Source of the DNA: a virus
Reading direction: 5' to 3' (one strand)
Length of the DNA: 64,000 nucleotides
IMG/VR virus record: IMGVR_UViG_3300032304_001060
Coordinates: 30,729 to 94,728 of that record
Position numbers and translations under genes: made by a program. Below are positions 1 to 64,000 of this stretch, in pieces; position 1 is the stretch's first letter, and each line of letters begins with the position of its first letter. The notes beneath the pieces were generated by a model. The model searched no databases. It was not told where the DNA came from and saw only the letters and a list, made by a program, of their open reading frames with translations.

Positions 1-63
1 TTCGACTAACCCCAAGTCCAATAATCAATTCATAGGTTGCAGGGTTCTTTTGCTACTTCTAAA

Positions 64-117
64 GATCGAAACAGCACTTCGGTGCTGTCGCGTTGTTACG
101 CAACGCCTGATGAGATC
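64..117 (+). ncRNA. Hammerhead ribozyme, type II
   Basis: GATC-GAAA-CAGCAC(TTCG)GTGCTG-TC-GCGTTG(TTACG)CAACGC-CTGATGA-GATC: full catalytic core, stems I-III all pair, GUC cleavage triplet at 87-89. Confidence 0.93.
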
Positions 118-154
118 ACTTATCGGTACACCTAGACATGAAACGGAATAACAA

Positions 155-1036
155 ATGACCACAGATACAAAATCTCTCTTCGTACCAACACTCGCATCAA
201 CATCTCACTACATACCTCGCACATTCGCTGGCCACGTCGGCGAATTTGAAACATTCGATTACGCACTTGAAAACAATCTCAATGTGCTCATCGAAGGCGA
301 GACTGGAACTGGTAAGACTTCTGGCGTTATGGCGTACTGCGCCCAACGTCATCTCAACTTCTTTGCTGTTCCTTGCAACAGCGCAATTGATTTCACTCAG
401 GTGATCGGCGGTCTATTCCCGAATGCTGATGGCAAATTGGAATGGGTTGACGGCGGTATCACTCGCATCGTTCGTGAGGGCGGTGTCTTGTTGATTAACG
501 AATTAAACAATGCGCCGAAGAATCTCTCTCAGTACCTCATGTCATTACTTGATGATCGTCGCTCGATCACTCTCATGGGTCATGGCAACGAGGTTGTGAC
601 TGCACACAAGGACTTGCTGATCGTTGCAGATCAGAATCCAAATTATCGTGGCACTCAACTTCTCAATGAGGCATGGAAAGATCGCTTCGAGATTAAATTG
701 CGTTACAACTACGACAACGCGATTGAGAAGAAGATCGTTACATCGTCAGCACTTCTGGAACTTGCGAATGGAATTCGTTCTACATCGCGCCAGAATGAAT
801 ACGCATCAGATCGCGGAACGATCTTCGAGACCCCAGTATCGCCTCGTCTACTTAAGACGTTCGAGAAAATCGCTCGTGATCTTTCATACGACTTTGCAGT
901 CGATAACTTCGTCAACAACTTTACCGATGAAGAACGCCCTGCGGTGAAGATGCTCATCGAAGGTGCTTCATACAACATCAAGGAAGAACTCGGTCTTGCT
1001 GTTGATTCAATCACCACCGAACACGCCAACGCGTAA
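155..1036 (+). CDS. MoxR/CbbQ/CobS-like AAA+ ATPase
   Basis: Walker A GETGTGKT, Walker B-like LLINELN, NPNYRGTQLLNEAWKDRF sensor/Arg finger; followed by VWA gene. Confidence 0.88.
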   Translation: MTTDTKSLFVPTLASTSHYIPRTFAGHVGEFETFDYALENNLNVLIEGETGTGKTSGVMAYCAQRHLNFFAVPCNSAIDFTQVIGGLFPNADGKLEWVDGGITRIVREGGVLLINELNNAPKNLSQYLMSLLDDRRSITLMGHGNEVVTAHKDLLIVADQNPNYRGTQLLNEAWKDRFEIKLRYNYDNAIEKKIVTSSALLELANGIRSTSRQNEYASDRGTIFETPVSPRLLKTFEKIARDLSYDFAVDNFVNNFTDEERPAVKMLIEGASYNIKEELGLAVDSITTEHANA

Positions 1037-1045
1037 GGAGATTAC

Positions 1046-2944
1046 ATGTCATCAATCAAACTCTATGAAGATTTCCTTTTAGGAGATCAATCAGAGGCTA
1101 AGGAACAACGTCGTATCGCAGATGAAAAGCGACAGAGACTTGAACGATTCACTCAATTCTTTGGTCGTGTGAATTCTGCATTCACATTCCGCAAAGTGAC
1201 TGTCAAGGTTGAGGACTCACCTATCGGTGCACCAGCGTGGTCTGGTGCATCGGAGGTGACATTCAATTCTCGTTTACTTGATCTCGATAGTCCGCAATCA
1301 ATTGCTGGCTTGAAAGGTCTTGATCTACACGAGATCAGTCACATTCTTTATACGCCACGTGAGGGCTCTGAGATATTTGATTACGTCAAAGAGAACGATT
1401 ATCTACAGGCATACAACTGCCTCGAAGATCAACGTATCGAGACACTCTTTACATCAAAGTATCCGTCAACGATTGATTGGTTCACAGCCACGATCTTGAT
1501 TCACTTCGTTGATAAGCCAGAGGCATTCAACGCTTCTTATCCGTTGCTACGCGGTCGTAGATACTTACCCGTTGAATTGCGTGCACGCTCTCGTAACGCA
1601 TATATCAATCAATCTAATCTCGATGAAATCTGCGAGATCGTCGATGCCTATCGCTCTCTTATCTTTCCTACTGATACTGAACAAGGAAAAGATTTAATTG
1701 CGCGATTCCACAAACTATTGCCAAAGCAGGATTCACCTGCTGGCGAAGGACAGGGCACACAGACTGTCACAGTACGGATTCAAGACCCGTTCGGACATGG
1801 TGAGAGGCCACAGGAGGGTATTGAGTCATCGGTTGATTCACGCCCTGTATCGCCACTTAAGCAGAAGCAGGATCGTGCACGTTCACAGGCCAACGATGGT
1901 GAAGATGATTCGGCTCTTGCTGATTCACTTCGCAACGATGATCTCGTGATCGATATTGATCTATCTGGTGCAGGTGACGATGGTGATGCTGATGCTGATG
2001 GTGATGGTGATGATTCTTTGGATTCTGATAATTCATCTGATGGTGATTCTGCTGGTGATTCTGCTGGTGACATGACAATCATTCAAGATTTTCTCGATGA
2101 TCTTTTGAATGACGAAAATGTTGCTAGTGAAATCAACAACATCATTCGACAAATTGGTGGAGCACCTTCTCTTTCTACCAATGATTCGAAAGAACCGAAG
2201 ATCAAGGACTACATGTCGCTCAGTCCAGATGCAGATACATTTCATGCATCACTTTCTTTCGGTCGTGAATTAGAACGATTGAAAGCATCATTCGACCCTG
2301 CATGGGATAAGTACGAGTCACAGGGGCGTATCGATGCACATCGTTACCTTCGCGGTGATGATCTCGATACAGTCTTTGATCAATGGAATGAGGGTCGTGA
2401 AGATGCGACTGAAATTTCATGTGTGATCATGCTCGATACTTCTGGCTCGATGAATGGCACTAAAGCAACATCTGCATACAAAGCCATGTATGCAATTAAA
2501 CGTGCACTCGACAAGATCAATGCAGAATGTACTGTGATCACATTTAACGATTCAGTACACACGCTTTATCGTGCATCAGATAAGGCTGGTAACACTCTTC
2601 GTCATGCTGGAACTGGTGGCGGTACAAACGCTGATGAGGCAATCAGGTATGCGACCAAAGTGTTGGCCGAGACTGAGAAGCCTGTACGTGTTCTCTTCGC
2701 AATTACCGATGGGGATTGGTACGGCGATCAGACTCTCAACGATGAAGCGATCAGTCGCTTGTCTCGTGCTGGTGTGCTTACAGCACTTGCCTACATTCCA
2801 GAAAAAAAATCGTCAGTAAATCTTGCTGACATCAATTCTCATCAATGCGAGATCAAAGCAGTCGTGCGTAATCCAATTGACCTAATTGGAATGGCTCGAT
2901 CAATTACTCGCTACGCGATCAATCGCAGATTGATCAACAACTAA
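1046..2944 (+). CDS. VWA-domain partner protein (CobT-like) with N-terminal HExxH motif and acidic linker
   Basis: HEISH, NCLEDQRIE, MIDAS DTSGSM...GGT...ITDGD; D/G/S-rich linker. Confidence 0.85.
   Translation: MSSIKLYEDFLLGDQSEAKEQRRIADEKRQRLERFTQFFGRVNSAFTFRKVTVKVEDSPIGAPAWSGASEVTFNSRLLDLDSPQSIAGLKGLDLHEISHILYTPREGSEIFDYVKENDYLQAYNCLEDQRIETLFTSKYPSTIDWFTATILIHFVDKPEAFNASYPLLRGRRYLPVELRARSRNAYINQSNLDEICEIVDAYRSLIFPTDTEQGKDLIARFHKLLPKQDSPAGEGQGTQTVTVRIQDPFGHGERPQEGIESSVDSRPVSPLKQKQDRARSQANDGEDDSALADSLRNDDLVIDIDLSGAGDDGDADADGDGDDSLDSDNSSDGDSAGDSAGDMTIIQDFLDDLLNDENVASEINNIIRQIGGAPSLSTNDSKEPKIKDYMSLSPDADTFHASLSFGRELERLKASFDPAWDKYESQGRIDAHRYLRGDDLDTVFDQWNEGREDATEISCVIMLDTSGSMNGTKATSAYKAMYAIKRALDKINAECTVITFNDSVHTLYRASDKAGNTLRHAGTGGGTNADEAIRYATKVLAETEKPVRVLFAITDGDWYGDQTLNDEAISRLSRAGVLTALAYIPEKKSSVNLADINSHQCEIKAVVRNPIDLIGMARSITRYAINRRLINN
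1970..2070 (+). repeat. Low-complexity GAT/GGT/GCT triplet repeats encoding Asp/Gly/Ser linker
   Basis: gatggtgatgctgatgctgatggtgatggtgatgat and tandem ggtgattctgct. Confidence 0.7.
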
Positions 2945-2967
2945 CTGTCACGTCTAGGTGGCAACTG

Positions 2968-3005
2968 GTGGGGTGCGTTACTCGTGGAGGGCTGGCGCAC
3001 CCCAC
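2968..3005 (+). terminator. GC-rich stem-loop after VWA gene (terminator or mRNA stabiliser)
   Basis: GTGGGGTGCG...CGCACCCCAC 10-bp inverted repeat; no U tract. Confidence 0.5.
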
Positions 3006-3038
3006 TCCACACACAACTATTAATGGGAGAACAAATAA

Positions 3039-3659
3039 ATGAAATTTCAAGAATTAGAACTCGGTATTGAATACGGCGTTATTCCATCATGGGAATACTC
3101 ATCGAAAGATAAAAAGAATCCAGATACAGTCGTTCGTAGACAGGTTGCAAAAGCAACTTTGGTATCGCTGGATAAGTACGAGTACATCGTTTATCGATCA
3201 GGACAAGCCGATAGTCCAAACTTCAAACCAGCACCCAAAGGTTCCAGAAGTGTTGGTTATCTGGTGCAGTCACATGATTGGGCTGAGGCAGGAACGACAG
3301 ATTCGATCTTCTGGCTTGCACGTCCTCAAGACATCATCGCTCCTCATGCTGATCTTGAAGCGCGTTGGGTTATTAAAGAGGCAGAAGAGAAGGCTCAGAT
3401 CGCCAAAGAACAGGCCGAACGTGAAGAACAAGAACGCATCGAACGTGAAACAACGGCGCGTGAGCAACGAATTGTTGATTCATGTATTAAGGCTCTGAAT
3501 TCAATTATCGGAACACAATTAACCGAACACGTGTATGCACAGGTAGGTCGATCATTTAGCCATGGTGTATATCAACCGAATGCAGAATTTCGTCTTAACG
3601 GACGCACGATGCAAATCCTGATTGAAAAAGTACTAGAGGCCAGAGATGAGGTGGCGTAA
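3039..3659 (+). CDS. hypothetical protein
   Basis: 206-aa ORF, GGAG RBS, coupled to next gene. Confidence 0.75.
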   Translation: MKFQELELGIEYGVIPSWEYSSKDKKNPDTVVRRQVAKATLVSLDKYEYIVYRSGQADSPNFKPAPKGSRSVGYLVQSHDWAEAGTTDSIFWLARPQDIIAPHADLEARWVIKEAEEKAQIAKEQAEREEQERIERETTAREQRIVDSCIKALNSIIGTQLTEHVYAQVGRSFSHGVYQPNAEFRLNGRTMQILIEKVLEARDEVA

Positions 3660-4381
3660 TGGAGACAGCAACAATTGATCGCGTAGAGAAACTACGCAAT
3701 TACTATGAAAAGTACGATCATGCAGTCGGCACTACATTCACAACAACATGGTGTGGGAGACGTTTTCGATTGCCTTATGTAGCAGAGGTAACACAACTTG
3801 AACGCGAGTACATTCGAGAGGAGTACGAAGGGTTCGAATTAATAATCACAAAATCTTCTTGGAAGTATCAAGAGATTTTTGATGTCAACGGCGATCACTT
3901 TAAACATGGCAACGTATTAAAAGATGAAATTGATGGGCGTGGGAAAGAACAATTCCGTACTGAGTATATTGCTTTTGCATGGGAGATCAAAGATCACTAC
4001 CTTCATGCAGAGTTAAATACTCCGCATGCTTTTGAATTTTCAGTTTTGTGTGGCCTTGGAATCTCGGATTCGTATGACAAGACTCGAAAGACTGCAATTA
4101 AAAAGTTAGACACACTTAAAAAAATCAAAGATGTCTTGCCACGTCTTATCGCAATCTGTGATGAGAGGTTGTTGATTGGTCATGATCAGAAAGAAAAGTA
4201 CAGACCATTCAACGTACTAATTGGTGATGAGGTTTTCGTTCAAGCCCATGGGCGAAAGCGCAAGGGAATTGTGGTTGGTACAACTGGCTCACGATTTATC
4301 GTGGGCTATGTAACGCCTTCAAATTATCGTGACCTTAAGTACAAGACCCTTGGAATGGAACATCTATGGGTGAAGCCGTAA
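3659..4381 (+). CDS. hypothetical protein (possible C-terminal SH3-like barrel)
   Basis: 240-aa ORF, TAATG coupling; IGDEVFVQ...KGIVVG motif. Confidence 0.7.
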   Translation: METATIDRVEKLRNYYEKYDHAVGTTFTTTWCGRRFRLPYVAEVTQLEREYIREEYEGFELIITKSSWKYQEIFDVNGDHFKHGNVLKDEIDGRGKEQFRTEYIAFAWEIKDHYLHAELNTPHAFEFSVLCGLGISDSYDKTRKTAIKKLDTLKKIKDVLPRLIAICDERLLIGHDQKEKYRPFNVLIGDEVFVQAHGRKRKGIVVGTTGSRFIVGYVTPSNYRDLKYKTLGMEHLWVKP

Positions 4382-4776
4382 AACTATGTGGGAGGTGCAA
4401 GGTTGAACAATCAATTGACAACTTCGACACCTACAACAGAGGTGCAATCGAAGTCTGCAAGCCATGCAGACGAGAGCGCGGTCGTGAGTACTACAAACGA
4501 TCACGTCCACACATCAAAGAGTGGATTTACGATTACTTATCGAGTAATCCATGTGTCGACTGTGGTGAGAACGACCCCCTGCGACTCGAATTCGATCACC
4601 GAAGTGAGAAGCACTTCAACATCGGTAAGTCATTTATCGGTAAAGCAAAGAACATCGAGATCGTCCAATCTGAGATCGCAAAGTGCGATGTCCGATGCGC
4701 TAATTGCCACAAAGTAAAAACGCACAAAGAACAAGACACTTGGAAATACCGAATGTCCGTAGAAAGGAATCAGTAA
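4366..4776 (+). CDS. HNH endonuclease
   Basis: CVDCGE...LEFDH...KCDVRCANCH, plus N-terminal CxxC pair. Confidence 0.85.
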   Translation: MGEAVKLCGRCKVEQSIDNFDTYNRGAIEVCKPCRRERGREYYKRSRPHIKEWIYDYLSSNPCVDCGENDPLRLEFDHRSEKHFNIGKSFIGKAKNIEIVQSEIAKCDVRCANCHKVKTHKEQDTWKYRMSVERNQ

Positions 4777-4949
4777 TGAAATTAAATCGCAGAGGTTGGA
4801 TTGTGCTGGTTGTTATTCCAGCAATCGTTGCAACACTCTTTTTTACATGGGCAACGCGTGATGTCTGCTATGTAGGTGAGGGTGGAAATTTCTTGGGCTA
4901 TGGCTCATGCACTCAGATGATCGACAATGCAATTAATGGAGGAAAATAA
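4776..4949 (+). CDS. small membrane protein
   Basis: MKLNRRGWIVLVVIPAIVATLFFTW; TAATG coupling at 4774-4778. Confidence 0.7.
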   Translation: MKLNRRGWIVLVVIPAIVATLFFTWATRDVCYVGEGGNFLGYGSCTQMIDNAINGGK

Positions 4950-5108
4950 ATGAAAAAGTGGAACATAAGTGAGGACACAGTACTGATGCGGTGCTGTGAT
5001 GAAGTGCAATTCGAGTACACATGCTCAGAGTGTGGTGAAAGAGGCGGTTGCTACTTCTGCGATTTCAATCTTGATGAACCCTGCGAATGTAAGGAGGAAA
5101 ATAAATGA
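4950..5108 (+). CDS. small Cys-rich protein (52 aa, not in ORF track)
   Basis: MKKWNISEDTVLMRCCDEVQFEYTCSECGERGGCYFCDFNLDEPCECKEENK; GGAGG RBS, ATGA overlap with next gene. Confidence 0.65.
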   Translation: MKKWNISEDTVLMRCCDEVQFEYTCSECGERGGCYFCDFNLDEPCECKEENK

Positions 5109-5311
5109 CAAACGAACCAGAAAACCAGATCACACTTGTATGGAGTACAGAGGACATTCAAGAACTCTGCCCACAGATGAGCGATGAAGAAGCGATCGAA
5201 GCACTCCACACGATTCGAGAGACATTCAAAGATAGATCAACCGAAGAAGGTTGGAACATTCTTGAATGTGCACTTGAATTTTACGGATTCATTCCAGAGG
5301 AAGAGGACTAA
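5105..5311 (+). CDS. hypothetical acidic protein
   Basis: 68 aa, AAGGAGG RBS. Confidence 0.7.
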   Translation: MTNEPENQITLVWSTEDIQELCPQMSDEEAIEALHTIRETFKDRSTEEGWNILECALEFYGFIPEEED

Positions 5312-5314
5312 TAA

Positions 5315-5482
5315 ATGGGATACATCGAAACAATCAGGATTACACCTGAGCAACTTGATCTCTGTGACAACTGCAATCAGCAAGGACTGAAAGCAAGTGG
5401 TCACTACGCAAACGATTCTTATGGAGAAGCAGTTATTTTCTTCTGCTTCAACTGCAAACGAAAATTGATAACACTTAAATAA
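5315..5482 (+). CDS. small zinc-finger protein (55 aa, not in ORF track)
   Basis: MGYIETIR...CDNC...CFNC; GAGG RBS. Confidence 0.65.
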   Translation: MGYIETIRITPEQLDLCDNCNQQGLKASGHYANDSYGEAVIFFCFNCKRKLITLK

Positions 5483-5491
5483 GGAGAACGT

Positions 5492-5824
5492 ATGTCAAAA
5501 GATCAAGACGATCTCGTTAAGTCACTTAGATTCGCCAATGAATTCCTCAAAGTTACTCGTGGATTTAAATTGGAGTCACAGCGACCAGACGGGTTGCCAC
5601 AAGAACTAAAAGAACATCTTGCAAACGAACACTTGAATGCACTCATCGAAGAGCACGAACTAGAGCCAGAGATGTTGATCTGGGGCTTGCTACACATGCT
5701 CGAAGTAGTGTTGAAGTACTCAGAACTAAGTCCAGAGGAACTCTCCGAAGTAATGGAGCAGTTTATTCACGCAGTAGAACACACGCCTGAGATATTCGAT
5801 GGAGATGATGATGACCACCGCTAG
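5492..5824 (+). CDS. hypothetical protein
   Basis: 110 aa, AAGGAG RBS. Confidence 0.7.
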   Translation: MSKDQDDLVKSLRFANEFLKVTRGFKLESQRPDGLPQELKEHLANEHLNALIEEHELEPEMLIWGLLHMLEVVLKYSELSPEELSEVMEQFIHAVEHTPEIFDGDDDDHR

Positions 5825-6095
5825 ATCAGAATTACTAGACGGCATGACACCGACGATCACAGGTGCGCCATGTCAATCAACAGAACCAGAGATATTCTTT
5901 CCAGACCCAACTGATTACGAAACGATCAAGGTTGCCAAAGAATTTTGTGCATCATGTAAGGCAGACGTTAAAAATAAATGTCTGTCATTCGCTCTCGAAA
6001 ACAAGATTTGGTATGGAGTCTGGGGAGGACTTACAGAACGTGAACGCATGAACTTCCGCAGACAACAGATGAGAAGGGAATATCGGAATGACTGA
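5811..6095 (+). CDS. whiB: WhiB-family transcription factor
   Basis: APCQSTEPEIFFP...CASC...KC...GVWGGLTERER: four Cys and GVWGG turn. Confidence 0.93.
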   Translation: MTTARSELLDGMTPTITGAPCQSTEPEIFFPDPTDYETIKVAKEFCASCKADVKNKCLSFALENKIWYGVWGGLTERERMNFRRQQMRREYRND

Positions 6096-6288
6096 TGAGA
6101 TCACAGACGATCTATGGTGGAACTGTGTTTACGAATATGCACACATGGATTTATCTGCGCTATTTGTAGTAAAGATTTACGCACCAACTAAAGAATTGGC
6201 CATTGAAGAGGCTGATAAACAATTAATGGGATACCTATTGCTACCTAGCAATTGGGAATTTGTAGACTGTCAGGAGACAACAAACTAA
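6088..6288 (+). CDS. hypothetical protein
   Basis: 66 aa, overlaps whiB stop. Confidence 0.65.
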   Translation: MTDEITDDLWWNCVYEYAHMDLSALFVVKIYAPTKELAIEEADKQLMGYLLLPSNWEFVDCQETTN

Positions 6289-6392
6289 TGAGATGCAAAG
6301 AGTGTGGCGCAAAAATTGTTTACGTAAGCATGACAGAGCATGGAACATGGTCATGTAGCGACTGCGGTTGGGATACGGGGGTGGAGGACTAA
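6288..6392 (+). CDS. tiny zinc-ribbon protein (34 aa)
   Basis: MRCKECGAKIVYVSMTEHGTWSCSDCGWDTGVED; TAATG coupling at both ends. Confidence 0.6.
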   Translation: MRCKECGAKIVYVSMTEHGTWSCSDCGWDTGVED

Positions 6393-6577
6393 TGACTGAT
6401 TGGCTCACCAGCAAAGACATCGCAGAACAAACTGGTCTGAAATTAGACACGATTTATACATACAGACAGCGCAAGACGTTGCCTGAACCCGATTACACGA
6501 TCGGCAGAACACCGCTATGGAAGCAATCAACTATTGATGAATGGAATTCATCTCGATCAGAATTGGAGATTAATTAA
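6392..6577 (+). CDS. AlpA/excisionase-like HTH DNA-binding protein
   Basis: WLTSKDIAEQTGLKLDTIYTYR...LPEPD...GRTPLWKQSTIDEW. Confidence 0.8.
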   Translation: MTDWLTSKDIAEQTGLKLDTIYTYRQRKTLPEPDYTIGRTPLWKQSTIDEWNSSRSELEIN

Positions 6578-6708
6578 TGGCAATCAAGTACCGAGACTGT
6601 GCAGAGTGTGCAGATCAGCACAATGTAAATGACATGTATCCATACGAAGGTTGGTACATCTGCCAGCCATGTCTAGACGAGTCATTCGTATTAATGGAGG
6701 TCAAGTAA
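6577..6708 (+). CDS. tiny zinc-finger protein (43 aa)
   Basis: MAIKYRDCAEC...ICQPCLDE; TAATG coupling at both ends. Confidence 0.6.
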   Translation: MAIKYRDCAECADQHNVNDMYPYEGWYICQPCLDESFVLMEVK

Positions 6709-6842
6709 TGACACAACTGATCGTCTACATCGATCTTCCAGAAGATCACAAGGTCGATGAAGAACCGAAATTCATGGAAGCAATCAAAGACACGCTTGAG
6801 ACGAACGATCACATAACTTATTGGGAGTGGGAGATTCGTTAA
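6708..6842 (+). CDS. hypothetical protein (44 aa)
   Basis: MTQLIVYIDLPED...; GGAGG RBS. Confidence 0.6.
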   Translation: MTQLIVYIDLPEDHKVDEEPKFMEAIKDTLETNDHITYWEWEIR

Positions 6843-6873
6843 GTAACTTTTATCTCCGCCAAAAAAGTTACTT
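6841..6873. repeat. 11-bp perfect inverted repeat (candidate recombinase or regulator site)
   Basis: AAGTAACTTTT-N11-AAAAGTTACTT. Confidence 0.6.
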
Positions 6874-6932
6874 CTAAACACATAAGTAGATCGCAATCTT
6901 CACTAGCCGTATCTAGTCTCAACAATTGAGAT

Positions 6933-6962
6933 GCCCCAGATGAGAATCTGGGGCTTTTTTTT
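6933..6962 (+). terminator. Rho-independent terminator
   Basis: GCCCCAGAT-GAGA-ATCTGGGGC followed by T8. Confidence 0.9.
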
Positions 6963-7003
6963 GACATCGAAGTTACTCATCAGTAACATTACCAACCAGT
7001 AAC
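6961..7003 (+). promoter_or_regulatory. sigma70-type integrase promoter overlapped by two palindromic boxes
   Basis: TTGACA-N17-TAACAT (6961-6989); GTTACTCATCAGTAAC (6972-6987) and ATTACCAACCAGTAAC (6988-7003). Confidence 0.7.
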
Positions 7004-7020
7004 ATCATGAAGGAGGGCTC

Positions 7021-8283
7021 ATGGCATACGTTGTTAAGCGTGGCGATCGCTACACAGGCTATTATCGCAAGGGCGGTAAACGCCTCTCTGCTGGCACATG
7101 GCCAACGAAAACCGAGGCCGAATATCACGCCATGCAAGCGGACAGATCGGCTGGCACAGAGCCTTCTAGGGCTGTAAATGACCTATCGACCTATCTGGAT
7201 TCATGGCTCAAGAGTGCCGATCTCATGCCTATCACGCTCAAGGGATATAGATCGGTACTGGAGAAGTACGTCATGGCGGAATTAGGCGCGGTCAAAGTTA
7301 CTTCAATTTCAAAGCGGGCGATCTCAGATTTACTTCAAAAATTGAAGGCGCAGGGCGTGGGGTCTGCAACTATCCAGCAGGTCAAGGCGAGCCTAGGGTC
7401 GGCCTTCTCGCACCTCGTGGCCACAGGCGAACTAGCCGAGAACCCCACCCATGGCATCAAGGTCAGAGCACGCCATGCAGACATTGAGAAGATCATCGAG
7501 CCTGAAGAATTCAGGAAGATACTCAGTCACCTTCAGATCCAAGGTGCAAAGTTACTTGCCCAATTCCTAGTCGCATCAGGGTGCAGATTCGGAGAGGCGA
7601 CCGAGATTCGGGTCAAGGACATCAATCTCAAGACAGGCGAGATATTCGTCCAGAGGCGAGTCAGCGATCTGGGCAAGAGCCATAGCAATAGATTCATGGT
7701 CATTGATGCCACAAAGTCGGGTCATAAGCGAAGCCTGACCATAAGCAAAGCCTTACTACAAGAGATTCGAGACTATGTCTCAGCAAAAGCCCTATCAAAA
7801 GATGATCTGCTGTTCTCAAGGTTACTGGTGTGTGAACAAAGTAAAATAATAGATTCTCGTGGTGAAAAGTCTAAGCGACCATTCGCCCAAGACGGAAAAC
7901 TGTTCCAGCATGGAACGCTGTACGCCTATACCCATGGGCGGTGCAGGTGCGGTGAATGCCGAGAGGCGATGCGAGAGTATCGTCGAAAGGCAAAGCCATA
8001 CCAGAAGCAACAGCGATTCATCGACCAAACGAGTCACCTGCCACGAGATGTATGGAGAAAAATCTGGAACAAAGCAATAGACAAGTCCGCAATCGGGTGG
8101 ACTCCTAGAACCCATGACCTACGGCACGCTAATGCCACTCAACTTCTAAAAGGTGGGGTGGACTTGCACGAGGTCAAGGAAAGGCTAGGTCACCAATCGA
8201 TCAAGACGACAGAGCGATACCTACATCGCCTTCGTCACAACCAGTCAACGGCAGGGGAACTTGCCAATGACTTTTTGGAGTGA
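7021..8283 (+). CDS. int: tyrosine integrase/recombinase with inserted zinc-finger-like segment
   Basis: GCRFGE, TKSG, HDLRH, LGH, TERY catalytic set; AGGAGG RBS. Confidence 0.92.
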   Translation: MAYVVKRGDRYTGYYRKGGKRLSAGTWPTKTEAEYHAMQADRSAGTEPSRAVNDLSTYLDSWLKSADLMPITLKGYRSVLEKYVMAELGAVKVTSISKRAISDLLQKLKAQGVGSATIQQVKASLGSAFSHLVATGELAENPTHGIKVRARHADIEKIIEPEEFRKILSHLQIQGAKLLAQFLVASGCRFGEATEIRVKDINLKTGEIFVQRRVSDLGKSHSNRFMVIDATKSGHKRSLTISKALLQEIRDYVSAKALSKDDLLFSRLLVCEQSKIIDSRGEKSKRPFAQDGKLFQHGTLYAYTHGRCRCGECREAMREYRRKAKPYQKQQRFIDQTSHLPRDVWRKIWNKAIDKSAIGWTPRTHDLRHANATQLLKGGVDLHEVKERLGHQSIKTTERYLHRLRHNQSTAGELANDFLE

Positions 8284-8819
8284 TGATGAAACATCTACAT
8301 AGAAGCCGAGTACTGATCGGTGGGGCTATCTCAGTCCTAGTGACAGGTCTAGGGGTCGTGGCAGGACAGCCACAAGCCATAGCACCAGTCAAAGCCGAAG
8401 CAGTAGTCATATCAAAAAGCACAGTCCGAATGAACACGCTGGCCAAGTACAGCAACGCAGATAGCCTGACCGATCGTGATCTGGTCAAGTTACTAGGTGC
8501 TGTCGGGTTCGAAGGCAAAGCCTTACGACAAGCGTGGGCAATCGCTAAGAAAGAATCAACAGGACGACCTCTCGCCCATAACGGAAACCGAAATACTGGA
8601 GATAACTCTTACGGGTTATTCCAGATCAATATGCTCGGTTCTCTGGGCGAAGAGCGACGGGATAAATTCAGTTTAGGTTCAAACGCTGAATTGCTCAACC
8701 CTGTGGTGAATGCCAAAGTCGCTTATCACATGAGCGATGCTGGGCAGGACTGGAGTGCATGGAAGGGAACTAATACGAAGCGAGTCAAGTACTGGCTAAG
8801 TAAATTCCCTAAGGCATAA
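8280..8819 (+). CDS. secreted lytic transglycosylase (SLT/lysozyme-like)
   Basis: N-terminal hydrophobic signal; AIAKKES catalytic Glu, YGLFQIN, WSAW. Confidence 0.85.
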   Translation: MMMKHLHRSRVLIGGAISVLVTGLGVVAGQPQAIAPVKAEAVVISKSTVRMNTLAKYSNADSLTDRDLVKLLGAVGFEGKALRQAWAIAKKESTGRPLAHNGNRNTGDNSYGLFQINMLGSLGEERRDKFSLGSNAELLNPVVNAKVAYHMSDAGQDWSAWKGTNTKRVKYWLSKFPKA

Positions 8820-8868
8820 GGCAAAGCCAAAGGCAAAGCCATATCAAAAGCAAGACGGCATACGGGAG

Positions 8869-8890
8869 CCCCCGTCAGAAATGGCGGGGG
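8869..8890 (+). terminator. GC-rich hairpin with GAAA loop
   Basis: CCCCCGTCA-GAAA-TGGCGGGGG; no U tract. Confidence 0.45.
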
Positions 8891-8910
8891 TATCTCAGAC
8901 AAGGAGCAGC

Positions 8911-9276
8911 ATGTACAACAAAGATACTTCGTGGGAAAACGATACGAAGACGTACATAAAGAAAGCCAAACAATATGCCAATCCTCACGATCCTCACATG
9001 GGTGCTCATCGTGAATCAGAAGAAACTCCTCTTACTCCAAAACAAGTAGAAGAAATTTTCTGGGAAAAATTAGTTAATAAGGGTTGGAAATTAGACTTAG
9101 AAAAGAAAATAACAGGAATTGTTCTCCTTTGCCCTGATTGCGAAGAGATTGTAGATAGATACAGATTTATAAAAGCCACACAAATAGCCAAAATTGTGGG
9201 AGATAGGTACATCGCAGCAGTAATTGCTATTCATAATGGCAAACCATGTAAGCCAGAGGCCACAGGAGAAGCATAA
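8911..9276 (+). CDS. hypothetical protein (CPDC motif)
   Basis: AAGGAG RBS before ATG 8911; last gene of the + arm. Confidence 0.65.
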   Translation: MYNKDTSWENDTKTYIKKAKQYANPHDPHMGAHRESEETPLTPKQVEEIFWEKLVNKGWKLDLEKKITGIVLLCPDCEEIVDRYRFIKATQIAKIVGDRYIAAVIAIHNGKPCKPEATGEA

Positions 9277-9284
9277 GCAATAGC

Positions 9285-9311
9285 AAAAGCCCCACCAGAA
9301 GGTGAGGCTTT
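9285..9311 (-). terminator. terminator between convergent arms
   Basis: minus strand AAAGCCTCACC-TTCT-GGTGGGGCTTT-TG. Confidence 0.7.
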
Positions 9312-9333
9312 AGCCAAAGCAATACCAGAAGCG

Positions 9334-11352
9334 TTACTGGTTATCTTTAATTAACTTCACTTCACAGGCATCGGTGGTGCAGTAAGCCTCACCAATAGCA
9401 TCAGAAGCCATACCAGCATAGACACCAGCCAGATCGATAGGGAACAACTTCAGTGTTCCTTCTGTCTCGTACTCTTCTTGAGTGATCTGTGTGTAAGGCA
9501 TCTGAGGATAGACAGCATTACCAGAAGGCAAGAATGAGACAGTCTTAAGTTGACCGTCATACATATGCAAAGCCGTACCAATAGCCGAAGCCTCTGTCTC
9601 TGGATCAAACGAGATCGTTACTGAGACAGAGTTGTCTGACCAATATCTTTGCGCCGTTGCTGCCAACGCCATCTTCTCGTAGATACTGACGTCCTTCTCA
9701 GAACGCTTTGCATCTGATTTGATAGGGAAGAAGACAACCGAAGTTGTATCGGGCGATTCATTTGCTGGCTCTACGCGGTAGTTGGCTAACTTAAAGAGTG
9801 GCAGCATCGGATCAGAGTTACTAAAGCGAATGGCGCGATTGAAGTACTCACCACCTACAGTCCAGTGAACTCCAGGAGATTCACCAGCAAGGATAGAGAC
9901 TGTGCCTGATGGCTTAACAGTTGTCATCTTGATTGACTCACGAATGCCGAGCCACTCCGAGTATGTGGTGTCGTAGGTCTTGATGATCTTGTATCCCTCA
10001 TCCATCCACTGGCGAAGAATTGGCAAGCCCCTGTTATCTGCAAAGTTAGCAACGCCAGAGATTGATGTGCCGATGCGACGATTACGTTGCATGATGGCGT
10101 TGGTCTCTTCCCAGTGAGTTGGAAGTAGCGTTACAGTCTTTGCATAGAGATAAGCAAACTTCAGTGTGCGCTTGAAATCATCGAGTGAGTCATGGCGGTT
10201 GAGGTAAGTCTCAACCAAAGTGCAACACTCATAAGACTCTAGTGACTGTTCAGCACATGGGTTGTACCCCGCGATGCGCCAATCCTTATTGTTCTCTGGG
10301 TCTGCAAGACGACCGAACTTCTTTGATACATCCATCCAGATAACTCCTGGCTCACCATTGAGTTTAATTCCCTCAACGATTGCGTCAAGATCATCTCCCA
10401 CATTGACAGCCACAGAGTTGTTCGACATCCAGCCATGGGTCAGACGCTCTGGGTACTTGTCGTAATTCTTGAGGTTGAGGAACTCCTCATCATCGATACG
10501 GCCAATAAGTAACTCAGCAGAGCGACGCACGTTGCCAGAGACAACACAGACACCGATCATGTTGCCGATGTCGGCAATGTCACGACGTGTAAGTAGTTGC
10601 CCTGCACGACCTGCAAACATCTGGTGTAGGTAGTCGTGGAGTTTAATTAGTGGGTCTGGCCCTGCTGCGGTTCCTCCAAAGGTCTTAATCGGAACTCCTG
10701 CTGGACGAATTTCGGAGTAGTCAAAGATAGGCTTCTTCGAATCTGGCTTAAGGTAGCAATCGATGATTGCGGCAGTCGCTCTGACCCAACCTTCTCTGGT
10801 ATCGGGAATGACATGAGTTACTTCTCCTTGTGGTTCATAGATAGTGAATTCTTTATCTGCGCCTTTATCATCAAAGCCCACACCCACACCGAGCATGGAT
10901 GCCTCCATCAAGAAGGCAAACGGCTTGGATGGCTCTACCTTGTTCATCGACCCTGTCGATACGAAAGCACAATTCTGTAGGGCTGCTGAGTTACGCTGAA
11001 TGTTTACGATTGGTGTACCCATGACCCATAGACCACGTCCAGGTGGAGTCCACTTGAGATTCCACAGTCGATCAAAAGCCTCCTTTGCAGAGGCTGCTGC
11101 CTTAGCATCTGACCATGGCAGACGAGCAGTTTTGGCGTGATCCTTCTGGAGCGAGTACATGCCATTGATGACTCTCTCACATACATCTACCCAAGTCTCC
11201 TTAGTACCATCTTCTTTGAGACGTGAATAGGTTCTGAGAAAAGTAATCTCTCCTACGGAATTTCCTGCTGCGTCTTGATAACCGAAGGGCGCTTTCTTTG
11301 CCCGATATGGTGCAACAAAATCTTCGGTTAATTTAAATGAAAACAACGACAT
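9334..11352 (-). CDS. nrdJ: class II adenosylcobalamin-dependent ribonucleotide reductase (monomeric RTPR type)
   Basis: PPGRGLW, LQNC, GNVRRSA, NPCAEQ, TTVKPSGT, C-terminal CTTDAC. Confidence 0.95.
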   Translation of the reverse strand: MSLFSFKLTEDFVAPYRAKKAPFGYQDAAGNSVGEITFLRTYSRLKEDGTKETWVDVCERVINGMYSLQKDHAKTARLPWSDAKAAASAKEAFDRLWNLKWTPPGRGLWVMGTPIVNIQRNSAALQNCAFVSTGSMNKVEPSKPFAFLMEASMLGVGVGFDDKGADKEFTIYEPQGEVTHVIPDTREGWVRATAAIIDCYLKPDSKKPIFDYSEIRPAGVPIKTFGGTAAGPDPLIKLHDYLHQMFAGRAGQLLTRRDIADIGNMIGVCVVSGNVRRSAELLIGRIDDEEFLNLKNYDKYPERLTHGWMSNNSVAVNVGDDLDAIVEGIKLNGEPGVIWMDVSKKFGRLADPENNKDWRIAGYNPCAEQSLESYECCTLVETYLNRHDSLDDFKRTLKFAYLYAKTVTLLPTHWEETNAIMQRNRRIGTSISGVANFADNRGLPILRQWMDEGYKIIKTYDTTYSEWLGIRESIKMTTVKPSGTVSILAGESPGVHWTVGGEYFNRAIRFSNSDPMLPLFKLANYRVEPANESPDTTSVVFFPIKSDAKRSEKDVSIYEKMALAATAQRYWSDNSVSVTISFDPETEASAIGTALHMYDGQLKTVSFLPSGNAVYPQMPYTQITQEEYETEGTLKLFPIDLAGVYAGMASDAIGEAYCTTDACEVKLIKDNQ

Positions 11353-11519
11353 AACCCCTACCATTTCTATTAATGTGCAAATACCCCTCAGTGGGTTGCT
11401 TAGTATTACGCTTGAAACCCTACCATGTATATGTCAATAAGGTTGAGTACTTTATTCAATGTTGGTGGGTCAAACTTCCCTCCACCTTGATCCACTTCAC
11501 TCCACTTGCTGTTATCAGA

Positions 11520-13028
11520 TCATTGATCTTCGATAGATTCCGAGATAATCCTTGTCACAGTCTCTTCTTTTAGCGTCTCTGGTAACTCCTTGAGAGCCTG
11601 AGCACGATCGCCAAAGATTGCAGAGAGAACTCCACCAGCAGATTGTCGCTGTGCGGTGATCTGAATGAACTCCTTGTTGGTCTCCATCTCCTTGACTTGA
11701 CCAACCAATTTGTAGAGGCGGTCAATCTCCTGAGAGAGATTTGGATCGGCGTAGCCACCATTCATTTCTTCTGCAAAACGCATAAAAGCCACTCTTTGGC
11801 CTTGCATTTCAATAATTGCAGTAAGTAGCGCTTTGAGTTGATCCTTAGTCTTGACCTCTATTGGGAGATTAAATGCACACATGTTTTCGGGCTTAAAGGC
11901 TGGACAGTTAGATGCAACGAAACATGTGTTGCACTGACGTAGGGATGACTGCTGGTTGTTGATGACTGGAACTTCTTTAAGAACATCTCGTCCTTCTTCA
12001 TCAGTCTCAACTACAGTCTTCATCTTTACACCGAATACAGGGAGATTCTGCATCTCTTCAGGGTCTCTTTCAACCAACTTAGTCGGTTCATTCTTCCGCA
12101 CTTCGAGGTCACTGTTATCAGATGCACCCCCCATCATTTCCATCAAACCACTCATGAGTGGGGTATCGCTGTTATCAGATACTTGGGCGTTCTTGCCCCC
12201 GTCAATGATGTGTAGATCGGGTGTCTTCTTGTCCATTGATTCCTCTAATCGCTTGTATGACCAGACGGCTACCCTAGTGGATTCGAGGGTACTATCTGCT
12301 ATGAACTCAGAGTAGTCTAGTCCAGCCTTCTCTACCATCGCCTTGTAGCGAGGTCGTGCTTGGTCTTTCATTCTCTTGGGGTAGCGGTTTAACTTGGTGC
12401 CATCCCAGACGATTGTCTCGCCTCTTCTCATGGGCGAAAGCCATGACAATGTGCTGGCTGTGCTAAATGGTACCTGCCTCAGATTGTCTGGCTTGGCACA
12501 TCCAATGGCATGGAAGGCGGTTCCATGCGATCTCTGCAAGGTACGGGTAAGGCTTGCGAGGTTCTTGACTGACTCGATTGTGTCGTTGGGAATGGCGATG
12601 TTGGAGTAACTTTTAGCCAAGGCCTGAAGATTACTTATCCCATCTGACTCATGCCAGACTACCCATAACTTAGGGTCGTTACTGAAGAAAGAACGTTGTT
12701 GGGCGATCCATTCTTGACCTAGGACTTGGGAATCAAACTCCAGAAACGCTTCTGCTCGATCCGCATTGTTAACAAGAAACTCCTGATAGTCGGCTGCCAG
12801 ATCAAGTAACTCTTGACGGGACAGGCCAGCCTTGTCTGCCTGTGATGCGCCAGACTCAATGTAGACCTTGGCCTCTGGTTCAAAGTGTTCTGAGATCAGC
12901 CATATCTTGGTCTTGGGTAGCCCACGCTTGCGAAGACCCCAGTAGTTGAGCCCCATCGACTCAACCTTCATGCCTTCGAGTAGGGTTCTATTGGAGCCCA
13001 CTTCGACTCCTGAGAATATGAGGTTCAT
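11520..13028 (-). CDS. TGT/DpdA-like TIM-barrel protein (degenerate motifs) with C-terminal Cys cluster
   Basis: VYIESGA (cf. DSG), VVWH, FHAIG, PFSTASTLSW (cf. SVDSTSW); CNTC-x5-C-x8-C. Confidence 0.55.
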   Translation of the reverse strand: MNLIFSGVEVGSNRTLLEGMKVESMGLNYWGLRKRGLPKTKIWLISEHFEPEAKVYIESGASQADKAGLSRQELLDLAADYQEFLVNNADRAEAFLEFDSQVLGQEWIAQQRSFFSNDPKLWVVWHESDGISNLQALAKSYSNIAIPNDTIESVKNLASLTRTLQRSHGTAFHAIGCAKPDNLRQVPFSTASTLSWLSPMRRGETIVWDGTKLNRYPKRMKDQARPRYKAMVEKAGLDYSEFIADSTLESTRVAVWSYKRLEESMDKKTPDLHIIDGGKNAQVSDNSDTPLMSGLMEMMGGASDNSDLEVRKNEPTKLVERDPEEMQNLPVFGVKMKTVVETDEEGRDVLKEVPVINNQQSSLRQCNTCFVASNCPAFKPENMCAFNLPIEVKTKDQLKALLTAIIEMQGQRVAFMRFAEEMNGGYADPNLSQEIDRLYKLVGQVKEMETNKEFIQITAQRQSAGGVLSAIFGDRAQALKELPETLKEETVTRIISESIEDQ

Positions 13029-13516
13029 TAGTCTTGCCAGAACTGTAGGTCTTTAGGAGATGCTGCATCCTTAGATTTGGCGATGTTAACTCGTGTAATT
13101 GCTGCCTCGATCTCACCCCACTGGCGCACCTTCTTAGGCGCATCAGGGCGACGTTCAACAGCAAGATAGCCAGGATTCATAAACATCACTGCAGGGATTC
13201 CCTGCTCCTCAAAGACCCACGCACACATTAAAGGGTCAGAGTCCACGTACATCTCGATCGGTGCACGAGAGCGACTCACCACGAACTGGCGCTTCTTTAA
13301 GTCTTCACCTTCAAGGTAAAAAGAACGGTCGATGAGATCATCGTAGTTAATAATTCCGTGCGATTGAAGCCAGTGCTCTGCATCCTCAGTCTTACGGGAG
13401 GTCATGATGGCCACTCGGTTATTGATATTGAGGGCATAGTAGAGCGCCACTCCTGCTCGGATTGGATCGCCTGAATCCGAACTAAGTACGCCGTCTAGTG
13501 ATACGAGTATATTCAT
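13028..13516 (-). CDS. HAD-superfamily protein (motif I first Asp replaced by Ser)
   Basis: ILVSLDGVL, IMTSR, WLQSHGI, K, YVDSDP. Confidence 0.7.
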   Translation of the reverse strand: MNILVSLDGVLSSDSGDPIRAGVALYYALNINNRVAIMTSRKTEDAEHWLQSHGIINYDDLIDRSFYLEGEDLKKRQFVVSRSRAPIEMYVDSDPLMCAWVFEEQGIPAVMFMNPGYLAVERRPDAPKKVRQWGEIEAAITRVNIAKSKDAASPKDLQFWQD

Positions 13517-13518
13517 TA

Positions 13519-14457
13519 TTATCCTGGTGTTTTGTAGGTTGCTGCTCTTCGAATTAGGGTCTGAGTATCAGGCAGATCAACGCCATACGTGCTCTCTGCT
13601 TGTTGCGCTTTGTACGTGTCCCAGTACTCAGACATCTTTTTTAGGGTTGGTACGGTTCCGTACTTCTTACCCGCTTGCCATCGGTAGTTATAAAAGTCAG
13701 AGTAGCCATGGCCACTCTGAGTAAACGCATATCTGCGTGAGCGATGGATATCGTCAAATAGTAGTGATGCTTGCATCAGGGATGCCTGTAGTCTGAACTC
13801 TGCATTCCGTCGTGCAGGATCATTCTGTGCACCTTGTAGATCAGTCAATGCCTGTGAGTAGTGGCTAACAATTTCTGCGGTGCGTGCACGATCACGTTCT
13901 GCTAGGACATCGCCTACCTTGCTGTGTGGTGCACCTTGCTTTGATGGAAATACTGTCCACTCATTGTGGGTCAAGTCGTATGCAGCATAGGGATTGATAG
14001 TACGGATATCTGTAGCGCCAGGATTGACGTAGAAGGTAACTTCAAACCCGTTCCACTCCTGTGTATCTGGCTGTAGATTCTCGCGGAAATCTTCGTTGAG
14101 CATCTTGCTGATCTCAATGTCAGATAGGCCATGGTAGTCAGGGTGCGCTTGACGGAACTGGATGTAGTTAACACCAATCAGAATATCTAAGTCTTTCGGA
14201 TAGCGCTGTGCTGACCATTGGTAGGAGACGGCAGAGCCAGCAATCCATACCGTTGTCCACAAATCTGCATGACGATACTGATCGCCAAGGAAATCAAAGA
14301 GCATATGGAGAATGCCGTTACGAACCCAGCCCTTGAGAGTTACGTTAGAGAATAACTCTGGGTCTAGGTTTTCTTCTGGAGCCGAGAAGTAGGAGGTAGG
14401 GCTTTCCTGCATGTCTACAGGAGCCACGTACTTGCCTAGTCCATCGAAACGGTTCAT
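13519..14457 (-). CDS. Pol-beta superfamily nucleotidyltransferase
   Basis: IAGSAVSYQW...DLDILI, EVTFYVN, AAYDL. Confidence 0.75.
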   Translation of the reverse strand: MNRFDGLGKYVAPVDMQESPTSYFSAPEENLDPELFSNVTLKGWVRNGILHMLFDFLGDQYRHADLWTTVWIAGSAVSYQWSAQRYPKDLDILIGVNYIQFRQAHPDYHGLSDIEISKMLNEDFRENLQPDTQEWNGFEVTFYVNPGATDIRTINPYAAYDLTHNEWTVFPSKQGAPHSKVGDVLAERDRARTAEIVSHYSQALTDLQGAQNDPARRNAEFRLQASLMQASLLFDDIHRSRRYAFTQSGHGYSDFYNYRWQAGKKYGTVPTLKKMSEYWDTYKAQQAESTYGVDLPDTQTLIRRAATYKTPG

Positions 14458-14469
14458 GGACTAATTCTA
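14458..14469 (-). promoter_or_regulatory. -10 element for leaderless mRNA
   Basis: TAGAAT-N6-ATG, no SD. Confidence 0.55.
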
Positions 14470-14476
14470 TGTCTAA

Positions 14477-14764
14477 TTAGGCTTGTGGTGTCTCTATGCC
14501 ACGATCGCTTAATGCAGATCGTAACTTGGCTTTTATCTCTTCAGACTCATCTTTTGGCTGTAGGAGTGGAGCAATCGATCGTGCAATTCGATCTGCAAGC
14601 AACTGGCTCTCAATATCGGTGACTAACTCTTTGCTGCAGCCAAATACGTCGTAGGTAGTTGCTTGACGGCGAGTGTTCTCATCCGCAGGGTGTAGGTGGG
14701 TCGACATTGTTCCATCAGCATTGATAACAACCGTGTAGGCTGCCTCAATCATCTTCTCATCCAT
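14477..14764 (-). CDS. hypothetical protein
   Basis: starts MDEKMIEAAY, TAATG-coupled to upstream gene. Confidence 0.7.
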   Translation of the reverse strand: MDEKMIEAAYTVVINADGTMSTHLHPADENTRRQATTYDVFGCSKELVTDIESQLLADRIARSIAPLLQPKDESEEIKAKLRSALSDRGIETPQA

Positions 14765-15318
14765 TATCGCAATCCTTCCATGAGTTTCTGCTTGCGTTGT
14801 GCTACGCCTATCGCTACTGGACAAAAATCGCATAGGTAAGTCTTTTGTCCTGGGGAATCTTTGTACTTCTCCATACCTTCTGCTTGACGCTCTTTTTCTG
14901 TCTTAGGAATGAGCATCTTGTCGACATCGTGCCAATCAGAGCACCCATCTTTAGGTTGGTTATGGCGACGATAACATGTCATTGCATCATCCATGAAGAT
15001 AGATCGTGAGTCATAGAAGGTGTCATCGATCTCTGCAAGGCCTTTGGAACCGCCACCTTTAATCTGGCGAATGATCTCTTGCTTCGATTTGGTATCAGCC
15101 CATGAACGGAGAGGTAGAACAAATAACTTGCCCTTATGTGGCTCTCCTGATGGGAATACGTGGTTCTCACATGCAACAGCCAAGAGCATGTCTAACTCTG
15201 GATCGCCGTCGTATGGAGGGAGTTCTTCTAGTGATTGGCAGACAAGGCAAAATAGCAAACGAAACATAGGTTCATTTGCTTCTGGCTTCTTCTGTCCAAG
15301 AATGGGTACGTTACTCAT
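14764..15318 (-). CDS. hypothetical Cys/His-rich protein
   Basis: CLVC, CENH, C-x3-H, CSDW, CDFCP; AAGGAG RBS. Confidence 0.75.
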   Translation of the reverse strand: MSNVPILGQKKPEANEPMFRLLFCLVCQSLEELPPYDGDPELDMLLAVACENHVFPSGEPHKGKLFVLPLRSWADTKSKQEIIRQIKGGGSKGLAEIDDTFYDSRSIFMDDAMTCYRRHNQPKDGCSDWHDVDKMLIPKTEKERQAEGMEKYKDSPGQKTYLCDFCPVAIGVAQRKQKLMEGLR

Positions 15319-15367
15319 GGTGCTCCTTATAGTAGTCCGATTAGTCTAACAGATTGCGGAACTTCTC

Positions 15368-15601
15368 TTATTCTCCTGTTTTGTACTGAATGCGTTGAGA
15401 GGACTCGTCGTAAGGACGTAACTCTGTATAAGCCCATGAGGGTTTTCCAGTACGCTCTGCGTGGGCATCGACTGCTCGCCGCATTGCTGCACGACCTTGA
15501 GGACTGCCTAGATCATGGTGACGAATCTTTTGGTTGTCTGTGCCCATACCACCGTTGGTGATGTAGTACTTAGTAGCACGATTGGGAACTTTAGCAGCCA
15601 T
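15368..15601 (-). CDS. hypothetical protein
   Basis: 77 aa in tightly packed operon. Confidence 0.65.
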   Translation of the reverse strand: MAAKVPNRATKYYITNGGMGTDNQKIRHHDLGSPQGRAAMRRAVDAHAERTGKPSWAYTELRPYDESSQRIQYKTGE

Positions 15602-15603
15602 GA

Positions 15604-15888
15604 TTACTTCCCACTCACTGGTGGAAATCTAAACTCGCTAGGATTCTGTGGTCCACTTGGAGTCTTAGGAATTGGTGGGACAGGTGTTTTTGGGCGTGAA
15701 GTAGGGGTTCCTACTTGCAGAATGTTTCCAGCACGAGTGTGTGCCCGTTGCTGGAAAGCATTTTGCCAGATCGGATGGCTTGCAGGAAAAGTAAGTATTT
15801 GATTTTTAGGCATTGGAGTTACATTTGGTTTGAGGAAATTTTTGACTTTTGCACCAACAGACTTAAATTGGCGAGGAGAAAGGTTCAT
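15604..15888 (-). CDS. hypothetical basic Pro-rich protein (N-terminal LSxxQF)
   Basis: MNLSPRQF; GGAGG RBS. Confidence 0.65.
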   Translation of the reverse strand: MNLSPRQFKSVGAKVKNFLKPNVTPMPKNQILTFPASHPIWQNAFQQRAHTRAGNILQVGTPTSRPKTPVPPIPKTPSGPQNPSEFRFPPVSGK

Positions 15889-15891
15889 AGG

Positions 15892-16065
15892 TTACTTACC
15901 TCCAAAAAGTGCTTTTCCGATAACTTTTTGAGCATCAGTTACTTTGGCATGTCTTTCGTAATCAAAATTAGGATCAACATGAATCATTCCGCAAGATGGA
16001 CATGGATTATTCATGTCGACTTTGCGCTTAGGATCTTTATTACGATCTGGAACTGTGTCAGCCAT
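15892..16065 (-). CDS. hypothetical protein (57 aa, not in ORF track)
   Basis: MADTVPDRNKDPKRKVDMNNPCPSCGMIH...LFGGK; fills the gap exactly. Confidence 0.65.
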   Translation of the reverse strand: MADTVPDRNKDPKRKVDMNNPCPSCGMIHVDPNFDYERHAKVTDAQKVIGKALFGGK

Positions 16066-16067
16066 GA

Positions 16068-16268
16068 TTACTTACCTGGGTTTACTTTACTTGGATACTC
16101 AGAAGTGATAAACCCATAACCATAGAATGGGTGCAGTGTCTGACGGTTGTTCACTGTAGAGGCAGAGTCCATCGTTACTTCTGTATCTGGACGTGCCTTG
16201 CGATACTTGCCGTCTGTGGCTCCCTCATCGAGTGATGAATTCATTGAACGTGATGTATTAACTGCCAT
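16068..16268 (-). CDS. hypothetical protein
   Basis: 66 aa, packed operon. Confidence 0.65.
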   Translation of the reverse strand: MAVNTSRSMNSSLDEGATDGKYRKARPDTEVTMDSASTVNNRQTLHPFYGYGFITSEYPSKVNPGK

Positions 16269-16270
16269 AA

Positions 16271-16555
16271 TTAAATAACCTTCTTCTCTGCTTGTTGCTT
16301 TGCTTCAACAACTCTTGCGCCTTCTTGGTAGCGATCACCACGATCTTCGGTGTTGTAACGTGTTGTATTTGCCCAACCAGCCTCACGTGCTGCGCTCTTA
16401 ACCTGGCTGCGCTCGTACTTACCTTCGCCACTTTTCCAACTATCTTTCGAAGTATCAGGCATTGCCTTGATACCACGAGCACCTGCTGCTGATGCTTTTG
16501 CAAGAGCCTCAACTTGTGGGCTCTTAAACTTTACACGACGGTCTCTGAATAACAT
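16271..16555 (-). CDS. hypothetical protein
   Basis: 94 aa, TAATG coupling. Confidence 0.65.
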   Translation of the reverse strand: MLFRDRRVKFKSPQVEALAKASAAGARGIKAMPDTSKDSWKSGEGKYERSQVKSAAREAGWANTTRYNTEDRGDRYQEGARVVEAKQQAEKKVI

Positions 16556-16758
16556 TAGATCATTTTACCTTTCACTCTTTTTGCATTGCGCTGAGTTATA
16601 CAGGACAGGCAATGACCTCGATTGCTTAGAAATTCTACGGGATTCATAACAACTCCGCAGGTTGGACATGGGGAAGATCCATTATATTTTGTGGCGTTTT
16701 CAGCGATCTGTCGCGCCTGCAACTCCATAATTAACATGCCATCACCGTCGTCAGCCAT
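16555..16758 (-). CDS. small zinc-finger protein
   Basis: CPTC...CLSC. Confidence 0.65.
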   Translation of the reverse strand: MADDGDGMLIMELQARQIAENATKYNGSSPCPTCGVVMNPVEFLSNRGHCLSCITQRNAKRVKGKMI

Positions 16759-16760
16759 AA

Positions 16761-17003
16761 TTATCCTATCTGAACAGGTCCAGGAGTGCGTTGAACGGTT
16801 TGATTACTGGCTTGTCCACCAGAGCCACTTACCATTGCTGATGCACCGAATTGAGCAGCGCTCATTATGTTGGATCTACTTAACGCTCCTGCTCCAAGTC
16901 GGGTTGCGCCAAGGCGAGTTGCTGCTGCGCCCAATGCACGACTTCCAAGAAATCGTGCTGCTGTTCCACCTGCTACAGGTGCAAGCGGTGCTAGAAATGC
17001 CAT
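16761..17003 (-). CDS. hypothetical Ala/Gly-rich protein
   Basis: 80 aa, GGAGG RBS, TAATG coupling. Confidence 0.6.
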   Translation of the reverse strand: MAFLAPLAPVAGGTAARFLGSRALGAAATRLGATRLGAGALSRSNIMSAAQFGASAMVSGSGGQASNQTVQRTPGPVQIG

Positions 17004-17374
17004 TAGATACCTCCAAGTGCGTTACGTTCTGCGGCCTGATAGCCAGAGACTCCACCTGAGAACCATGATACTCGTGGCTCGGTGTAATTTCTGTCGATAG
17101 TGACAATGTCATCAATTCCAGGTTGTGAGCGATCACCATAGCCATAACGTGGTGGGAATAGTTGAATCTGTGGCAGAGGTGGGCGAACCATTGCCTGAAT
17201 ATCGGCTCCAGGAATGTTCATGACCATCAGTGCCTGTTGCGTGAGACGCTCGGCATTGGTTGCCCAAGGACCTTGATAAGAATACTTTTTGGCAACGGAA
17301 TCTGGCCTTACAGGAGAACGGAACTCGTTCCAAGGCTTAGTACGATCGTATTGACCGTCAGTGTGCTGTGTCAT
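17003..17374 (-). CDS. hypothetical protein
   Basis: 123 aa, AGAAAGGAG RBS. Confidence 0.7.
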   Translation of the reverse strand: MTQHTDGQYDRTKPWNEFRSPVRPDSVAKKYSYQGPWATNAERLTQQALMVMNIPGADIQAMVRPPLPQIQLFPPRYGYGDRSQPGIDDIVTIDRNYTEPRVSWFSGGVSGYQAAERNALGGI

Positions 17375-17388
17375 GTAGACTCCTTTCT

Positions 17389-17559
17389 ATGACTGATGAA
17401 CAACTATTAGAACTACTCCAATGTTACGATGCTGAATGCCTTTATGACCCCGAAACCGATGATCAAAATGGTACTCAATACTTTCAAATTGCAGGTAACT
17501 CATTTCGTGTTAGGAAAACACTTCGTGATTACCTCTATTCAAAAGGTATTCTTAACTAG
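17389..17559 (+). CDS. lone opposite-strand small protein (56 aa), probably leaderless
   Basis: MTDEQLLELLQCYD...; TAGACT-N7-ATG; fills the gap between two minus-strand genes. Confidence 0.55.
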   Translation: MTDEQLLELLQCYDAECLYDPETDDQNGTQYFQIAGNSFRVRKTLRDYLYSKGILN

Positions 17560-18355
17560 CACCTCTCCATCCAACCCATGAAAGGGCTTGGAATTGAGGG
17601 CGTGAAAGATTTTGACTTGGATCATAGAACTGATGCGCTAAGTGATGGGCTGCTTGCAAGGTTCTGTAACGACGTATTGCTGTTCCGCCACTGCTGATCG
17701 CCCGTGAATCATCACCAAATTTTTGACCCATCGCTGCATCATGCTGATGTCGGTCTATTGTGTAACCCAGTCCCTGACCTCCACCAGTCCACGTCTCTGG
17801 TTCAGAGATAGAGCCTGCAAAATCACGTAACTTTGGTGATCCGTAGACTACTGCAGGGTGCGTGTTGTTATCGACAGCACGTTGAAGAACAGGGGTTGAA
17901 AGATGTTTTGCAATCTCTCCAGTCTCCATAGAGTGCTTAATAAGTCCTTCTCGTCTTGCTTCACTGCTGTTTTGACTGTAACCACTTGCTAACAACAATC
18001 CTGCAAGTTCTGGGTGCTCTGGATGGTAAAGTGGCAATCCCTTTGCTGCACGTGCTGCGTTAAACGCTGTGCCGATTGATGCATTTCTCTCGCGTTCATT
18101 TGGGTACCACTGAAGTGCTTCCCCAACAAGTCCTTTACGTTCTGCAGTAGCGGCTGTTTCTGCAATTCTCTCTGCCATGTGTCGAACAGATCGGTGTGCT
18201 TGCAGTCCAGGAAGATCTGTAATTTCAGTACTCATCGTTCTTTGTCCTGGTACTTGAAAAAATGGTTTAAAAGTATCCATTGGAAGAACTTGAGGAGTTG
18301 GTTGTCCTACCCCAATACCTGTTCCAAATTCATTAGTTCTTCCCATTACGACCAC
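17552..18355 (-). CDS. phage HhH-glycosylase-like protein (DUF7178-like)
   Basis: QWYP, PKLRDF, YTIDRH, YRTL, QFQALSW motif order. Confidence 0.5.
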   Translation of the reverse strand: MVVMGRTNEFGTGIGVGQPTPQVLPMDTFKPFFQVPGQRTMSTEITDLPGLQAHRSVRHMAERIAETAATAERKGLVGEALQWYPNERERNASIGTAFNAARAAKGLPLYHPEHPELAGLLLASGYSQNSSEARREGLIKHSMETGEIAKHLSTPVLQRAVDNNTHPAVVYGSPKLRDFAGSISEPETWTGGGQGLGYTIDRHQHDAAMGQKFGDDSRAISSGGTAIRRYRTLQAAHHLAHQFYDPSQNLSRPQFQALSWVGWRGAS

Positions 18356-18885
18356 GCTGGCTTTAGGTAGGCCATCATCTGACGACGACGTGCATCGATC
18401 TGACCTGGTTGATCTGCTTGTGTATTTGCTTTACCATCGTTTACAAGGTGTGGTGCTGGAGTCAAATCTATTTGTGGAGCATTTCGTAGGCTCTGGTATG
18501 TGACAGCACCGTTGAGTGGATTAACAACTGGCTGTGCCTTCATCTGGCGCTCAATACCCATCATCGGGTGAACTTGCTCAGGCCAGTAGTACATAGATGG
18601 CTCAATGCGCTCACCCTTGTGTACGCCACGTTGATAGGCTTTCTGGTTGACGCGAGACTTGATGCTATCCAGTAAACGGTCATCACGACGTGAACGGATA
18701 GTACCAAGATAGCCATCTGGGTATTCCGCAGATGGAACTCGACCAACACCAATACGGAGTGAGTCTAAGGTATCTCGTGCTACAGGAGTTCCTGCACCAC
18801 CCTGGTTATTGTAACCAGCAAGGCCACCGCCTCCTAGAGATTGCCAGTTCTGGGAAGGAGAGTAGTTATTATATCCTCCTGGCAT
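18346..18885 (-). CDS. hypothetical protein
   Basis: 179 aa; PSAEYPDGYLGTIRSRRDDRL, YQRGVHKGERI. Confidence 0.75.
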   Translation of the reverse strand: MPGGYNNYSPSQNWQSLGGGGLAGYNNQGGAGTPVARDTLDSLRIGVGRVPSAEYPDGYLGTIRSRRDDRLLDSIKSRVNQKAYQRGVHKGERIEPSMYYWPEQVHPMMGIERQMKAQPVVNPLNGAVTYQSLRNAPQIDLTPAPHLVNDGKANTQADQPGQIDARRRQMMAYLKPAWS

Positions 18886-18886
18886 G

Positions 18887-19495
18887 TTACGCCTTCCTAA
18901 ATGCTTCTAGTGCTGCTGCCTTTTGTTTTGGCGTAATCTTGCGTCGTGCTTTACTGACCTCACGTTGTTCTTTAAGTGAGGCTACAACATTTTCTGCTCT
19001 TGGATTAACAGTTCTTTGCCCTGTTTTCTCATCTTCAAAGTGTGTTGGGAGAGTCTTTCCTGCACCTGCTGCATAAACACCAAGTTGCTTTTGACCAATA
19101 CCACGAGTCAACGCTTCTTCAAGAGAGGAACTTGAAGCACGTCCACCAACACGATCAGAAACGTCCAAGTAAGTCTTCTTTGAATTTTCATCCTGCCAAA
19201 TTCCCTGATGAACGTTTGCGCTTTCTTCTGGAGTTGCTGCACGAGCACTCATGAATCCTGTTGGAACAACTTTTTCAGCAACGCCCTTGATTGAACGCAT
19301 ATGCTCTGAGACAGCAGGGACATCGGCTAAACCACCGACGACTTCATTACTGCCACCTGCTTCTACAGGTACACGAGGGTCACGAGATACGTAGTACCCT
19401 GAACCTCTACCTGCTCTACCTGTAGCAATCTCACGAGAACCACCGATCATGTGAGCAAACTGTGCGTCGCTAAGTATTGGTCGATTGTCTGACAT
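18887..19495 (-). CDS. hypothetical protein (N-terminal LSxxQF)
   Basis: 202 aa; ILSDAQF; GIWQDE...TYLDVS. Confidence 0.75.
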   Translation of the reverse strand: MSDNRPILSDAQFAHMIGGSREIATGRAGRGSGYYVSRDPRVPVEAGGSNEVVGGLADVPAVSEHMRSIKGVAEKVVPTGFMSARAATPEESANVHQGIWQDENSKKTYLDVSDRVGGRASSSSLEEALTRGIGQKQLGVYAAGAGKTLPTHFEDEKTGQRTVNPRAENVVASLKEQREVSKARRKITPKQKAAALEAFRKA

Positions 19496-19746
19496 TATGC
19501 ACGTCCAAAACTTGCGCCTGAATCAGACTTCGGTATAACAGAAGCGCCGCCAGCGTTATCATCAAAGTTATAAGTAGATCCTGCAGTCCTGCTTGAGTAT
19601 GCCATTGGACGTCCACGACCTAAAGATTTATTGCGCCACGCAGTAGCGTTGGCTGCAGAACCCATGGTGTTTTTACCTAGGGCTAAAGGTGTTTCAATCT
19701 CTGGCTGACTATCTTCGCCACCAAATTGTGTTGATGACAGTGGCAT
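19495..19746 (-). CDS. hypothetical protein (N-terminal LSxxQF)
   Basis: MPLSSTQFG. Confidence 0.7.
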   Translation of the reverse strand: MPLSSTQFGGEDSQPEIETPLALGKNTMGSAANATAWRNKSLGRGRPMAYSSRTAGSTYNFDDNAGGASVIPKSDSGASFGRA

Positions 19747-19747
19747 A

Positions 19748-20203
19748 TTAGTAGGTGCTATCTACGCCGCTGTTAAAGTTAGGTGCTTGACGTCCAGAAA
19801 TTGAAGGAACAATCTTTGAATTTCCCATTGTTGTTCCTAGTTCTGATTGATGAACTCCTGGAAACTTTGCTCCAACAATGTAACGAGCACCTGAACGTTC
19901 TGCCTGTGCAGCAGGTGCTGCAAGAACGTTCTTACGGTTTGCTTTGTTCATAATTGTTGGATCGCCTGCCTGCATGTTCTTCTTCGGCATGAGTGTGCCC
20001 TTAAGTGGAGCAGCACTCATGTCTGCAACGTTTGACATCTGGCCAACATAACGACGAGCGCTGTTAGCGTGTTCTGCAGAAGCGATAACTTCTTCTGGTG
20101 TCATGTGATTTCTGCTCATGTTTTTACCTGCTGACTCTAGATGGTTTGAGGGTGAACCCATGCGACGACGCATAGCGTGTCCCATATCTGTCCAAGTTGC
20201 CAT
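19748..20203 (-). CDS. hypothetical protein
   Basis: 151 aa, AAGGAG RBS, TATCCT -10 upstream. Confidence 0.75.
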   Translation of the reverse strand: MATWTDMGHAMRRRMGSPSNHLESAGKNMSRNHMTPEEVIASAEHANSARRYVGQMSNVADMSAAPLKGTLMPKKNMQAGDPTIMNKANRKNVLAAPAAQAERSGARYIVGAKFPGVHQSELGTTMGNSKIVPSISGRQAPNFNSGVDSTY

Positions 20204-20240
20204 AGTGACTCCTTAATGTTGATACAAGGATACGGCGGAA

Positions 20241-20531
20241 TTAACTGGCTGTAATGGCAAATACGATGGCGCTAATTTCTCCATCACGAGACTCAATTGT
20301 GGTAAAACCTGGCTTACAGACGAGATCCAGGCCACGAGGAGCCACATAACCTCTTGCGATTGCCATTGCTTTTACGGCTTGATTGACGGCTCCAGCGCCT
20401 ACGGCACGCATCTTGACCTCGTGCTTTTCGTAGATGGCGTGTGCAATTGCAGAGGCAACGCTCTGCGGATTGGAAGATGCGCTAACTCGTAGAAATTGCT
20501 CGTCAGCAGATGCGTCGGGTGTGTTATTCAA
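20241..20531 (-). CDS. spoVS: SpoVS-family (Alba-like) protein
   Basis: LRVSASSNPQSVASAIA...RAVGAGAVNQAVKAMAIARGYVAPRGLDLVCKPGF. Confidence 0.9.
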   Translation of the reverse strand: MNNTPDASADEQFLRVSASSNPQSVASAIAHAIYEKHEVKMRAVGAGAVNQAVKAMAIARGYVAPRGLDLVCKPGFTTIESRDGEISAIVFAITAS

Positions 20532-20584
20532 TTTTTAGTCCTTTAGATCGAATTTGTGTGCCGCTCCTGGACTAAATGGTAAGG

Positions 20585-21172
20585 CTAAAGTCGTGCTTGG
20601 TCTCTGTATTTAGGATCTTTCATTTGCTCAATAACTGCAGCCTCTACCGAGTCAATATGGACTTCTGCAGCAAGACGTGCCAGCCCGTAGGCATCGGCTG
20701 CATTGTCGTCGTTAAATTCCATGCCCCATCTCTTGTATATCTGCAGGAGCATCTCTTGTTTTTTGGCGTTTCCTTTACCAGATGCATACTTCTTCAACGT
20801 CATGGGAGGAACCTTCAAGGGGAATCGACGATCATCATTTTCATCAAAGTAATCAAAGATTGCAAGGCGAACAGTTGCTGAGAGTTCTCCAAGCACCAAG
20901 GCTGCATGGCTTGCAAGGACTGTTCCTTCCATGGCAATGTCTTGAATGATTGCGCCCTGCTCTTCTAAATACTCAAAATGATCTGTTAACCATTGGCGAA
21001 TATCTGACAGTCTTTCTACACCAAAGTACGGAGACTTATACACCCATGTAATGTGTTCTGCTGGAGCAGTAGTGTTAACTGCAGATAAGGCAAACCCAGT
21101 AAGAGATTGATCAATCCCAATTCCTACAGGAACTCCGTAAGATAATTTTCCATCAATCAGTTTGGTTGGCAC
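20585..21172 (-). CDS. ruvC: RuvC-like Holliday junction resolvase
   Basis: GIDQSLTG, IAMEG, PMTLKKYASGKGNAKK, DNAADA. Confidence 0.85.
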   Translation of the reverse strand: MPTKLIDGKLSYGVPVGIGIDQSLTGFALSAVNTTAPAEHITWVYKSPYFGVERLSDIRQWLTDHFEYLEEQGAIIQDIAMEGTVLASHAALVLGELSATVRLAIFDYFDENDDRRFPLKVPPMTLKKYASGKGNAKKQEMLLQIYKRWGMEFNDDNAADAYGLARLAAEVHIDSVEAAVIEQMKDPKYRDQARL

Positions 21173-21443
21173 GGAGTTTTCTTTCTTCAATAACCATCTC
21201 AATGGTTCCAAGATAACCTGCCCCGTCCGTCAAGTTATCGCGTTTGTGTTTGTAAGACTCTCTTGCAATCTTCACCCACGCCATGGCAAGTCCAACTTGT
21301 TCTTCAGTAATTTCGCAATCGAAGATTACTTCCCAACCTCGTTTGATGCGGTTGAAGTTATCCAACGGATGATCATAGGAGTAATTACGATCTCCATAAA
21401 TCAACTCAGTTGCTTCTTCAAGAATAGACTTGTCTTCTTTCAT
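21153..21443 (-). CDS. DUF6378-like nucleotide-modification-associated protein
   Basis: ILEEA..LI.GDR..YDHP..NF.RI...W...KIAR...DN..D.AGY. Confidence 0.8.
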   Translation of the reverse strand: MKEDKSILEEATELIYGDRNYSYDHPLDNFNRIKRGWEVIFDCEITEEQVGLAMAWVKIARESYKHKRDNLTDGAGYLGTIEMVIEERKLRANQTD

Positions 21444-21895
21444 AGCGTAAACGAATCCCTTCTACCGATAGTTTGTGAGCGACGACTTATTTCTCTAGAT
21501 ACAAGAGTAATGTCACGTTCTTGGTTATTTAACATCATCTCCAAGATTTTACGATAAGCGTACTTCTCTTCGTACTTATCACGCAAATCTTGAATGTCTG
21601 GATCAATATCGATCTGAGCCTTAATAAGAGAAACAGTGGTTCCTTTAGGTGACCCCGTAGTCAACGCCACAAGTGCTCGGCTCTCAGCCAGTTCTGTCTT
21701 ACGAAGAGAGTTACGTTCAGCCAACTGAGCCTGCACCAACTGACTAGCCATGTAGTCTGCCCATCCAGTTAAGATGGTGAACATCTCAGCCAGTTGTTCA
21801 CTACTCAGTTCAGTTATGTCTGGTGGAAGAATGGCTTGATCGTAGACTGGCTTAGGTAAATCTAAGCCACTCTGCATAATTGGTGATAGTTCCAT
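21440..21895 (-). CDS. coiled-coil protein, possible UvsY-like recombination mediator
   Basis: helical, C-terminal SREISRR; recombination gene context. Confidence 0.5.
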   Translation of the reverse strand: MELSPIMQSGLDLPKPVYDQAILPPDITELSSEQLAEMFTILTGWADYMASQLVQAQLAERNSLRKTELAESRALVALTTGSPKGTTVSLIKAQIDIDPDIQDLRDKYEEKYAYRKILEMMLNNQERDITLVSREISRRSQTIGRRDSFTL

Positions 21896-21897
21896 AG

Positions 21898-22743
21898 TTA
21901 CTCCTCAATTAAATCGCATTGCTTACAGCCGCTGGAATCCACATTACACTTAGGAAGAGAACCAGCGTTAACCGCATCATTAATCTGTTGTGCCTTGTAG
22001 AAAATCCTATCAACGACATCGTAATCGGCCTTCACTGTGAACTCTTTGTAGTCTTGATCCATCTTTAGTTCATATAAGAAAACGATTTCTTTTGGCGCTT
22101 CCTCCCCAAACATACGGCGTGCAAGTTCCAGGTACATCTGCCCCTGCAACAAGTGGCCACGGAATGGGCGACGAATGTTTCTCCACGCCTTCTTCAAGTC
22201 ATGGTCTGCATCACGAAGTAAGTCAGGCGCTTCAAAACGAAGAGTTCCCTCACCAATTGACTTGATTTCAATCAGGTAATCATCACCTAGACCTTTGACC
22301 CAGCCATCTGTATGGCCTGCAATACGTAATGAATTATCAAGCATCTTTACTTCGTCATAGACCAAGGTCTTACAGAAACAGTGCTGACAAACCTTAGGTG
22401 ATAGGCCAGAGGTAATTAAGTCGCAATTCTGACACTTAAAATCTCCCCAGAGATTGCCCATCTCATAGATGCGGTTCTGCCACTTTGCATGGATGAAGTG
22501 CCCCTCATCAAAGATATTCTGCAGACGAAGATTTGGATTGTCTTGCTTCTTTTTGCCACCCATAAGGAGATAGGCCGAGTATCTGTGACAGAAGTCAGCC
22601 TTAATCATCTCTGATGGGTGCAATACGGTAGTACTACGATCGTCAGGAGTCCTCTTCATAAGGTGACGCTCTATGGGTCCAATAAGACGAGTATCAGTCT
22701 TCTTGGTATCTAAGTACTTCTGTAGATCGTTCTTAACTACCAT
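21898..22743 (-). CDS. Cas4-like PD-(D/E)xK exonuclease
   Basis: HPSE..C, GHFIH, GHTDG, IEIKS, QGQMY, C-terminal C-x6-CxxC. Confidence 0.85.
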   Translation of the reverse strand: MVVKNDLQKYLDTKKTDTRLIGPIERHLMKRTPDDRSTTVLHPSEMIKADFCHRYSAYLLMGGKKKQDNPNLRLQNIFDEGHFIHAKWQNRIYEMGNLWGDFKCQNCDLITSGLSPKVCQHCFCKTLVYDEVKMLDNSLRIAGHTDGWVKGLGDDYLIEIKSIGEGTLRFEAPDLLRDADHDLKKAWRNIRRPFRGHLLQGQMYLELARRMFGEEAPKEIVFLYELKMDQDYKEFTVKADYDVVDRIFYKAQQINDAVNAGSLPKCNVDSSGCKQCDLIEE

Positions 22744-22746
22744 GTC

Positions 22747-23076
22747 TTAATCCTTGTCTACGCTGAAAATAAAATCTCTGAGGGTCATCTTCTTCTTAAA
22801 CTTCTTTTGCCACTTTCGTATTAGTGCGTTTCTTTCTCGGTGAGATAGCCCGCCCCAAATACCATGAGGTTCGTCACGGGATACTGCATCCCACAAACAC
22901 TCGGTTCTTACTGGACATGGATTCTTTCCTGTCTCTCCAAAGCAAAAGCCTTTTGCTTGCGTAGCCAAAGTCTTGTACTGCTCTTTATCACGAGGTGGAT
23001 AAAAGATGAGCGTTGTTTCGTCTTGACCTTTACAACGGGCTTTGTATCGCCAGATGTAATCTGGTTCGTCTTCCAT
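22747..23076 (-). CDS. whiB: WhiB-family transcription factor
   Basis: WRYKARC...FYP...FC...CPVRTEC...GIWGGLSHRER. Confidence 0.93.
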   Translation of the reverse strand: MEDEPDYIWRYKARCKGQDETTLIFYPPRDKEQYKTLATQAKGFCFGETGKNPCPVRTECLWDAVSRDEPHGIWGGLSHRERNALIRKWQKKFKKKMTLRDFIFSVDKD

Positions 23077-23397
23077 TTATTTTTCATCCTTTAGTTTCTC
23101 CCTCATCTCAAGTAAGTCATCTTCCAAAAGAATAACGTAGTTAACACCATCTAGATAAAGGCCAAAGACTGGCATTCGTCCATCAAGTATTGCTTCCGTT
23201 GTGATCTTCTTTAATTCTTCTGACTTTATGGTTTTGGTTTTCTTTCCTGTCCACTTATGTTCGATCAAGAGATCCTCTGATCTAACATCGCCCTTCCTTG
23301 ACCAGAACGCCCCAGACGCCGCATTTGTTGAGCCACCAATCTTCTTGGCTAGTCTCTTCTCATGCTTCTGTGACTGTTTTTGACCTTCACTTTTCAA
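23077..23397 (-). CDS. Hjc-like PD-(D/E)xK nuclease/resolvase
   Basis: HEKRLAK, SGA, KGDV, LIEHK. Confidence 0.75.
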   Translation of the reverse strand: MKSEGQKQSQKHEKRLAKKIGGSTNAASGAFWSRKGDVRSEDLLIEHKWTGKKTKTIKSEELKKITTEAILDGRMPVFGLYLDGVNYVILLEDDLLEMREKLKDEK

Positions 23398-23626
23398 TTT
23401 CGATCTTTCCTTGCTCGTAGCCTTCTATGATACGAGGTACAAGGTAAAACAATGTCTCACGCCAAAAACAAGAAGAACATCCACAGAAGAGTTCTTTTGA
23501 AAGAGTTTCACTTAAAACTTCTTCTTCTGCCATCGCTGCCTCAAACAACATGTCGGTGTATTCCTCTACGCCCTTCTCTAAGTCGTGAGCCCATGCTTGA
23601 TCTGTTACGTTAAATTCCTTATGCAT
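23387..23626 (-). CDS. hypothetical protein
   Basis: FCGCSSC motif; overlaps the recA end. Confidence 0.65.
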   Translation of the reverse strand: MHKEFNVTDQAWAHDLEKGVEEYTDMLFEAAMAEEEVLSETLSKELFCGCSSCFWRETLFYLVPRIIEGYEQGKIEIEK

Positions 23627-24665
23627 CTGTTTCTCCTGCCATTGGGTTGTCGGGTGTTTCAAACACTAACTTGCGGATAGCGTCTTTTAATTCAATCTCT
23701 TCACGAATACTTTGGATGACTGGATCAATACCCTGCCACTTGCGTTCACCAAAGTAGTACCAACCACCCTTACGTTGAATAATGTCCTTGACCACTGCAA
23801 GGGCTGCAACTTCTTTAGCGAAGTCGTACTCACCTGGTAAACAATCCCCACCTTCTGAGAAATAGAAATCAAAGTACGCCACACGCTGTGGTGGTGCGGT
23901 CTTATTCTTTAGTGTTCGTACCTTAATTCGTTGACCAATACGGTTCTTATTTCCGCTAGGTCCAATCTCAATCCATTCATCACGGCGAATTTCAAGACGT
24001 GTAAAGAAAGCGTAATCTTTACCCTGTCCTCCTGGAGTTGTGCGTGGATCTCCGTGCATAACTCCGATCTTCATTCTGTATTGGTTAATGATAATTCCAA
24101 GAACTGGACGCTCATCTTCAACAAGACTACGCTTCATTGCAGATCCGACTACACGAAAAAACTTGTTCGTGAGCAACGCTCCGCGTCCTACAGTCATCTC
24201 ATTCATGTCCTTCTCCATTTCAGGAGCGGGAGACAGCGCTGGAAGAGAGTCAATGACAATCGCATCGACTGACTTAGATTCAGCAAATTCAATAACAGAC
24301 TGGTAAGCCTCTTCCATGACGTTGGTCTCAATCACAATGACTCGGCTTGTATCAACGCCACACATCGCGGCGTACTCTGGTACCCACTGCTCTGCTGCAA
24401 CCCAGACAGTTGTGTGCTCTGGATCAAGCGCTTGGTTTGCCGCGATGGTCTTAAGCGCAACTGCAGTCTTGCCGTGTGAAGGTTCTCCTATGAGTTCATT
24501 CCATTGATTACCAGGAAAGCCACCACCCAGCACATAATCCAAAGTAGTTGAGCCTGAAGTAATGCGAGGTATAAGGTCGTTGCGAATATCAGAGGCAACA
24601 ACCACCACGTTATTTCCAAACTTTTTATTAAGCGTTGCAACAATTTTACGGGCTTCATCATTCAC
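23619..24665 (-). CDS. recA: RecA recombinase
   Basis: SGSTTLD..LGGG, GEPSHGKT, IVIDSL, INQYRMKIGVMHGDPRTTPGG. Confidence 0.95.
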   Translation of the reverse strand: MNDEARKIVATLNKKFGNNVVVVASDIRNDLIPRITSGSTTLDYVLGGGFPGNQWNELIGEPSHGKTAVALKTIAANQALDPEHTTVWVAAEQWVPEYAAMCGVDTSRVIVIETNVMEEAYQSVIEFAESKSVDAIVIDSLPALSPAPEMEKDMNEMTVGRGALLTNKFFRVVGSAMKRSLVEDERPVLGIIINQYRMKIGVMHGDPRTTPGGQGKDYAFFTRLEIRRDEWIEIGPSGNKNRIGQRIKVRTLKNKTAPPQRVAYFDFYFSEGGDCLPGEYDFAKEVAALAVVKDIIQRKGGWYYFGERKWQGIDPVIQSIREEIELKDAIRKLVFETPDNPMAGETDA

Positions 24666-25039
24666 TAGTTAATCCTTCCAATAATTCCTTGTGGGTTCCA
24701 ATTACTTGCAACATCATTACCTCGTGCATCTCGTGCAGAACCTTCGACTTTTGCACCAGTCAACGATCCATAACGACTTCCTGATTGATTAATTGGGTAT
24801 CCGCAGTCGTAACAACGTGGTGCAGCATTCTGAACTGCCATGTAGTTATTGCCACCACACTCAGGGCAAGATTGAGTTTGACTTGCACTACCAATACGCA
24901 ATGACGGGACTTGTGGCTGTGGTGCTTGGTACGGAGTCATAGGCTGTTGTGACGGTGGCATTGGAACATCTGCTGGTCGTGCCTGCGGTTGTGCAGGTTG
25001 TGTACCTAACTGTTTAGCCCACCAGTCTGCATTACTCAT
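24665..25039 (-). CDS. zinc-ribbon protein
   Basis: CPECGGNNY...CYDCGYP. Confidence 0.7.
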   Translation of the reverse strand: MSNADWWAKQLGTQPAQPQARPADVPMPPSQQPMTPYQAPQPQVPSLRIGSASQTQSCPECGGNNYMAVQNAAPRCYDCGYPINQSGSRYGSLTGAKVEGSARDARGNDVASNWNPQGIIGRIN

Positions 25040-27036
25040 TTTGCTTCTCCCCACTTGTTAACGATCTTTACTTCAGCGATTAGAGGAACTGTCATCTCAG
25101 GAATGTGGATACCTTCCATTGACTCACGGATTGCTTCCGCAACCTCTTCTGCTAAATCTTCACGAGCAACTGTAACCAGTTCATCATGCACAGTCAAAAT
25201 GACATTTGCGTTTGGTTCGTCGACAAAACAAGAGTGTGCCCGAACCATCGCTAATTTCATCAAATCTGCAGCAGATCCTTGAATAACGGTGTTAAATGCT
25301 TGACGATCGGCTCTGGCTTTGAGGCCACGATCCTTGCTCTTTAACTCTGGGATGTAGCGACGACGACCAAAGATGGTCTCTACATAAGGGATAGGGGATC
25401 TCCCAGTTGCTTGGCGGATCACCTTTGCCTTGTACTTGGAGATATCATGAAACTGCTCTTCAAAACGATTGAGTAGGTCTTTAGCATCTGATACAGAACA
25501 GCCAATGCTTTGAGCAATTTTGTCTGGTCCTACGCCGTATGCAATAGAAAGAACAAGAACCTTTCCAGCCTTTCGATCTACGCCCATGGTGTCACCAATA
25601 GTTGTGTAGATGTCTTCGCCATTGCGATAGTTGTTAACCATAATTGGGTCACCAGAGAATGCGGCGATGATGCGTGGCTCAATCTGTGAGTAGTCAGCCA
25701 TGATCAACTTATGTCCTGGAGGTGCTACAAAGAGGTTACGAATTAACTTTCCGTACTGACCGCTACTAGGGATGTTCTGTAGGTTAGGGTCACTACTGGA
25801 GAAACGACCTGTCTCTGCTCCATGGGCTTTAAAATTTGTGTGAACTTTCCCCTCAATCATGAGGCTCTTCTTCTCCACAATCTTTTCTTTGCCCATAGTT
25901 GTTCGGGTGATCTCGCCACCGAGATATGGCATTACATAAGTAGTCATCAACTTGTTCAGGTCTTGATACTCCAAGATTGCGTCAACAAGTTCGTCCTTAC
26001 TGCGATAGAACTCCAGCGCATCTGAGGAGACTGAGTAGTGATAGATAGACAACGCTTCTGGTTTGTTAGCAGCGATGTCTTGACCCTTAGCAGTCAGAGC
26101 AACACGGATCCGTAGATTAGGGCGGATGCCACGGCCCTCTGGCTTTGGTGAGAACAGTAGTTCTTGCTTCTCTTTTACAGAGTTCATAGAGAACGGTTTA
26201 CCCGTAAGTTTCCACGCCTTTGCTTTTGCAGCATCGATATCAATCTCAAGGCGTGCTTTAAGAGCAATCAATTCTTCTACATCAATAGTTGCGCCAGTTA
26301 ACTCCATGTCACAGAGAGCAGCAACAACATCCATCTCCAATGCCCAGACACGCTTAAGACTTCCCTCTAGACGTGGCTCTAGCGCTTTGTATAATTTCCA
26401 TGTGACCTCGGCATCAAACCCTGAGTAGTGTGCAACATCGCTAAACGAATGCACCTCAACCATTGCACCAATACCTTTTTCAACTTTGATTCCTAAAACC
26501 TTTTCAGCACAGGCTGCCAGACCTAATGCATTACGGTTTCGGTTGTCAATAACGAACATCGCCATGAGAGTGTCAAAGAAAGGTTTCTTTGGAACAACTC
26601 CACGGTAGTACTTAGAAATAGATTTTAAATCAAACTTAACATTGTGACCGATCTTTAACTTGTCACTAAAGAATAATGGCTTGAGTGCTTGGAATACTTC
26701 TCCAGGAAGAAGTTGCTCTGGTGGTGCGTCAAAGACTGGCGTCCACTTCGCTTGATTCTTTGAGTAGTCTGCATCTGTAAGGGTCTTGCCTGCTGCAGCC
26801 TTACGCTGACCACTTAACAACATCTCTTTATCCCAGTGAAGGAACTCACCATTTGGATGACCCATCGGGATTACGTCTGTACGACCTTCTGTGGCTAATG
26901 AAATCCACATGACGTCATTAACGACAGGTTGAATTCTATTTTCACCAACGGTTTCGCAATCAAATGCAAAAGCATCTACCTTGGAGTAAAACTCAACAAG
27001 GTCTTGTAACTGTTCTTTGGTTGTAATGATGTTCAT
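25036..27036 (-). CDS. polA: family A DNA polymerase (3'-5' exonuclease plus polymerase)
   Basis: DCET, HNVKFD, TGRFSSSDPNLQNIP, DYSQIEPR, IQGSAAD, VHDEL. Confidence 0.96.
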   Translation of the reverse strand: MNIITTKEQLQDLVEFYSKVDAFAFDCETVGENRIQPVVNDVMWISLATEGRTDVIPMGHPNGEFLHWDKEMLLSGQRKAAAGKTLTDADYSKNQAKWTPVFDAPPEQLLPGEVFQALKPLFFSDKLKIGHNVKFDLKSISKYYRGVVPKKPFFDTLMAMFVIDNRNRNALGLAACAEKVLGIKVEKGIGAMVEVHSFSDVAHYSGFDAEVTWKLYKALEPRLEGSLKRVWALEMDVVAALCDMELTGATIDVEELIALKARLEIDIDAAKAKAWKLTGKPFSMNSVKEKQELLFSPKPEGRGIRPNLRIRVALTAKGQDIAANKPEALSIYHYSVSSDALEFYRSKDELVDAILEYQDLNKLMTTYVMPYLGGEITRTTMGKEKIVEKKSLMIEGKVHTNFKAHGAETGRFSSSDPNLQNIPSSGQYGKLIRNLFVAPPGHKLIMADYSQIEPRIIAAFSGDPIMVNNYRNGEDIYTTIGDTMGVDRKAGKVLVLSIAYGVGPDKIAQSIGCSVSDAKDLLNRFEEQFHDISKYKAKVIRQATGRSPIPYVETIFGRRRYIPELKSKDRGLKARADRQAFNTVIQGSAADLMKLAMVRAHSCFVDEPNANVILTVHDELVTVAREDLAEEVAEAIRESMEGIHIPEMTVPLIAEVKIVNKWGEAK

Positions 27037-27056
27037 ATATCCCTCGTTTGTTAGAT

Positions 27057-27092
27057 GAAAGGGAGCCTGCGAATAGGTGCAGGCCCCCTTTC
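27057..27092 (-). terminator. stem-loop after ssb
   Basis: minus strand GAAAGGGGGCCTGC-N8-GCAGGCTCCCTTTC. Confidence 0.6.
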
Positions 27093-27106
27093 GGTGGAAA
27101 TTGCGC

Positions 27107-27754
27107 TTACGCTACTGAGCGAGCAACCTCAAGCATTTCGGAGCGAGGGGTCTCTCGAATAACTTCTGCTGTGAACGGTACAGCGGCTGCTACTAACTCA
27201 TTAACAGTGTCTTGCGACAATTTCCATTCCTCTGCTAGGTCACGGCCTCGAACGAAGTTGAGGGTGTACTGCGTTGTTGGGCCAGTACCTAGTCGAGAAA
27301 TTTCCCAGAACTCTTTTGACAGAGGTCCTTTGCGCTCATCGTCGTGAGCCTTCTTGATCTGACGAGCAAGTGAAGGAGGTGCTGTAAGAATCTGCACTCC
27401 TTGTACGTCTCCACTCAACACAAGAACGTTGAATGAAAACTTGCCACGAGGCTTGTCACCAAGGACATCGCAAAGTGGACATGCATCACCGATGCAGACG
27501 AAGGACTTCTTACCCTTTGGGCGTTCGATCCAGTGCTGCTCGTATGAAGCAAATGGTTGATCTTCAAGGAACTTTACAAGTTGTGGTTCATCAGAGAACT
27601 TGAAGTCTGTTGGGAACTCAGACGTGTTCTCTTGAACGAGTGAGTCGAATGCATCCCAGCCCTGCTGGACTGTTGTTCCGACCTTTGGCATTGCATCTTC
27701 GCTGTCTTCAGCGAGATAGTTGTCAGCATCAACTGACGGCTTTGTGATTGGCAT
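27107..27754 (-). CDS. single-stranded DNA-binding protein (gp32-like)
   Basis: VKFL, QHW, CIGDACPLC, ISRLGTG..TQY; adjacent to polA. Confidence 0.7.
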   Translation of the reverse strand: MPITKPSVDADNYLAEDSEDAMPKVGTTVQQGWDAFDSLVQENTSEFPTDFKFSDEPQLVKFLEDQPFASYEQHWIERPKGKKSFVCIGDACPLCDVLGDKPRGKFSFNVLVLSGDVQGVQILTAPPSLARQIKKAHDDERKGPLSKEFWEISRLGTGPTTQYTLNFVRGRDLAEEWKLSQDTVNELVAAAVPFTAEVIRETPRSEMLEVARSVA

Positions 27755-27778
27755 GTTTTTCCTTTTCGGTAATGAGGC

Positions 27779-28255
27779 CTATTGGCTCTCGTTGGCAGTG
27801 ATGACTTTCCAGGTTCGTACTAAAGTTTCTGTAAGGTCATCGTGTTGGCTCCACTCTACACGAGCGGCGCCTAGTAATCCTCTGCGATTGAATTCTTCAA
27901 TAGCAGATTCTATGAGCGCTCTAGTGTACACACGATTGCCACCAGTCTTCTGACCTTTAAGGGTCTTTGAACGAAGTCTGTATGGTGCACGTGGGATATA
28001 ACCTTTGCGCTCCCATAGGCGAATAGTCACAATGGTCTTTTCCAATGCAAGTGCCAAAGCACCGATTGTAAATACCTCTGTCTCTATTCCACCTAATGTT
28101 TTCATGATTGGGTTTGAATCCCAACCATTACTCTCACCGCTTTTACGGCGAGAAACCTTTGCATCTGGTTCACGACGCTTACGCTTTGACCCAGGAATGT
28201 ACTCTAGATCAGCAAACGCTTTTTCAATTTCGTCATCGCCACGAAGACCAGCCAT
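27779..28255 (-). CDS. MerR-like HTH DNA-binding protein
   Basis: FTIGALALAL...TIRLWERKGYIP...RVYT. Confidence 0.8.
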   Translation of the reverse strand: MAGLRGDDEIEKAFADLEYIPGSKRKRREPDAKVSRRKSGESNGWDSNPIMKTLGGIETEVFTIGALALALEKTIVTIRLWERKGYIPRAPYRLRSKTLKGQKTGGNRVYTRALIESAIEEFNRRGLLGAARVEWSQHDDLTETLVRTWKVITANESQ

Positions 28256-28258
28256 GTG

Positions 28259-28699
28259 TTATCGCTTCTTCATGACGAGTGCCCAGACAACATTTGCTGG
28301 GTACATTTCTTCGACTTCGTCTTCAGTCAAATCATCGTTGTAGAGAGCGGCCATAAGAGCATCCTCATCTACAACACGAATTGTTTTGTACAAGGTATCT
28401 TCCATACCATGCTCTGCAATGATCTCTTCTGCACGAGTCTCATTAATCTTGCGTGATACACGGCGCTGCTTTACTACTGCTACAACTCCATTGATATCTT
28501 CTGGAAGTTCAATAACAACATTTCCTGAAGAGTCTTCTTCACCTTCAGAATCGATTCGATCAAACAATTTGGCTTTGAGTTCTTTCTGTTGTTTTTCCCA
28601 ATACTCAAGTTGCTCTTTCACAAAGGCGTAATGCTTTGCTTGTGCCATGAGATCGTCTTCCACACTTACACGTGGTTCTTCGTCTTTTATTCTTGCCAT
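28259..28699 (-). CDS. hypothetical phage protein
   Basis: 146 aa, coiled coil then VDEDAL motif. Confidence 0.7.
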   Translation of the reverse strand: MARIKDEEPRVSVEDDLMAQAKHYAFVKEQLEYWEKQQKELKAKLFDRIDSEGEEDSSGNVVIELPEDINGVVAVVKQRRVSRKINETRAEEIIAEHGMEDTLYKTIRVVDEDALMAALYNDDLTEDEVEEMYPANVVWALVMKKR

Positions 28700-28709
28700 G
28701 TTATACCCC

Positions 28710-30281
28710 CTATGGTCTTGCGTTCTGTAGAAAACCTATCAGACTTCCAACGGTTAAATCAACTCCGCCCTTGGCGTTGATCCCCTGCCCGTCCATGACG
28801 GCATCGGCTACAGCGTTCTTCTGTTGGAGCATATCATACTGACGCCCCTCTATCGATTTGGCTACGAGGATGTCTTGAATAGTGATACTCGGCCAGCGGC
28901 TGGAGGCTCTCTTGATTCGGCCGTTCCTCTGGACTGCCAAGCCAGCGCTCCAAGGTAGGTCATAGTTTATGAGGAGATTAGCATTAGGAAGATCGACACC
29001 GTACCCACCAGCATCGCTAGATATAAATACACGACAATCAGGATCTGTAAGGAACTTAGTTTTACTTGCTTCTTTTTCTTTTGCATTCATGCTCCCTGTG
29101 TACAAAGTTCCGCTTACTGCATCCTGTATTGGAGCAAGCATTCCAACCCACGATGTAAACACAACCACCTTTGCTGCAGGATCGGTCTCTAAATGATCGA
29201 GAACATACACCTTTAACGCATCTAACTTTGGGGTTTTATTTACTCCCTCTAGTAATCCTCGTTCTTTTAAACTAGAGGTGTACGCACTTCCTTCGCCAAG
29301 TTGTTTATCAAACTTCTCTGCGCTATCAACTAAGAGTTGTGGACTGTCGCATAACATTCTCAGTGCCGTAATTTTCGACATGATTGAGCCACGCATCATG
29401 TCTGCAGGGCTTCCTGGCTTACTGTCGTGCCCGTAGTGAGCCATCAGTGAAAAGTTTGCACCTAGCAACTGTTGTGCCTCGTACAACTCGTTGCTCAGTT
29501 CGTCAGCGATAAAGTTATAGAGCGAAGATGTCTTCTTATCAAAATCAATGGTGAGAGGATCACGATGAATCGTGTCAGGTAGATATGGGGATACATCTGG
29601 ATCAGTCTGGATCTTACGTACTGATGCTTGCTTCATCTTCTCGTGGAAGATCGGTAAGTTCCTGTATCTTTGAACACCGCCAAAATGATTACGTACAATA
29701 AAGGTCTGATCAAATAAATCGAAGCGCCCAAGCAATCCGTCGTCAACAAACTGCATGATGCTGTACACCTCTTCAGGACGTCCGTTCTCAATAGGAGTTC
29801 CAGTCAGAGCAAATCTAATTGGGATCTTTGAACCGAGTTTCTTTACGGCTTTGGCTCGCTTAGACCGAAAGCCCTTGATCGCAGTTGCCTCATCACAGAC
29901 TACTGCGCCCCACTCATAGTCCTTAATGATGTCCCAGTCCGCCACGATCGTCTCGTAGTTAGCGATGATGTAGCCAGTATGTTCTTCCCAGCCCATGTCT
30001 CTTTCCCAGCGTATGGATCGAACTGACTTTGCACCGTCAATGACTGAGGCGTAGTCGTCAGAGAACTTGGCGATCTCTTTCTGCCACTGATACTTCAAAC
30101 TTGATAGCGCGATCACTAAGGTTGGCTTAGTTAAATCACCAACTTCTTTTAACTTCTCTAGTGCGGCAATCGTCATACATGTCTTGCCAAGACCCATCTC
30201 ATAGGCAACCAGCATCTTCTTGCGGTTGACCATACGATCAACTGCCTCTACTTGATAGGGCTTGAGTGTTCCTTTAAACAT
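28710..30281 (-). CDS. SNF2-family helicase
   Basis: LKPYQ, MGLGKT, CDEA, LTGTPIEN, QRNGRIKR. Confidence 0.93.
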   Translation of the reverse strand: MFKGTLKPYQVEAVDRMVNRKKMLVAYEMGLGKTCMTIAALEKLKEVGDLTKPTLVIALSSLKYQWQKEIAKFSDDYASVIDGAKSVRSIRWERDMGWEEHTGYIIANYETIVADWDIIKDYEWGAVVCDEATAIKGFRSKRAKAVKKLGSKIPIRFALTGTPIENGRPEEVYSIMQFVDDGLLGRFDLFDQTFIVRNHFGGVQRYRNLPIFHEKMKQASVRKIQTDPDVSPYLPDTIHRDPLTIDFDKKTSSLYNFIADELSNELYEAQQLLGANFSLMAHYGHDSKPGSPADMMRGSIMSKITALRMLCDSPQLLVDSAEKFDKQLGEGSAYTSSLKERGLLEGVNKTPKLDALKVYVLDHLETDPAAKVVVFTSWVGMLAPIQDAVSGTLYTGSMNAKEKEASKTKFLTDPDCRVFISSDAGGYGVDLPNANLLINYDLPWSAGLAVQRNGRIKRASSRWPSITIQDILVAKSIEGRQYDMLQQKNAVADAVMDGQGINAKGGVDLTVGSLIGFLQNARP

Positions 30282-30444
30282 TATCTATCGGCGTCGGGGC
30301 TGTTGCCAAGGCTCCACATAGGTAGCACTCCATATCTAGCATGTACAAGGAAATTTCCCCTTCCTCAAACATTGCCTTTACATTCCACAGAGTAGAACCA
30401 CATATACAAACATGTAAGGGGCGCTCTTTATCTCGGAGATCCAT
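30274..30444 (-). CDS. small zinc-ribbon protein (56 aa, not in ORF track)
   Basis: MDLRDKERPLHVCICGS...ECYLCGALATAPTP. Confidence 0.65.
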   Translation of the reverse strand: MDLRDKERPLHVCICGSTLWNVKAMFEEGEISLYMLDMECYLCGALATAPTPIDNV

Positions 30445-31376
30445 CATAAGTAAGCAGCCTTCCCTAGTACCGATGTCTTTGCCGTTTTAATTCCGTGCTC
30501 AATCTCAGCCTCTGTCATGTCACCAACATCCTTGACGTCAATTCCACGATAGTTGAAATAGTATAAATCCATACCGTACTTTCTAGCAAAGCCACGCATC
30601 TGTTCATTAGCCGTATGACCAGCCTTGTCATTATCGAACGCAGCAATAATCTTTGGAGCACGGCGCAAAATCTTGGCTTGCTCTTCACTCATGATTGCAC
30701 CAAAAGTGGACACAGCGTTATGGCCTAAGCCAGTTAACCGAACAGCGTCTAGCGGTGATTCAACAACGATGAGGTCATGGGTTGAACTCATGATGTGAAC
30801 TCCAAAGACTGTCCTTGACTTCTTAACTCCCGCAGGTTGATTGCGAAAGAAGCGTCCACGAGCACCCTTCTCTTGCCAACCCCATAACGAACCGTCGTCA
30901 GGGTCTCTGATAGGAAGAATCCATGCCTCATTGCTCTTGTCCCAAAGAACTCCATGTACATTTACTGGACCTATTTTTAAGAATCGTTTTTTTAACTCTA
31001 TCTCTGGTGGCTCTGTGTACACAGCAAGTCGAGCCTCAGACATTGCGATCGTCTCTTCAGGTTGCACGTACTGTGGTAAATCTTTTATTCGGCGCATAAG
31101 AGAGTCGAGAGGAATCTCAACATTTTCGCCAATGTAGTCCTGTGCATCAAAATAACTTATGCCTTTAACATCAGCAACAAGTGTGAATATATTTCCCTTG
31201 TAACCACAAGAGAAGCAGATGTGTGCTCCACTCTCAGAATTTATCCACCATGATGGTGAGTGATCCTCTTTGCCTGTGCGCTTCTTGTGCATTGGGCATA
31301 GGCCATTAACCTCAACTCCTCGCTGTGCAAAAAGTTGTAGGTCAAGTCCTACGAGGACACGCTCGACATCAATCAC
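30444..31376 (-). CDS. dnaG: DNA primase (CHC2 zinc finger plus TOPRIM)
   Basis: CPMH...CFSC, VVESPLD, FDNDKAG, KDVGDM. Confidence 0.92.
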   Translation of the reverse strand: MIDVERVLVGLDLQLFAQRGVEVNGLCPMHKKRTGKEDHSPSWWINSESGAHICFSCGYKGNIFTLVADVKGISYFDAQDYIGENVEIPLDSLMRRIKDLPQYVQPEETIAMSEARLAVYTEPPEIELKKRFLKIGPVNVHGVLWDKSNEAWILPIRDPDDGSLWGWQEKGARGRFFRNQPAGVKKSRTVFGVHIMSSTHDLIVVESPLDAVRLTGLGHNAVSTFGAIMSEEQAKILRRAPKIIAAFDNDKAGHTANEQMRGFARKYGMDLYYFNYRGIDVKDVGDMTEAEIEHGIKTAKTSVLGKAAYL

Positions 31377-32623
31377 ACACGGCTCCAGTCAGAGCAATAC
31401 TTGCACTTAAATACTTCATCCTCATCGTGGAAGCATCCAGTCTCCCAGCGCCATGTCAGCGCCGTCTCTGTAGGACCGCAGTTACGACTTGCAACAACCT
31501 TTAGGTTACGAAGTTCTTCATCTTCTTCAATAGGTTCGAGACCAAGAATTACGTCAGAGTCTTGGAAGAATGAGGATGAGTAACCAATTGAATCAGCAGT
31601 TACCTTTCCAGCACGCATCTTCCATAAGAGTGTCTGAGTAGTAATGATGACTGGCTTGTCAATCTTTTGAGCAAGTCTCTTGAGTGCACGGGTGATGTTG
31701 GTGATGGCTTGGGGAGTGTTCATCTCACCTGTGATCTCATCAAGCATGAGGTAAACACCGTCGACAAACACAATGTCAGGTTTTGTCTGTTCAATCTTTG
31801 CGGCTAATGCAGAGACTGTAATTCCATTTACAGCATCAACCAAATGGAATGAGTGCTCCTTCTCCATCTCATTCAAGATATCGATGTAGCGTGCTTCTTC
31901 TGCTGGCAAAAGTTTTCCTCGACGCAATCGACCATGAGAAATGTTTGCACGCATTGCATCGTGACGTTGTTGTTGCTCATGGTTGTTCATCTCAAATGAT
32001 TGAAACATTGGGATGTTACCTTGACGATGGATATTGATTGCCATCTTTAATGCAATCTGAGACTTACCTGTCTTTGGTGGAGCAATGATTGTTACCAACT
32101 GCCCACCTTGCAAACCAGCAGTTGCTTCATCGATCTTTGCAAACCCAGTAGGTATTCCTAAAAACTCTGCGTTCTGTAACGCTTGATATTCCTTGTAGCG
32201 TTCTTCGGTGTTCTTTGTAAGATCGATCTCATGAGTTCCAAGTACCCCTTGCTCATTGACCTTAGTGATTGTCGCTTCCATTGCAAGAAGAGCAGCGTCG
32301 TGGTTGTTCTCTTGTAGTTGCTCAATTGCACTCTCAAGACCTTGACGGGTGAGCATGCGACGACGGAAGTCAACCATCGTATCAAGAAGATACTCAACAT
32401 TATCTTGTACATCTAGTACTTTGTAGTTTGGGTAGTGATCTTTAACGGTGACAGCAGTAGGCACTTCGTTGTATTCACCGTAGTGCTTACGAACGAATGC
32501 CCATACTCTTTTGTTTTCATCATCAAGAAACCATGCGTCATTAACACCACGTTGTAACGCGGGGATGATGTCGCGGTCACGAATGACCTTGCTGACTAAA
32601 CGATGTTCGTTATCTGCTGCCAT
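31373..32623 (-). CDS. dnaB: DnaB-like replicative helicase
   Basis: IPTGF, APPKTGKS, SFEM, FVDG, QDSD, SRN. Confidence 0.93.
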   Translation of the reverse strand: MAADNEHRLVSKVIRDRDIIPALQRGVNDAWFLDDENKRVWAFVRKHYGEYNEVPTAVTVKDHYPNYKVLDVQDNVEYLLDTMVDFRRRMLTRQGLESAIEQLQENNHDAALLAMEATITKVNEQGVLGTHEIDLTKNTEERYKEYQALQNAEFLGIPTGFAKIDEATAGLQGGQLVTIIAPPKTGKSQIALKMAINIHRQGNIPMFQSFEMNNHEQQQRHDAMRANISHGRLRRGKLLPAEEARYIDILNEMEKEHSFHLVDAVNGITVSALAAKIEQTKPDIVFVDGVYLMLDEITGEMNTPQAITNITRALKRLAQKIDKPVIITTQTLLWKMRAGKVTADSIGYSSSFFQDSDVILGLEPIEEDEELRNLKVVASRNCGPTETALTWRWETGCFHDEDEVFKCKYCSDWSRV

Positions 32624-32632
32624 CTTTTTCTC

Positions 32633-32749
32633 CTAATGAAATCGTTCGCCACAAGTAGCGCATTGTAAGTATGAATTAGCATTAACCCAGATGCGATTAA
32701 TGTCATGGCTGTGGCACATTGGACAGATGACGTTTGCTATGTTTCCCAT
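32633..32749 (-). CDS. tiny zinc-ribbon protein (38 aa)
   Basis: CPMC...CATCGERF; GGAGGG RBS. Confidence 0.55.
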   Translation of the reverse strand: MGNIANVICPMCHSHDINRIWVNANSYLQCATCGERFH

Positions 32750-32767
32750 TTTCCCTCCCTCAAGGGT

Positions 32768-33184
32768 TTAGATGTTGTCTATTTCTACACCCGCTGACCC
32801 ATATCTGGCAACTCGGCCAGGAATATCGATCACCGCCTTCAAGTTAGGCCTATACGGTAGGCCTGCAACTAACTCGTCCGCATCCTCGTACAACTGCCAG
32901 TAGTTAAATGGGTTAACCACACGACGCTCAAGTTTTTCGAACGCTTTGTCTAGGAGTTCCTCAGTCCACCCCTCAGCCTCAAACCCAGCCAACTCTAAAG
33001 AGATCCCGTAGTTATTTGAGAGGACCCACAACTTGTTGGCGCTTTGTAAATTGACGGCGCCGATCTTAGTCTCAGTCTTCTTTGAGAGAAGTCTCTTAGT
33101 TTCCTCTTGCGTTAGTTGAACGACGACGTCTGTGAGACAGATCACTTGAGGAGAGGAGACGTTAGATATGTCTCCGTTTTTCAT
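32768..33184 (-). CDS. hypothetical protein (possibly degenerate HAD fold)
   Basis: 138 aa, ATGA overlap with upstream gene. Confidence 0.7.
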   Translation of the reverse strand: MKNGDISNVSSPQVICLTDVVVQLTQEETKRLLSKKTETKIGAVNLQSANKLWVLSNNYGISLELAGFEAEGWTEELLDKAFEKLERRVVNPFNYWQLYEDADELVAGLPYRPNLKAVIDIPGRVARYGSAGVEIDNI

Positions 33185-33489
33185 ATGACTTCGACTTTGG
33201 CGTACTTGACTACGAAGTCACGAAACTTTTCAGCGTCCTCACTAGCGTCTACAGCAAGTTCTGCTGAGACTTCCGTAGGAACAAGGATTGAGTAGTGACC
33301 ATTGTTAAAGCGCATCTTGTTATTGACAAATGAAGTGTGCTTGCAAGAATTGTTCTTAGCAAATACTGGACAGGTACACCGAACATCTTTTGTTTCAGTA
33401 TCGACCTCTACCTCAAAGACTCCAGCGCCTTGAGAAGAAATGAAGAGTTGAACAGTACGCCATGACGACTCCATGCTCATCCCTTTCAT
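33181..33489 (-). CDS. SWIM zinc-finger protein
   Basis: CTCP-x7-CKH. Confidence 0.75.
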   Translation of the reverse strand: MKGMSMESSWRTVQLFISSQGAGVFEVEVDTETKDVRCTCPVFAKNNSCKHTSFVNNKMRFNNGHYSILVPTEVSAELAVDASEDAEKFRDFVVKYAKVEVI

Positions 33490-34208
33490 TGTGCTGCTCG
33501 CAAGTCTGAACCTATGATAGGGACTCGGATAAAGGCTTCGTTGGCGAAACTTGCCATCGCTTCCTTGTACACCGCTTCCCAATTCTCAAGTCTAACATTT
33601 GTAGTAACGATTGTCGGTAGAGCCTTGTCGTATCTTAGTCGGAGAATTTCATCAAAGGATGAGTCGTTGTACTCAGAGCCGTACTCTTTTCCTAAATCGT
33701 CAATAACAAGTACACGAACATTTAGCCAGTCAAACTTTGCTCTTCCGTGGTAGCCGTCTAACTCATACATCGCTTCACGCTTATCGTCTGGCAGAGCGTC
33801 AAAGGTCGCCTTCTTGCGGGAGAGGAACTCTGGATAGGTCATGTAGTAGATCGGCTTAAACGCCAGACCGTAATCCTTCTGGTTAGTTCCAAGAACCTTG
33901 CATGCCTCTGCATCATTCTCTGGAAGACGGCGAAGGAATTCCATAGCAGCAACTACTGCATGAGTTGTCTTTCCAATTCCTGGACCACCGTCAAAGAGAA
34001 GGCCCACACCGTTGACTCCGATGCTGCCAATCTGTTTAATGACCTCACCATTTACAACATCATCAATCCATGTGGACACTTCTTTTGGAAAGAATCCAGC
34101 ACGATCAATGACGTCCTGCGGTTCAAGTCCAAAGAACCTGCGAGGAATGTTCGATGTGCGAGTAAGCCAATGCCTCTTCAAAGAAGATAGTTCGTTAATG
34201 TCGTACAT
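33486..34208 (-). CDS. DnaC/IstB-like helicase loader ATPase
   Basis: GGPGIGKT, LVIDDLGKE, LRYDKALPTIVTTN, GSDLR. Confidence 0.9.
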   Translation of the reverse strand: MYDINELSSLKRHWLTRTSNIPRRFFGLEPQDVIDRAGFFPKEVSTWIDDVVNGEVIKQIGSIGVNGVGLLFDGGPGIGKTTHAVVAAMEFLRRLPENDAEACKVLGTNQKDYGLAFKPIYYMTYPEFLSRKKATFDALPDDKREAMYELDGYHGRAKFDWLNVRVLVIDDLGKEYGSEYNDSSFDEILRLRYDKALPTIVTTNVRLENWEAVYKEAMASFANEAFIRVPIIGSDLRAAQ

Positions 34209-34226
34209 AATGTCTCTCCCGACACT

Positions 34227-34529
34227 TTAGCCTCGAATAATACGGCGGATCTCTGTGCCACAAGTCGGACACGATCCTAGCAAAATCTTTCTTCCAGAAC
34301 TTAAGGACTTCTCTACACCGTCATATGCGGTGACGCTCTTCTTACAGGAGAGACAGTAGGCAGTCATTTCTTTTCTTGGATGTTCTGCAACACCTAAGAA
34401 GTCAAGCAGTTGCTCCACGATCACCACGTCACGTCCTAAAACGCTATGTGAGTACTCGGAAGCAAACGCTTGAATCTCACGAATAAACTCTTCACGAGCC
34501 TCTAAAGCAATGGCCTTAATTGCTCCCAT
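34227..34529 (-). CDS. DUF5679-like zinc-ribbon protein
   Basis: AYCLSCK...GSCPTCGTEIRRI. Confidence 0.7.
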   Translation of the reverse strand: MGAIKAIALEAREEFIREIQAFASEYSHSVLGRDVVIVEQLLDFLGVAEHPRKEMTAYCLSCKKSVTAYDGVEKSLSSGRKILLGSCPTCGTEIRRIIRG

Positions 34530-34536
34530 TTTTTGC

Positions 34537-34818
34537 TTACGCCTTAAAAACAAGTTCACCACGGAAAAAGAGAGGCTTGTTCTTTGCATCAAGGTCAGCG
34601 CCAGCAACCATCTTTACAGACTTGCGTGGGGTTAGTTCTTGAACCTTCTCTTTAATCCAGCGCTTTCCTGCAGATGCGTTTGCCCATGCAGAATCTAGAA
34701 GAACATCGACAGTATCGATTCCCTCGTCTTGTACAGAGACAGTCGCCATCCATGCTCCACCTTTTACGTTGTTCTTTGTTAGGTCTGCTTTAAAGACCTT
34801 GCTTACTTTCTTAGCCAT
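34537..34818 (-). CDS. hypothetical protein
   Basis: MAKKVSKVFKA..., packed operon. Confidence 0.7.
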   Translation of the reverse strand: MAKKVSKVFKADLTKNNVKGGAWMATVSVQDEGIDTVDVLLDSAWANASAGKRWIKEKVQELTPRKSVKMVAGADLDAKNKPLFFRGELVFKA

Positions 34819-34819
34819 G

Positions 34820-34978
34820 TTATTCCCCATCTTCTTCTGCGGTTAGTTCGTCTTCCAATGTGTACTCTTCAAGAGCCTTGCTCAGTGTCGAGTAGTTTGT
34901 AGCCAGGATTACAAGGTAGTAAATCGCAGATACAAATGCAATCCAAAATACAATAACAATCCACATATCAATAATCAT
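34820..34978 (-). CDS. small membrane protein (52 aa)
   Basis: MIIDMWIVIVFWIAFVSAIYYLVILA plus acidic tail. Confidence 0.55.
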   Translation of the reverse strand: MIIDMWIVIVFWIAFVSAIYYLVILATNYSTLSKALEEYTLEDELTAEEDGE

Positions 34979-35063
34979 TGTTGTTTCGCTAACTCTTCTT
35001 TAACAATCTTGCGAACGTCTTCTACAGTTAACTGAGGACGTGATCCTGTCATCTCTTGTGGAA

Positions 35064-36038
35064 TCATCTATTTGCTCCTAATCTTTTTTCATAGCGCTCT
35101 AGTTGCACACGACCAGAGAGTGAGTTCTGAAACACACGGCCATCGCTGGCTGTGAGTGTGCCGATCTTTACCGAAGTATCTGCTGGTGCGTTGACCTTTG
35201 TCAAACCCAGATTCTCCCGTGCTTGGTTCATCTTCTTACCGAAAGATGCGAGGTACAACTTGTAGAGGTGCGGCGCTTCATCTCCGATACTCTGGAAATT
35301 GCGCTCATCTGCCATGAACAGGCGGAGCAACTCTAACTCGATCAGGGGAGTTGTGTCGTACTGCTTTCTGAATCGTGCAAGCGCTCCTGAGAGTGACTTG
35401 ACTGAGACGGTACCTGGAAGTAGCGGGTACTTGCGGCCCACTTGGTAACTAAACTCTGCAGCAACGTCCATTGGGGTCCACTCGTGCTGTGGTCGCTTTC
35501 CACGGGTCTTGGGGTCTGACTTTCTGATTGCTCGCTGTGGTAATACCTTAGGCTCAACCAAGCCAAACCCTGCCAAATCTTCTCCATCATCTTCCCATTT
35601 TCTCATAGATACCTTTATCACTCTTCTTTGAATCCCTTTGGATTCAATATCTTTTAATTTATTACTATCTTGGCTATTAGGTACTAATGGCTTATTGGCT
35701 ATATGGCTATTGTAACTATAGTCATGTGAGGTGCGGACATTTGAGGCCCCAATCTCCTGGGCTTCTAAAGGCCCAGTTGGGCTTGTAATGTCCAGCACAT
35801 CTTTGCCACGGTAGCCATTGGCTCGCTTGGTCTTGGTACGGCGCAGGAAGCCAGTCTCTTCTAGGGCTATGAGGCCTCTACGGACGGTCTTCTCGGTCAC
35901 ATTGCCAGTCTCTATACCCAAAGCCCCGTTCGTGGTCTCTAAACGGCCTTCAGAGCCCGCTAAATGGCATATGGTGGCCAGTAGTCGGAACTGATAATCG
36001 GTAAGGTTGGCTGTATAAGCCTCTGGCGGGATTTTCAC
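35064..36038 (-). CDS. replication initiator-like protein with N-terminal winged HTH
   Basis: FRLLATI...TEKTVRRGLIALEETGFLRR; upstream of loader, helicase and primase. Confidence 0.7.
   Translation of the reverse strand: MKIPPEAYTANLTDYQFRLLATICHLAGSEGRLETTNGALGIETGNVTEKTVRRGLIALEETGFLRRTKTKRANGYRGKDVLDITSPTGPLEAQEIGASNVRTSHDYSYNSHIANKPLVPNSQDSNKLKDIESKGIQRRVIKVSMRKWEDDGEDLAGFGLVEPKVLPQRAIRKSDPKTRGKRPQHEWTPMDVAAEFSYQVGRKYPLLPGTVSVKSLSGALARFRKQYDTTPLIELELLRLFMADERNFQSIGDEAPHLYKLYLASFGKKMNQARENLGLTKVNAPADTSVKIGTLTASDGRVFQNSLSGRVQLERYEKRLGANR
35645..35720. repeat. candidate replication origin: TGGCTAT repeats plus AT-rich tract inside initiator gene
   Basis: TGGCTAT at 35671, 35696, 35704; TGGCTTAT at 35688; AT tract 35645-35668. 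Confidence 0.45.
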
Positions 36039-36598
36039 AGGTCGATGCCCCGTGTGTCATCGTCCTCGGCCATCCTTTCACGGATCGTCTCAGTCAGGAC
36101 GTCGAGTACGGCTGAGGTCACGTAGGCGGCAAGGCTCTCGGCAAAGATGGCCATGCTCGTAGTCATGACGTCGTAGAGTTCCTCTGTCTCGTCATCGGAC
36201 TCGTAGTCAAGTTCGATCTGGTCTAGGCCATCGCTGATGTCCCACATGTCGATAGCGAAGTCCTCAAGGGAGTGAACGACCTCGTGGATATCGAGGCTCT
36301 CGTCCCAGACGACTGCCAACACATCGTTGGACGATAACTCTCGCGTAATGTCTTTTACGGGATCACTAGAGAACGTTATTTGATCCTTATGTACTGGCTC
36401 TTCTATGGAAGCCTCTTCTGAGAAATAGAGATGGAAGTCTCCAAATTCCATAGCGGATTTTACGGCGCTCTTTGCGTAGTCTCCATACTCATCGATAGCA
36501 ATGAGGAACTTTGCTTCTGGGTATTTAACGCCAAGTGCCTGCATTCCAGTAGTGACATCGATATCTGGATCAAAACTAATTACCGCAATCTTTTTCAT
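36035..36598 (-). CDS. hypothetical acidic protein
   Basis: 187 aa, 4-nt overlaps on both sides. Confidence 0.75.
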   Translation of the reverse strand: MKKIAVISFDPDIDVTTGMQALGVKYPEAKFLIAIDEYGDYAKSAVKSAMEFGDFHLYFSEEASIEEPVHKDQITFSSDPVKDITRELSSNDVLAVVWDESLDIHEVVHSLEDFAIDMWDISDGLDQIELDYESDDETEELYDVMTTSMAIFAESLAAYVTSAVLDVLTETIRERMAEDDDTRGIDL

Positions 36599-36870
36599 CC
36601 TAGCCCTCTTAATCTTGGGACAGTTGTTGCAATAGGTCTGTTTATAAGTTTACTGATCATCAGTGTAACAAATGCAGTTGCGGGAGTTGCAACCACTAGT
36701 GTTATGTCTACAACATCAAGAAGATAAAGCCCGCCAACACTAAGTGGCAATGAGAGTGCCTTGTTCAATATAGGCACACCAAAAAAGTTGCGAGTTAATA
36801 AATCTAAAAACTCAATGATGTAGGTAGAGGCAGTTCCAACGATTACGATAGTGATAAGTAGGTCAGTCAT
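36595..36870 (-). CDS. small multi-TM membrane protein (holin-like)
   Basis: 2-3 hydrophobic segments, basic C-terminus; leaderless TAATCT-N7-ATG. Confidence 0.55.
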   Translation of the reverse strand: MTDLLITIVIVGTASTYIIEFLDLLTRNFFGVPILNKALSLPLSVGGLYLLDVVDITLVVATPATAFVTLMISKLINRPIATTVPRLRGLG

Positions 36871-36880
36871 GACCCAGAGA

Positions 36881-38821
36881 TTACACCGTCAGGTTGGTAT
36901 ATTCAATACTGACAGGAGTCCGCAGTCTCCAGAAGGTGTTCGGGGGCATCCAGTTACCAAGAGTCTGAGCCAAGCGAGGCATCTTGATCAACTTGCTGAA
37001 GTACTGGTATGAGTACGAGGCGTTGGCTGTCCCTGACCAGATGACCCCGAAGTCATTCGGCATTGAGCCATCTAGGTACTCGGTAGGTGTGTAGGCATTC
37101 TCGAACTGTACGAGATCGACATAGACCGTGGCTGCCGTACCGACAATCTCAAAAATGGCGTAGGTTGCTGCAGAGGCTGAGTCTGACAAGCCTGTGACAG
37201 AGACCCTGTTGAAAGAGGTAGTTATCGCTACATCGTCTGCAAGCGCAGTAGACACTAGAACATTGGCGTCGTTGTAGAACTTTATCCTTAGGTCAACAGT
37301 TGTGGCTGCCAACGCCTTCATGTAAGCAGAGGCGGTGTAGTACTGCCCTGCGGTTATTGGGATGTTGTAGTTGGGCTTAATGTTCCACGCACCTGCCGCA
37401 ACAAATTTACCGCTAAAAGATCCTGGGTACCCAACTACAGGTACTGATGAGTCTTGGCTAAATGTCGCTCCTGTAACAGTCCATGTTGAGGAGTTCACTT
37501 CAAAGGATGGGTTTTTAATGTAGTTGATTTTGTTTGGGCTCACCTCTACGGTAATAGCGCGTGCTTCATCGTATGAGGCTGTACCACCTAACTGCATACA
37601 CACCTCATCTATGTAGTATGTGCCTGCACTGCTGTACGCAATACGGATAGAAACGTATACAGCGTCAGATTCAGAGGTGACAGTTAAGGAAGTTTGTTGC
37701 CAAGAACTTGACGCTGCAACTGCTGTTGCGGAGTGGAGTGAACCCGTTGCATGTCCATCTTTATTGTAATGCTGTACTGATAGCGTCACGTTTCCAGAGC
37801 CTGTTGGCCTTTTAAATTTACAGGAAGCAGTGTACTGAGTACCAGCAAGAACTGGAATTCCTTTACGGATTGGGTCGTCGTTTCCAAGAGACATCGCACC
37901 TGATGCGCTTGCTACTACAGCGCATGTGTATGTTGTATCCATTTGATTTGGACTTGAGGTCGTAGGCACCTGTGCCGTGCTTGCAGTGAGGGTTGCGTTT
38001 GTTGCTGTCCAATTTCCTACTGAGTTGTAGAAGGTAGAGTCCTGCACATTTAGCAATAGGTTTGTTGAAAGAGTTACGACAGGTGCATAGCCAGTGAGCA
38101 CTTCTGCATATGTTTGAATTCCGTTTTTTGTTCCTTTATTTGCATACAGGTAGAACGCTTCACGAATAATTTGTTTCTGGTTCTTAATTGCTAAAGTCGG
38201 TTCTGGAGATAAACCGACGTTATACTTTTGAGCATTAAGCAGAGACGAGGGTGTGCCAGCGATAAAGTTGTCGGGACGAATTAAATCTAACTCTGTTAAA
38301 AATTGTTCGGCCGTAAAGGAGAACCCTTCAATAAAGTTGTACAAGACCGAAGTAGTGTCTGGAACTGCCAAGGGGCTTTGTTCTTTTGAGATATAAATCT
38401 TTGGAATCATATCGATCATTTTCTTCTGCATACCATGGTCTGATGGCATTACGTCTTCGACTGTTCCTGCTAAGACCCACGTATCATCTGAGGTGTACAT
38501 AAACATACTGTAAAAAACAGGGCGTCCGTTTGTGATGGGTTGCGTCGGGTTTTCTTGACCATCAATAAAGTCATCTCTAGTAACTGTTCCCTCAGTTGCA
38601 AACTCTTCCCAGATAATTATTCCGTCTTCAGAATGTTCTGGAAAACCAGTCTGATTTCGTACAAGTCTTATACGAGAGAAGTCTCCCGTAGGGTCCTGCC
38701 ACAAAACTTGTACAGCAAGAAAGTTAAGTACAACACAAGACATTGGGTCGACTACGTAGTCGAGCGCAGGTGCTTCCCCGTACTTTCCACTACCGTATAA
38801 GACGTTGGCGTATTTTGACAC
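36881..38821 (-). CDS. baseplate/tail protein (P2 gpI-like domain plus carbohydrate-binding modules)
   Basis: YANKGTKNGI, NYIKNPSFE, two CBM4/CenC-like repeats. Confidence 0.75.
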   Translation of the reverse strand: MSKYANVLYGSGKYGEAPALDYVVDPMSCVVLNFLAVQVLWQDPTGDFSRIRLVRNQTGFPEHSEDGIIIWEEFATEGTVTRDDFIDGQENPTQPITNGRPVFYSMFMYTSDDTWVLAGTVEDVMPSDHGMQKKMIDMIPKIYISKEQSPLAVPDTTSVLYNFIEGFSFTAEQFLTELDLIRPDNFIAGTPSSLLNAQKYNVGLSPEPTLAIKNQKQIIREAFYLYANKGTKNGIQTYAEVLTGYAPVVTLSTNLLLNVQDSTFYNSVGNWTATNATLTASTAQVPTTSSPNQMDTTYTCAVVASASGAMSLGNDDPIRKGIPVLAGTQYTASCKFKRPTGSGNVTLSVQHYNKDGHATGSLHSATAVAASSSWQQTSLTVTSESDAVYVSIRIAYSSAGTYYIDEVCMQLGGTASYDEARAITVEVSPNKINYIKNPSFEVNSSTWTVTGATFSQDSSVPVVGYPGSFSGKFVAAGAWNIKPNYNIPITAGQYYTASAYMKALAATTVDLRIKFYNDANVLVSTALADDVAITTSFNRVSVTGLSDSASAATYAIFEIVGTAATVYVDLVQFENAYTPTEYLDGSMPNDFGVIWSGTANASYSYQYFSKLIKMPRLAQTLGNWMPPNTFWRLRTPVSIEYTNLTV

Positions 38822-38831
38822 GTATCAGACC

Positions 38832-39128
38832 TTAGCACCCAGCAAGTAGGAAGGGGTTTAATGACTCTGAGGTTGCATCTAACGCATCGCGGATTCCGTA
38901 CTCCATATTTGTGATGCGGTTTTGCAGAGACGGCCACGCTGTAGTGGTCGGATCAAATGCCCCAACCCCGTTGGTTCCTGTGTTGATAAATGTGCCAAGG
39001 GCAGACTCAATGGCTACTACTTCAGCACGAAGAGTGTTGACGTGCTCAGCAAAAATTACGTCGGTAAAGTTAACTCGGTCTGTTCCGAAGTTCTTTACGC
39101 TATCTGGATACGATGCTACTGTTGGCAT
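38832..39128 (-). CDS. virion-associated hypothetical protein
   Basis: AEHVNTLRAEVVAIESALG. Confidence 0.7.
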   Translation of the reverse strand: MPTVASYPDSVKNFGTDRVNFTDVIFAEHVNTLRAEVVAIESALGTFINTGTNGVGAFDPTTTAWPSLQNRITNMEYGIRDALDATSESLNPFLLAGC

Positions 39129-39185
39129 TTATTTTCCTCTCAAATCTACTGGTCTATTTTCGTGCTTTTAATGTTAAATTACCTG

Positions 39186-39896
39186 CTAAGCGATCTGGTT
39201 TATCGTCAAAATAACTGAAGGAATCCCTGGCACTATCCCGCTTGCGGCTACTGCAGGGAGAAAGACGGACGTATTTGTCACCGAAACAACTACTTCAAAG
39301 TAATCCCCAGCCAATGCTGTGGAGTGGAAATTCCACGCAGCGATAAGTTCTGATGTAGATCCTTGAACTGCTATCTGACTTGCAGAGTAAGGTACGTTTA
39401 CACCGTTTTTTCTAAGCCAAATATAGGCATGCTGTACGTTTTCGTTGGACTTATCGAACTGGGCAGAGAACTGGATGTTGTAGGCTCCAGATTGTTGAAC
39501 TGTCATTTTAGACTGATCCACGAGCGTTACGCCTTGTTCGTTCTCAATGGTGTCACACTGCATTGGATAAGCAGTGTTTGCAGTTAGTGCAGTTATGGTC
39601 TGCGTGTTGTGCCAAGAGCCATGGCAAAAGATTCCTTGGGCAGAGTTCCCCTCACCAAATTCACCGATCCAAACTGGGTACTCAGGGTCTCCGCCAACGT
39701 ACATTACCCAGCAGCCTGTCCCTATAGCGGGTGGGCGTTTGGTTGAGAGCATCGGCCACACCCAGTCACTGACCTGTGTTCCCGTAGGTTGTGCCTTTAC
39801 CTTTACTCGACGTAGTTTTTCAGGATCTTTATTGTCTACCACTACTGCACGATAAACTCCGTTTAGACGTTTTATGAAATCTTTTTCATCCATCAA
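39186..39896 (-). CDS. gp5/VgrG OB-fold baseplate protein fused to C1q-like domain
   Basis: YRAVVVDNKDPEKLRRVKV...GGDPEYPVW; GAYNIQFSAQ...WLRKNG...GDYFEV. Confidence 0.8.
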   Translation of the reverse strand: MMDEKDFIKRLNGVYRAVVVDNKDPEKLRRVKVKAQPTGTQVSDWVWPMLSTKRPPAIGTGCWVMYVGGDPEYPVWIGEFGEGNSAQGIFCHGSWHNTQTITALTANTAYPMQCDTIENEQGVTLVDQSKMTVQQSGAYNIQFSAQFDKSNENVQHAYIWLRKNGVNVPYSASQIAVQGSTSELIAAWNFHSTALAGDYFEVVVSVTNTSVFLPAVAASGIVPGIPSVILTINQIA

Positions 39897-41659
39897 AGTG
39901 CGCTTACAGTGAGGTTTGCATTCTGGAATCGGAAGATTTCATTTGGGCGTCCAAGTAAGGTTGAGTACGCAGTAAACGCACCTGTACCTGTAGCACTACC
40001 TGCACTCTGCGTGCTGGCAACACTGAAGGTAGTAGTTGTGACTGCCGTTACTACCGCGGCAGTAACGTTATATCCTGATGGGCTAAACCCAGTTACAGTG
40101 ACAGTAGAGCCAACGCTAAGTCCATGTGCGGTGGTGTTAGAGTTGTAGGTGATCGCTGTTCCAGAAGCGGTTGCTCCTGTGAGAGAGATTCCTGTTCTGT
40201 GTAGGAAAGTTACACGCGACGTCTTAATCCCAGGAATTTGTTGCACAACAAACTCAATATCTTGAGGATAAATGGTTTCTTCAAAGAAACGGTTTGCGTA
40301 CCCAAAGTCACTTAAGAACTTGGCTTTTATAGCCTTCTCAATTTGAGCGGTTGTATATTGTGGAAGTTTTGTATAACGAATAGTGACGGAGGCGTCTACG
40401 TATGTAGGGGGTGATACCGTGACAGAAGTTCCAAGTAGAACTTTATCTTCTAGATAATCTTCTACATCGGATTTTAAATTAGCGTACTCAATCGTCGTTA
40501 CACCGAGTTCATCGTATCCTGGAGCAGGTTCAATGTCGATAGAGTTTCGTGTCGGAGCAATATAGAGTGTCACAGAGTTCCACACACTAGCGGTAGCGTT
40601 TGCTTTTGAAACATCGTTTACACTTAAGGCCAAGTCTGCGTAATCCTGAAGGGTTACTGCTCTGTTGTTAGCACGAAGAGTTAATGGAGCGGCGTTTCGT
40701 ATTTGATCTAATGTTTCTGGATCAGACCCGCCAACAGCAGCCTCTGTGTTTATTACAGTTATTTTGCCTTGAAGAGCGATCAATTCACTCTCTGACAATA
40801 CTGGAACATAATAGATCGTGTCGATAGTACTCTGATCAACATTTCCACGATTTCCACCTCCGACGATGTACGTCGCACGTATGTCTGAATAACGTGTTGG
40901 GATAAGTCCTGACACTCCGTCTCCAAAGTAAATTGAGACAATGTCATCCTCGTCAACAGACAATTCAAAGACCTGATCATTTGGACCGTAATCAACGATG
41001 TGCTTTACTAAAGACCACTTTGAGTAGGCATCACCGTCTTGAACATAAACTTCAACCGAGTCATCAACAACAGGTGTCTCACCTAGTTCAAAAATCATGT
41101 TTGGAGTTCCCGTAGACGTTCCGATCTGTTCTCCATATTCATTTGAGACTGTTGCAACTAACGATACAGGAAGACCTTCTTGTGCTGACACTGTTTCTGT
41201 ACCATTTACAGCCCCCACCTTTGCAGGAATGATGACCTCAGAGTCAGTTGTAAAGTAAATCTTTTGGACAGTGTCATTTATAGCAATGTCTCCGTAGAAA
41301 ACAGATCCCTCTGGAAGAGTGATTGCAGAAGCAGAGGAGTTAGAGAACTCTAAAGTTGTAAACGATCTGGTGTAGCCCGAAGGTGTGTAACCATAACTTT
41401 GAGCAATGTTTAACACACTAGAGCGTTGGGTCGCTGTAGATATAAAAGACTCATTAGCATTTCTATCGATATAAAAATTTATCAGGTCTCCAAGGTAAGC
41501 AAACGCCTCAACCAAAGCAATACCAAAGTCTGCAGGGTCTTCTCCTGTCCAATCTGGTACCCGACTTTGAATTCTTGTAATCAACTCTTCTCGTAATGAG
41601 TAGTAGTCTTTACTTGTGTAGTCAACTGAAATGGGCGTACTGGATGGTGGCGTACTCAC
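39893..41659 (-). CDS. baseplate wedge subunit (J/gp6-like)
   Basis: DYTSKDY, ESFISTATQR, FGDG, GGSDPET, RAVTLQDY. Confidence 0.92.
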   Translation of the reverse strand: MSTPPSSTPISVDYTSKDYYSLREELITRIQSRVPDWTGEDPADFGIALVEAFAYLGDLINFYIDRNANESFISTATQRSSVLNIAQSYGYTPSGYTRSFTTLEFSNSSASAITLPEGSVFYGDIAINDTVQKIYFTTDSEVIIPAKVGAVNGTETVSAQEGLPVSLVATVSNEYGEQIGTSTGTPNMIFELGETPVVDDSVEVYVQDGDAYSKWSLVKHIVDYGPNDQVFELSVDEDDIVSIYFGDGVSGLIPTRYSDIRATYIVGGGNRGNVDQSTIDTIYYVPVLSESELIALQGKITVINTEAAVGGSDPETLDQIRNAAPLTLRANNRAVTLQDYADLALSVNDVSKANATASVWNSVTLYIAPTRNSIDIEPAPGYDELGVTTIEYANLKSDVEDYLEDKVLLGTSVTVSPPTYVDASVTIRYTKLPQYTTAQIEKAIKAKFLSDFGYANRFFEETIYPQDIEFVVQQIPGIKTSRVTFLHRTGISLTGATASGTAITYNSNTTAHGLSVGSTVTVTGFSPSGYNVTAAVVTAVTTTTFSVASTQSAGSATGTGAFTAYSTLLGRPNEIFRFQNANLTVSAL

Positions 41660-42057
41660 TTGATCTCCTCAGCGGTTGGGTTGGTTCCTTGTACTGTAAC
41701 GATTCCAATATTGGTGGTAACTTCTTCTTGATTTGGTAAAGAATAGACCACAGTTATACTTAATACTCCAGTAGTCTCGTCGAACGTTACATCGGTTTGG
41801 CTTAATGTTAATAGTGACAATTGTTTAGTAAAGACGCGCTTTACCTCATCAGTAACGGAAGCAGTCGCCTCTTCTTCGCCGTCAAAGACAACAAAAGGAA
41901 CAAGGCTCCCAAAATTAGGGGCCATCACCCTTTCCCCTACAGCAGTTCCGATCGTTGCCCTAACTCGATCTGCCCATAACTTTGAAAAGTCACTGGTGAT
42001 CGCTACTTTTCCGTAGGAGTCTATAGAGAATGGAAGAGACATCGATACTTCAGCCAT
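41656..42057 (-). CDS. gp25-like baseplate wedge protein
   Basis: TAVGERVMAPNFGS. Confidence 0.9.
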   Translation of the reverse strand: MAEVSMSLPFSIDSYGKVAITSDFSKLWADRVRATIGTAVGERVMAPNFGSLVPFVVFDGEEEATASVTDEVKRVFTKQLSLLTLSQTDVTFDETTGVLSITVVYSLPNQEEVTTNIGIVTVQGTNPTAEEIK

Positions 42058-43313
42058 TATCTACCTACCCATGTTCTCGGAGCAGTTGTAAACCCTGCTT
42101 CTGTTGCTTTAACTAATGTTGTTGTTGCGTTAAGTTTAGTGTACGTTCTCTTGTTTAGTAAGCCTGTTGCTACTTCAGAGTTCAAATCTCTCACTCCTAC
42201 TGGCCCTGTGTGTTGTGGCCGTGTGTTGCTGGCTTTGTTAACCCCAGTCCCATCGGACATACAGGTGAAGTCCACGCTATATCTTCCATCAACTGCGAGG
42301 AAATGAGTGGCTGTGTTTATAACCCAAAAACCATCTGTAGTAGATCCAGTACCGCTAATTTCAATAGTCCTATACGGAGCCACACGGGGGTCGCCTTGTC
42401 CAGAACCTACAGCGGTCAAAGAGAATCGGGATAATTGTGCTTGTGCTTTTGTGACGGCTTCTGCCATAGCAGCAGAGCCAGAGATCACTCCTGGAAGGGC
42501 CTGCTTAAAGAGAGGGTTCTTTGTCGAAGACCGTAGGTTGTGTCCCACAGCGTTTGGTTTTACTACCGATGTAGTGAGTTTGGCTGTTTGAGGATTAATA
42601 CTCATAACATTTTTTTCCGTGCGGCTATAGGAGTCTTTACTAAAGAAGTCTCCAATTTTAGGTTTGAATGAGTCTAAGGTTTGGGACATCACAGAACTCC
42701 ATGGATTTGTATAAGGATCCGTGTGGGAAAATAGTGGGGCCGTAGTCATGAACTTATCAATCATTGTATCTATAGGATGGAAGTGCAGTTCAGTCCCGTA
42801 GACTTGAGCAGCATACCCAATTCGTCGTGCTAACTCCTGTATTTTTTCCCAGTAAGTATGTCCAACTAAAGACTGCTGCGAGAAAACTATTGGACTAGGA
42901 GTAACTACTGAGCGAAGTTTAAACTTCTTCGCAATATCTTCAACAATTTGAGTTGCTGTAGAGTTTGTCCATATTTTTGTTCCGCCCTCTTTGAGGGGGA
43001 AAGTTGCAGCCATACATCTAATTACTGTTGGGTTATAACTAGACTGTTTAATTTCTGATGATACGTCAAAAACATACCCAAAAAATGTTTCAGAAACTTT
43101 ATCATTTTTCCATTTTATTACTACTGGAGATCCTGTCTTTAAGGCTTTCTCATAAAAGGAATTAAAGTGAGTGTAAGTAAGTTCTATAATGTCCTGCATC
43201 CCCATTCCTTGAACAAGGCGCATGTGGTGAGGGCTTTGATCAAATGATGGAAAATCTGGATACGAAACTAAAAAGGAAGACCCAGTTCTATATTGGTAGG
43301 AGTCTCTAATCAC
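42057..43313 (-). CDS. baseplate hub protein (gpD/gp27-like)
   Basis: TATQIVEDIAK, YWEKIQELARRIGY, GDPRV, GFWVI. Confidence 0.8.
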   Translation of the reverse strand: MIRDSYQYRTGSSFLVSYPDFPSFDQSPHHMRLVQGMGMQDIIELTYTHFNSFYEKALKTGSPVVIKWKNDKVSETFFGYVFDVSSEIKQSSYNPTVIRCMAATFPLKEGGTKIWTNSTATQIVEDIAKKFKLRSVVTPSPIVFSQQSLVGHTYWEKIQELARRIGYAAQVYGTELHFHPIDTMIDKFMTTAPLFSHTDPYTNPWSSVMSQTLDSFKPKIGDFFSKDSYSRTEKNVMSINPQTAKLTTSVVKPNAVGHNLRSSTKNPLFKQALPGVISGSAAMAEAVTKAQAQLSRFSLTAVGSGQGDPRVAPYRTIEISGTGSTTDGFWVINTATHFLAVDGRYSVDFTCMSDGTGVNKASNTRPQHTGPVGVRDLNSEVATGLLNKRTYTKLNATTTLVKATEAGFTTAPRTWVGR

Positions 43314-43581
43314 GTGGAATCCGTAACTGTGTTCCTGGGAGTATGTTTATAGGGTCAATAATTTCTGGATTCAAATCCATAATTTTCCACCATAAGTGTG
43401 GTTTCCCAAGATGTCGAAGAGCAAGAACGTCTAGACGGTCTGTCTCTTTCCATTCGTAGTAAAAGAAACGCGCCGTTACAGTTGGCCATAGACGATACGC
43501 AGTTAGTTGATACGATCCGTTTCTTGAATCGTAGACTTTTGTAATTGTGGCATCACTGTACCTGCTATCTAAAAAAATCAT
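43306..43581 (-). CDS. LysM/tail-X-like baseplate protein
   Basis: DRLDVLA...LWWKIMDLNPE...GTQLRIP. Confidence 0.85.
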   Translation of the reverse strand: MIFLDSRYSDATITKVYDSRNGSYQLTAYRLWPTVTARFFYYEWKETDRLDVLALRHLGKPHLWWKIMDLNPEIIDPINILPGTQLRIPRD

Positions 43582-44921
43582 GGTTTAGGTCCTTTAATAA
43601 ACATACTACCTAAGTAATACCCGTCTTCGTTTCCGTATGAGGACGAGGATACCTTTTGAGTCGCTGAAAGGTCTGGACCATCGTTGAATCTTCCTACCTG
43701 CAATCTTACTGTTGAAAATATAGGAACCATTCGTGAATCAAATATTGCATGATTAATTGAGAGTGTCTGAACACGTACTCTATAACGCATTCGTAACCCT
43801 AAATGTAATTCAACGATTGAGGGACGAAGCCAACCTCTGTCTGCAGTTTCTCCGTTTAGATTAGAGGTAAATGTTGAATGAGGACCATTTAATGTTTTAA
43901 AGAGATATTCGATATCGTACATTGTCCCCTTCTCGTATATGTCAAATAGGTCTTTCTGAGCCACTGTCTTTGGGTATGGGTTTATCCCAGGCTTTAGTGA
44001 ACCGTCTGGATTTAAATATGAGAGGTCTTCAATTCGGTTGAGCACAAGATCAAAGGAAACACTACTCGACATAAGTCCTGCAGAGATAGCGTTGAATGCG
44101 TCTTGACCACTAGCAACATACGTTGGGTCCATTTGATCCATAATTCCCCAAGCCATTCCCACATCTTTTGGGTTATAGAGAAACTTAAAGCCGTACATCT
44201 TAGGATCGTATTTAATATTTGACTTCTGTGCTTCAGTAATTGCTGTAATTGCATCACGATCCATTTGGATAGTTCCTCGTCCACCAAGGTTCTTTCTCCA
44301 AGCCATTTTTGCGTCATTCCAATTTCCTGCGTCAATATGCAGGCCACCTGATGACTTACCTTGAAGACTTTGATCAATTCCACTTACGCTACTGAAGTAG
44401 GCTTGTTTTACTAACGGAGCATTGTAGGAGTATCCCAACTTAACGTCGTTAGCACCTCCACCATTATCCTTCTTCTCTATACGAGACCCTCCAGTATCTG
44501 GCACAACAACAGGCGGCTTAGTAGAAGTAGAATTTACAGACCCAACGCCAGCGGTTTGTTTCTCTAATTCTTTTTTCTTGGTGGTAATTTTTTGCGTGTA
44601 AGTAGTGATGGTTTTTTTTAAGGTGGTTATTACTCCTCTGTTGTTTGTAATATACTGATTAAGAATAACAATTTGAGCAGCATCTGCTACAGGATTTAAG
44701 GCTGCAATTTGACGTGTGTAACCAGCGTTTTGTTGTTCTAATCGAGTAACACTTGCAGTCGCTTTACTTTTGTCTTCATTCAGTTGTCTTAAACTTTCCT
44801 TTAATGTTTCAAGTCTTTCTTTACGCTCTTTAATAAACTTTTGAATAATCTTCCAATTGTCAGCCTGCTGTTGGGTTCTTTTTGCAGCGTTAACATTTGC
44901 TTGACTTTGAGAACTTGTCAT
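43578..44921 (-). CDS. tail tube initiator-like protein with N-terminal coiled coil
   Basis: GFKFLYNP, GTMYDIEYL, FDSRMVP; between tape measure and LysM genes. Confidence 0.65.
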   Translation of the reverse strand: MTSSQSQANVNAAKRTQQQADNWKIIQKFIKERKERLETLKESLRQLNEDKSKATASVTRLEQQNAGYTRQIAALNPVADAAQIVILNQYITNNRGVITTLKKTITTYTQKITTKKKELEKQTAGVGSVNSTSTKPPVVVPDTGGSRIEKKDNGGGANDVKLGYSYNAPLVKQAYFSSVSGIDQSLQGKSSGGLHIDAGNWNDAKMAWRKNLGGRGTIQMDRDAITAITEAQKSNIKYDPKMYGFKFLYNPKDVGMAWGIMDQMDPTYVASGQDAFNAISAGLMSSSVSFDLVLNRIEDLSYLNPDGSLKPGINPYPKTVAQKDLFDIYEKGTMYDIEYLFKTLNGPHSTFTSNLNGETADRGWLRPSIVELHLGLRMRYRVRVQTLSINHAIFDSRMVPIFSTVRLQVGRFNDGPDLSATQKVSSSSYGNEDGYYLGSMFIKGPKP

Positions 44922-47287
44922 GAAACACCCATTCTATTTAGTTCTAGGTCATTTTCTAGATAAGACTTTACTTTTCTAGCAAATCTCATTGCTTCATCTT
45001 CTGAGGCTTTGTCAATCTTTAGTGTGATGTTAACGGTTCTATCTCCGCTGACCATGTTAGGGGCAGAACCCGATAACCCAGATCCTCCATATCCTGAAGA
45101 TGCTCCGCCAATACCTACCTTTTTAGATGAGTTTACCCAGGCATCAGTCCACTTAGTTCCACTCTTAGAAATATCAAAGGCAATTCGTGCATTGATATCT
45201 GGGTCGTACAGGCTCTCTGGACCAGTGTATCCGTACTTTCCGTACTGTTCTAAGTACTTCTCGTTACGGCGTTTTCCAAGATTGCCAATCATATTGATTT
45301 GGAATAACCCTAAGGAGTAATCTCCTGTACTAGCATTTGGGTTTAAAGCGCCAGGACGTCCGCCTGATTCGGCTCGCGCAATTTTCATGGCGTTCTCTAA
45401 ACCTTGCCCACTAAATCCTGCTCTCATTAGAGTGTTTCTTAGTGTTGAATCATCTAACGCATTTTTGCTGTAGTTACCGCTTCCAACGTATGCCGTCCCT
45501 GCAGAAGAAGAGCCAGAGCCACTAGTTAAAGATTTTCCTAGAACATCTGAGTACTTTGGAATGATGGTTGAGTATGCTGGATCGAGAATGGAGCCACCGC
45601 TACCGATTAGTGCACTTGGATCTACAGGGTTATTTTTTCCATTACGAACTTCAAAGTGAAGGTGCGGCCCAGAAGCATTTCCTGATTCACCAGACTTTCC
45701 AATATTTTGCCCACGCTTTACTTGGTCTCCAACTTTTACATTTTTTCCACTCAAGTGAGCGTAGATGCTTTGCATACCATTTGAGTGGTCGATCATAATT
45801 GACGTTCCATAATCGGCATTGATGTCTACTTGAGAGACGATACCGTCCATGGCTGCTTTGACAGGTGTTCCTACAGGGACGTTGTAATCCATACCTGTGT
45901 GGTTTCCATTGGTGGATCCCCACATTTCAGCATCCTTAGCATTGTAGGCTGCATTGATGCCTCCTTGAACAGGAGCCATTCCTCCTGCTGCTCCTCCCTT
46001 ACCGAATGCAGCGCCAAAACCTGTGGTACCGCCACCCTTACCTTTACCACGTGTAAGTACTAGGCTAGTTACCTGTTTGAGGACATCGATAATGCCCTTT
46101 CCTCCATTTCCAAGACTTGTACCGCCTAGGCCTCCAAAGAAGCCTTGCATTTGAGCCAGAGGACTTCCAGCAAGAGTTCCGCCAAGACCTCTAGTAAATG
46201 CCTCAACCGCATCTGCAGCGTTCTCAAAACCGACAGTCATTCGCTCTGTTGCTTTAGCCATTAACTCTGCTTGTGAGGCATTTATACGACCAGCAGCCTC
46301 AAGCATAGTGTTTTCATTTCCACCAACGGCTTTTGCATTTCTTAAATCTGGATTACGTCCTGATGCTTTATCGATCATGGCTTGATACAGCATCTCTTGT
46401 TGTTCAGAACTAAAGCCCATGGTTCGAAGGTTTGCTCCAAGAGCACCGCGCTGATAGGACTCTTGGACTTGCTTAACCGATGCTCCAGAAGCGCCCATGA
46501 GCCCCATTAACTCTGTAGCCATTTGACCCATAGATTTATTTTTACCAGTCTTGGGATCATAGGTAGTCATGCCGTACTGGTATAGGTTTGCACCCATTGA
46601 GCCCGTCTGCATACCTGAGATTGCTTGAGCAGCAACTGCGTTATCCATACCTAAGTATTTGTAAGCACCGCCAACTTCAGCAGCCGCCATTGTGTAGTTT
46701 GCTGAACCTGGAGCATAACCAGCACTTGCAAGGATGTTTGCAGTGATGCCACCGCCTGCTGCACTTGAGAATCCTCCACGCATTGCTCCACGAGTGGCTC
46801 TCTCTAGACTAGCGCGATTTATTCCTGGACTCTTTAATCCAGCCTGGTAGTACATTGCTGCATTGTTCATCGTAGAACCGACATCTGGAAGAAACGCAAA
46901 CGCTGCATTTGCTGTGCCTGTCGCAATGTTTACAGCAGTCTGTGCTCGGAACTGTCCAACAGTTTGTCCAAAACCAAAAGTACCAAGACTGGTGGACATG
47001 GAGTTTCCTCCGCCTCCGCCTCCTCCACCAAAACTAGCGCCCATCATGGCTTGAGATGCACGACTAGTGGTATCTGGGAAACGAGCATTATCTGTTCCCA
47101 AAGTTACTTGAGGACCTTGCCCGTTACCCATCTGACCACCAACAGCGTTGATAGCGCCGTTGGTTCGGGTGATAGCACTAGCAGATACGTCGTTGATTTT
47201 TGTAAGAGTCTTGAGAAGACTATCGGCACTCTTTTGGAGTTTATCGACGCCCGTCGTCAAGGACTGCATCTTTGAAACCATTGTCAT
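44918..47287 (-). CDS. tape measure protein with M23 peptidase and lytic transglycosylase domains
   Basis: Ala/Gly-rich N half; HTGMD, YAHL, HLHFE (M23); RAESGG, GLFQIN (SLT). Confidence 0.88.
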   Translation of the reverse strand: MTMVSKMQSLTTGVDKLQKSADSLLKTLTKINDVSASAITRTNGAINAVGGQMGNGQGPQVTLGTDNARFPDTTSRASQAMMGASFGGGGGGGGNSMSTSLGTFGFGQTVGQFRAQTAVNIATGTANAAFAFLPDVGSTMNNAAMYYQAGLKSPGINRASLERATRGAMRGGFSSAAGGGITANILASAGYAPGSANYTMAAAEVGGAYKYLGMDNAVAAQAISGMQTGSMGANLYQYGMTTYDPKTGKNKSMGQMATELMGLMGASGASVKQVQESYQRGALGANLRTMGFSSEQQEMLYQAMIDKASGRNPDLRNAKAVGGNENTMLEAAGRINASQAELMAKATERMTVGFENAADAVEAFTRGLGGTLAGSPLAQMQGFFGGLGGTSLGNGGKGIIDVLKQVTSLVLTRGKGKGGGTTGFGAAFGKGGAAGGMAPVQGGINAAYNAKDAEMWGSTNGNHTGMDYNVPVGTPVKAAMDGIVSQVDINADYGTSIMIDHSNGMQSIYAHLSGKNVKVGDQVKRGQNIGKSGESGNASGPHLHFEVRNGKNNPVDPSALIGSGGSILDPAYSTIIPKYSDVLGKSLTSGSGSSSAGTAYVGSGNYSKNALDDSTLRNTLMRAGFSGQGLENAMKIARAESGGRPGALNPNASTGDYSLGLFQINMIGNLGKRRNEKYLEQYGKYGYTGPESLYDPDINARIAFDISKSGTKWTDAWVNSSKKVGIGGASSGYGGSGLSGSAPNMVSGDRTVNITLKIDKASEDEAMRFARKVKSYLENDLELNRMGVS

Positions 47288-47291
47288 CTGC

Positions 47292-47450
47292 TTAGTCCTT
47301 TCGGCTTATATTCTCGGCTATCTCTAGCCAATTCTTTCTGTCTCTTCTAGATAATTCTTTGATCTCTGTCAGCGTCCACCCTGTGAAGGATGTGGTTAGT
47401 TTTGACCATTCCGATAATAGATATGGGAACGGCACAAAACTAGAATCGAA
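47292..47450 (-). CDS. tail chaperone C-terminal extension (probably reached by +1 frameshift)
   Basis: GWTLTEIKELSRRDRKNWL; no ATG or SD after upstream stop; +1 frame relative to 47440-48252. Confidence 0.6.
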   Translation of the reverse strand, partial: FDSSFVPFPYLLSEWSKLTTSFTGWTLTEIKELSRRDRKNWLEIAENISRKD

Positions 47451-48252
47451 ATAAGGTCCCAAGGTTAATGGGAACAGGTACCTCACTTTCGCAATCTGGA
47501 CAGGTAACGTTGATACTGTCAAATTGCGGTCCGCATAAACGGCCATTGATTTCATCAATGATCTTTTTGCGATCTGTAAGTCCAAGATTCTGTACTTGAA
47601 GTTTACTTAGAACAGGCGAGGTATCGATCTTCAACACAGAGTTCTCTAGCATGATAGTGTTCAATTCTGCTGTTGTTTTATCTGAGTTATTGATCATTTC
47701 CTTCTGTGCAATACCTGTTGGTAATTGAACAGTGAAAACATTCTTACGGCCTTGGACTGTGAACACACGGTCATTGATTGGATCTGGAAGAACCTTAACC
47801 TTGATGTCTGTGTCGAGGTCAACAGAGACTGCCTTAAAGTTCTTGCATCCTTCGCAGTATGCTTCAAGTTCAGCCTCTTTACCGAACGTTGCTTTAAAAA
47901 TTCCTAAGATCAACATGTCTCTGTCTCCAGAGAGCATCTGATCTAAAATTTGCTCTGTAACTTTCTCGTTTCCAACACGCACAGTTCCACGATTAAGGAT
48001 CGTTAGAATTGCTTTTCCAATGTTAGAACTACGGGATATTGCTTCTTCATCATTGCCGTTGAGTTCTCTTACCTCTGCTTCAGTAACGATCTCCCCAGCG
48101 GCATTGATATAGCCGCCAGGGAGAATCACTACTGTATCTGAAGGAGAGATAATATGAACTTCTGGTTTTGGCTCTGGACGTTCCTCCATTGCCTGATTGA
48201 TGAGATTATTTGCCAATGCGGGATTAGCCGCTGCTGAGATTGTGTTAGTCAT
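47440..48252 (-). CDS. tail/baseplate assembly chaperone (T4 gp26-like)
   Basis: VRELNGNDEE, GDRD, CEGC, CPDC; between tube and tape measure genes. Confidence 0.8.
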   Translation of the reverse strand: MTNTISAAANPALANNLINQAMEERPEPKPEVHIISPSDTVVILPGGYINAAGEIVTEAEVRELNGNDEEAISRSSNIGKAILTILNRGTVRVGNEKVTEQILDQMLSGDRDMLILGIFKATFGKEAELEAYCEGCKNFKAVSVDLDTDIKVKVLPDPINDRVFTVQGRKNVFTVQLPTGIAQKEMINNSDKTTAELNTIMLENSVLKIDTSPVLSKLQVQNLGLTDRKKIIDEINGRLCGPQFDSINVTCPDCESEVPVPINLGTLFRF

Positions 48253-48264
48253 TTTATTCCTTTG

Positions 48265-48864
48265 TTAGAATGCTGCTGCTTGTGTTGTTAGGTTTGGTGC
48301 CCAGTTTACGTCAAAACCTTCATGAACTAGAGACATCTGCTCTACAAAGAGAGCATTGTCTCCAGCGTTAAGGTCTGAATATGCCACAGCAGTTGGCCAG
48401 CAGTTGTATACGTGGAAACGCATGGCTACATGGTCTTTGGTTCCAACTGTGTCTGTTGATGTCTGAGCACCAGGAATTGGGTGAGATAGAACTTCAATCT
48501 CTAGATCGCAACGGAAGTTCTTGTCTACGCCACGTGTTCCGCCACCTTGTACGGTAGCAAACATGTTACGCATCCAATCCCAGTTCTGCTTTGTTCCAAG
48601 GATTACGCCACGTTGCAGTGTAATCGGTGTAAACGAAGTTTGACCAGGGATCTGGTGAACAGTGGTGTTGTATCCACCTTCACGGTAAGGGATAGAGTCA
48701 GTTGTTACGGCCATGCCAGATACAGAGGTAAATCCAAACGTTGCTGAATTTAACGCTGCCAATGACGTGTTACTTGAGTCTTGCGGAATAAATGTGACTA
48801 GAAACCTAAAGTTTCTAAGCGGATCGGTTAACAGGGTTGACCGATTGTTGATGACTGTTGCCAT
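48265..48864 (-). CDS. tail tube protein (T4 gp19-like)
   Basis: DPLRNFRF, YREGG, PITLQRG, NCWP, LVHEG. Confidence 0.93.
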   Translation of the reverse strand: MATVINNRSTLLTDPLRNFRFLVTFIPQDSSNTSLAALNSATFGFTSVSGMAVTTDSIPYREGGYNTTVHQIPGQTSFTPITLQRGVILGTKQNWDWMRNMFATVQGGGTRGVDKNFRCDLEIEVLSHPIPGAQTSTDTVGTKDHVAMRFHVYNCWPTAVAYSDLNAGDNALFVEQMSLVHEGFDVNWAPNLTTQAAAF

Positions 48865-48884
48865 TATTTAGTTTCTCCTTCGGA

Positions 48885-50417
48885 TTAGTTCAGCGTCTTT
48901 TGGCTGAGGTCGATGACGATGAACTCTGCTGGGTACTGAAGTGCCACACCAACTTGGACGTGGACCTCTCCATTAGCGATTTGTTGCTCAGAGTTGTTTT
49001 CCGCGTCGCACTTGACGAAGAAAGCCTGAGCAACGGTTGCTCCACGAAGACCGCCTTGATTGCGGTACTCGTTGAGGAATACAGTGATGTTGCTATTAAT
49101 ACGTGCCCACAAGCGCTCATCGTTGTTTTCAAAGATTGCAAACTCTGTGAGGTTCTTGAGGTTCTTGCGGATGTAGATAAGTGAACGACGCATGTTGACA
49201 TACTTGTTTGCTGTTCCATCCTGCAGGAGAGTGCGTGCACCCATGACCGCTAATCCAGCGCCAGGGATCTGACGAATTGGGTTAACAGGAGAGTTAGCAG
49301 AATTCATGGAATCAAGTTCTGCTGAAGTGAATGTCTTTTCTACAGCAACAACTCCTTGAAGAGTTGCAGTGATACCTGCAGGAGCCTTAAATACTCCTCT
49401 AGATGCATCTGTAGAAAGATAGAGTCCTGCAACTGCTCCTGCTGGAGCAACCTTGCGAAGAGCCCCAGCACCGCGACCTAGTGGGTCAGCGATAAAGAGG
49501 TGTGGGTAGTAGACAGCAGCGTGGCTAGTATCTGTAAGACCAGCAGCAAAAGAAACTGCTTCTGTAACAGTCCTGTTCTCGTCGGTAGAGACAACTACAA
49601 AACCATTGTTCTCTTCTGCCCATGCCGTTGCATCATTAAATACTGAAGCCTCCGCTGTTGCAAGTGAGTTCCAAATTCCTGGAAGGAATATCACAAGAGG
49701 GCGATCTAAAGATGAGAACCCTGCAAAAACTGAAGCGCTTGTTGATTGATAGTTGGTGTAATCTGCAGCAACTGGAGTAGTTCCATCTGTTCCTCCTGTA
49801 AGAGGATAAACTCCTAGAACAGGAACTCCTGCAGCACTATTACTAATGGTGATGTTTGCTGACACAAGATTGACCACCGTTTGAGCATAGTCACTTGACG
49901 TTGGATCGCTAAATACAACGTTTTCGTAACGCTCCAGTACAATGTCATCATCAAAACCTGCAGTTACTTTTCCACTAACGATTGTGCCTGCAACACCTGA
50001 CTCTTTGAGAACAGTCAGTGTGTATGTGCTTGCAACACTTCCTGCAGTTACTTGAACACGAAGGTTATTTCCATCTGTTCCTTTGTTCTTGGAAGTTACT
50101 CTGAAGACAGTGACTGCACCTGATGTTGCTACATCTACAGTGGCAGCGGCTGCATTTGCTGCTAGGAGGCGCTTGACGTAAAGTTCACGGCCACCATTGT
50201 TGAAGAAAGCCGCTACTTCAAAAGTAGCGGGGTAGGAAGCATTGTAGCCTCCAAAGGTCTTGGTAAATTCATACCAAGAGTTAACGAGAGTTACTGCTTC
50301 TGGTCCTTGTCCAAGAGGTGCGACAATCGCACCAGCAGCATTTGCTGTTACTCCACCTGCGAGAGGTGCGGTAAGGAGGCGCTCACTGATGTAAACACCT
50401 GGGCGGCTATAAGCCAT
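48885..50417 (-). CDS. tail sheath protein
   Basis: RPGVYI, RGVFKAPAG, GARTL, YVNMRR, FENNDERLW, PAEFI. Confidence 0.95.
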   Translation of the reverse strand: MAYSRPGVYISERLLTAPLAGGVTANAAGAIVAPLGQGPEAVTLVNSWYEFTKTFGGYNASYPATFEVAAFFNNGGRELYVKRLLAANAAAATVDVATSGAVTVFRVTSKNKGTDGNNLRVQVTAGSVASTYTLTVLKESGVAGTIVSGKVTAGFDDDIVLERYENVVFSDPTSSDYAQTVVNLVSANITISNSAAGVPVLGVYPLTGGTDGTTPVAADYTNYQSTSASVFAGFSSLDRPLVIFLPGIWNSLATAEASVFNDATAWAEENNGFVVVSTDENRTVTEAVSFAAGLTDTSHAAVYYPHLFIADPLGRGAGALRKVAPAGAVAGLYLSTDASRGVFKAPAGITATLQGVVAVEKTFTSAELDSMNSANSPVNPIRQIPGAGLAVMGARTLLQDGTANKYVNMRRSLIYIRKNLKNLTEFAIFENNDERLWARINSNITVFLNEYRNQGGLRGATVAQAFFVKCDAENNSEQQIANGEVHVQVGVALQYPAEFIVIDLSQKTLN

Positions 50418-50449
50418 GGTTTTCTCCTAACTAGTTGGGTAAAGGTTCC

Positions 50450-51163
50450 TTATGGTGCCGTAATAGTGATCGGATCGATATCAGTAAAGTCGCCACGTCC
50501 AAGGACTTGGCTATCTCCTGTACCAGTAACATCAACTTGCAACACTTGATACATCTTGTTGTATAGTTCTGGCGCAATCTCACTTGAGATACGCACTGTG
50601 AAAGCGTTTACGAACAAACGCTTTCCTTGCTCTGTGACATCCCGCTTTGAGATATCTAGAACATCTAAACGACGGACTGTTCCGTAAACAGTGTTGTCGC
50701 CTATCTCCAATGTGCCAAAGCGCAATGGAAGCCTTGTTGTCATCAACTGAGCCAAGATTTGACGGTCATGGCGTGGCTGACGAGAGTAGGTGGTTACTTG
50801 GTAGTCAATGTTAACTGGGATTGGAAAATTAATGTCCCAGTTGTGAACCCCTGAGCCATATGAAACGCCTTGTACTGCTTGTACTCCTTGAGTTCCCTGG
50901 ACTGGTGTAACCATCCAAGTTGGATTAGCAATATATGCGGGCTTAACACGGCCACGTTGTGCACGACCAAAGTCTTCAGCCACATCAATCATATCTACTG
51001 TGATGTATGGGTACTTCTGTTCTGTAATTTCCTGATCAGGCTGTCCGAACCACACGCCCACAGCACGAGTTGTCGCTGGAGATGAGGCTGCCTTCTGATC
51101 TGTTACCGTCAATCCCTTCAAGAGATTGCGGATGGCTTCGTCTTCCTCAAGTAAGAATGTCAT
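50450..51163 (-). CDS. tail terminator/sheath-completion protein
   Basis: YPYIT, PVNIDYQV..YSR; directly upstream of sheath. Confidence 0.65.
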   Translation of the reverse strand: MTFLLEEDEAIRNLLKGLTVTDQKAASSPATTRAVGVWFGQPDQEITEQKYPYITVDMIDVAEDFGRAQRGRVKPAYIANPTWMVTPVQGTQGVQAVQGVSYGSGVHNWDINFPIPVNIDYQVTTYSRQPRHDRQILAQLMTTRLPLRFGTLEIGDNTVYGTVRRLDVLDISKRDVTEQGKRLFVNAFTVRISSEIAPELYNKMYQVLQVDVTGTGDSQVLGRGDFTDIDPITITAP

Positions 51164-51471
51164 AGGTCACCTAGGTGCTTGGCTAGTCGTTGAATAAAGA
51201 AAGACTCTGCTTCGTGGGATCTGTTGTTAGTGCGACGAATGGCAGCGGTAGGGCGCTTGCCTGGAGTTCCGTACTCGAAGTCCTTTACCTGATCTAGATG
51301 GCTGCTGTGTGTATGAGCCTCAAAACCATCCTTGCCGTATGTGACATGGGTAGAACGTACAAGATCCTCTGGCCATTTACTGTTACGGGTTTCATCACGT
51401 AGATGAGCAGTCACGAATCTCGATGTCTCGTGTCCTGAATTTTTTATGGCGCTGTGGATTTTATCCTTCAT
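51160..51471 (-). CDS. hypothetical neck/tail-completion protein
   Basis: FEYGTPG motif; ATGA overlap. Confidence 0.6.
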   Translation of the reverse strand: MKDKIHSAIKNSGHETSRFVTAHLRDETRNSKWPEDLVRSTHVTYGKDGFEAHTHSSHLDQVKDFEYGTPGKRPTAAIRRTNNRSHEAESFFIQRLAKHLGDL

Positions 51472-51580
51472 CGGGTTACCACCTGGGTAGGCGTAAGCAG
51501 CATGAATAAATCCCCTTAAACAGCGCAAGTAGTTGGGACTACACAGACCCGCAGCGGGTTACTGATACTGCAATGATAAA

Positions 51581-51604
51581 GAAAAAGGCCCCTGTGTAGG
51601 GGCC
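51581..51604 (-). terminator. Rho-independent terminator
   Basis: minus strand GGCCCCT-ACAC-AGGGGCC-TTTTTC. Confidence 0.85.
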
Positions 51605-51611
51605 AATCTCT

Positions 51612-51896
51612 TTACTTCTTTTTCTTCTCCCGCTTGTCTTCGGCTTTCTCGCCCTTCTTGCCTTCCTTGGCTTCGTGGCGCTTTTCCTGAGACTTTATCT
51701 TTCTGATGATGGCGTCGTCCTTCTTGCGATCTTCAGCAATAGTGGCAGGCTTCTTCTTCTTGCCGTGAGCCTTGTCCATCTTCTCGAACTTCTCTTTTTC
51801 TTCTTTGTCAAGACCAGCACGCTTCTTTAGGCGAGCATCCATCTTCTCGTCCTTAGACTTGGTGTACTCACCCTTCATAAAGGATGGGGTAGCCAC
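51612..51896 (-). CDS. Lys/Glu-rich small protein
   Basis: 94 aa, highly charged, GTG start coupled to upstream TAG. Confidence 0.7.
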   Translation of the reverse strand: MATPSFMKGEYTKSKDEKMDARLKKRAGLDKEEKEKFEKMDKAHGKKKKPATIAEDRKKDDAIIRKIKSQEKRHEAKEGKKGEKAEDKREKKKK

Positions 51897-52015
51897 TAGA
51901 TGACCTTCTTCTTAGGCTTCTTCTTGAGGGCCTTGAAGTCAGCGCCAGTAATCTTGTCCGTTGGCTTTGCAGCATTAGCGATCTTCTTCTGCTTTGGAGT
52001 AAGAGTCTTCTTCAT
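51896..52015 (-). CDS. Lys-rich small protein (39 aa)
   Basis: MKKTLTPKQKKIA...KITGADFKALKKKPKKKVI; GAGGAG RBS. Confidence 0.65.
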   Translation of the reverse strand: MKKTLTPKQKKIANAAKPTDKITGADFKALKKKPKKKVI

Positions 52016-52080
52016 GGCTTGCTCCTCTTACAGGTACTGCATGTGCACTTACAGCCTCTTGTTTTACAGGAAAGAGCCAT
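52012..52080 (-). CDS. 22-aa Cys/Lys peptide
   Basis: MALSCKTRGCKCTCSTCKRSKP; TAATG and ATGA couplings. Confidence 0.45.
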   Translation of the reverse strand: MALSCKTRGCKCTCSTCKRSKP

Positions 52081-52199
52081 TACTTCTTCTCTTTCTTCTT
52101 CTTGTCGTCCTTCTTCTTTGCGTACTTCTTGTTTGCAGCGGCTAGAGTCTTCTCACCGTGCTTATCTTTTGGCTTCATACATCCGCATGTGGCACACAT
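52080..52199 (-). CDS. Lys-rich small protein with MCATCGC N-terminus (39 aa)
   Basis: MCATCGCMKPKDKHGEKTLAAANKKYAKKK... Confidence 0.6.
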   Translation of the reverse strand: MCATCGCMKPKDKHGEKTLAAANKKYAKKKDDKKKKEKK

Positions 52200-52343
52200 C
52201 TACTTGCTCACTTTCTTCTTAGTCTGTTTCTTGGATTTTGGAACGCCCCTATCAGGGACGCAGTTTGGAACTTTCTTGCCATTCTTCATCTTCATACCGA
52301 CCTGGGTATATCCATCCCAGCAAGGATCTGTCTTCTTTGGCAT
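52200..52343 (-). CDS. Lys-rich small protein, CWxGY...VPNCVP family
   Basis: PCWDGYTQVGMKMKNGKKVPNCVP. Confidence 0.7.
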   Translation of the reverse strand: MPKKTDPCWDGYTQVGMKMKNGKKVPNCVPDRGVPKSKKQTKKKVSK

Positions 52344-52600
52344 TAGCAATCCCACTTTCTTAACGCCAACGCTTTGCGAGTTGGCTTGCCGTTCTTCTCC
52401 ATAGGACCTTCCACACCACCCATACGGGCGCAAAAAGATTTGCGACGTGCTGCAGATTTTGGTGATTTCTTTGCTTGCTTTGCAGACACTGGCGGCTTTA
52501 AGTTATGTCCTTCTTTTTTAGCAGAAGCACGACCCTTGGCGTTTAGTCCACCTTCTGGGTTCTTACCTTCTTTACGCTGCCATGCTGCGGTCTTAGCCAT
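52343..52600 (-). CDS. DUF6321-like basic protein
   Basis: AWQRKEGKNPEGGLNAKGRAS...RRKSFCARM...ALRKWDC. Confidence 0.8.
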   Translation of the reverse strand: MAKTAAWQRKEGKNPEGGLNAKGRASAKKEGHNLKPPVSAKQAKKSPKSAARRKSFCARMGGVEGPMEKNGKPTRKALALRKWDC

Positions 52601-52781
52601 TTTTCTTATGCCAATCTTTTGTCGCCTTTACTCCTTGAGCAATAGTCTTAGAGCCAGCCTTCTTTGTCAGGTTAATCTTGTCGTACTTCCCTTTGTCTCC
52701 AGGATGATCAACAATAATTTCGCCTTTTTTGTTCTTCTTAATGGTGTGCTTCTCACCAGCAGCCTTGATTGTCTTGGCCAT
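52593..52781 (-). CDS. Lys-rich small protein
   Basis: 62 aa, TAATG coupling. Confidence 0.65.
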   Translation of the reverse strand: MAKTIKAAGEKHTIKKNKKGEIIVDHPGDKGKYDKINLTKKAGSKTIAQGVKATKDWHKKNG

Positions 52782-52984
52782 TACTTCTTTACCTTTACTG
52801 AAGAAGAATTCTCTTTGGCGTGCTTCTCTTGGAGTTTAGCGAGTTCTACCTCGTGCTTTTTCTGCAGGGCTTCAACTTCTAACTTCTGAGATGCTCGTGG
52901 CTTAGTTGACATGGCTGCAAGTCCTCCTCCATTTGGATACGTCAATGGTGCTGCTTTTAACTTTGTTCGGTTATGGTTTTCCAT
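52781..52984 (-). CDS. small basic protein
   Basis: MENHNRTKL...; GGAG RBS. Confidence 0.6.
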   Translation of the reverse strand: MENHNRTKLKAAPLTYPNGGGLAAMSTKPRASQKLEVEALQKKHEVELAKLQEKHAKENSSSVKVKK

Positions 52985-53396
52985 CAAAATTTTCTCCAAA
53001 CAAGTAGTTTAGCAAAGAAAGGATAGTCCCTTTATCTTCTCGTAACAACCCAATTGCTGTATTGCATCCATGACATAAAAGCCCTCTTACTTCAAGGGTT
53101 TCGTGGTTATGGTCAATATGAGTTGATTTGCTTTTGTACTCTAAAGAAGTTTTACAGACCTTACATTTTCCATTTTGTTCTATAAACAACGACGAATAAG
53201 ATTCTTCATTTAAACCGTACCGACGTTTCATATTAGAGCGCCACCCATAAACAGCAGTTATTTCTGGGTTGTTTTTACGAAACTCTTTAGTACGTAATGC
53301 CTTACATGTAGAACAATAACTATCACCATTTTGGTGATACTTTCTTGTTTTCTCCATGTTATGGCCACGGGTACAAGTGGTTACTTTATTTGCCAT
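52971..53396 (-). CDS. endonuclease VII-family (probable homing) endonuclease
   Basis: QNGKCKVC...HIDHNH...VRGLLCHGCN. Confidence 0.88.
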   Translation of the reverse strand: MANKVTTCTRGHNMEKTRKYHQNGDSYCSTCKALRTKEFRKNNPEITAVYGWRSNMKRRYGLNEESYSSLFIEQNGKCKVCKTSLEYKSKSTHIDHNHETLEVRGLLCHGCNTAIGLLREDKGTILSLLNYLFGENFDGKP

Positions 53397-53571
53397 TCTT
53401 TTTTTTCTTTGAAAGTCTCGTTTCTGAAAGAGCAATAGCAACCGCCTGCTTCTTTGACTTAACGACAGGCCCCTTACCAGGGCCCTTCTTTCCAGAGTGC
53501 AACTTTCCTTCTTTGTACTCTTTCATGACAGTTTCAACTTTACCTTTAGATGCTTTCTTTGCTGCTGCCAT
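53386..53571 (-). CDS. DUF6496-like basic protein
   Basis: KVETVMKEYKEGKLHSG...VKSKKQAVAIALSE. Confidence 0.8.
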   Translation of the reverse strand: MAAAKKASKGKVETVMKEYKEGKLHSGKKGPGKGPVVKSKKQAVAIALSETRLSKKKKNGK

Positions 53572-53729
53572 TACTCTTCCTCTTTCTCGTCATCTTCGAA
53601 GTCTTCGAAGTCATCTTCATCCCAGTCATCATCTTCATCATCAAACTCATACTCTTCAAGATCCTCTAAGTCAATGCCATCGGCTTCGAGGATGAGGTCC
53701 TCGTTAAACTCAGTCTCAAAGTCTTCCAC
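53571..53729 (-). CDS. extremely acidic small protein (52 aa, 33 Asp/Glu; not in ORF track)
   Basis: GTG start after AAGGAG; MEDFETEFNEDL...DDEDDDWDEDDFEDFEDDEKEEE; TAATG-coupled. Confidence 0.7.
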   Translation of the reverse strand: MEDFETEFNEDLILEADGIDLEDLEEYEFDDEDDDWDEDDFEDFEDDEKEEE

Positions 53730-53741
53730 TTACATCTCCTT

Positions 53742-54179
53742 TTAGTTAACAGTCAATCCAGTTCCTGCAAGAATCCAACGTTCTGCGCCTACTTTTAGTA
53801 GGGTAACAATACGATTGGCTGAAATATTGTACGTTTGATTACTGGCCAGTCCTTCACAAACTAGCGTTGTAGTCGAAGTGTTTGCTCTGCTTATCCGTAG
53901 TGTTGCAGTATCTGAGGTTACTAGCAATATAACAGTTCCAACAGCAAAAGCAACAGAGGTATTACTAGGAATAGTAACTTGAACAAGTCCAGTACCAGAG
54001 GCATAGATATGCTTTCCTGCATCTGTTAGCACAAGAGAGTATGTAGTTGGTGCAGTCCTTGACTGCTGTGCAATAAGTTTTGACTCAAGAGTTGTCACTC
54101 TCACATCAATTCCAGAGATAGCAGTATTTAAACGACCACTCCAGTTTCTATCTCCACTGTTAGGCAATACAACTGTCAT
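53742..54179 (-). CDS. virion fibre-associated domain protein (paralog of 58220-58582)
   Basis: TYSLVLTDAGK...VTIP...FAVGT...TLLKVG..RWILAG. Confidence 0.7.
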   Translation of the reverse strand: MTVVLPNSGDRNWSGRLNTAISGIDVRVTTLESKLIAQQSRTAPTTYSLVLTDAGKHIYASGTGLVQVTIPSNTSVAFAVGTVILLVTSDTATLRISRANTSTTTLVCEGLASNQTYNISANRIVTLLKVGAERWILAGTGLTVN

Positions 54180-54779
54180 TTACACTCCATAAGGGTCTAT
54201 ACCATAAGCGCCGTTGCCGTAGCCATAGGTAACTGTTTGGTTGTTAAAATCGGCAAAATTAAGGAACTGCGGATCATTGACGAGTTCTTCGGCGTTGACC
54301 TGGTTGCAGTCGATAGTGACTACAGAATAGCGGTCTTTGTATCGTCCGCGTGGTAAAACACGGGTTGGAACGAATACCTTTTGCTGGAATACAACGCGGT
54401 CCTTGATATGGTCCGTTGGGGTATCTACGATATCAGGAAGCAAACGGTTAAGGTCATCAACAGCCACCACAAGACGCAAGGTATCTGTTACGTAGAAGCC
54501 TCGTTCGTTCATGACGTTAGTTGAACGGATCTGTTGAGCCATAATTACAGGCAAATCAAATGGGGCATTCCAACGACGACCTTGGGTCTCTTCTTCACTG
54601 GAGACATCATAGACAGGATCGACCCACGTATCGTAGTTAGCGGCCAAGGCGGTAGGGTCCCAGGCCCACCATTTGACGGTAGTCCCTACTGGGTCACGAA
54701 GTTCATCGACGATACCCTCATCCATAGATAGGGTCTCAAAGTCGATCTTAAATCTTCCCTGGACTTTATTACCACGCAT
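54180..54779 (-). CDS. head-tail connector/head-closure-like protein
   Basis: DPVYD..GRRW, ERGFY..DTL, DRVVF; structural gene context. Confidence 0.55.
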   Translation of the reverse strand: MRGNKVQGRFKIDFETLSMDEGIVDELRDPVGTTVKWWAWDPTALAANYDTWVDPVYDVSSEEETQGRRWNAPFDLPVIMAQQIRSTNVMNERGFYVTDTLRLVVAVDDLNRLLPDIVDTPTDHIKDRVVFQQKVFVPTRVLPRGRYKDRYSVVTIDCNQVNAEELVNDPQFLNFADFNNQTVTYGYGNGAYGIDPYGV

Positions 54780-54821
54780 GGGCCTAAGTATGACGGCTAA
54801 AGCAGCGTTTTAATTGCTTAT

Positions 54822-55571
54822 TTATTTTAAGTTTCCTCGCTGATGGTCTGGGTATGGGGCGTTGTCTAAGTGAACGCCTTTAAAATACCTTCTTCCAGCC
54901 ATATGGGGCTTCTCTAGATCATCGGTAGAACGTTCTTTTCCTAAAGCGCTACTTTCCGCAACTTCATTTGCGTGTAGTTCTTTGTCCTGTATTAGTGCTA
55001 ACTCAAACCCCTCAACAAAATACCTTGGTATAGGGATAAAGGCTCCCAACGCGTCACCCTTCTTTACAGAGACAGTGTGATTTGGGACTGTAACTTTAAG
55101 GTTAAAAGTAAAGTCTCTTCGAATGTTGTCTGTTTCAATAACCCCCGTCATAGCAACGCAACCTTCAACGAACATGTTAGGTGGCTGAATGGTCATCAAG
55201 TTAATTCCAGGAGGTGTTTTTAAAGCAAAGTGATTTTGGACTGTAATAATCCCAGAACCAAATCCATTTGTAATAAATTGTTTTGGAAACTCTTCATCAT
55301 CTTTAAAAGTTATTACAGCAGGTAACAGTTCCCCATACCATACAACATCAAAGTCTCTTGCAGATTGAACCATAAACCCATATTGATTTCCAACACTTAA
55401 AGGTAAACAGTAGTAAAAGTGTGAGGTAAACCAATCTCTTTTTGGAACACCTTTTAGCGGAACGATGATGTCCTTATAGAATCCGTCATTATCAAGAGAA
55501 TGAGGTACAACCATAAGGGTATTGTTTGGGACTTCATGCCCAGGATCATTAAGATAGTTTTTTTCAGTCAT
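54822..55571 (-). CDS. DUF6065-like protein
   Basis: YCLPL..GNQYGF, FGSGII, TPPG.NL....PPN, GVIETD, FTFN. Confidence 0.75.
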   Translation of the reverse strand: MTEKNYLNDPGHEVPNNTLMVVPHSLDNDGFYKDIIVPLKGVPKRDWFTSHFYYCLPLSVGNQYGFMVQSARDFDVVWYGELLPAVITFKDDEEFPKQFITNGFGSGIITVQNHFALKTPPGINLMTIQPPNMFVEGCVAMTGVIETDNIRRDFTFNLKVTVPNHTVSVKKGDALGAFIPIPRYFVEGFELALIQDKELHANEVAESSALGKERSTDDLEKPHMAGRRYFKGVHLDNAPYPDHQRGNLK

Positions 55572-56415
55572 AGAGGAGTCCCGTTTCTTTACAAAACTTT
55601 AAAAACTTTTGATAATTAATTTTATAATCTTTTAATAATTCTTTCTTTGATTTTTTATTTTCAATATCAATTAATCTTGTTACCCTGTTTTTCTTGTCCC
55701 AAGGTTTGGGGTCACTGTTATACGCAATCCTGTCTATTGCGTAGAAGTGATAGAATATTGGATCGGTAAAAGCACAGACTTCATATCCTGCTTGATATGC
55801 TCTAATTGAGTTTATTGTTTCTTCCAAAAAGAAACTAACATCAGAAATAATAGGTACTTCTAGTAAGAATTTTTTTTCTGAAAAAAGTAAGGCTCCTTGT
55901 ATGTAGTAACTTTTTGCAGTACTCGATATCCGATTTTTTACTCCCCACTCACCAAACGTAACTCCTTTAAAAGAACACATAACGTGAGATTGATCTTGTA
56001 ACGGTTGTCTATTTCCAGTTGAGTCAATCGAATAAGCAGCAGGATAAGAAGATAACACCAATTTTGGTTTTGTTGTTTTTTCTTTTTCATACAAAGCCAT
56101 TAGTTTTGTGTCCCACGACTTTTCCGAGAACATATGGGCATCTAACTGTAGGTAATACGTGTAGTTGCTAAATTGAGAAACCGCGACCGCTCTAGCCCAA
56201 GAAACTCCATACGAATCATCTGGATTAATTTTTATGTATCGAAGTTGTTCCATCTCAATAAAACTAAGATCAGGATGATCTGTGCTCTGAGATACTATTG
56301 AAAACAAAAGATTTTCTGGGTAATCAGCATCCTCAAAAAACCGTTTAACTGTATTTTCTAACTCAGTCTCCATGTAAGAGACTATCGAAATTAGAATCTT
56401 CCTATTGTTGACCAT
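55564..56415 (-). CDS. GT60 glycosyltransferase (Skp1-hydroxyproline GlcNAc-transferase-like)
   Basis: ISIVSY...T...F..A.YP, GVSWAR, YYLQLDAH (DxH), WD, VLSSYP, EE..SIRAY..GY, FYHFY. Confidence 0.85.
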   Translation of the reverse strand: MVNNRKILISIVSYMETELENTVKRFFEDADYPENLLFSIVSQSTDHPDLSFIEMEQLRYIKINPDDSYGVSWARAVAVSQFSNYTYYLQLDAHMFSEKSWDTKLMALYEKEKTTKPKLVLSSYPAAYSIDSTGNRQPLQDQSHVMCSFKGVTFGEWGVKNRISSTAKSYYIQGALLFSEKKFLLEVPIISDVSFFLEETINSIRAYQAGYEVCAFTDPIFYHFYAIDRIAYNSDPKPWDKKNRVTRLIDIENKKSKKELLKDYKINYQKFLKFCKETGLLYD

Positions 56416-56944
56416 CTGCATAAGCCCAAAATGACGCAATAGTGTAACGTGTATTTCCTTCTACCTTTGTTACTCCGTGCAAATGGTCTGCATCCCCTAA
56501 ATGAATTGCAAGTTTCCCACTTTCTGGCGTTACTTCAATATTGTAATTTGGATAGTATGTATGGCCACCTTCATAATCCTCATTTAAATAAATGATGGCT
56601 CCAAATTTTCTGTGCTCTAATCCTTTTACTTCTGTATTGGTCATGTCATCTGCATGAGGGGGCTGCTCCATACCAGGGTACCAACGACAGATAGTTAGCC
56701 CATCTTCTCTTACTTTTTTCCCGTAAGAAGACTCAATGACGTCTTGAACTCTGCGGGATACATCCACCATAAAATCACCAAGTTCGTTCCCGAAGTATTC
56801 GTAGGCTGCTTGTACTCCGATAGTTCTTTTATCCCAAAAGTCTACAGATGAGGGTTCCCATAATTCGGTTTCTTTTACAAGGTTTAAAACAAACAAGACT
56901 TCTTCATTAGTCAAGAACTTATCAACGATCGTTGTTTTTAGCAT
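56402..56944 (-). CDS. prolyl-4-hydroxylase-like 2OG-Fe(II) oxygenase
   Basis: PHAD, IIYLNEDYEGG, HGVTKV, RYT: HxD...H triad plus 2OG-binding Arg. Confidence 0.9.
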   Translation of the reverse strand: MLKTTIVDKFLTNEEVLFVLNLVKETELWEPSSVDFWDKRTIGVQAAYEYFGNELGDFMVDVSRRVQDVIESSYGKKVREDGLTICRWYPGMEQPPHADDMTNTEVKGLEHRKFGAIIYLNEDYEGGHTYYPNYNIEVTPESGKLAIHLGDADHLHGVTKVEGNTRYTIASFWAYADGQQ

Positions 56945-57172
56945 TTACCATTTTCCTATCGGGCATTTTGCTGCTTGTAGTTTGGTTTTGAGTTCCATAA
57001 AACACCCACATTTCTTACACTGTTTTGTTAACTTTACCAATTCTGGGCATTCCATGCATATCTGCATTCGCTCTATATTTATGGTGCTTTCTGCATACTT
57101 GGTTTGTGGGTTTAAAAAATCTAACGGAGTTACACCATGTTTTTCCCGATACTCCTCCCACCTCGACTTCAT
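56945..57172 (-). CDS. DUF6171-like Cys-rich protein
   Basis: R..IC..C...CKKCGCF..LKT....CP.GKW. Confidence 0.8.
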   Translation of the reverse strand: MKSRWEEYREKHGVTPLDFLNPQTKYAESTINIERMQICMECPELVKLTKQCKKCGCFMELKTKLQAAKCPIGKW

Positions 57173-57173
57173 C

Positions 57174-57554
57174 TTAAGGAACTAATCCATTCATATTTCT
57201 ATCTGTTAGTACAAATGCGTTATCAATAAACTTAGCATGTGGAGAACTGACATAAAGACCATACGGATAGTCCAGCATCTTTAATACCTGTGGATTACTC
57301 AGTAGAATACTTCCAAAGTACTCGCTAGTCTGGAAATCTTCCAAAATGATTCCATCTTTTAGTAGGCGCACTGTTATGCCGTCATGATCAGGGTGTTCAT
57401 TAGATATGTCGACTACTTCATCGGCATTTAAAAAAATGTCAGCATGTTCTACGCTTAACGCCAGATCATATAAACAATCTTGGTCAATTACCCATACTAA
57501 TGCTATTCCATCTGTTCCAGTATGAACAAAGTGGATACCTTCATCAGTTAACAT
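57174..57554 (-). CDS. hypothetical protein
   Basis: 126 aa, AAGGAG RBS, SILLSNPQV. Confidence 0.75.
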   Translation of the reverse strand: MLTDEGIHFVHTGTDGIALVWVIDQDCLYDLALSVEHADIFLNADEVVDISNEHPDHDGITVRLLKDGIILEDFQTSEYFGSILLSNPQVLKMLDYPYGLYVSSPHAKFIDNAFVLTDRNMNGLVP

Positions 57555-57574
57555 TTTTGTTCTCCTTTATACAA

Positions 57575-57610
57575 ATGTGTGTACCTTACAATATCGTAAG
57601 GTACACACAT
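57575..57610 (-). terminator. perfect 15-bp hairpin (attenuator or mRNA stabiliser)
   Basis: ATGTGTGTACCTTAC-N6-GTAAGGTACACACAT; short U run on the minus strand. Confidence 0.75.
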
Positions 57611-57614
57611 CCGT

Positions 57615-58220
57615 TTAGCAAGCGAAGACATTGAATGAGCCAGATGCTGGTGAACAAGTGCTTCCTGCACCAAGTTCTCCGCACGATGATGTGCTGGTAC
57701 AGCATGCGACCGCTATCTGTCCACTGGTGCATCGCCTTAGGGTAGGAGCAGGCGGTGGTGGCGGTGGTGGCGGAGGTGGAGGAGGTGGAGGAGGTGGAGG
57801 AGGAGGAGGAGGTGGAGGAGGAGGAGGTGGAGGAGGAGGTGGAGGAGGTGGAGGAGGTGGAGGAGGTGGAGGAGGAGGAGGAGGAGGTGGAGGAGGAGGA
57901 GGAGGTGGAGTAGGTGCCACAGGAGTAACAGAGTTACTTGCTGCAGATGAGTCTGAGAGAACTGAATAATCTGTTGTGCCAGAAATTGTAAAAGTATAAG
58001 CCGTTCCATTTGAAAGGCCTGAAACTGTAATAGGGGAACTTGATCCAGTGCCTGCAATCGATCCTGGAGAAGAAAGTACGGTGTAGGTGATTCCGTTCTT
58101 GCCAATATAAGAGGAGGCTGTGAAAGTTACAGTAGCAGCGGCGTCACCAGCAACAGCACTGCCAGTACCAGGTGTCGTTGGTTTTTTACCGCTAGAACCT
58201 GTAGTTCCCAGAACTGCCAT
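57615..58220 (-). CDS. Fn3-domain protein with 53-residue polyproline tract and Cys-rich tail
   Basis: Fn3 motif SPITVSGLSNGTAYTFT; P53; six Cys in the last 38 aa; TAATG coupling. Confidence 0.85.
   Translation of the reverse strand: MAVLGTTGSSGKKPTTPGTGSAVAGDAAATVTFTASSYIGKNGITYTVLSSPGSIAGTGSSSPITVSGLSNGTAYTFTISGTTDYSVLSDSSAASNSVTPVAPTPPPPPPPPPPPPPPPPPPPPPPPPPPPPPPPPPPPPPPPPPPPPPPPPPPPPPAPTLRRCTSGQIAVACCTSTSSCGELGAGSTCSPASGSFNVFAC
57750..57908. repeat. (NGG)53 triplet repeat encoding polyproline
   Basis: AGG/TGG/CGG triplets only (CCT/CCA/CCG codons, no CCC). Confidence 0.95.
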
Positions 58221-58582
58221 TACGCACTCAAATCGCCAACAAGAACCCAAGTATCTGTAGCACGCTTAATTAAAGTTGCAGATGCCCACTGTGTTCGTAA
58301 CTTCAATCCAGGTGTTGCATTGATAGTGACTCCAGCGCCTGCGGTAATTGTGAATTGTCCTGTAGCAACTTGGAGCATATCGATCTGAGCGCCGATTGGG
58401 AATGGCACGGAAGAGTTAGGTGGCACAGTAAGAGTTGCAGCAGTGGTGCTGTTGTTTAACTCCAGGAAGCGATCCTTATCAGCCAACACCAATGTGTAGT
58501 TGTTGGTTGTGATAGTCGGAGTGGCAAGGTTCTTAGAGCCAACTCCTACAAATGCTGAATCGCCATTGCTGCGAATTGCCAT
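58220..58582 (-). CDS. virion fibre-associated domain protein
   Basis: NYTLVLAD...LTVPPNSSVPFPIG...ATLIKRATDTWVLVGDL. Confidence 0.8.
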   Translation of the reverse strand: MAIRSNGDSAFVGVGSKNLATPTITTNNYTLVLADKDRFLELNNSTTAATLTVPPNSSVPFPIGAQIDMLQVATGQFTITAGAGVTINATPGLKLRTQWASATLIKRATDTWVLVGDLSA

Positions 58583-58584
58583 CT

Positions 58585-58914
58585 TTAGATTTCACTTCCA
58601 TATGCCTGGAATCCAACCGAAGTTGATGAGGCAGCGACACGGATGAACTTTCCAGATTCGAGAGTTACACCCAAGGTGTAAGAGGTAGTTGTGTTGGCTG
58701 GGATAGTGATTCCAGCACAGAGAAGAGTTGCATCTGGGGCAGTTGGGCTAGAGGCAGCGCCCATGATGGCGATGTTGTAGGTGGCTGGTGATGTGCCTTG
58801 ATTCGAGACGATGATAGAGGACACGACAGCGCTTACACCTGAAGGGTTGTAGAGGGTGCTGTATGCGTTAGATGATGCTGCAAGAACTTGGCCCAAAACT
58901 TTATATGTTGCCAT
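58585..58914 (-). CDS. small virion structural protein
   Basis: MATYKVLGQ...FQAYGSEI; AAGGAG RBS. Confidence 0.75.
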   Translation of the reverse strand: MATYKVLGQVLAASSNAYSTLYNPSGVSAVVSSIIVSNQGTSPATYNIAIMGAASSPTAPDATLLCAGITIPANTTTSYTLGVTLESGKFIRVAASSTSVGFQAYGSEI

Positions 58915-58978
58915 GAGACTCCTTAGTGGTGATCCCTGAATTATCCCTATCTACTTGGCTTTTGTATTGGTAAACCCT

Positions 58979-59542
58979 TTAGCCTATTTTCTCTAGATTG
59001 TTGGTAATTGCAGTTCTATAGATGGGGGCGATATCTTCTTTGAGTAGGTCTCGGAATATCTGAGTCGCTTCATCTTGGCGCCCTACCCACCATCCGCTGA
59101 CTGCCTTCTCAAAGCGCAGTACGTATTCTCCCAGATAATCAAGATCAATAGGTAGAGCAGATAAGTGTGTTCTGGAGAAGAGGAGCCCCACCTCACACGC
59201 TGTATATGACTCTTGCCATTTCTTTGTCTGCTCATAGTGACGGGCCAAAATAAACCACGCCTCTGGTCGATGAGGCAGATATGCGATGGCCTTAAGGATG
59301 AGGTCCATCACCGTATGCTCACGGTTCTGTTGGTGCTTAAAGCACTCAGAGGACTTAAGCAGTGCAGCATAGACGTACTCTGGATGGCTCTCGTAGCCGT
59401 ACTCTGCAGTACGTAGATAGAACGAAACCGCTGATGCGGTCTGTCCTTCCTTCTCATATTCTTGCGCCAACTTAAAACTAAGTTCAGGGTTAAATGGATC
59501 ATCAGATAAGGTGATGATCATGTCGTTGATAGTCTCAAACAT
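58979..59542 (-). CDS. TPR-repeat protein
   Basis: LAQEYE..GQ.ASA.SFY, AIAYLPHRPEAW. Confidence 0.8.
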   Translation of the reverse strand: MFETINDMIITLSDDPFNPELSFKLAQEYEKEGQTASAVSFYLRTAEYGYESHPEYVYAALLKSSECFKHQQNREHTVMDLILKAIAYLPHRPEAWFILARHYEQTKKWQESYTACEVGLLFSRTHLSALPIDLDYLGEYVLRFEKAVSGWWVGRQDEATQIFRDLLKEDIAPIYRTAITNNLEKIG

Positions 59543-60533
59543 TTAGCGCCTCCTGTACAAGTTCGTCTACAACATCCTTCGGTATCTCTAATGCGAAGGC
59601 GGCGTTATCAACGAACCCGAACCCAACAACTAAGTTCTCATTAACGATAGCGGCTCCAGCACAGAACTCAATCTGTCCATTGAGGAATGACCAGTTCTCT
59701 GGAGATAGGCCAATGAGTTTAAAGTTATCGTCCCAGACACAGAGGCGATGGCGATAGGTGCCGTTCTTCTGTCCTAGGTAATTCTTGAATAGAACAACCT
59801 CGTGCGTGATAGCGATGTAGTAATCGCCCCAACGAATAACTTGAGAACCACCACGCTGATCAGCATTTGCACGGGCGCCTTGAGTATGAGAGATATGAAC
59901 TGAATCTCCAGTAACGGGATCTGCCTCTACCACTTCGGTAGGGCTAGTCCACTTCACATACTGGAACTGACGATCAAGGATAGGCATCCAGTTCTTCTCG
60001 CAGTACGAGTCCTTGTTGATAGGCGCCTCCACACGCACACGGGAAATCTCCTTGGCAGTCCACGCCTCTTTGTTAATCTCTAACTCAGATAACTCCATGC
60101 GGCCAACGCCGTTGGTCGTGGTATCACGACGGACACCTGTGGCGTAGTACTTGCCATCCCACTTAACGAGGCGAGCATCTTCTTCGCCAACGAATGTCCA
60201 GATGGGAGTGACATCTAGTTCAGATGTATCTATCTGGCAGTACTTGACGATGTTCAAGTCGTCATCAAGTTTAAGCAGATAGTTAGTCGTAACTAGACGG
60301 CGATCTTCCTCTGGATGCAGATAGGAGAGAGGTCCCCAGACACTTGGGAAGCGCTGGTTATTCTCTGCATGGTAGAGGGTGTAGTTGATGTGGCGCAAGA
60401 TACATAGGATGTCGCCATCATCGTCTACGAAGAGAGATGGATTCATCAAGCCAGTTCCGTTTGTTACGGATGCTGGAATAATGAGGGGCCGTAATTTTCC
60501 GCCTTGAGAGGTTGCTCTTTGTACCAGATTCAT
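59535..60533 (-). CDS. five-bladed beta-propeller glycoside hydrolase/transferase (GH130/GT91-like)
   Basis: NPS, EDARL, EKNWMP, RGGS, HE, YRHR, IEFCAG. Confidence 0.75.
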   Translation of the reverse strand: MNLVQRATSQGGKLRPLIIPASVTNGTGLMNPSLFVDDDGDILCILRHINYTLYHAENNQRFPSVWGPLSYLHPEEDRRLVTTNYLLKLDDDLNIVKYCQIDTSELDVTPIWTFVGEEDARLVKWDGKYYATGVRRDTTTNGVGRMELSELEINKEAWTAKEISRVRVEAPINKDSYCEKNWMPILDRQFQYVKWTSPTEVVEADPVTGDSVHISHTQGARANADQRGGSQVIRWGDYYIAITHEVVLFKNYLGQKNGTYRHRLCVWDDNFKLIGLSPENWSFLNGQIEFCAGAAIVNENLVVGFGFVDNAAFALEIPKDVVDELVQEALNV

Positions 60534-60538
60534 GGCGG

Positions 60539-60811
60539 TTACTCTACAGGATTACGAAGGGCTTCGATCTCTTCCTCAGTTAGTCCTAGAGCAAGGAGTT
60601 TCTGGTTTGCTGATTCTCGTGCGTCAACTTCCTCAATGACAGGGGGAGTAAAGCGCCCTGTCTCAGCATCGTATGTCCACCCAATACCTGCTGGATTTTC
60701 AGAGGTGTACTCAATTAATTCTGCGCCTAGTACGTTAGACGCTTCTTCTTTATCATCAGCAACGATAACGTTGCTTACTGTATTTCCACTCATCATTGCG
60801 TATGTTGCCAT
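60539..60811 (-). CDS. tail fibre assembly-like small protein
   Basis: NVIVAD...AGIGWTYD..F.PP; follows Gly-rich genes. Confidence 0.65.
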   Translation of the reverse strand: MATYAMMSGNTVSNVIVADDKEEASNVLGAELIEYTSENPAGIGWTYDAETGRFTPPVIEEVDARESANQKLLALGLTEEEIEALRNPVE

Positions 60812-60826
60812 TTTTATTTCCTTTTC

Positions 60827-61723
60827 TTAGTAGTATAAATAAATTACGCCGTTGCCGCCATTGCCGCCTGTACCTGACCTATTGGTACCACCACCACCAC
60901 CACCACCATCTCCACCGTTACCGCCAGTGTTTCCAGATGCGTTGGCGCCAGCACCGCGATAGCCACCGCCACCGCCACCAGCACCATCAGTTACAGCACC
61001 AGTGCAAGTTGAACCAGTACCACCATTATACAAATCACCATTGCCGCCTGCGCCACCTGTTGTGGTTCCAGTAGGAGAAGCATTTGTATTATTGGCACCT
61101 CCACCACCGCCACCAATTAAACCTCTGCCACCTGCACCGCCAGTGGTTGAAGTAGCCGCAGTTGCGGTGTTTCCATAACCACCACCACCACCTGATACAC
61201 CAGCGCCGCCAGCAACTCCATTTGTTGAACCACCACCACCGCCGCCTCCATAACCAACAGCGCCAGTAGCAGCGGCGGAAGGAGCGCCTGTATATGAAAC
61301 TCCACTTGCACTTGGTCCACCATTTCCAGCACCACCACCTGCGCCACCCATTGTTCCAGCAAGCGCTGCTAGGACACCACCACCACCAGCACCACCACCA
61401 GCAAAAACCATCCCAAATATAGTTGAGCCACCAGTACCACCACTGGAAACTGAACCACCAGTTCCTCCTGCACCTACAGTGCAAGTATTTGTTACATAAG
61501 TCCAACCAGCAGAATAACCACCACCACCACCACCACCACCTGCGCCACCAGCAACTGCGGTTTGGCTTCCACCACCACCTCCGCCGCCAATGCAAACTGC
61601 ATATACGCGTTTGATTTCAGCGGGGATTCCAGTAACCGATCCTGATGAAGTAATTGTTTGTTGTAGTTTTAATCCCAATGGAACATCAGAAAATGATGAA
61701 TTTGTATTTATCGTTTCGCTCAT
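60827..61723 (-). CDS. glycine-rich adhesin/fibre protein, copy A1
   Basis: polyGly motifs; C-terminal GVIYLYY. Confidence 0.85.
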   Translation of the reverse strand: MSETINTNSSFSDVPLGLKLQQTITSSGSVTGIPAEIKRVYAVCIGGGGGGGSQTAVAGGAGGGGGGGGYSAGWTYVTNTCTVGAGGTGGSVSSGGTGGSTIFGMVFAGGGAGGGGVLAALAGTMGGAGGGAGNGGPSASGVSYTGAPSAAATGAVGYGGGGGGGSTNGVAGGAGVSGGGGGYGNTATAATSTTGGAGGRGLIGGGGGGANNTNASPTGTTTGGAGGNGDLYNGGTGSTCTGAVTDGAGGGGGGYRGAGANASGNTGGNGGDGGGGGGGTNRSGTGGNGGNGVIYLYY

Positions 61724-61733
61724 TTAGTTTCCT

Positions 61734-62657
61734 TTAGTAGTAAAGATAAAGTACGCCGTTACCACCAGTGCCGCCTGTTCCTGAATTGTTTGCGGCTCCA
61801 CCACCGCCACCACCATCTCCGCCGTTACCGCCGTTGTTTCCTGAACCAGCAGCACCTACTCCTATGTAGCCACCGCCACCGCCGCCTGCGCCTGCGGTTA
61901 ATCCTGATGCAACTGTTGAACCTGCACCGCCGTTAAACAAGTCTCCGTTACCGCCAGCACCACCTGTTAAGGCTCCAAGTGGTAGTGCGTTGTTGTTGTA
62001 AGCACCACCGCCCCCGCCAGCAATTAAACCTCTACCACCAGCACCACCTGTTGCAGTGTTTGTAGAACTTGTTTGTAAGGCTGCAGCGCCACCTGAACTT
62101 GATACACCAGCAGCACCTGCACTGGCAGTAAAAGAATTTGCGCTACTTGATGCACTTGGTCCACCAGCACCATAACCTATGGTTCCACCTACTGCTGCGG
62201 CAGCCGATGGCGCACCTGTGTAACTAATTCCACTTGCTGAAGCACTTGGTGCAGCACCAACAGCAGATAATGCACCGCCACCGCCTGCGCCGCCCATTAC
62301 TGTGGCAGTTCCATTTGCAGTTCCAGAGCCACCTGCACCACCGCCTGCAAAAACCATCCCATAAACAGTTTCGCCACCGCGTGAACCATTGGATACGGAA
62401 CCGCCAACACCACCTGCACCTACAGTGCAAGTGTTGGTTACGTAAGTCCAGCCAGCAGAATAACCACCAGCCCCACCGCCACCACCTGCTCCCGTTGCAG
62501 AACCGCCACCACCACCACCTGCAATGCAAACTGCATATACACGTTTGATTTCAGCAGGAATTCCAGTAACTGAACCTGATGAGGTGATAGTTTGTTGTAG
62601 TTTTAATCCCAATGGAACATCAGAAAAAGATGAATTGGTGTTTATTGTTGCACTCAT
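61734..62657 (-). CDS. glycine-rich adhesin/fibre protein, copy A2
   Basis: N-terminus nearly identical to A1; C-terminal GVLYLYY. Confidence 0.85.
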   Translation of the reverse strand: MSATINTNSSFSDVPLGLKLQQTITSSGSVTGIPAEIKRVYAVCIAGGGGGGSATGAGGGGGAGGYSAGWTYVTNTCTVGAGGVGGSVSNGSRGGETVYGMVFAGGGAGGSGTANGTATVMGGAGGGGALSAVGAAPSASASGISYTGAPSAAAAVGGTIGYGAGGPSASSSANSFTASAGAAGVSSSGGAAALQTSSTNTATGGAGGRGLIAGGGGGAYNNNALPLGALTGGAGGNGDLFNGGAGSTVASGLTAGAGGGGGGYIGVGAAGSGNNGGNGGDGGGGGGAANNSGTGGTGGNGVLYLYY

Positions 62658-62669
62658 AATAGTTCCATT

Positions 62670-63521
62670 CTAATAGAAAATGTAAAGTATGCCTGCGCCG
62701 CCAGTGCCAGGTGCAGATGAGCCGTGTCCACCACCACCACCACCACCACCCAAACCACCATCGCCACCAGTAAATCCCGAAGCATTAGAGCCGTTACCTG
62801 CAATACCCGCACCACCACCGCCTGAGGTATTTGATGATGGGCTTGTAGAGCCCGTTCCACCTGTGTAAATAGTTCCATCTATACCAATGCCGTTACCACC
62901 GTTACCGCCTGTGCGTGTTCCTGTAGTAGTAGATGCAATTCCACCACCGCCACCAGCAAGACCAGAACCACCATTGCCACCAATGTTTGTTCCAGAACCT
63001 GCGGTGCCATTAGGCGCACCACCACCACCTGAAATACCGTTGCCACCATTAGCACCAGAAGTACCAGTTGCACCACCTGCGCCAGAGCCAACATTGTTGG
63101 AAGCGCCACCAGGAATACCCCAATAATTAGTTCCACCAGCACCGCTATTGCCACCCGCGCCCAGTGTGCCACTATCACCTGCGCCAGCAATGATGTGACC
63201 ATAGCGTGTGTATCCTGCAGAACTTCCATTAGGAACTCCACCTGCACCAATGATGCAAGAAGATTGTGGGATAGTCCAACCCCAAGAGATACCACCTGCG
63301 CCACCACCGTTGCCTTGATTCACGCCTCTTTGACCACCACCAGTCAGAATGACATAGACAAATGGAATATCAGCGGGAATTGTTACCGCACCCGATGAAG
63401 TAATTGTTTGGCGTAGTTGTAAACCAAATGGAACTGCAAAAGATGTTTGTGCAATAGGAGTAGAAGAATTATTCCAATTTAAAACCTGCCCCGTTGGGCG
63501 TTTATTTAATGGGTTTGACAT
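62670..63521 (-). CDS. glycine-rich adhesin/fibre protein, copy B1
   Basis: GLQLRQTITSSG, polyGly motifs; C-terminal GILYIFY. Confidence 0.85.
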   Translation of the reverse strand: MSNPLNKRPTGQVLNWNNSSTPIAQTSFAVPFGLQLRQTITSSGAVTIPADIPFVYVILTGGGQRGVNQGNGGGAGGISWGWTIPQSSCIIGAGGVPNGSSAGYTRYGHIIAGAGDSGTLGAGGNSGAGGTNYWGIPGGASNNVGSGAGGATGTSGANGGNGISGGGGAPNGTAGSGTNIGGNGGSGLAGGGGGIASTTTGTRTGGNGGNGIGIDGTIYTGGTGSTSPSSNTSGGGGAGIAGNGSNASGFTGGDGGLGGGGGGGGHGSSAPGTGGAGILYIFY

Positions 63522-63529
63522 TTGCTCTC

Positions 63530-64000
63530 CTAGTAAAAAATGTAAAGTATGCCTGCGCCGCCAGTACCGCCCGTGCCACCACCCGAACCACCACCACCAC
63601 CGCCGCCAAGCCCACCAGTGCCACCTAAAGTGGTTGAAGCGCTAGAACCATTAGCAGCGATACCAGCGCCACCGCCACCGCCACCGTTTGTTGAAGTACC
63701 AGTTGTTCCTGTACCACCCGTATAAATAGTTCCATCAATACCTAAACCGTTACCACCATTACCGCCTGTACGTGTACCTGTGCTTCCTAGTGCGCCGCCA
63801 CCACCGCCACCGACTAAGCCTGAGCCACCATTACCGCCCGTATTTGTTCCAGTGCCACCTGCATTTGAGCGCCCAGCACCGCCACCTGAAATACCATTAC
63901 CACCATTACCACCAACAGAATTGAGTGTTGTGTTAGCGCTACCACCGCCACCACCAGCACCAGCAGTTCCACTTACGTTAGCGCTTGCACTAGCCGCGCC
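63530..64000 (-). CDS. glycine-rich adhesin/fibre protein, copy B2 (5' end outside window)
   Basis: Gly-rich frame ending GAGILYIFY-TAG; shares GIDGTIYTGG with B1. Confidence 0.8.
   Translation of the reverse strand, partial: GAASASANVSGTAGAGGGGGSANTTLNSVGGNGGNGISGGGAGRSNAGGTGTNTGGNGGSGLVGGGGGGALGSTGTRTGGNGGNGLGIDGTIYTGGTGTTGTSTNGGGGGGAGIAANGSSASTTLGGTGGLGGGGGGGSGGGTGGTGGAGILYIFY

Follow-up and report, generated by a model that had tools for sequence, protein, structure and literature searches.

What is the RNA element encoded directly upstream of the AAA ATPase gene in this phage genome, and what might it do for the genes that follow? The window analysed here, i.e., the whole stretch of 64,000 nt, belongs to a genome of 94,728 nt, entered in IMG/VR as a virus record with direct terminal repeats. 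That type II hammerheads occur close to phage genes and in the gaps between them has been known since 2011 (PMC3088659). They flank prophage genes and cut polycistronic RNAs of ~2 kb in vitro, an arrangement that Perreault et al. read as the processing of long transcripts into gene-length mRNAs (PMC3088659) and that a review from 2019 still termed unproven in this role (PMC6765202). Desulfovibrio vulgaris contains three type II hammerheads close to phage-like genes, and these cleave in vivo (PMC8782182).

The preliminary description had placed a type II hammerhead at positions 64-117 of the + strand, and our reading of the sequence bears this out, with every core nucleotide and stem as claimed and the coordinates exact. 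All nucleotides that define a hammerhead are present within these 54 bases and occur in type II order. Read directly as RNA, positions 61-120 consist of AAA, GAUC, GAA, ACAGCAC, UUCG, GUGCUGU, C, GCGUUG, UUACG, CAACGC, CUGAUGA, GAUC and ACU. The 3' strand of stem II (GAUC, 64-67; positions 11.4-11.1) pairs with 114-117 and is followed by the core residues G12, A13 and A14 (GAA, 68-70). Stem III is a hairpin (71-88) formed by the A15.1-U16.1 pair and six further pairs (A71-C77 with G82-U88) around a UUCG loop. C17 at position 89 ends a GUC triplet (87-89), from which, by the hammerhead rule, cleavage is predicted between C89 and G90, in agreement with the earlier proposal. The adjoining stem I hairpin of 17 nt (90-106) pairs G90-G95 with C101-C106 around the loop UUACG and would become the 5' end of the downstream RNA; its six pairs increase to seven if U96.G100 is counted. 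The second part of the core, C3, U4, G5, A6, U7, G8 and A9 (CUGAUGA), occupies 107-113 and leads into the 5' strand of stem II (GAUC, 114-117; positions 10.1-10.4). Unpaired adenines flank stem II on both sides (A63 and A118). All three stems are perfect, with 7 bp in stem III, 6-7 bp in stem I and 4 bp in stem II. The order of elements is 11.x-GAA-III-C17-I-CUGAUGA-10.x, and loops close stems I and III while the 5' and 3' ends lie within stem II, as in the type II topology.

To judge this motif, we adopted the criteria by which Perreault et al. 2011 accepted hammerheads (PMC3088659). All 13 core positions are present, the core-adjacent pairs G114-C67 (10.1-11.1), A71-U88 (15.1-16.1) and G90-C106 (1.1-2.1) are intact, and none of the short stems carries multiple mispairs. 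Moreover, all three helices are backed by covariation among relatives, stems I and III by 81 relatives and stem II by a wider scan (see below). For the 63-nt RNA folded alone, the structure of minimum free energy is the three-way junction (-21.5 kcal/mol, z -3.4), and 0 of 200 shuffles folded as well. As judged from its sequence, the element at 64-117 is a real and complete type II hammerhead and, as such, one further member of a kind already known.

The Rfam model Hammerhead_II (RF02276), which had been suggested as a check on the motif, did not match the ribozyme at any threshold. Scanning with Rfam 15 (cmscan) gave no hammerhead at the gathering threshold over the 64 kb, nor at E values of up to 10 in slices of 300 nt and 86 nt. 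The sole match of RF02276 in the whole genome (G000:C1:10917-10990, corresponding to L043 1501-1574; 10.9 bits) contains CUGACGA but has CAAAA in place of GAAA and is not a hammerhead. In the alignment of this 10.9-bit match, the consensus of RF02276 displays a stem II of 2 bp followed by the conserved tail AGCCaAAg, and tails of this type pair with loop I as a pseudoknot (PMC3088659). The model scores sibling ribozymes in five other phage contigs of the family at 25-31 bits, below its cut-off of 37 bits, and misses both ribozyme copies in contig L073. The silence of Rfam thus stems from what its model is able to recognize and does not speak against the ribozyme. We turn to a covariance model, R1, derived from an alignment of 81 sequences (A2) from which the window and its relative L001 were left out. 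R1 scores positions 61-120 of the window at 65.3 bits (E 1.2e-15). Given the failure of the Rfam model here and the sub-threshold scores of the siblings, phage annotation under-counts type II hammerheads, and a model such as R1 recovers them.

The relatives behind this model form a large family. At least 118 stretches in IMG/VR match the pattern GATCGAAA-N12-24-TC-N12-30-CTGATGAGATC, for which our rough estimate, as opposed to a computed value, is ~10 chance matches in roughly 6e10 bases. Both hairpins are present in 116 of the 128 pattern matches listed, with 91 distinct sequences. In A2, 98% of the cells are paired, a percentage inflated by the restriction of the alignment to sequences with intact stems, the raw pass having already given 116 of 128. 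Changes on both sides were found for 11 of the 16 pairs of the alignment, and its covariation score of 0.706 compares with 0.135 for shuffled sequences and ~0.1 with the pairing partners slid. Across the 81 relatives, five of the six stem III pairs have changed on both sides and all six stem I pairs covary. A second scan of IMG/VR, in which stem II was left free, yielded at least 118 distinct copies, so that both scans together amount to at least about 200. Among the wider-scan copies listed, stem II measures exactly 4 bp in 106 of 118 and covaries, the combinations being GGUC/GACC (29), GGAC/GUCC (14), GGCC/GGCC (12), GAUC/GAUC (8) and others. The GAA core was fixed by the search patterns, and its invariance in the family is consequently no independent evidence.

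Three further traits were imposed by no search pattern. An A/A closure surrounds stem II in 87 of the 106 wider-scan copies listed; its 5' residue is A in all 91 GAUC-type and in 100 of 106 wider-sample copies listed, and its 3' residue is A in 83 of the 91 GAUC-type copies listed. The stem I hairpin measures 17 nt in 90 of the 91 GAUC-type copies listed, and the first base of loop I is U in 91 of 91 GAUC-type and 111 of 118 wider-sample copies listed. The window copy shares these traits of the R1 sub-family, with a 4-bp stem II closed by A63/A118, a 17-nt stem I hairpin, U96 as the first loop base and GUC at 87-89. The RF02276 hammerheads (PMC3088659) have the catalytic core and the circular permutation in common with this family, with stem II open and loops on stems I and III. 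They likewise occupy gaps between genes of phages or prophages, on the coding strand, and a transcript-cutting role has been proposed for them. The RF02276 consensus differs in that it combines a 2-bp stem II with a pseudoknot between tail and loop I, whereas the window family combines a 4-bp, A/A-closed stem II with a 17-nt stem I hairpin and displays no excess of such pseudoknots: at least four contiguous pairs between loop I and tail occur in 18.4% of the family copies listed and in 18.4% of shuffled tails. In the window copy, the longest run between loop I and tail is three pairs, short of a pseudoknot of at least 4 bp. In this family, stems I and II must therefore be held together in another way, and we infer that the A/A closure and the U-first loop take part in the contact that replaces the pseudoknot.

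With the motif and its family at hand, we considered its place in the genome. The ribozyme had been described as lying in the leader of the early arm, an assignment that our data do not bear out in this form: the long ORFs around the element are all on the + strand from ~2.2 kb upstream onward, and the family context is intercistronic. As had been noted correctly, 37 nt separate the end of the ribozyme from the ATG of the AAA ATPase gene at position 155. This gene (155-1036, +; Pfam PF07728, E 8.7e-21; phrog_249) encodes an AAA_5 ATPase of the MoxR/CobS-like type and is the first cistron after the ribozyme, followed by a gene for a VWA-domain protein as the second cistron (1046-2944, +; Pfam VWA_2 / VWA). 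The leader at 127-154 carries a weak GGA ribosome site ahead of the AAA ATPase start. Upstream of the ribozyme lies a hydrophobic ORF of 31 amino acids (L044 9819-9914), which is kept in L001 with mostly synonymous changes. Another ORF of 62 amino acids that runs through the ribozyme (L044 9963-10151) is spurious, its start being supplied by an insert that L001 lacks.

The same layout recurs in the family. Among ~90 members listed, a median distance of 1 nt separates the end of an upstream same-strand ORF from the start of the ribozyme, and an upstream ORF lies on the strand of the ribozyme in 79 of the 88 cases listed. The ribozyme ends at a median of 20-26 nt before the next ATG in the copies listed, with Shine-Dalgarno sites visible, and the usual order is upstream stop codon, ribozyme, ribosome site and next start. 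In L001, the TAA stop of the 31-aa ORF is followed immediately by the initial G of the ribozyme. Together, the same-strand ORFs upstream, this stop junction and the spacing in the family place the ribozyme between cistrons; by position it is an intercistronic element and not the leader of an arm, and the processing of intercistronic mRNA is its likely role. A scan of the + strand around the element for promoters and terminators returned nothing convincing, and the genome contains no tRNA genes with which the ribozyme could be associated. Three genes downstream of the VWA gene, the window encodes an HNH endonuclease (4366-4776, +; phrog_2255, E 2.9e-29). A DNA search against cultured phages gave no match; at the protein level, the AAA gene has its closest cultured relatives in Brevibacterium and Gordonia phages (41-43% identity), which provides a weak hint at an actinobacterial host.

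We further compared the locus with 42 IMG/VR relatives of the AAA gene that were fetched. Only L001, whose AAA protein is 97% identical in amino acids, possesses the ribozyme, and the other 41 are without it. The ribozyme is thus dispensable for the AAA/VWA gene pair. In the aligned close relatives L002-L013, other sequence lies upstream instead, mostly a gene reaching to within ~25 nt of the start codon. Covariation based on synteny could not be drawn from these 42 relatives, as L001 alone has the ribozyme and its sequence is identical. Relative to the otherwise collinear L001, the window genome has a unique non-coding insert of 149 nt between the 31-aa ORF and the ribozyme (L044 9915-10063; genome 30643-30791), the 3' end of which forms positions 1-63 of the window. 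Neither repeats nor relatives among the fetched loci were found for this insert; it could harbor a promoter, of which none was detected. Between the window and L001, the ribozyme and the 37-nt leader are identical at 91 of 91 positions, compared to 830 of 882 in the AAA gene and 75 of 95 in the small upstream ORF. Third codon positions account for 40 of the 52 differences in the AAA gene. At the overall divergence of this gene, 91 nt should contain ~5 changes, and 0 were observed in this one genome pair, where recent recombination could also account for the identity.

On these grounds, we consider it likely that 64-117 is a catalytically competent type II hammerhead, carried on a polycistronic + strand transcript and serving as a natural insulator between the hydrophobic-peptide gene and the AAA/VWA pair. 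The motif, its place in a large covarying phage family and the stop-ribozyme-ribosome site context of that family are what the analysis shows. Cleavage in vivo is what we infer from them, as are all consequences for stability and translation. The cleavage chemistry of hammerheads is established. The three-way junction would fold during transcription and the RNA would cut itself between C89 and G90. The upstream product would then terminate with the very stable hairpin of stem III and its UUCG loop, bearing a 2',3'-cyclic phosphate, and the downstream AAA/VWA mRNA would, as hammerhead chemistry and the sequence dictate, start with a 5'-OH placed directly on the stem I hairpin. With stem II lost, the freed CUGAUGAG box would pair with a tail at 119-126 into a second 5' hairpin, leaving the ribosome site open. 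Both ends would be structured and exonuclease-resistant, and hence poor substrates for end-dependent nucleases, so that neither the stability nor the translation of the cistrons downstream would depend on the RNA upstream. In this manner, the 5'-OH and the hairpin might protect the AAA/VWA mRNA from decay. 5'-OH ends escape the activation of RNase E. The protection from RNase J that had also been put forward is doubtful and would depend on the host, since in Bacillus subtilis the glmS ribozyme yields a product with a 5'-OH end that RNase J1 does degrade. RiboJ-type insulators, engineered from a satellite-RNA hammerhead, place a hammerhead and a hairpin ahead of the ribosome-binding site. Similar to RiboJ, the window element is a hammerhead upstream of a ribosome site that would remove upstream RNA and leave a 5' hairpin; RiboJ is engineered, whereas the window element is natural, of type II and located within a phage operon.

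The tail deserves closer inspection, as it might act before cleavage as well as after it. Its sequence, CUUAUCGG (119-126), is complementary to the catalytic box at 107-114, and both can form an alternative hairpin (107-126) of 8 bp with the loop AUCA, in which C107-G114 pair with C119-G126. This hairpin replaces stem II and sequesters the catalytic box. For positions 61-135, it is predicted at -27.2 kcal/mol as compared to -21.5 kcal/mol for the hammerhead, i.e., 5.7 kcal/mol more stable, and the pair probability of stem II falls to 3e-4 once the tail is included (3' flank of at least 9 nt). Nearest-neighbor models ignore the tertiary energy of hammerheads, and with a flank of 20 nt added such folds lose stem II in 70 of the 92 family members listed. 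Two readings of the tail may be drawn from these models. It may give rise to the second 5' hairpin after cleavage, which we favor, or it may capture the CUGAUGAG box before cleavage and make the ribozyme bistable, with a partial or conditional cut, which we regard as unlikely. If the latter applied, how much polycistronic RNA stays intact relative to processed AAA/VWA mRNA would depend on the tail, and the hairpin could be opened by ribosomes or helicases acting on the leader, by temperature or by the speed of transcription. Apart from the difference in stability, such tuning would fit the strength of the duplex between core and tail (-8.4 kcal/mol; p 0.0035 relative to shuffled versions of this tail), the highest among the 196 family members listed, the full conservation of the tail in L001, where 118-154 are identical, and the occurrence of several unrelated copies in which a tail reading AUCAG or GUCAG pairs with CUGAU. 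Family-wide, 9.2% of the tails in the copies listed reach p<=0.05 as compared to 4.1% with a scrambled core; this enrichment is weak, however, and most tails are plain purine-rich ribosome sites. The tests thus back core masking weakly as a trait of the family, but strongly for the window copy. One strong case in 196 is roughly as extreme as can arise without selection. Transcription finishes the ribozyme 2 nt ahead of the first tail nucleotide, and folding during transcription would therefore favor the ribozyme first. Structure formed after the cut explains the hairpin equally well: nucleotides 90-126 of the 3' product fold at -16.3 kcal/mol while 127-154 stay open. We likewise give little credence to the more far-reaching proposal of a naturally bistable hammerhead whose tail is selected against stem II for the tuned or conditional release of a stabilized AAA/VWA mRNA, and whose pseudoknot-free family constitutes a distinct sub-class with an undescribed tertiary contact, systematically missed by Rfam. 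With the strongest masking tail among the 196 relatives listed, the window copy lends itself well to studies of whether phage hammerheads are regulated.

Two other explanations would deny the motif a role as a ribozyme altogether. The element might be a dead or irrelevant relic, its hairpins acting as a stabilizer or pause site, or the sequence might be a conserved junction for the recombination of cassettes, self-cleavage being immaterial in either case. The 41 of 42 AAA-gene relatives that do without a ribozyme, the 149-nt indel between the window genome and L001 exactly at the 5' edge of the ribozyme and the failure of the Rfam model to recognize it would agree with this, and so would the lack of a pseudoknot between loop I and tail, which other type II hammerheads need for fast cleavage at low Mg2+ (PMC3088659). 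However, all 13 core positions and the three core-adjacent pairs of the window copy are intact. Relics normally have core mutations. The invariance of the core across the family is no argument here, as the search patterns fixed it. The stems drift freely over at least about 200 copies, yet the A/A closure and the U-first loop, which no pattern imposed, are conserved, and this argues for selection on the folded ribozyme and not on the hairpins alone. We consequently think a relic improbable. The remaining explanation, a chance resemblance in an intergenic region balanced in AT and GC, is in our view exceedingly improbable. A loose descriptor (3-bp stems, 2-bp stem II) does match shuffled genomes 0.22 times per genome and a medium one 0.023 times, but the strict descriptor (stems I and III of at least 5 bp, stem II of at least 4 bp), which corresponds to the observed stringency, matched none of 300 shuffled genomes, and the R1 score and the identical copy in L001 weigh against chance as well. 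In the entire genome of 94,728 nt, the descriptor search gave a single match, and neither the descriptor nor R1 found a second ribozyme. An R1 match of 17.7 bits on the - strand of the window (31730-31799) contains no GAAA, is one base too long in the core box and is apparently coding (...VDGVYLMLDEITGEM... frame); we dismissed it as a chance match.

A catalytically competent hammerhead in the role of an intercistronic insulator, which is the reading we prefer, can be set beside previously described phage examples. The prophage clusters of Clostridium scindens, Agrobacterium tumefaciens and Azorhizobium caulinodans (PMC3088659) are likewise intercistronic and have varied phage genes as neighbors, and the ribozymes of Desulfovibrio vulgaris (PMC8782182) also lie between cistrons by phage genes. 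For these prophage and D. vulgaris examples, cleavage has been shown in vitro or in vivo; for the window copy it is predicted. Taken by itself, it is one more phage hammerhead among thousands. The rigid arrangement in which a stop codon is followed by the ribozyme and a ribosome site, on the other hand, fits the long-standing and unproven idea that phage hammerheads act as mRNA insulators, and the family supplies compact natural parts for testing it.

In contrast to the prophage clusters, the window genome carries a single copy in its 94.7 kb, while other contigs of the family contain arrays of 6-10 copies. Type II hammerheads form arrays of 10, 6 and 6 copies in L178 (- strand, 3366-8352), L166 (- strand, 86-4430) and L191 (2149-4803), respectively. 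In these arrays, one ribozyme occupies each gap between consecutive small ORFs, amounting to 10 ribozymes in 5 kb in L178. Some of the next start codons follow just 4-11 nt past the ribozyme, and the GAUGAGG in the 3' strand of the array ribozymes may itself serve as ribosome site. Furthermore, one exact hammerhead (stem III ACCCCCUCAAGGGGGU, stem I UUGAGGUUAAUCCUCAA) occurs in several contigs and twice within single ones (L053, L058, L085 and L122), a recurrence suggesting that ribozyme units have been duplicated, or copied by gene conversion, within a phage lineage.

Follow-up and report, generated by a model that had tools for sequence, protein, structure and literature searches.

A proline-tract protein gene and a putative hydroxylase and glycosyltransferase cassette in the tail-fibre region of a phage genome

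The window analysed here is a 64,000-nucleotide stretch (positions 30,729 to 94,728 of the IMG/VR record IMGVR_UViG_3300032304_001060) of a complete 94.7-kb phage genome. On its minus strand lies a cassette in which the gene for an Fn3-like protein with a run of 53 prolines (P53) and a Cys-rich tail is followed by a 20-bp hairpin, a 126-aa open reading frame and genes for DUF6171, a P4H-type 2OG-Fe(II) oxygenase, GT60 (PF11397) and DUF6065 (Table 1). This gene content and order had been claimed in a preliminary description of the DNA and was borne out, every listed gene being present on that strand. The five genes downstream of the hairpin are separated by 1, 0, -14/-38 and -8 nt; the overlap of the oxygenase and GT60 genes is 14-38 nt depending on the choice of start codon, and that of GT60 and DUF6065 is 8 nt. 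The enzyme genes are indeed AT-richer than their structural flanks (GC 0.34-0.40 versus 0.47-0.54, with 0.457 for the whole window). The 120-aa protein encoded upstream matched the C-termini of virion, tail and tail-fibre families in PHROG (E 4e-23 to 6e-5), which places the cassette in the tail-fibre region, and homologous C-termini form the ends of the fibre genes that immediately precede the Fn3 gene in five related contigs (L025, L046, L181, L222 and L226).

Table 1 Features of the cassette and its flanks in the window
Feature	Position	Strand	Basis or remark
Upstream 120-aa protein	58220..58582	-	Like C-terminal domain of tail-fibre/minor tail proteins; sets structural context
Fn3-like putative substrate, 201 aa	57615..58220	-	Fn3-like aa 1-104, P53 aa 105-157, Cys-rich tail aa 158-201
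53 unbroken proline codons	57750..57908	-	Codon count
20-bp hairpin	57571..57614	-	Fold computation
126-aa protein, no family match	57174..57554	-	ORF
DUF6171, 75 aa, Cys6	56945..57172	-	Pfam E 1.7e-7
P4H-type 2OG-Fe(II) oxygenase, 180 aa	56402..56944	-	PF13640, H97-x-D99, H156, R166
GT60 polypeptide HexNAc-transferase-like GT-A enzyme	55564..56439; likely start ATG 56415 = 283 aa	-	PF11397
DUF6065, 249 aa	54822..55571	-	PF19541 E 6e-35
199-aa protein, after cassette	54180..54779	-	Synteny with L003-L013 relatives

The start codon of the P53 gene (ATG at 58220) overlaps the stop of the upstream 120-aa gene. Codon counting gave exactly 53 consecutive prolines (35 CCT, 15 CCA and 3 CCG), flanked on either side by Ser/Thr-rich stretches, and the 44-aa tail that follows contains 6 Cys. 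A Pfam search with this protein returned no fn3 match. The L025 ortholog (54% identity, E 2e-27) has an fn3 score of E 1.5e-4, which is below threshold, and several of the 963 homologs of the N-domain carry a precomputed PF00041 match; on these grounds the label Fn3-like is reasonable. The closest substrate homologs have (TPPP[A/V])n in place of P53, so conservation does not extend to the P53 tract. Immediately behind the stop codon of the proline-rich gene, and with the next gene 60 nt on, folding confirmed the hairpin (20-bp stem, 4-nt loop, dG -29.5 kcal/mol, z -7.7), which was equalled by 0 of 200 shuffles. It may attenuate transcription as a terminator or stabilise the RNA.

The oxygenase scored 35.5 bits against PF13640 (2OG-FeII_Oxy_3; cut-off 27, E 2e-8), and H97, D99, H156 and R166, which form the HxD...H iron triad and the basic residue for the C5 carboxylate of 2OG, are intact. 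Its HxD motif aligns with that of the B. anthracis P4H, and the triad is kept in phage and SAR86 homologs. Sequence matches in the PDB were all P4H, P3H1 or LH3 enzymes, with the B. anthracis and Chlamydomonas P4H as the best, albeit weak (top E 9.5e-4). The above-threshold profile score and the aligned catalytic residues agree with the proposed P4H-type identity.

Both of the DUF assignments also stood, each Pfam profile scoring above its curated threshold. DUF6171 (PF19668; 32 bits, cut-off 27) contains six invariant Cys in the arrangement CxxC..CxxCxC..C; it probably binds metal and is likely to be the accessory subunit of the cassette. It could also be found fused to GT60, N-terminally in P0025 and C-terminally in L046. 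DUF6065 (PF19541) reached 121 bits (cut-off 26.6, E 6.4e-35), and all of the top 20 structural matches to its model (pLDDT 58) were dUTPases or dCTP deaminases (Z 9.9-6.1), whereas comparison with dUTPase by sequence (E 0.73) and by hhalign (probability 0.2) was not significant. As modelled, DUF6065 is probably a dUTPase-like beta-barrel that is accessory to the hydroxylase module, and Atlas clusters contain fusions of it to 2OG-FeII_Oxy_3 and to Cupin_8/JmjC. The 126-aa protein had no match in Pfam, PHROG and NCBIfam. In related cassettes a small gene fills its position; the counterpart in L241 is 26% identical (tblastn E 7e-9), and those of L003 and L025 are homologous to one another, with no detectable homology to the window protein.

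Profile search and structure comparison both upheld the GT60 identity of the glycosyltransferase. It scored 104 bits against PF11397 (GlcNAc/GT60; cut-off 21, E 1.5e-29), a domain borne by all of its 25 homologs, and contains the motifs ISIVSY, GVSWAR, QLDAH and SSYP, together with a DxH metal motif (D100 and H102) that is invariant among the homologs. The AF2 model (pLDDT 93) has a GT-A fold, and its top Foldseek matches were all GT27 ppGalNAc-transferases (GalNAc-T2, T4, T1, T10 and T12; E 4e-11 to 1e-9). Since these enzymes use protein acceptors, this result counts toward a protein-modifying glycosyltransferase.

Pairs of 2OG oxygenases and glycosyltransferases in phages are known to modify DNA, which is a point for a reading in which both enzymes act on nucleic acid or nucleotides (DNA hypermodification of the base J or hmC type), with DUF6065 as a dUTPase-like nucleotide enzyme. 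The label 'DNA endonuclease' on the PHROG families that best match the oxygenase and the fold of the DUF6065 model point in the same direction. However, we regard this reading as highly improbable: the best solved relatives of the PF13640-type oxygenase are all peptidyl prolyl or lysyl hydroxylases and not TET/JBP or AlkB proteins, the nearest fold of the GT60 enzyme is that of polypeptide GalNAc-transferases, the dUTPase motifs of DUF6065 were not recovered at sequence level, and the cassette lies among tail-fibre genes and correlates with Pro-rich proteins.

This correlation was examined in a set of phage contigs drawn by the Fn3 domain alone, independently of the enzymes (50 clusters at 80% identity). 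Of the 27 clusters with a Pro-rich tail, 26 had a P4H-like gene within 7 kb, versus 5 of the 13 without such a tail (Fisher p 1.3e-4, a value that overstates independence because the set grew from two Pro-rich seed proteins and its clusters are related by descent). DUF6065 was nearby in 23/27 and 6/13 clusters, respectively. The proposed co-occurrence of Pro-rich Fn3 proteins with both enzymes therefore holds for P4H and not for GT60, which was found in just 2/40 clusters. When sampling was anchored on GT60 instead, a polyproline gene was located directly upstream in every full-cassette lineage with enough upstream sequence, including L101 and L141, and this position is kept in lineages at just 34-55% identity. 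The non-repeat domains of these upstream proteins differ: in L003 and L011, four tracts of pure proline (P13-P25) lie between Cys modules, and L012 and L099 have P20 with a Hint-like domain. It should be noted that the association of long polyproline runs with P4H in the GT60-anchored set was not significant once dereplicated (p 0.14).

These data also bear on the possibility that the enzymes form an auxiliary or moron cassette whose targets are host proteins (such as translation factors, the targets of bacterial PHDs) or phage proteins other than the neighbouring one, the polyproline gene being a mere hypervariable fibre linker. The AT-richness of the enzyme genes relative to their flanks suggests a mobile insert, and GT60 and DUF6065 also occur in other phages in non-structural neighbourhoods, away from any repeat protein. 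P4H and GT60 are divergent neighbours at ∼20 SAR86/gammaproteobacterial loci, and SAR86 P4H-GT60 pairs lack an adjacent Pro-rich gene. On the other hand, the excess of P4H-like genes near Pro-rich Fn3 tails, and the persistence of a Pro-rich gene immediately upstream even where the N-terminal domains of the lineages are unrelated, render this possibility improbable.

With respect to GT60, the suggestion that substrate, hydroxylase and glycosyltransferase constitute one cassette was not confirmed. Four polyproline relatives (L222, L230, L241 and L245) have DUF6171-P4H-DUF6065 without GT60 in an otherwise identical cassette; the conserved core is DUF6171, P4H and DUF6065, and GT60 is an optional add-on. 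GT60 comprises the Hyp-specific Gnt1 as well as Ser/Thr pp-alphaGlcNAcTs (PMC8724618). In addition, GT60 loci that have no P4H adjoin Thr-containing repeats, among them (GPT)n collagen in L046, (APTAAPT)n and the PT repeats of a TPS exoprotein in L124-126, so the GT60 acceptor may be Ser/Thr instead of Hyp. Together with the Ser/Thr-rich flanks of P53 and the TPPP repeats of the closest substrate homologs, these observations speak for separate activities, in which the P4H module hydroxylates the Pro tract (for example, stiffening a PPII stalk) and GT60 transfers HexNAc to Ser/Thr of the tract flanks, the Cys-rich tail or other virion proteins, as in mucin-type initiation and without a Hyp linkage. 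We consider such a separation somewhat unlikely, given that the GT60 gene sits between those of P4H and DUF6065 and overlaps the reading frames of both, that the L003-type tracts consist of Pro alone between Cys modules, and that P4H-GT60 adjacency or fusion recurs in bacteria and eukaryotes (fused examples being the diatom protein P0043 and a 1724-aa ORF of a Rickettsiales MAG). Fusions join all four of the enzyme and accessory families.

The chances appear about even that with this cassette the phage modifies a tail-associated protein post-translationally. Because related phages tie such proline-rich proteins to the hydroxylase, the phage probably hydroxylates, and in this case perhaps glycosylates as well, the P53 protein, which is presumably part of the virion. 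In the proposed mechanism, the Fn3-P53-Cys protein would be synthesised in the host cytoplasm, and the P4H-type oxygenase (with Fe(II), 2-oxoglutarate and O2) would turn prolines of the polyproline II stalk into hydroxyproline, probably with DUF6065 and DUF6171 as accessory or targeting subunits. In this lineage, the added GT60 would then transfer a HexNAc to the new hydroxyls and/or neighbouring Ser/Thr; the most likely sugar is GlcNAc, as UDP-GlcNAc is abundant in the cytoplasm. The product would be a rigid, hydrophilic, extensin/mucin-like stalk bearing a Cys-rich knob on the virion, which might serve in adhesion or shielding. That the hydroxylase acts on the P53 tract seems quite probable, and the glycosyltransferase, with GlcNAc as the presumed donor sugar, rather likely acts on the same P53 protein. 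Pure P53 offers no hydroxyl acceptor unless hydroxylated, which fits a hydroxylase working before the glycosyltransferase. However, a Hyp linkage is not required, since Ser/Thr-specific GT60 members exist and Ser/Thr-rich stretches flank P53; Hyp as the acceptor falls slightly short of an even chance. The full proposal that phages make Hyp-O-glycosylated extensin/mucin-like virion stalks in the bacterial cytoplasm via P4H and GT60 (PhyA/Gnt1 homologs) and two hitherto uncharacterised accessory families, DUF6171 and DUF6065, is tentative, and we hold it to be rather doubtful.

The closest parallel in enzymes is the Skp1 pathway of Dictyostelium and Toxoplasma (PhyA P4H and Gnt1 GT60), in which the same families, PF13640 and PF11397, work in the cytoplasm and the genes are paired. 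The acceptor there is one specific Pro of Skp1, whereas the candidate here is the homopolymeric polyproline stalk of a phage structural protein. The Skp1 pathway has no counterpart of the phage accessories DUF6171 and DUF6065, GT60 is optional in phages, and enzymes of the PgtA, AgtA or Gat1 type for the downstream extension steps were not identified, although two genes, one GH130-like and one of the TPR type, lie 1.4 kb away. Since its candidate acceptor is a phage polyproline tract, the cassette would at most encode a pathway similar in working to the Skp1 type and not a member of it. The chlorovirus PBCV-1, whose host is a eukaryotic alga, likewise encodes both a small monomeric P4H and the Pro-rich repeat proteins presumed to be its substrates. 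To our knowledge, GT60, DUF6065 or DUF6171 partners have not been described for PBCV-1, nor have its substrate and enzyme genes been reported as one operon. Eriksson et al. (1999), as cited in PMC9301287, reported that the PBCV-1 P4H acts on proline-rich repeats which the virus itself encodes, and the use of viral P4H genes has been called 'cryptic' (PMC9301287).

Plant and algal extensins/HRGPs share with the proposed stalk a polyproline II rod that is rigidified by hydroxylation and subsequent O-glycosylation (Hyp-O-arabinosylation/galactosylation), and the TPPP[A/V] repeats of the closest substrate homologs are extensin-like. In contrast, extensins are modified in the secretory pathway by GT95, GT96, GT77 and GT31, compared with cytoplasmic GT60 here, and the P53 protein lacks Ser-Pro4 and Tyr cross-link motifs, no SPPPP or YxY repeats (the extensin/HRGP Ser-(Pro)3-5 and Tyr cross-link motifs) being present in it. 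The four tracts alternating with Cys modules in L003-type proteins resemble the polyproline stretches and short Cys-rich domains of cnidarian minicollagens (PMC2289959), an analogy only, as the phage proteins are without Gly-X-Y triplets and the biology is different. Phage-encoded glycosyltransferases acting on the phage's own structural proteins, as proposed here, have a parallel in mycobacteriophage virion glycosylation. The mycobacteriophage enzymes are reportedly of other families, with Ser/Thr-rich C-terminal extensions of capsid or tail-tube proteins as acceptors and no involvement of a hydroxylase. According to Freeman et al. (2023), as cited in PMC12619734, structural proteins of these phages are O-glycosylated by phage glycosyltransferases in the host cytoplasm.

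We found no published description of such a cassette in bacteriophages. If true, the proposal would provide the first Hyp-linked protein glycosylation among prokaryotes and a purpose for the abundant 'cryptic' P4H genes of aquatic viromes, and would hint at a prokaryotic or phage origin of the Skp1 modification enzymes.

Finally, the 199-aa protein has a syntenic counterpart that likewise trails the cassette in the L003-L013 relatives (38-41% identity).

The source genome is a complete IMG/VR phage of 94,728 bp with direct terminal repeats, the final 64 kb of which form the window. The phage is contractile-tailed, with a sheath protein that shares 36-40% identity with its counterparts in Streptomyces phages and 31% with that of Bacillus phage BCD7, and it showed no DNA similarity to GenBank phages. 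The cassette is located in the tail-fibre region, and every gene there is on the minus strand. All features listed in the preliminary description, from the polyproline gene and hairpin to the enzyme genes, were recovered by gene calling, Pfam searches, folding of the hairpin and counting of the tract. Downstream of the hairpin, a 126-aa orphan is followed by four genes that Pfam assigned, in order, to DUF6171, 2OG-FeII_Oxy_3 (the oxygenase), PF11397/GT60 (the glycosyltransferase) and DUF6065; the gaps between these five genes are 1, 0, -14/-38 and -8 nt. The GC content of the cassette genes is 0.34-0.40, compared with 0.457 across the window. NCBIfam gave no match for any of seven proteins, and homology of the 126-aa orphan to its positional counterparts in two compared loci (L003 and L025) was undetectable.

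Features of the polyproline gene and its neighbourhood (window coordinates)
Feature	Position	Strand	Remarks
Hairpin, 20 bp	57571-57614	-	After stop codon of P53 gene; dG -29.5, z -7.7
Candidate substrate (P53 protein), 201 aa	57615-58220	-	ATG overlaps stop of upstream tail-fibre-C-terminus-like gene
P53 tract, exactly 53 consecutive Pro	57750-57908	-	Codons CCT, CCA, CCG
TPR protein, 187 aa, overlapping 332-aa protein	58979-60533	-	GH130-like among nearest Atlas clusters of 332-aa protein
Glycine-rich tandem paralogs, at least 4	60827-64000	-	PF21722 Gly_rich_2, E 1.9e-5; C-termini Y(L/I)(Y/F)Y

Proline runs on the plus strand opposite the glycine-rich paralogs were rejected as genes, being antisense frames of the latter. 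The GH130-like clusters had a score of 0.95 and carried PF04041 on 32% of their members, and the TPR/GH130-like gene pair could contribute an additional component that handles glycans or binds substrate. A GT2-TPR fusion with a weak match to the peptide-substrate-binding TPR of prolyl 4-hydroxylase (P4H) was observed in the same fibre-gene neighbourhood of three other loci (L003, L011 and L046).

The candidate substrate carries Ser/Thr-rich flanks and, C-terminal to the P53 tract, a 44-residue tail with six Cys. Pfam made no fn3 call in the window's protein; its L025 ortholog (54% identity) had a sub-threshold fn3 match, and PF00041 was found on several of its 963 homologs. L025 encodes a true ortholog of the Fn3 protein with (FSFTP[AP])n in place of P53, and the closest substrate homologs contain TPPP[A/V] repeats. 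The tract is hypervariable among close relatives (P53, (TPPPA)n, (PPSF)n or (PPFF)n), which fits a spacer whose composition counts more than its exact sequence.

Sampling anchored on the Fn3 domain, independently of the enzymes, yielded 117 viral loci in 50 clusters, 40 of which extended 3 kb or more downstream. A Pro-rich tail was defined as at least 10 prolines in 30 residues, and features were scored within 7 kb. P4H-like genes were present in 26 of 27 clusters with a Pro-rich tail versus 5 of 13 without (Fisher p 1.3e-4, a value that overstates independence since both seed proteins were themselves Pro-rich and the clusters are phylogenetically linked). Three of the five P4H-positive clusters without such a tail had a second, Pro-rich Fn3 gene in the locus. 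DUF6065 was found in 23/27 and 6/13 clusters, respectively, and GT60 in 1/27 and 1/13. Thus, the proposed co-occurrence of Pro-rich Fn3 genes with both enzymes held for P4H but not for GT60. Four loci (L222, L241, L245 and L230) share the architecture of the window, namely Fn3, polyPro runs of 8-19, a Cys tail, a small gene and DUF6171; GT60 is absent, and identity to the window's proteins is 49-55% for P4H and 63-68% for DUF6065. With 27 loci, one cluster (L181:5704-11675) was the commonest of the Fn3-anchored set; it encodes four Fn3 domains with a (PPYF/PPFF)n tail, followed downstream by four P4H-like paralogs, two 250-aa genes and DUF6065, again with GT60 absent. The 250-aa genes have an N-terminal HIPKTSG-like motif and no Pfam match; a suspicion that two genes of L181 encode sulfotransferases found no confirmation in Pfam.

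The GT60-anchored sample comprised 50 viral, 41 genomic and 49 metagenomic loci. In the closest clade (L003-L013, 44-46% identity), the order DUF6171-P4H-GT60-DUF6065-199aa was conserved, except that in L013 GT60 was placed after DUF6065, not before. A polyPro gene lay directly upstream wherever upstream sequence was available; in L003 and L011 its product (664-688 aa) has four P13-P25 tracts alternating with Cys-rich modules. In L012 (3-638) and L099 (2-523), the upstream gene instead carries P20 and then a Hint-like domain with the sequence GGG-C-LVGSTLV. Pfam found no match in this post-polyPro region, which by its sequence resembles the start of a Hint/intein-type autoprocessing domain, and the polyPro protein could be cleaved or ligated there. 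The L025 cassette is expanded, with two GT60, two P4H-like (detected by our own HMM) and two DUF6065 genes. After dereplication of the GT60-anchored set, long polyPro runs were restricted to one clade and their association with P4H was not significant (p 0.14). The GT60-less lineages with the same architecture and the shifted GT60 of L013 place GT60 outside the conserved unit. This unit comprises the Pro-rich tail, DUF6171, P4H and DUF6065, and GT60 is an add-on inserted in the lineage of the window. In the next-closest GT60 lineage (L093, 49% identity), the gene directly upstream of GT60 (7362-7946) encodes 194 aa that include an H-x-D...H pattern; it was suspected to be a cupin, unconfirmed by Pfam (no match). 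That locus has four P4H-like paralogs 5-8 kb downstream and lacks DUF6171 and DUF6065.

The oxygenase possesses H97-x-D99, H156 and R166. Its only solved sequence relatives, all weak matches, are the P4Hs of B. anthracis and Chlamydomonas, P3H1 and LH3, that is, peptidyl prolyl or lysyl hydroxylases. Of the proposed steps, hydroxylation of the Pro-rich stalk of the adjacent fibre-associated protein by the P4H-type enzyme has the best support, and we consider it likely. P4H-type genes are among the commonest auxiliary genes in aquatic viromes, where their use was described as cryptic (PMC9301287). In this locus and its relatives the P4H gene lies directly beside a plausible substrate, so the question becomes testable with four small proteins. 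In P4H-like paralogs of two loci (L050:6355-6972 and L068:379-1014) the iron ligands, HxD and the distal His, have been lost, and these proteins are probably non-catalytic.

The GT60 assignment was confirmed by the PF11397 profile and by fold search. The glycosyltransferase model (pLDDT 93) was closest to GT27 polypeptide GalNAc-transferases, which initiate mucin-type O-glycosylation. Its DxH motif (D100, H102) is invariant across homologs. A PDB sequence search with the GT60 profile gave no match, the relatives being surfaced by fold search only. Among GenBank phage proteins the sole GT60 match was from Xanthomonas phage XacN1 (24% identity). Three GT60 homologs (P0001-P0003) are 70-93% identical; among viral and metagenome contigs, single-protein scans revealed no close GT60 relatives. 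Modification of DNA or nucleotides was rejected because the relatives of the oxygenase are peptidyl hydroxylases and the fold of the glycosyltransferase is nearest to polypeptide GalNAc-transferases; the cassette is moreover sited among tail-fibre genes and associated with Pro-rich proteins, and DUF6065 showed no dUTPase motifs in sequence comparisons. It is plausible on balance that GT60 acts on the same protein as P4H, given its in-operon position, the domain fusions and a fold pointing to protein acceptors.

More tentatively, hydroxyproline (Hyp) may be the acceptor, because the pure P53 tract offers no other hydroxyl, the two enzymes occur as pairs or fusions in different domains of life, and GT60 loci lacking P4H adjoin Thr-containing repeats. 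In L046, GT60 without P4H lies beside a (GPT)n collagen-like fibre. In three metagenome contigs (L124-L126), a bacterial exoprotein of two-partner secretion (TPS domain) with an (APTAAPT)n PT-repeat tail is directly followed by GT60, without P4H; such a locus is a candidate for mucin-type O-HexNAc modification in bacteria. A diatom protein (P0043) combines P4H and GT60 domains, as does a 1724-aa ORF from a Rickettsiales MAG (L082:6936-12110); besides six PF11397-matched stretches, this ORF contains two or three 2OG-Fe(II) oxygenase domains and an AhpC/TSA-like region. P4H and GT60 genes are divergent neighbours in about 20 SAR86/gammaproteobacterial genomes; this marine pair (L053-L092; P4H PF13640 E 5e-17), which lacks an adjacent Pro-rich gene, looks like a bacterial PhyA/Gnt1-like pair. 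Against Hyp specificity stand the Ser/Thr enzymes within GT60, the Ser/Thr-rich substrate flanks and the TPPP[A/V] repeats of the closest homologs. The family includes both the Hyp-specific Gnt1 and Ser/Thr-specific pp-alphaGlcNAc-transferases (PMC8724618).

Our literature search found no paper on a bacteriophage P4H-GT60 or Hyp-glycosylation system, and a phage system of this type is apparently unpublished. It is also recurrent: the window's locus is one member, alongside the four-tract protein of L003 type and the L181 type, which joins (PPFF)n tails to several P4H paralogs. The nearest precedents are the P4H of chlorovirus PBCV-1, the protist Skp1 pathway, plant extensin modification and mycobacteriophage virion glycosylation. 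A GT60 step directed at Hyp would be the first case of Hyp-O-glycosylation beyond the eukaryotes and would give prokaryotes a counterpart to the Skp1 pathway. The system would also introduce a new type of post-translational modification of virions, relevant to the adsorption and stability of phages and to immune recognition, and would provide the first functional context for DUF6171 (GT60-linked, Cys6) and DUF6065 (hydroxylase-linked, dUTPase-like fold).

DUF6171 has six invariant Cys (CxxC..CxxCxC..C) and is fused to GT60, N-terminally in P0025 and C-terminally in L046-type phages. In 84 viral proteins forming one cluster, DUF6065 is fused to 2OG-FeII_Oxy_3, and in 73 bacterial ones its partner is Cupin_8/JmjC. 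Such fusions link the DUF6171, DUF6065, P4H and GT60 families. The best 20 structural matches of a moderate DUF6065 model (pLDDT 58) were all dUTPase/dCTP-deaminase barrels (Z 9.9-6.1); at the sequence level, kinship with dUTPase was not significant. Two or three DUF6065 paralogs were observed in tandem in each of L017, L044 and L045, and these could form heterotrimers if the modelled dUTPase-like trimeric fold holds.

Follow-up and report, generated by a model that had tools for sequence, protein, structure and literature searches.

In plants and green algae, the HRGPs (extensins, Chlamydomonas wall proteins, agglutinins) are built around a polyproline-II shaft that is stiffened by hydroxyproline (Hyp) and O-glycans and that carries globular or Cys-rich heads. 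These proteins are secreted and modified in the ER/Golgi, on Ser-Hyp(n)-like motifs with arabinose or galactose, and the prolyl 4-hydroxylases (P4Hs) of plants, algae and viruses accept poly(L-proline). The Pro/Thr linkers of bacterial glycoside hydrolases and the Pro-rich spacer of TonB are likewise extended, lie between folded modules, often beside FN3 domains, and are variable in length. To our knowledge, these linkers are mixed in composition (PT, EP/KP) and shorter, and we know of none that is a 53-residue homopolymer or that is accompanied by a dedicated hydroxylase cassette. In tailed phages, the Ig-like/FN3 decoration and fibre domains (T4 Hoc, for example) are modules of the structural region with hypervariable outward parts, made of folded domains that are chained.

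The P4H of PBCV-1 (vCPH, 5c5t) is a small monomeric enzyme encoded by a virus of eukaryotic algae, not by a phage. It hydroxylates Pro-rich repeats such as (PAPK)n (PMC3634087). The enzyme is active, no Hyp was found in PBCV-1 virions, and its natural substrate and role are not known (PMC7019647). Hydroxylation and glycosylation are combined in the Skp1 pathway of Dictyostelium and Toxoplasma, where the cytoplasmic P4H PhyA is followed by Gnt1, a Hyp-specific GT60 alpha-GlcNAc-transferase; family GT60 includes this Hyp-directed enzyme and a Thr-directed trypanosome enzyme (PMC6939170). In phages, P4H genes have been repeatedly listed among abundant auxiliary metabolic genes, and their role and use have been described as cryptic (PMC9301287). 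A literature search found no description of a phage polyproline rod, of a polyproline rod with a Cys knob, or of the substrate of a phage P4H.

The locus analysed here shares features with all of these systems. It lies in a stretch of 64,000 nucleotides from an IMG/VR virus record (the window) and encodes a 201-aa protein in which 53 prolines separate an FN3 domain from a Cys-rich tail, followed by genes for a P4H-type oxygenase and its partners. The best structural match of the oxygenase is the PBCV-1 P4H, at only 14% identity. The substrate genes of PBCV-1 are not known to be linked to its P4H, whereas in the window a candidate substrate is encoded upstream of the oxygenase, which is joined by the partners DUF6171 and DUF6065. 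The likeness to the Skp1 pathway is that the P4H-type gene overlaps a PF11397/GT60-type gene. However, a single Pro of Skp1 is modified, as an oxygen-sensing signal, whereas the candidate acceptor of the window is a 53-residue homopolymer in a predicted structural protein, and most relatives of the cassette do not have the glycosyltransferase. In contrast to the HRGPs, the 201-aa protein has no signal peptide, would be synthesised in the cytoplasm of a bacterium, contains a pure Pro homopolymer and would carry Hyp only by prediction. The FN3 domain is closest to that of a glycoside hydrolase, chitinase A1, and, where T4 Hoc-type proteins are chains of folded domains, the window protein has a polyproline rod and a Cys knob.

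A polyproline linker between an FN3 domain and a Cys-rich tail

The tract, the gene that carries it and the flanking elements are arranged as follows.

58220-58582, minus strand: fibre-tip-like protein of 120 aa, translationally coupled to the 201-aa gene
57615-58220, minus strand: ORF of the 201-aa FN3-P53-Cys-knob protein, with its stop codon at 57615-57617
57909-58220, minus strand: N-terminal 104 aa, a short conserved leader and an FN3 domain ending in the family motif SNSVTPVAP
57750-57908, minus strand: the P53 tract, an interdomain polyproline linker at a place where relatives hold Pro-rich linkers
57618-57749, minus strand: C-terminal tail of 44 aa, a portable knob module with a relative in protein P0123
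57571-57614, minus strand: perfect hairpin of 20 bp that starts one base past the stop codon, between the 201-aa gene and the enzyme genes

The original prediction, made from the sequence, was of 53 uninterrupted prolines encoded by mixed codons without CCC, in a frame running on into a Cys-rich tail. Both points were confirmed: a codon count on the minus strand gave 35 CCT, 15 CCA, 3 CCG and no CCC, the plus strand reads (GGN)53, and the frame stays open through a tail with 6 Cys. Fifty-three Pro in a row are far more than chance would give. The repeat unit of the tract is 9 nt (CCA CCT CCT on the coding strand; 17.4 copies, 87% match, TRF) and an exact internal repeat of 41 nt occurs at an offset of 72 nt, which suggests growth by duplication of units. 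Its mixture of codons therefore does not reflect synonymous choices made independently of one another. The lack of CCC was considered as a sign of selection and rejected: CCC makes up ~8% of the Pro codons in the long ORFs of the window and 6.7% of the isolated Pro codons in related loci, which would give ~4 among 53 independent codons against the 0 observed, and its absence is mostly due to genome codon bias together with unit duplication. No mononucleotide run in the tract is longer than 2.

A Pfam search of the 201-aa protein returned no family at E<=0.01, PF00041 included, and its FN3 membership therefore rests on its fold and on its homologues, some of which carry precomputed PF00041 matches. 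In the AF2 model (pLDDT 86-96 for residues 11-130) the fold is of the FN3 type, a seven-stranded beta-sandwich, and the top Foldseek matches are all FN3 domains, led by that of Bacillus circulans chitinase A1 (1k85, TMt 0.81) and followed by those of titin and NCAM. The NCBIfam matches (Ig-blocking protein, MXYO-CTERM protein) were far below the cut-offs and were ignored. The N-terminus (MAVLGTTGSSGKKP...) has no hydrophobic signal sequence, and the closest relatives, P0002 and P0003, share its start 'MAVLGTTGS'. Extensins are marked by Ser-Pro(3-5)-like glycomodules and a secretory signal; the protein has neither, its prolines forming a pure homopolymer. It may at most work like an HRGP and is not a member of that class.

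The Cys tail has no match in Pfam, PHROG or NCBIfam and no relative among 80 FN3 loci, its resemblance to the tail of one of them (L008) being limited to 9 residues. The one true relative is P0123, whose N-terminal domain is unrelated and leads, with no Pro linker, into a C-terminal knob of the same kind (79% identity, all 6 Cys). In the AF2 model, confidence over the tail is too low to be relied on (pLDDT ~40). Any disulfides in the knob would have to await lysis; alternatively, its Cys may bind metal.

The ATG at 58220 overlaps the stop codon of the upstream gene (TAATG). The 120-aa product of this gene matches the C-terminal ~100 aa of PHROGs annotated as virion structural, minor tail and tail fibre protein, and the gene is found upstream in 66 of the 80 related loci. 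In another relative (L116), a homologous tip domain (40% identity, E 2e-19) is fused to a (VTPP)n linker in one polypeptide. Myovirus tail genes and Gly-rich tail-fibre-like paralogues lie nearby. These neighbours suggest that the 201-aa protein is located on the virion. On the other side of the gene, the hairpin (MFE -31.3 kcal/mol, z -6.95, none of 200 shuffles as stable) is a probable terminator, attenuator or mRNA 3′ stabiliser; it has no clean T-run, which kept it off the list of a simple scan for terminators. It is followed by AAAGGAG and then by the ATG of a 126-aa ORF.

The phage, from freshwater, contains two WhiB genes, and on this basis its host is probably an actinobacterium, whiB being used to mark actinophages (PMC6802176). 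A scan of cellular genomes with the oxygenase profile gave no host signal, its matches being scattered over MAG bins of many phyla that are probably mis-binned phage contigs.

The enzyme cassette and its linkage to Pro-rich genes

Beyond the hairpin, the following genes are found.

57174-57554, minus strand: ORF of 126 aa and unknown function, the first gene past the hairpin
56945-57172, minus strand: DUF6171 small Cys-rich protein (PF19668, E 1.7e-7)
56402-56944, minus strand: P4H-type 2OG-Fe(II) oxygenase of 180 aa (PF13640, E 2e-8)
55564-56439, minus strand: GT60-type polypeptide GlcNAc-transferase-like protein (PF11397), overlapping the P4H gene
54822-55571, minus strand: DUF6065 protein (PF19541, E 6e-35), overlapping the glycosyltransferase gene by 8 nt

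The four enzyme-cassette genes, from DUF6171 to DUF6065, are on the same strand as the 201-aa gene and tightly packed, the gaps from the 126-aa ORF through the DUF6065 gene being +1, 0, -38 and -8 nt. The 126-aa ORF has no Pfam or PHROG match and is present in only 5 related loci. DUF6171, whose gene here has a 0-nt gap to the P4H gene, occurs in 54 of 57 P4H-centred loci and DUF6065 in 47 of them; DUF6065 also occurs in fusions, with Cupin_8/JmjC in bacteria and, in a viral Atlas cluster of 84 members, with PF13640 oxygenases. The GT60 gene is found in only 11 of the 57, which indicates that the system does not generally include glycosylation.

The phage holds one polyproline protein and one PF13640 gene, the oxygenase being present as a single copy in the genome. 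Its AF2 model (pLDDT 94.9) is a double-stranded beta-helix closest to known prolyl hydroxylases: the best Foldseek match is 5c5t (E 3e-10), followed by P3H1, the Bacillus anthracis P4H, PHD2 and the Chlamydomonas P4H. By sequence, all seven matches in the PDB (phmmer, E<=0.1) are prolyl hydroxylases. Across 29 homologues there is no variation in the iron triad (H97-x-D99, H156) or in the basic 2OG-binding residue (R166). Among GenBank phages, the oxygenase matches at E<=1e-3 only those of cyanomyoviruses and a Methylophilales phage, at about 29% identity; at E<=1e-8 neither it nor the FN3 part has a protein match there, and the phage has no DNA relative in that set. The GT60-type protein matches PF11397 with E 1.5e-29 and 104 bits (cut-off 21) over profile positions 95-286 of 352, and the true start of its gene is probably an internal ATG. 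In its translation, D100-A-H102 follows the hydrophobic strand YYLQL, and it may stand at the GT-A metal-motif (DxD/DxH) position of the family; a literature search gave no confirmation of the GT60 metal motif, and the protein has no solved homologue by sequence.

The linkage of the oxygenase to proline was evident beyond the window. At 35 loci with at least 2.5 kb of DNA upstream of an oxygenase relative, 32 had, on that side and on the same strand, an ORF whose Pro content was at least 40%. Around oxygenase relatives, 44 Pro-rich ORFs (37 distinct) were found upstream and none downstream, in 241 and 298 kb scanned, respectively, and the upstream ORFs were mostly 200-733 nt from the P4H gene. 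These carriers include forms with other, unrelated N-terminal modules. The tract had been predicted to be a modification scaffold, and the P4H-type, GT60, DUF6171 and DUF6065 genes downstream, with the association of the oxygenase and Pro-rich genes elsewhere, support this part of the prediction at the level of gene linkage. On the same evidence, the likely candidate activity of the oxygenase is on the peptidyl Pro of the P53 tract.

The same gene order could be produced by a plain, unmodified spacer next to a cassette with some other target (a translation factor of the host, a different phage protein, a small molecule), the two being neighbours because they share a variable accessory region by the fibre genes. 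Pro-rich linkers function without modification in many proteins, and the strong hairpin divides the 201-aa gene from the cassette. An enzyme of the B. anthracis P4H type is reported to modify EF-Tu, according to the title of PDB 5v7y. Among cultured phages, the enzyme has its nearest relatives in cyanomyoviruses, where the gene adjoins tail-fibre genes and has no Pro-rich neighbour, as seen at the one such locus that was inspected. The idea that a P4H stands beside every long polyproline tract was rejected, since, of 117 further IMG/VR loci whose tracts reach 36 CCN codons or more, only 5 had a P4H-like ORF within the DNA fetched; long polyproline tracts clearly exist without a linked hydroxylase. 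When FN3 loci were classified by their linker, P4H was present in 44 and absent in 3 of those with a Pro-rich linker, and present in 4 and absent in 12 of those without it. This association might come from common descent or from an accessory island that carries both: linker and P4H show 6 changes on the FN3 tree, 1 of them on supported branches, the phylogeny-aware sign test is powerless, and Fisher p-values for the association are for this reason not counted as independent evidence. Against an unmodified spacer, the Pro-rich ORFs display a strict polarity and proximity to the oxygenase, the linkage persists when the N-terminal modules are unrelated, and 12 of the 16 FN3 relatives without a Pro linker are also without the enzyme. 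Taken together, we consider an unmodified spacer unlikely, with enough in its favour to be kept in mind.

A proposed hydroxylated rod on the virion

The reading that we favour, by a small measure of confidence, is a spacer rod displayed on the virion that is hydroxylated, and perhaps glycosylated, by the phage. The P53 tract would be the linker of a modular phage surface protein of the fibre or decoration type, whose conserved FN3 module is probably the point of attachment, either to the virion or to the fibre-tip-like protein translated with it. Next would come a polyproline-II rod with a contour length of up to ~16 nm, holding out the six-Cys knob as an exchangeable and probably ligand-binding tip. 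The rod had been predicted to be rigid over 16 nm; the length agrees with 53 x 0.31 nm as a contour, whereas rigidity does not follow, since unmodified polyproline in water is only semi-rigid, with occasional cis bonds. The P4H-type oxygenase and its near-constant partners DUF6171 and DUF6065 would turn the prolines of the rod into Hyp. In this phage, the GT60-type enzyme would then perhaps add GlcNAc to Hyp, by analogy with PhyA/Gnt1 on Skp1 in the protist cytoplasm. Going by known peptide chemistry, these two modifications would raise the share of trans bonds and make the rod stiffer and less open to proteolysis. The length of the tract would shift fast by duplication or slippage of 9-nt units, and 'reach' would therefore be an evolvable trait.

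It is established that consecutive prolines need EF-P. Stalling that depends on it is expected from three consecutive Pro onwards, and the tract has 53. The phage encodes no EF-P and no tRNA, and translation of the tract would have to depend on the EF-P of the host. In Actinobacteria, a group rich in polyproline proteins, XPPX motifs are numerous and EF-P is active although unmodified (bioRxiv 10.1101/2023.09.18.558224); for the study of translation that depends on EF-P in these bacteria, the P53 tract is a natural case of an extreme kind.

In the window phage, an oxygenase is genetically tied to a clear candidate substrate as a one-to-one pair. Confirmation would establish that bacterial viruses make structural rods based on Hyp and possibly glycosylated, provide functions for DUF6171 and DUF6065, and reveal a natural series of polyproline 'rulers', from P10 to P68, of fast-evolving length. 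A broader and more tentative proposal, for which our confidence falls somewhat short of even, is that freshwater actinophages possess a self-contained Hyp system, consisting of a Pro-rich rod-and-knob protein, P4H with DUF6171/DUF6065 and, in some, GT60, that may build extensin-like, possibly glycosylated rigid appendages in the bacterial cytoplasm. If so, no hydroxyproline (glyco)protein would have been known before from a virus of bacteria, and the P4H auxiliary genes that are widespread and so far cryptic in phages would have an explanation.

Linker diversity and tract length among relatives

The N-terminal part of the 201-aa protein has at least 1490 homologues at E<=0.01 and is found at no fewer than 533 IMG/VR loci, a large family whose members all come from uncultured phages. 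Across the family, conservation of the FN3 module contrasts with a hypervariable region after it: behind SNSVTPVAP, homologues carry polyP, (PPFF)n, (PPVT)n, (TPPP)n or (PPPIIAT)n linkers with varied Cys knobs, and some have a Gly-rich domain and no linker. One knob type is found behind different linkers. Since hundreds of relatives place Pro-rich linkers between FN3 and Cys knobs, the predicted role as a spacer is borne out by comparison. The companion claim, that the P53 tract itself is kept by selection, gained no such support: the closest relatives (79-81% identical in FN3) have (PPPVT)n-type linkers, and what is conserved is thus the linker class and not the tract. P53 is rare, yet the view that it is unique was rejected, because tracts reaching 36 CCN codons or more number at least 118 in IMG/VR.

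Length variation by slippage, also proposed at the outset, gained support. Tracts of P25, P27 and P36 are found in near-identical relatives in which 298-300 of 300 upstream nt are identical, showing that tract length varies much faster than its flanks. Two extra PPPVT repeats occur within one 90% cluster, and two further loci (L216 and L220) differ as P27 and P31.

These observations bear on the possibility that the tract is real and its length of 53 an assembly artefact, produced by expansion, by collapse or as the consensus of a heterogeneous population. The tract, of 159 nt with a 9-nt period, exceeds typical short-read lengths, repeated k-mers persist in it up to k=41, and its exact length rests on the assembled sequence; the exact protein is absent from a collection of 15 billion proteins and was seen in no other assembly. 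Further, the near-identical contigs with 25, 27 and 36 codons, which come from different samples and include one with a truncated frame (L085), are what assembly noise would also look like. Against this, there are no repeated 55-mers in the tract and its flanks, so that an assembly with k>=55 can in principle resolve it. The frame is kept into a tail that is conserved in P0123, and cassette-linked relatives include P49 and P68, with up to P103 in other viral contigs, which places 53 within the natural range. An artefact of length appears improbable to us.

The family's domain diversity also bears on a RiPP-like precursor, in which FN3 would be the leader or recognition domain, the Pro tract a spacer or cleavage region and the Cys-rich C-terminus the released, modified core. 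A conserved N-terminus and a hypervariable Cys-rich C-terminus beside an oxygenase, DUF6171, DUF6065 and a glycosyltransferase do resemble precursor-plus-tailoring clusters. However, the cassette encodes neither a protease or cyclase nor a radical-SAM enzyme or transporter, the N-terminus folds as an FN3 domain, the gene has fibre-like structural genes around it and is coupled to the fibre-tip-like one, and some family members have large Gly-rich or Hint-like domains where a short core would be expected, all of which makes such a precursor very improbable.

Least credible of all is that the tract is a DNA-level element whose GGA/GGT-rich template strand forms G-quadruplexes that regulate transcription or replication, with coding secondary: the predicted quadruplex potential is formal only, since a folding model in which quadruplexes are allowed tiles the plus strand with thirteen two-layer quadruplexes and (GGA)4-6 runs are present, making two-layer and (GGA)n types formally possible, whereas the canonical motif (at least four runs of at least three G) does not occur, the runs within the tract being of G2 only and the single GGG of the scanned stretch lying outside it, the GG-N periodicity is the automatic result of CCN codons, and relatives stay Pro-rich with quite different DNA (PPFF, PPVT repeats), which points to selection at the protein level.

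The proline tract and its modules

The GGN repeats on the plus strand at window positions 57750-57908 read on the minus strand as 53 consecutive proline codons (P53) that continue in frame into a cysteine-rich tail, as the original prediction had proposed. The ORF that contains them, 57615..58220(-), begins with an ATG at 58220 overlapping the stop of the upstream gene (TAATG), and its closest relatives share the starting residues, so that the product is taken to be a 201-aa protein composed of a 104-aa N-terminal part, P53 and a 44-aa tail with six cysteines. No copy of this exact protein was found in a collection of 15 billion proteins.

The N-terminal part was confidently predicted to adopt a fibronectin type III (FN3) fold (pLDDT 86-96 over residues 11-130 of a model whose tail is unreliable), and the best PDB match of the model was the FN3 domain of Bacillus circulans chitinase A1 (TMt 0.81). 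It has 1490 homologues at E<=0.01 and occupies at least 533 loci in IMG/VR; in GenBank phages no homologue was found at E<=1e-8. An FN3 module ending in SNSVTPVAP is common to all homologues, and the sequence after this motif is hypervariable. Proline-rich linkers comprise polyP of 9-36 residues, (PPFF)n, (PPVT)n, (TPPP)n, (PPSF)n and (PPPIIAT)n, after which comes a small knob (4-18 cysteines), a Hint-like domain or nothing; linker-less homologues carry a glycine-rich domain of ~270 aa in place of the linker. Knobs and linkers shuffle independently. The knob 'WYCS...YPAYPTLPC' was seen behind P27, P36, P10, (TPPP)8 and (PPPVT)n, and the target's own knob recurs, with 79% identity and all six cysteines, at the end of a relative (P0123) with a different N-terminal domain and no proline linker. 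This shuffling identifies P53, at the level of sequence comparison, as a linker joining two independent modules. The occurrence of proline-rich linkers between a shared FN3 module and exchangeable cysteine knobs in relatives also supports the spacer role claimed beforehand, and we consider it highly probable that the tract acts as a spacer within a modular protein. In some relatives (FN3 ORFs L068-L070 and L075-L081; proteins P0053 and P0078) a (PPFF)n linker precedes a domain of ~190 aa with cysteine first and a precomputed intein/Hint hit (PF14890), which may be a self-cleaving or self-ligating module.

The source record (94,728 bp, 123-bp direct terminal repeats) is estimated to be complete, and the window is its right-hand 64 kb. 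By its gene content the phage is a myovirus, encoding sheath, tube, tape measure and baseplate, and also RNR, a family-A DNA polymerase, a DnaB-type helicase and an integrase. Translation of the target is coupled to that of a 120-aa protein encoded upstream. This protein matches the C-terminal ~100 aa of PHROG families whose annotation is virion structural, minor tail or tail fibre protein, and of 80 related loci 66 have it upstream; in L116 its domain forms a single polypeptide with a (VTPP)n linker and Cys modules. Farther upstream lie glycine-rich tail-fibre-like paralogues.

Features of the phage genome (window positions unless stated)
5865-6050 (contig 36593-36778), plus strand: WhiB-family gene (L172/L173, loci of this phage), E 1.6e-19, over the Pfam cut-off
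22822-23052 (contig 53550-53780), minus strand: second WhiB-family gene (L172/L173), E 9.4e-17, over the Pfam cut-off
53742-54179, minus strand: small protein, a paralogue in kind of the 120-aa one; match to the C-terminal tip of PHROG 8780 ('minor tail protein')
58979-59542, minus strand: TPR protein, overlapped by the 332-aa protein; PHROG match annotated glycosyltransferase
59535-60533, minus strand: 332-aa protein; ESM-Atlas lead only, to GH130-type sugar enzymes (32% of members, cluster ranked 15th)
60827-61723, 61734-62657 and probably 62670-63521, minus strand: tandem glycine-rich paralogues (PF21722; PHROG 'tail fiber assembly')

Further sugar chemistry may thus be encoded upstream of the target. 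The antisense frames of the tandem paralogues mimic proline-rich ORFs, and in many FN3 relatives their glycine-rich domain stands where the proline linker and knob would be.

The two WhiB-family genes, together with the status of whiB as an accepted actinophage marker in freshwater metagenomics (PMC6802176), make an actinobacterial host likely. Among control genomes the family occurred in Corynebacterium only, and no better host signal than WhiB emerged when cellular genomes were scanned. Neither tRNA genes nor an EF-P homologue were found in the phage, so host EF-P must serve translation of the tract; Actinobacteria are unusually rich in XPPX motifs, and their EF-P needs no modification to be active (bioRxiv 10.1101/2023.09.18.558224).

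The downstream cassette and its linkage to proline-rich genes

One base past the target stop there is a perfect 20-bp hairpin (dG -31.3 kcal/mol, z -6.95), with a strong Shine-Dalgarno sequence next. Five packed genes (gaps +1, 0, -38 and -8 nt) lie downstream of it.

Cassette genes, in order (minus strand)
126-aa ORF without assignment
DUF6171
PF13640 2OG-Fe(II) oxygenase (56402-56944)
PF11397 (CAZy GT60) GlcNAc-transferase-like
DUF6065

In the oxygenase, H97-x-D99, H156, R166 and a 'YLN..Y.GG' stretch are invariant in 29 homologues. The best PDB match of its AF2 model (pLDDT 94.9) by Foldseek was the viral prolyl 4-hydroxylase (P4H) of PBCV-1 (5c5t), followed by P3H1, B. anthracis P4H, PHD2 and Chlamydomonas P4H, with prolyl hydroxylases almost throughout among the matches listed; a sequence-only PDB search returned prolyl hydroxylases in 7 of 7 matches, all weak (E about 1e-3 or weaker). 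On the predicted structure, the oxygenase is a prolyl-hydroxylase-type enzyme. It is the one PF13640 gene of the phage, and the target is the one genuine polyproline protein. Fusions between DUF6065 and PF13640 oxygenases occur in the ESM Atlas, in a viral cluster of 84 members. Cyanophage 2OG-oxygenase relatives of the enzyme (~29% identity over 96% of its length), such as L291 in Synechococcus phage ACG-2014b (NC_047718.1, 19853-20329; PHROGs 2297 and 274), are annotated 'DNA endonuclease' or 'DNA endonuclease V', a label that looks wrong.

For FN3 loci, a P4H-like gene counted as absent only if the locus extended 5 kb or more downstream. The gene was present in 44 loci with a proline-rich linker and absent from 3, and present in 4 loci without such a linker and absent from 12. 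On the FN3 tree this association comes down to some six transitions, of which a single one falls on a supported branch, so that its p-value is not relied upon; on this reconstruction it is not independent of shared descent. Separate evidence came from 58 loci centred on the enzyme, in which proline-rich meant a same-strand ORF with at least 40% proline in a 30-aa window. Of the 35 loci that extended 2.5 kb or more upstream, 32 had such an ORF upstream of the enzyme; in all, 44 (37 distinct) were found upstream versus none downstream (241 versus 298 kb searched), most ending 200-733 nt from the enzyme gene. Besides FN3 proteins, the carriers have a short conserved N-terminal peptide or a fibre-tip-like domain, or are multi-knob proteins of ~690 aa with P24 and P17 linkers. 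The presence of DUF6171 in 54, DUF6065 in 47 and the GT60-type gene in 11 of 57 of these loci indicates a conserved unit, [Pro-rich protein]-DUF6171-P4H-DUF6065, with an optional transferase. The linkage belongs, as far as genomic context tells, to the freshwater family of this phage and not to polyproline generally: a P4H-like ORF was found in the fetched DNA of only 5 of 117 other long-polyproline loci, and no proline-rich neighbour was found in cyanomyoviruses, the nearest cultured relatives of the enzyme. The earlier proposal of a modification scaffold gains support from the gene linkage.

Loci with (PPFF)n or (PFF)n linkers, often knob-less (L002, L004, L022, L025, L028, L034, L037, L047, L055, L057, L063, L071 and others), carry DUF6065 and a P4H of a more divergent subtype (198 aa including an insertion, ~28% identity), and mostly miss DUF6171. 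PolyP and PPxT linkers with knobs pair with DUF6171 and its P4H subtype, which suggests that enzyme subtype is matched to linker type.

Candidate modification of the spacer

The target would be a virion appendage, with the FN3 module as attachment end, the cysteine knob as exchangeable tip and a polyproline-II segment of 53 x 0.31 = 16.4 nm contour as spacer. The predicted contour of a rigid 16-nm rod is thus retained; rigidity is doubtful for the bare tract, since unmodified polyproline in water is only semi-rigid, with occasional cis bonds. 4-Hydroxyproline (Hyp) and Hyp-O-glycans shift the balance towards trans bonds and make the PPII helix more stable, so modification would turn the tract into a real rod; it would also shield it from proteases. 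The linked P4H probably hydroxylates the spacer, and in this phage the GT60 enzyme may then GlcNAc-ylate it. A hairpin at this position, between substrate and enzyme genes, would be in keeping with substrate being expressed well above enzyme. A hydroxylated, perhaps GlcNAc-ylated, virion spacer is the reading we favour, with moderate confidence; Hyp-GlcNAc on the tract itself is a tentative element.

Somewhat unlikely is a plain spacer next to a cassette aimed at another target. The hairpin that separates the substrate gene from the enzyme genes, the cyanophage relatives without proline-rich neighbour, the EF-Tu precedent for bacterial P4H and the weak phylogenetic power of the linker/P4H association are all compatible with it, but the strict upstream polarity of proline-rich ORFs across unrelated carriers speaks against it.

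For the modified spacer, the closest precedent of the P4H and GT60 pair is the cytoplasmic PhyA/Gnt1 pathway acting on Skp1 (PMC6939170), and that of a viral hydroxylase is PBCV-1 (PMC3634087, PMC7019647). Proline-rich linkers, FN3 decorations on phages, viral P4H enzymes and the P4H and GT60 pair in protists are already known. In the literature we found no description of a phage polyproline rod-and-knob protein or of its tight linkage to a P4H/DUF6171/DUF6065 cassette, with or without GT60. The role of phage P4H genes has been described as cryptic (PMC9301287), and the linkage would give them a candidate substrate. The phage has a second proline-rich protein, a 722-aa ORF at contig 14692-16857 (-), ~14-16 kb before the window start, with a long PEPT-type (PEPTPTPEPQPSPEP...) linker, which could be another substrate.

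Length and origin of the tract

A pattern search of 2.9 million IMG/VR contigs for runs of 36 CCN codons found at least 118 stretches. In 117 examined loci the median run was 43 and the maximum 103, 20 runs had 53 or more codons, and the proline frame was the longest ORF in 74. Tracts of the P53 type are rare (at least ~1 contig in 25,000, a lower bound) yet not unique. The longest apparent polyproline tracts (polyglycine on the other strand) are P103 (L233), P89 (L205), P86 (L179) and P80 (L244 and L248), and no P4H-like gene was found in the fetched DNA around these five loci, which may belong to giant viruses or be artefacts of contig ends.

The closest FN3 relatives of the target (79-81% identity) have (PPPVT)n-type linkers instead of polyP, and so lend no support to the proposal that P53 was kept by selection; judged from these relatives, the linker class is conserved and P53 itself is not. 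Comparison of tract lengths in relatives, as the original prediction had advised, did reveal variation. Three contigs from different samples agree at 298-300 of 300 nt immediately ahead of the tract, and two of these contigs also agree at 147/150 nt downstream, yet they carry 25, 27 and 36 proline codons in unlike orders; two members of one 90%-identity cluster are two PPPVT repeats apart; and the loci L216 and L220 have P27 and P31 in otherwise identical proteins. This fast variation supports the predicted length change by slippage, and reflects either true hypermutability or assembly noise at the tracts. P53 has a 9-nt repeat unit (CCA-CCT-CCT on the coding strand; 17.4 copies, 87% match, Tandem Repeats Finder) and a 41-nt exact internal repeat at an offset of 72 nt, so it looks as if it grew through small-unit duplication. 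The codon counts were as claimed (35 CCT, 15 CCA, 3 CCG, no CCC), but the mixture follows the 9-nt unit and the absence of CCC is largely expected, because CCC makes up only ~8% of proline codons in the window and 6.7% in related loci.

That the length of P53 is an assembly product, which would be compatible with the other readings, appears improbable. The tract exceeds typical short-read length, and its longest mononucleotide run is at most 2. Tract plus flanks contain no repeated 55-mers, so usual assemblers could in principle resolve it. A RiPP-like precursor is very improbable, and least credible is the proposed DNA-level G-quadruplex element on the GGA-rich strand, given that the G runs of the tract do not go beyond GG, their periodicity follows automatically from CCN codons and relatives keep proline-richness with different DNA. 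In L085 (IMGVR_UViG_3300008110_002533, 1736-2170), a P25 tract with 7 CCC codons, the ORF stops right after the tract ('GI') and misses the knob into which the near-identical L086 and L087 run on, which looks like a frameshift or assembly error in the C-run.
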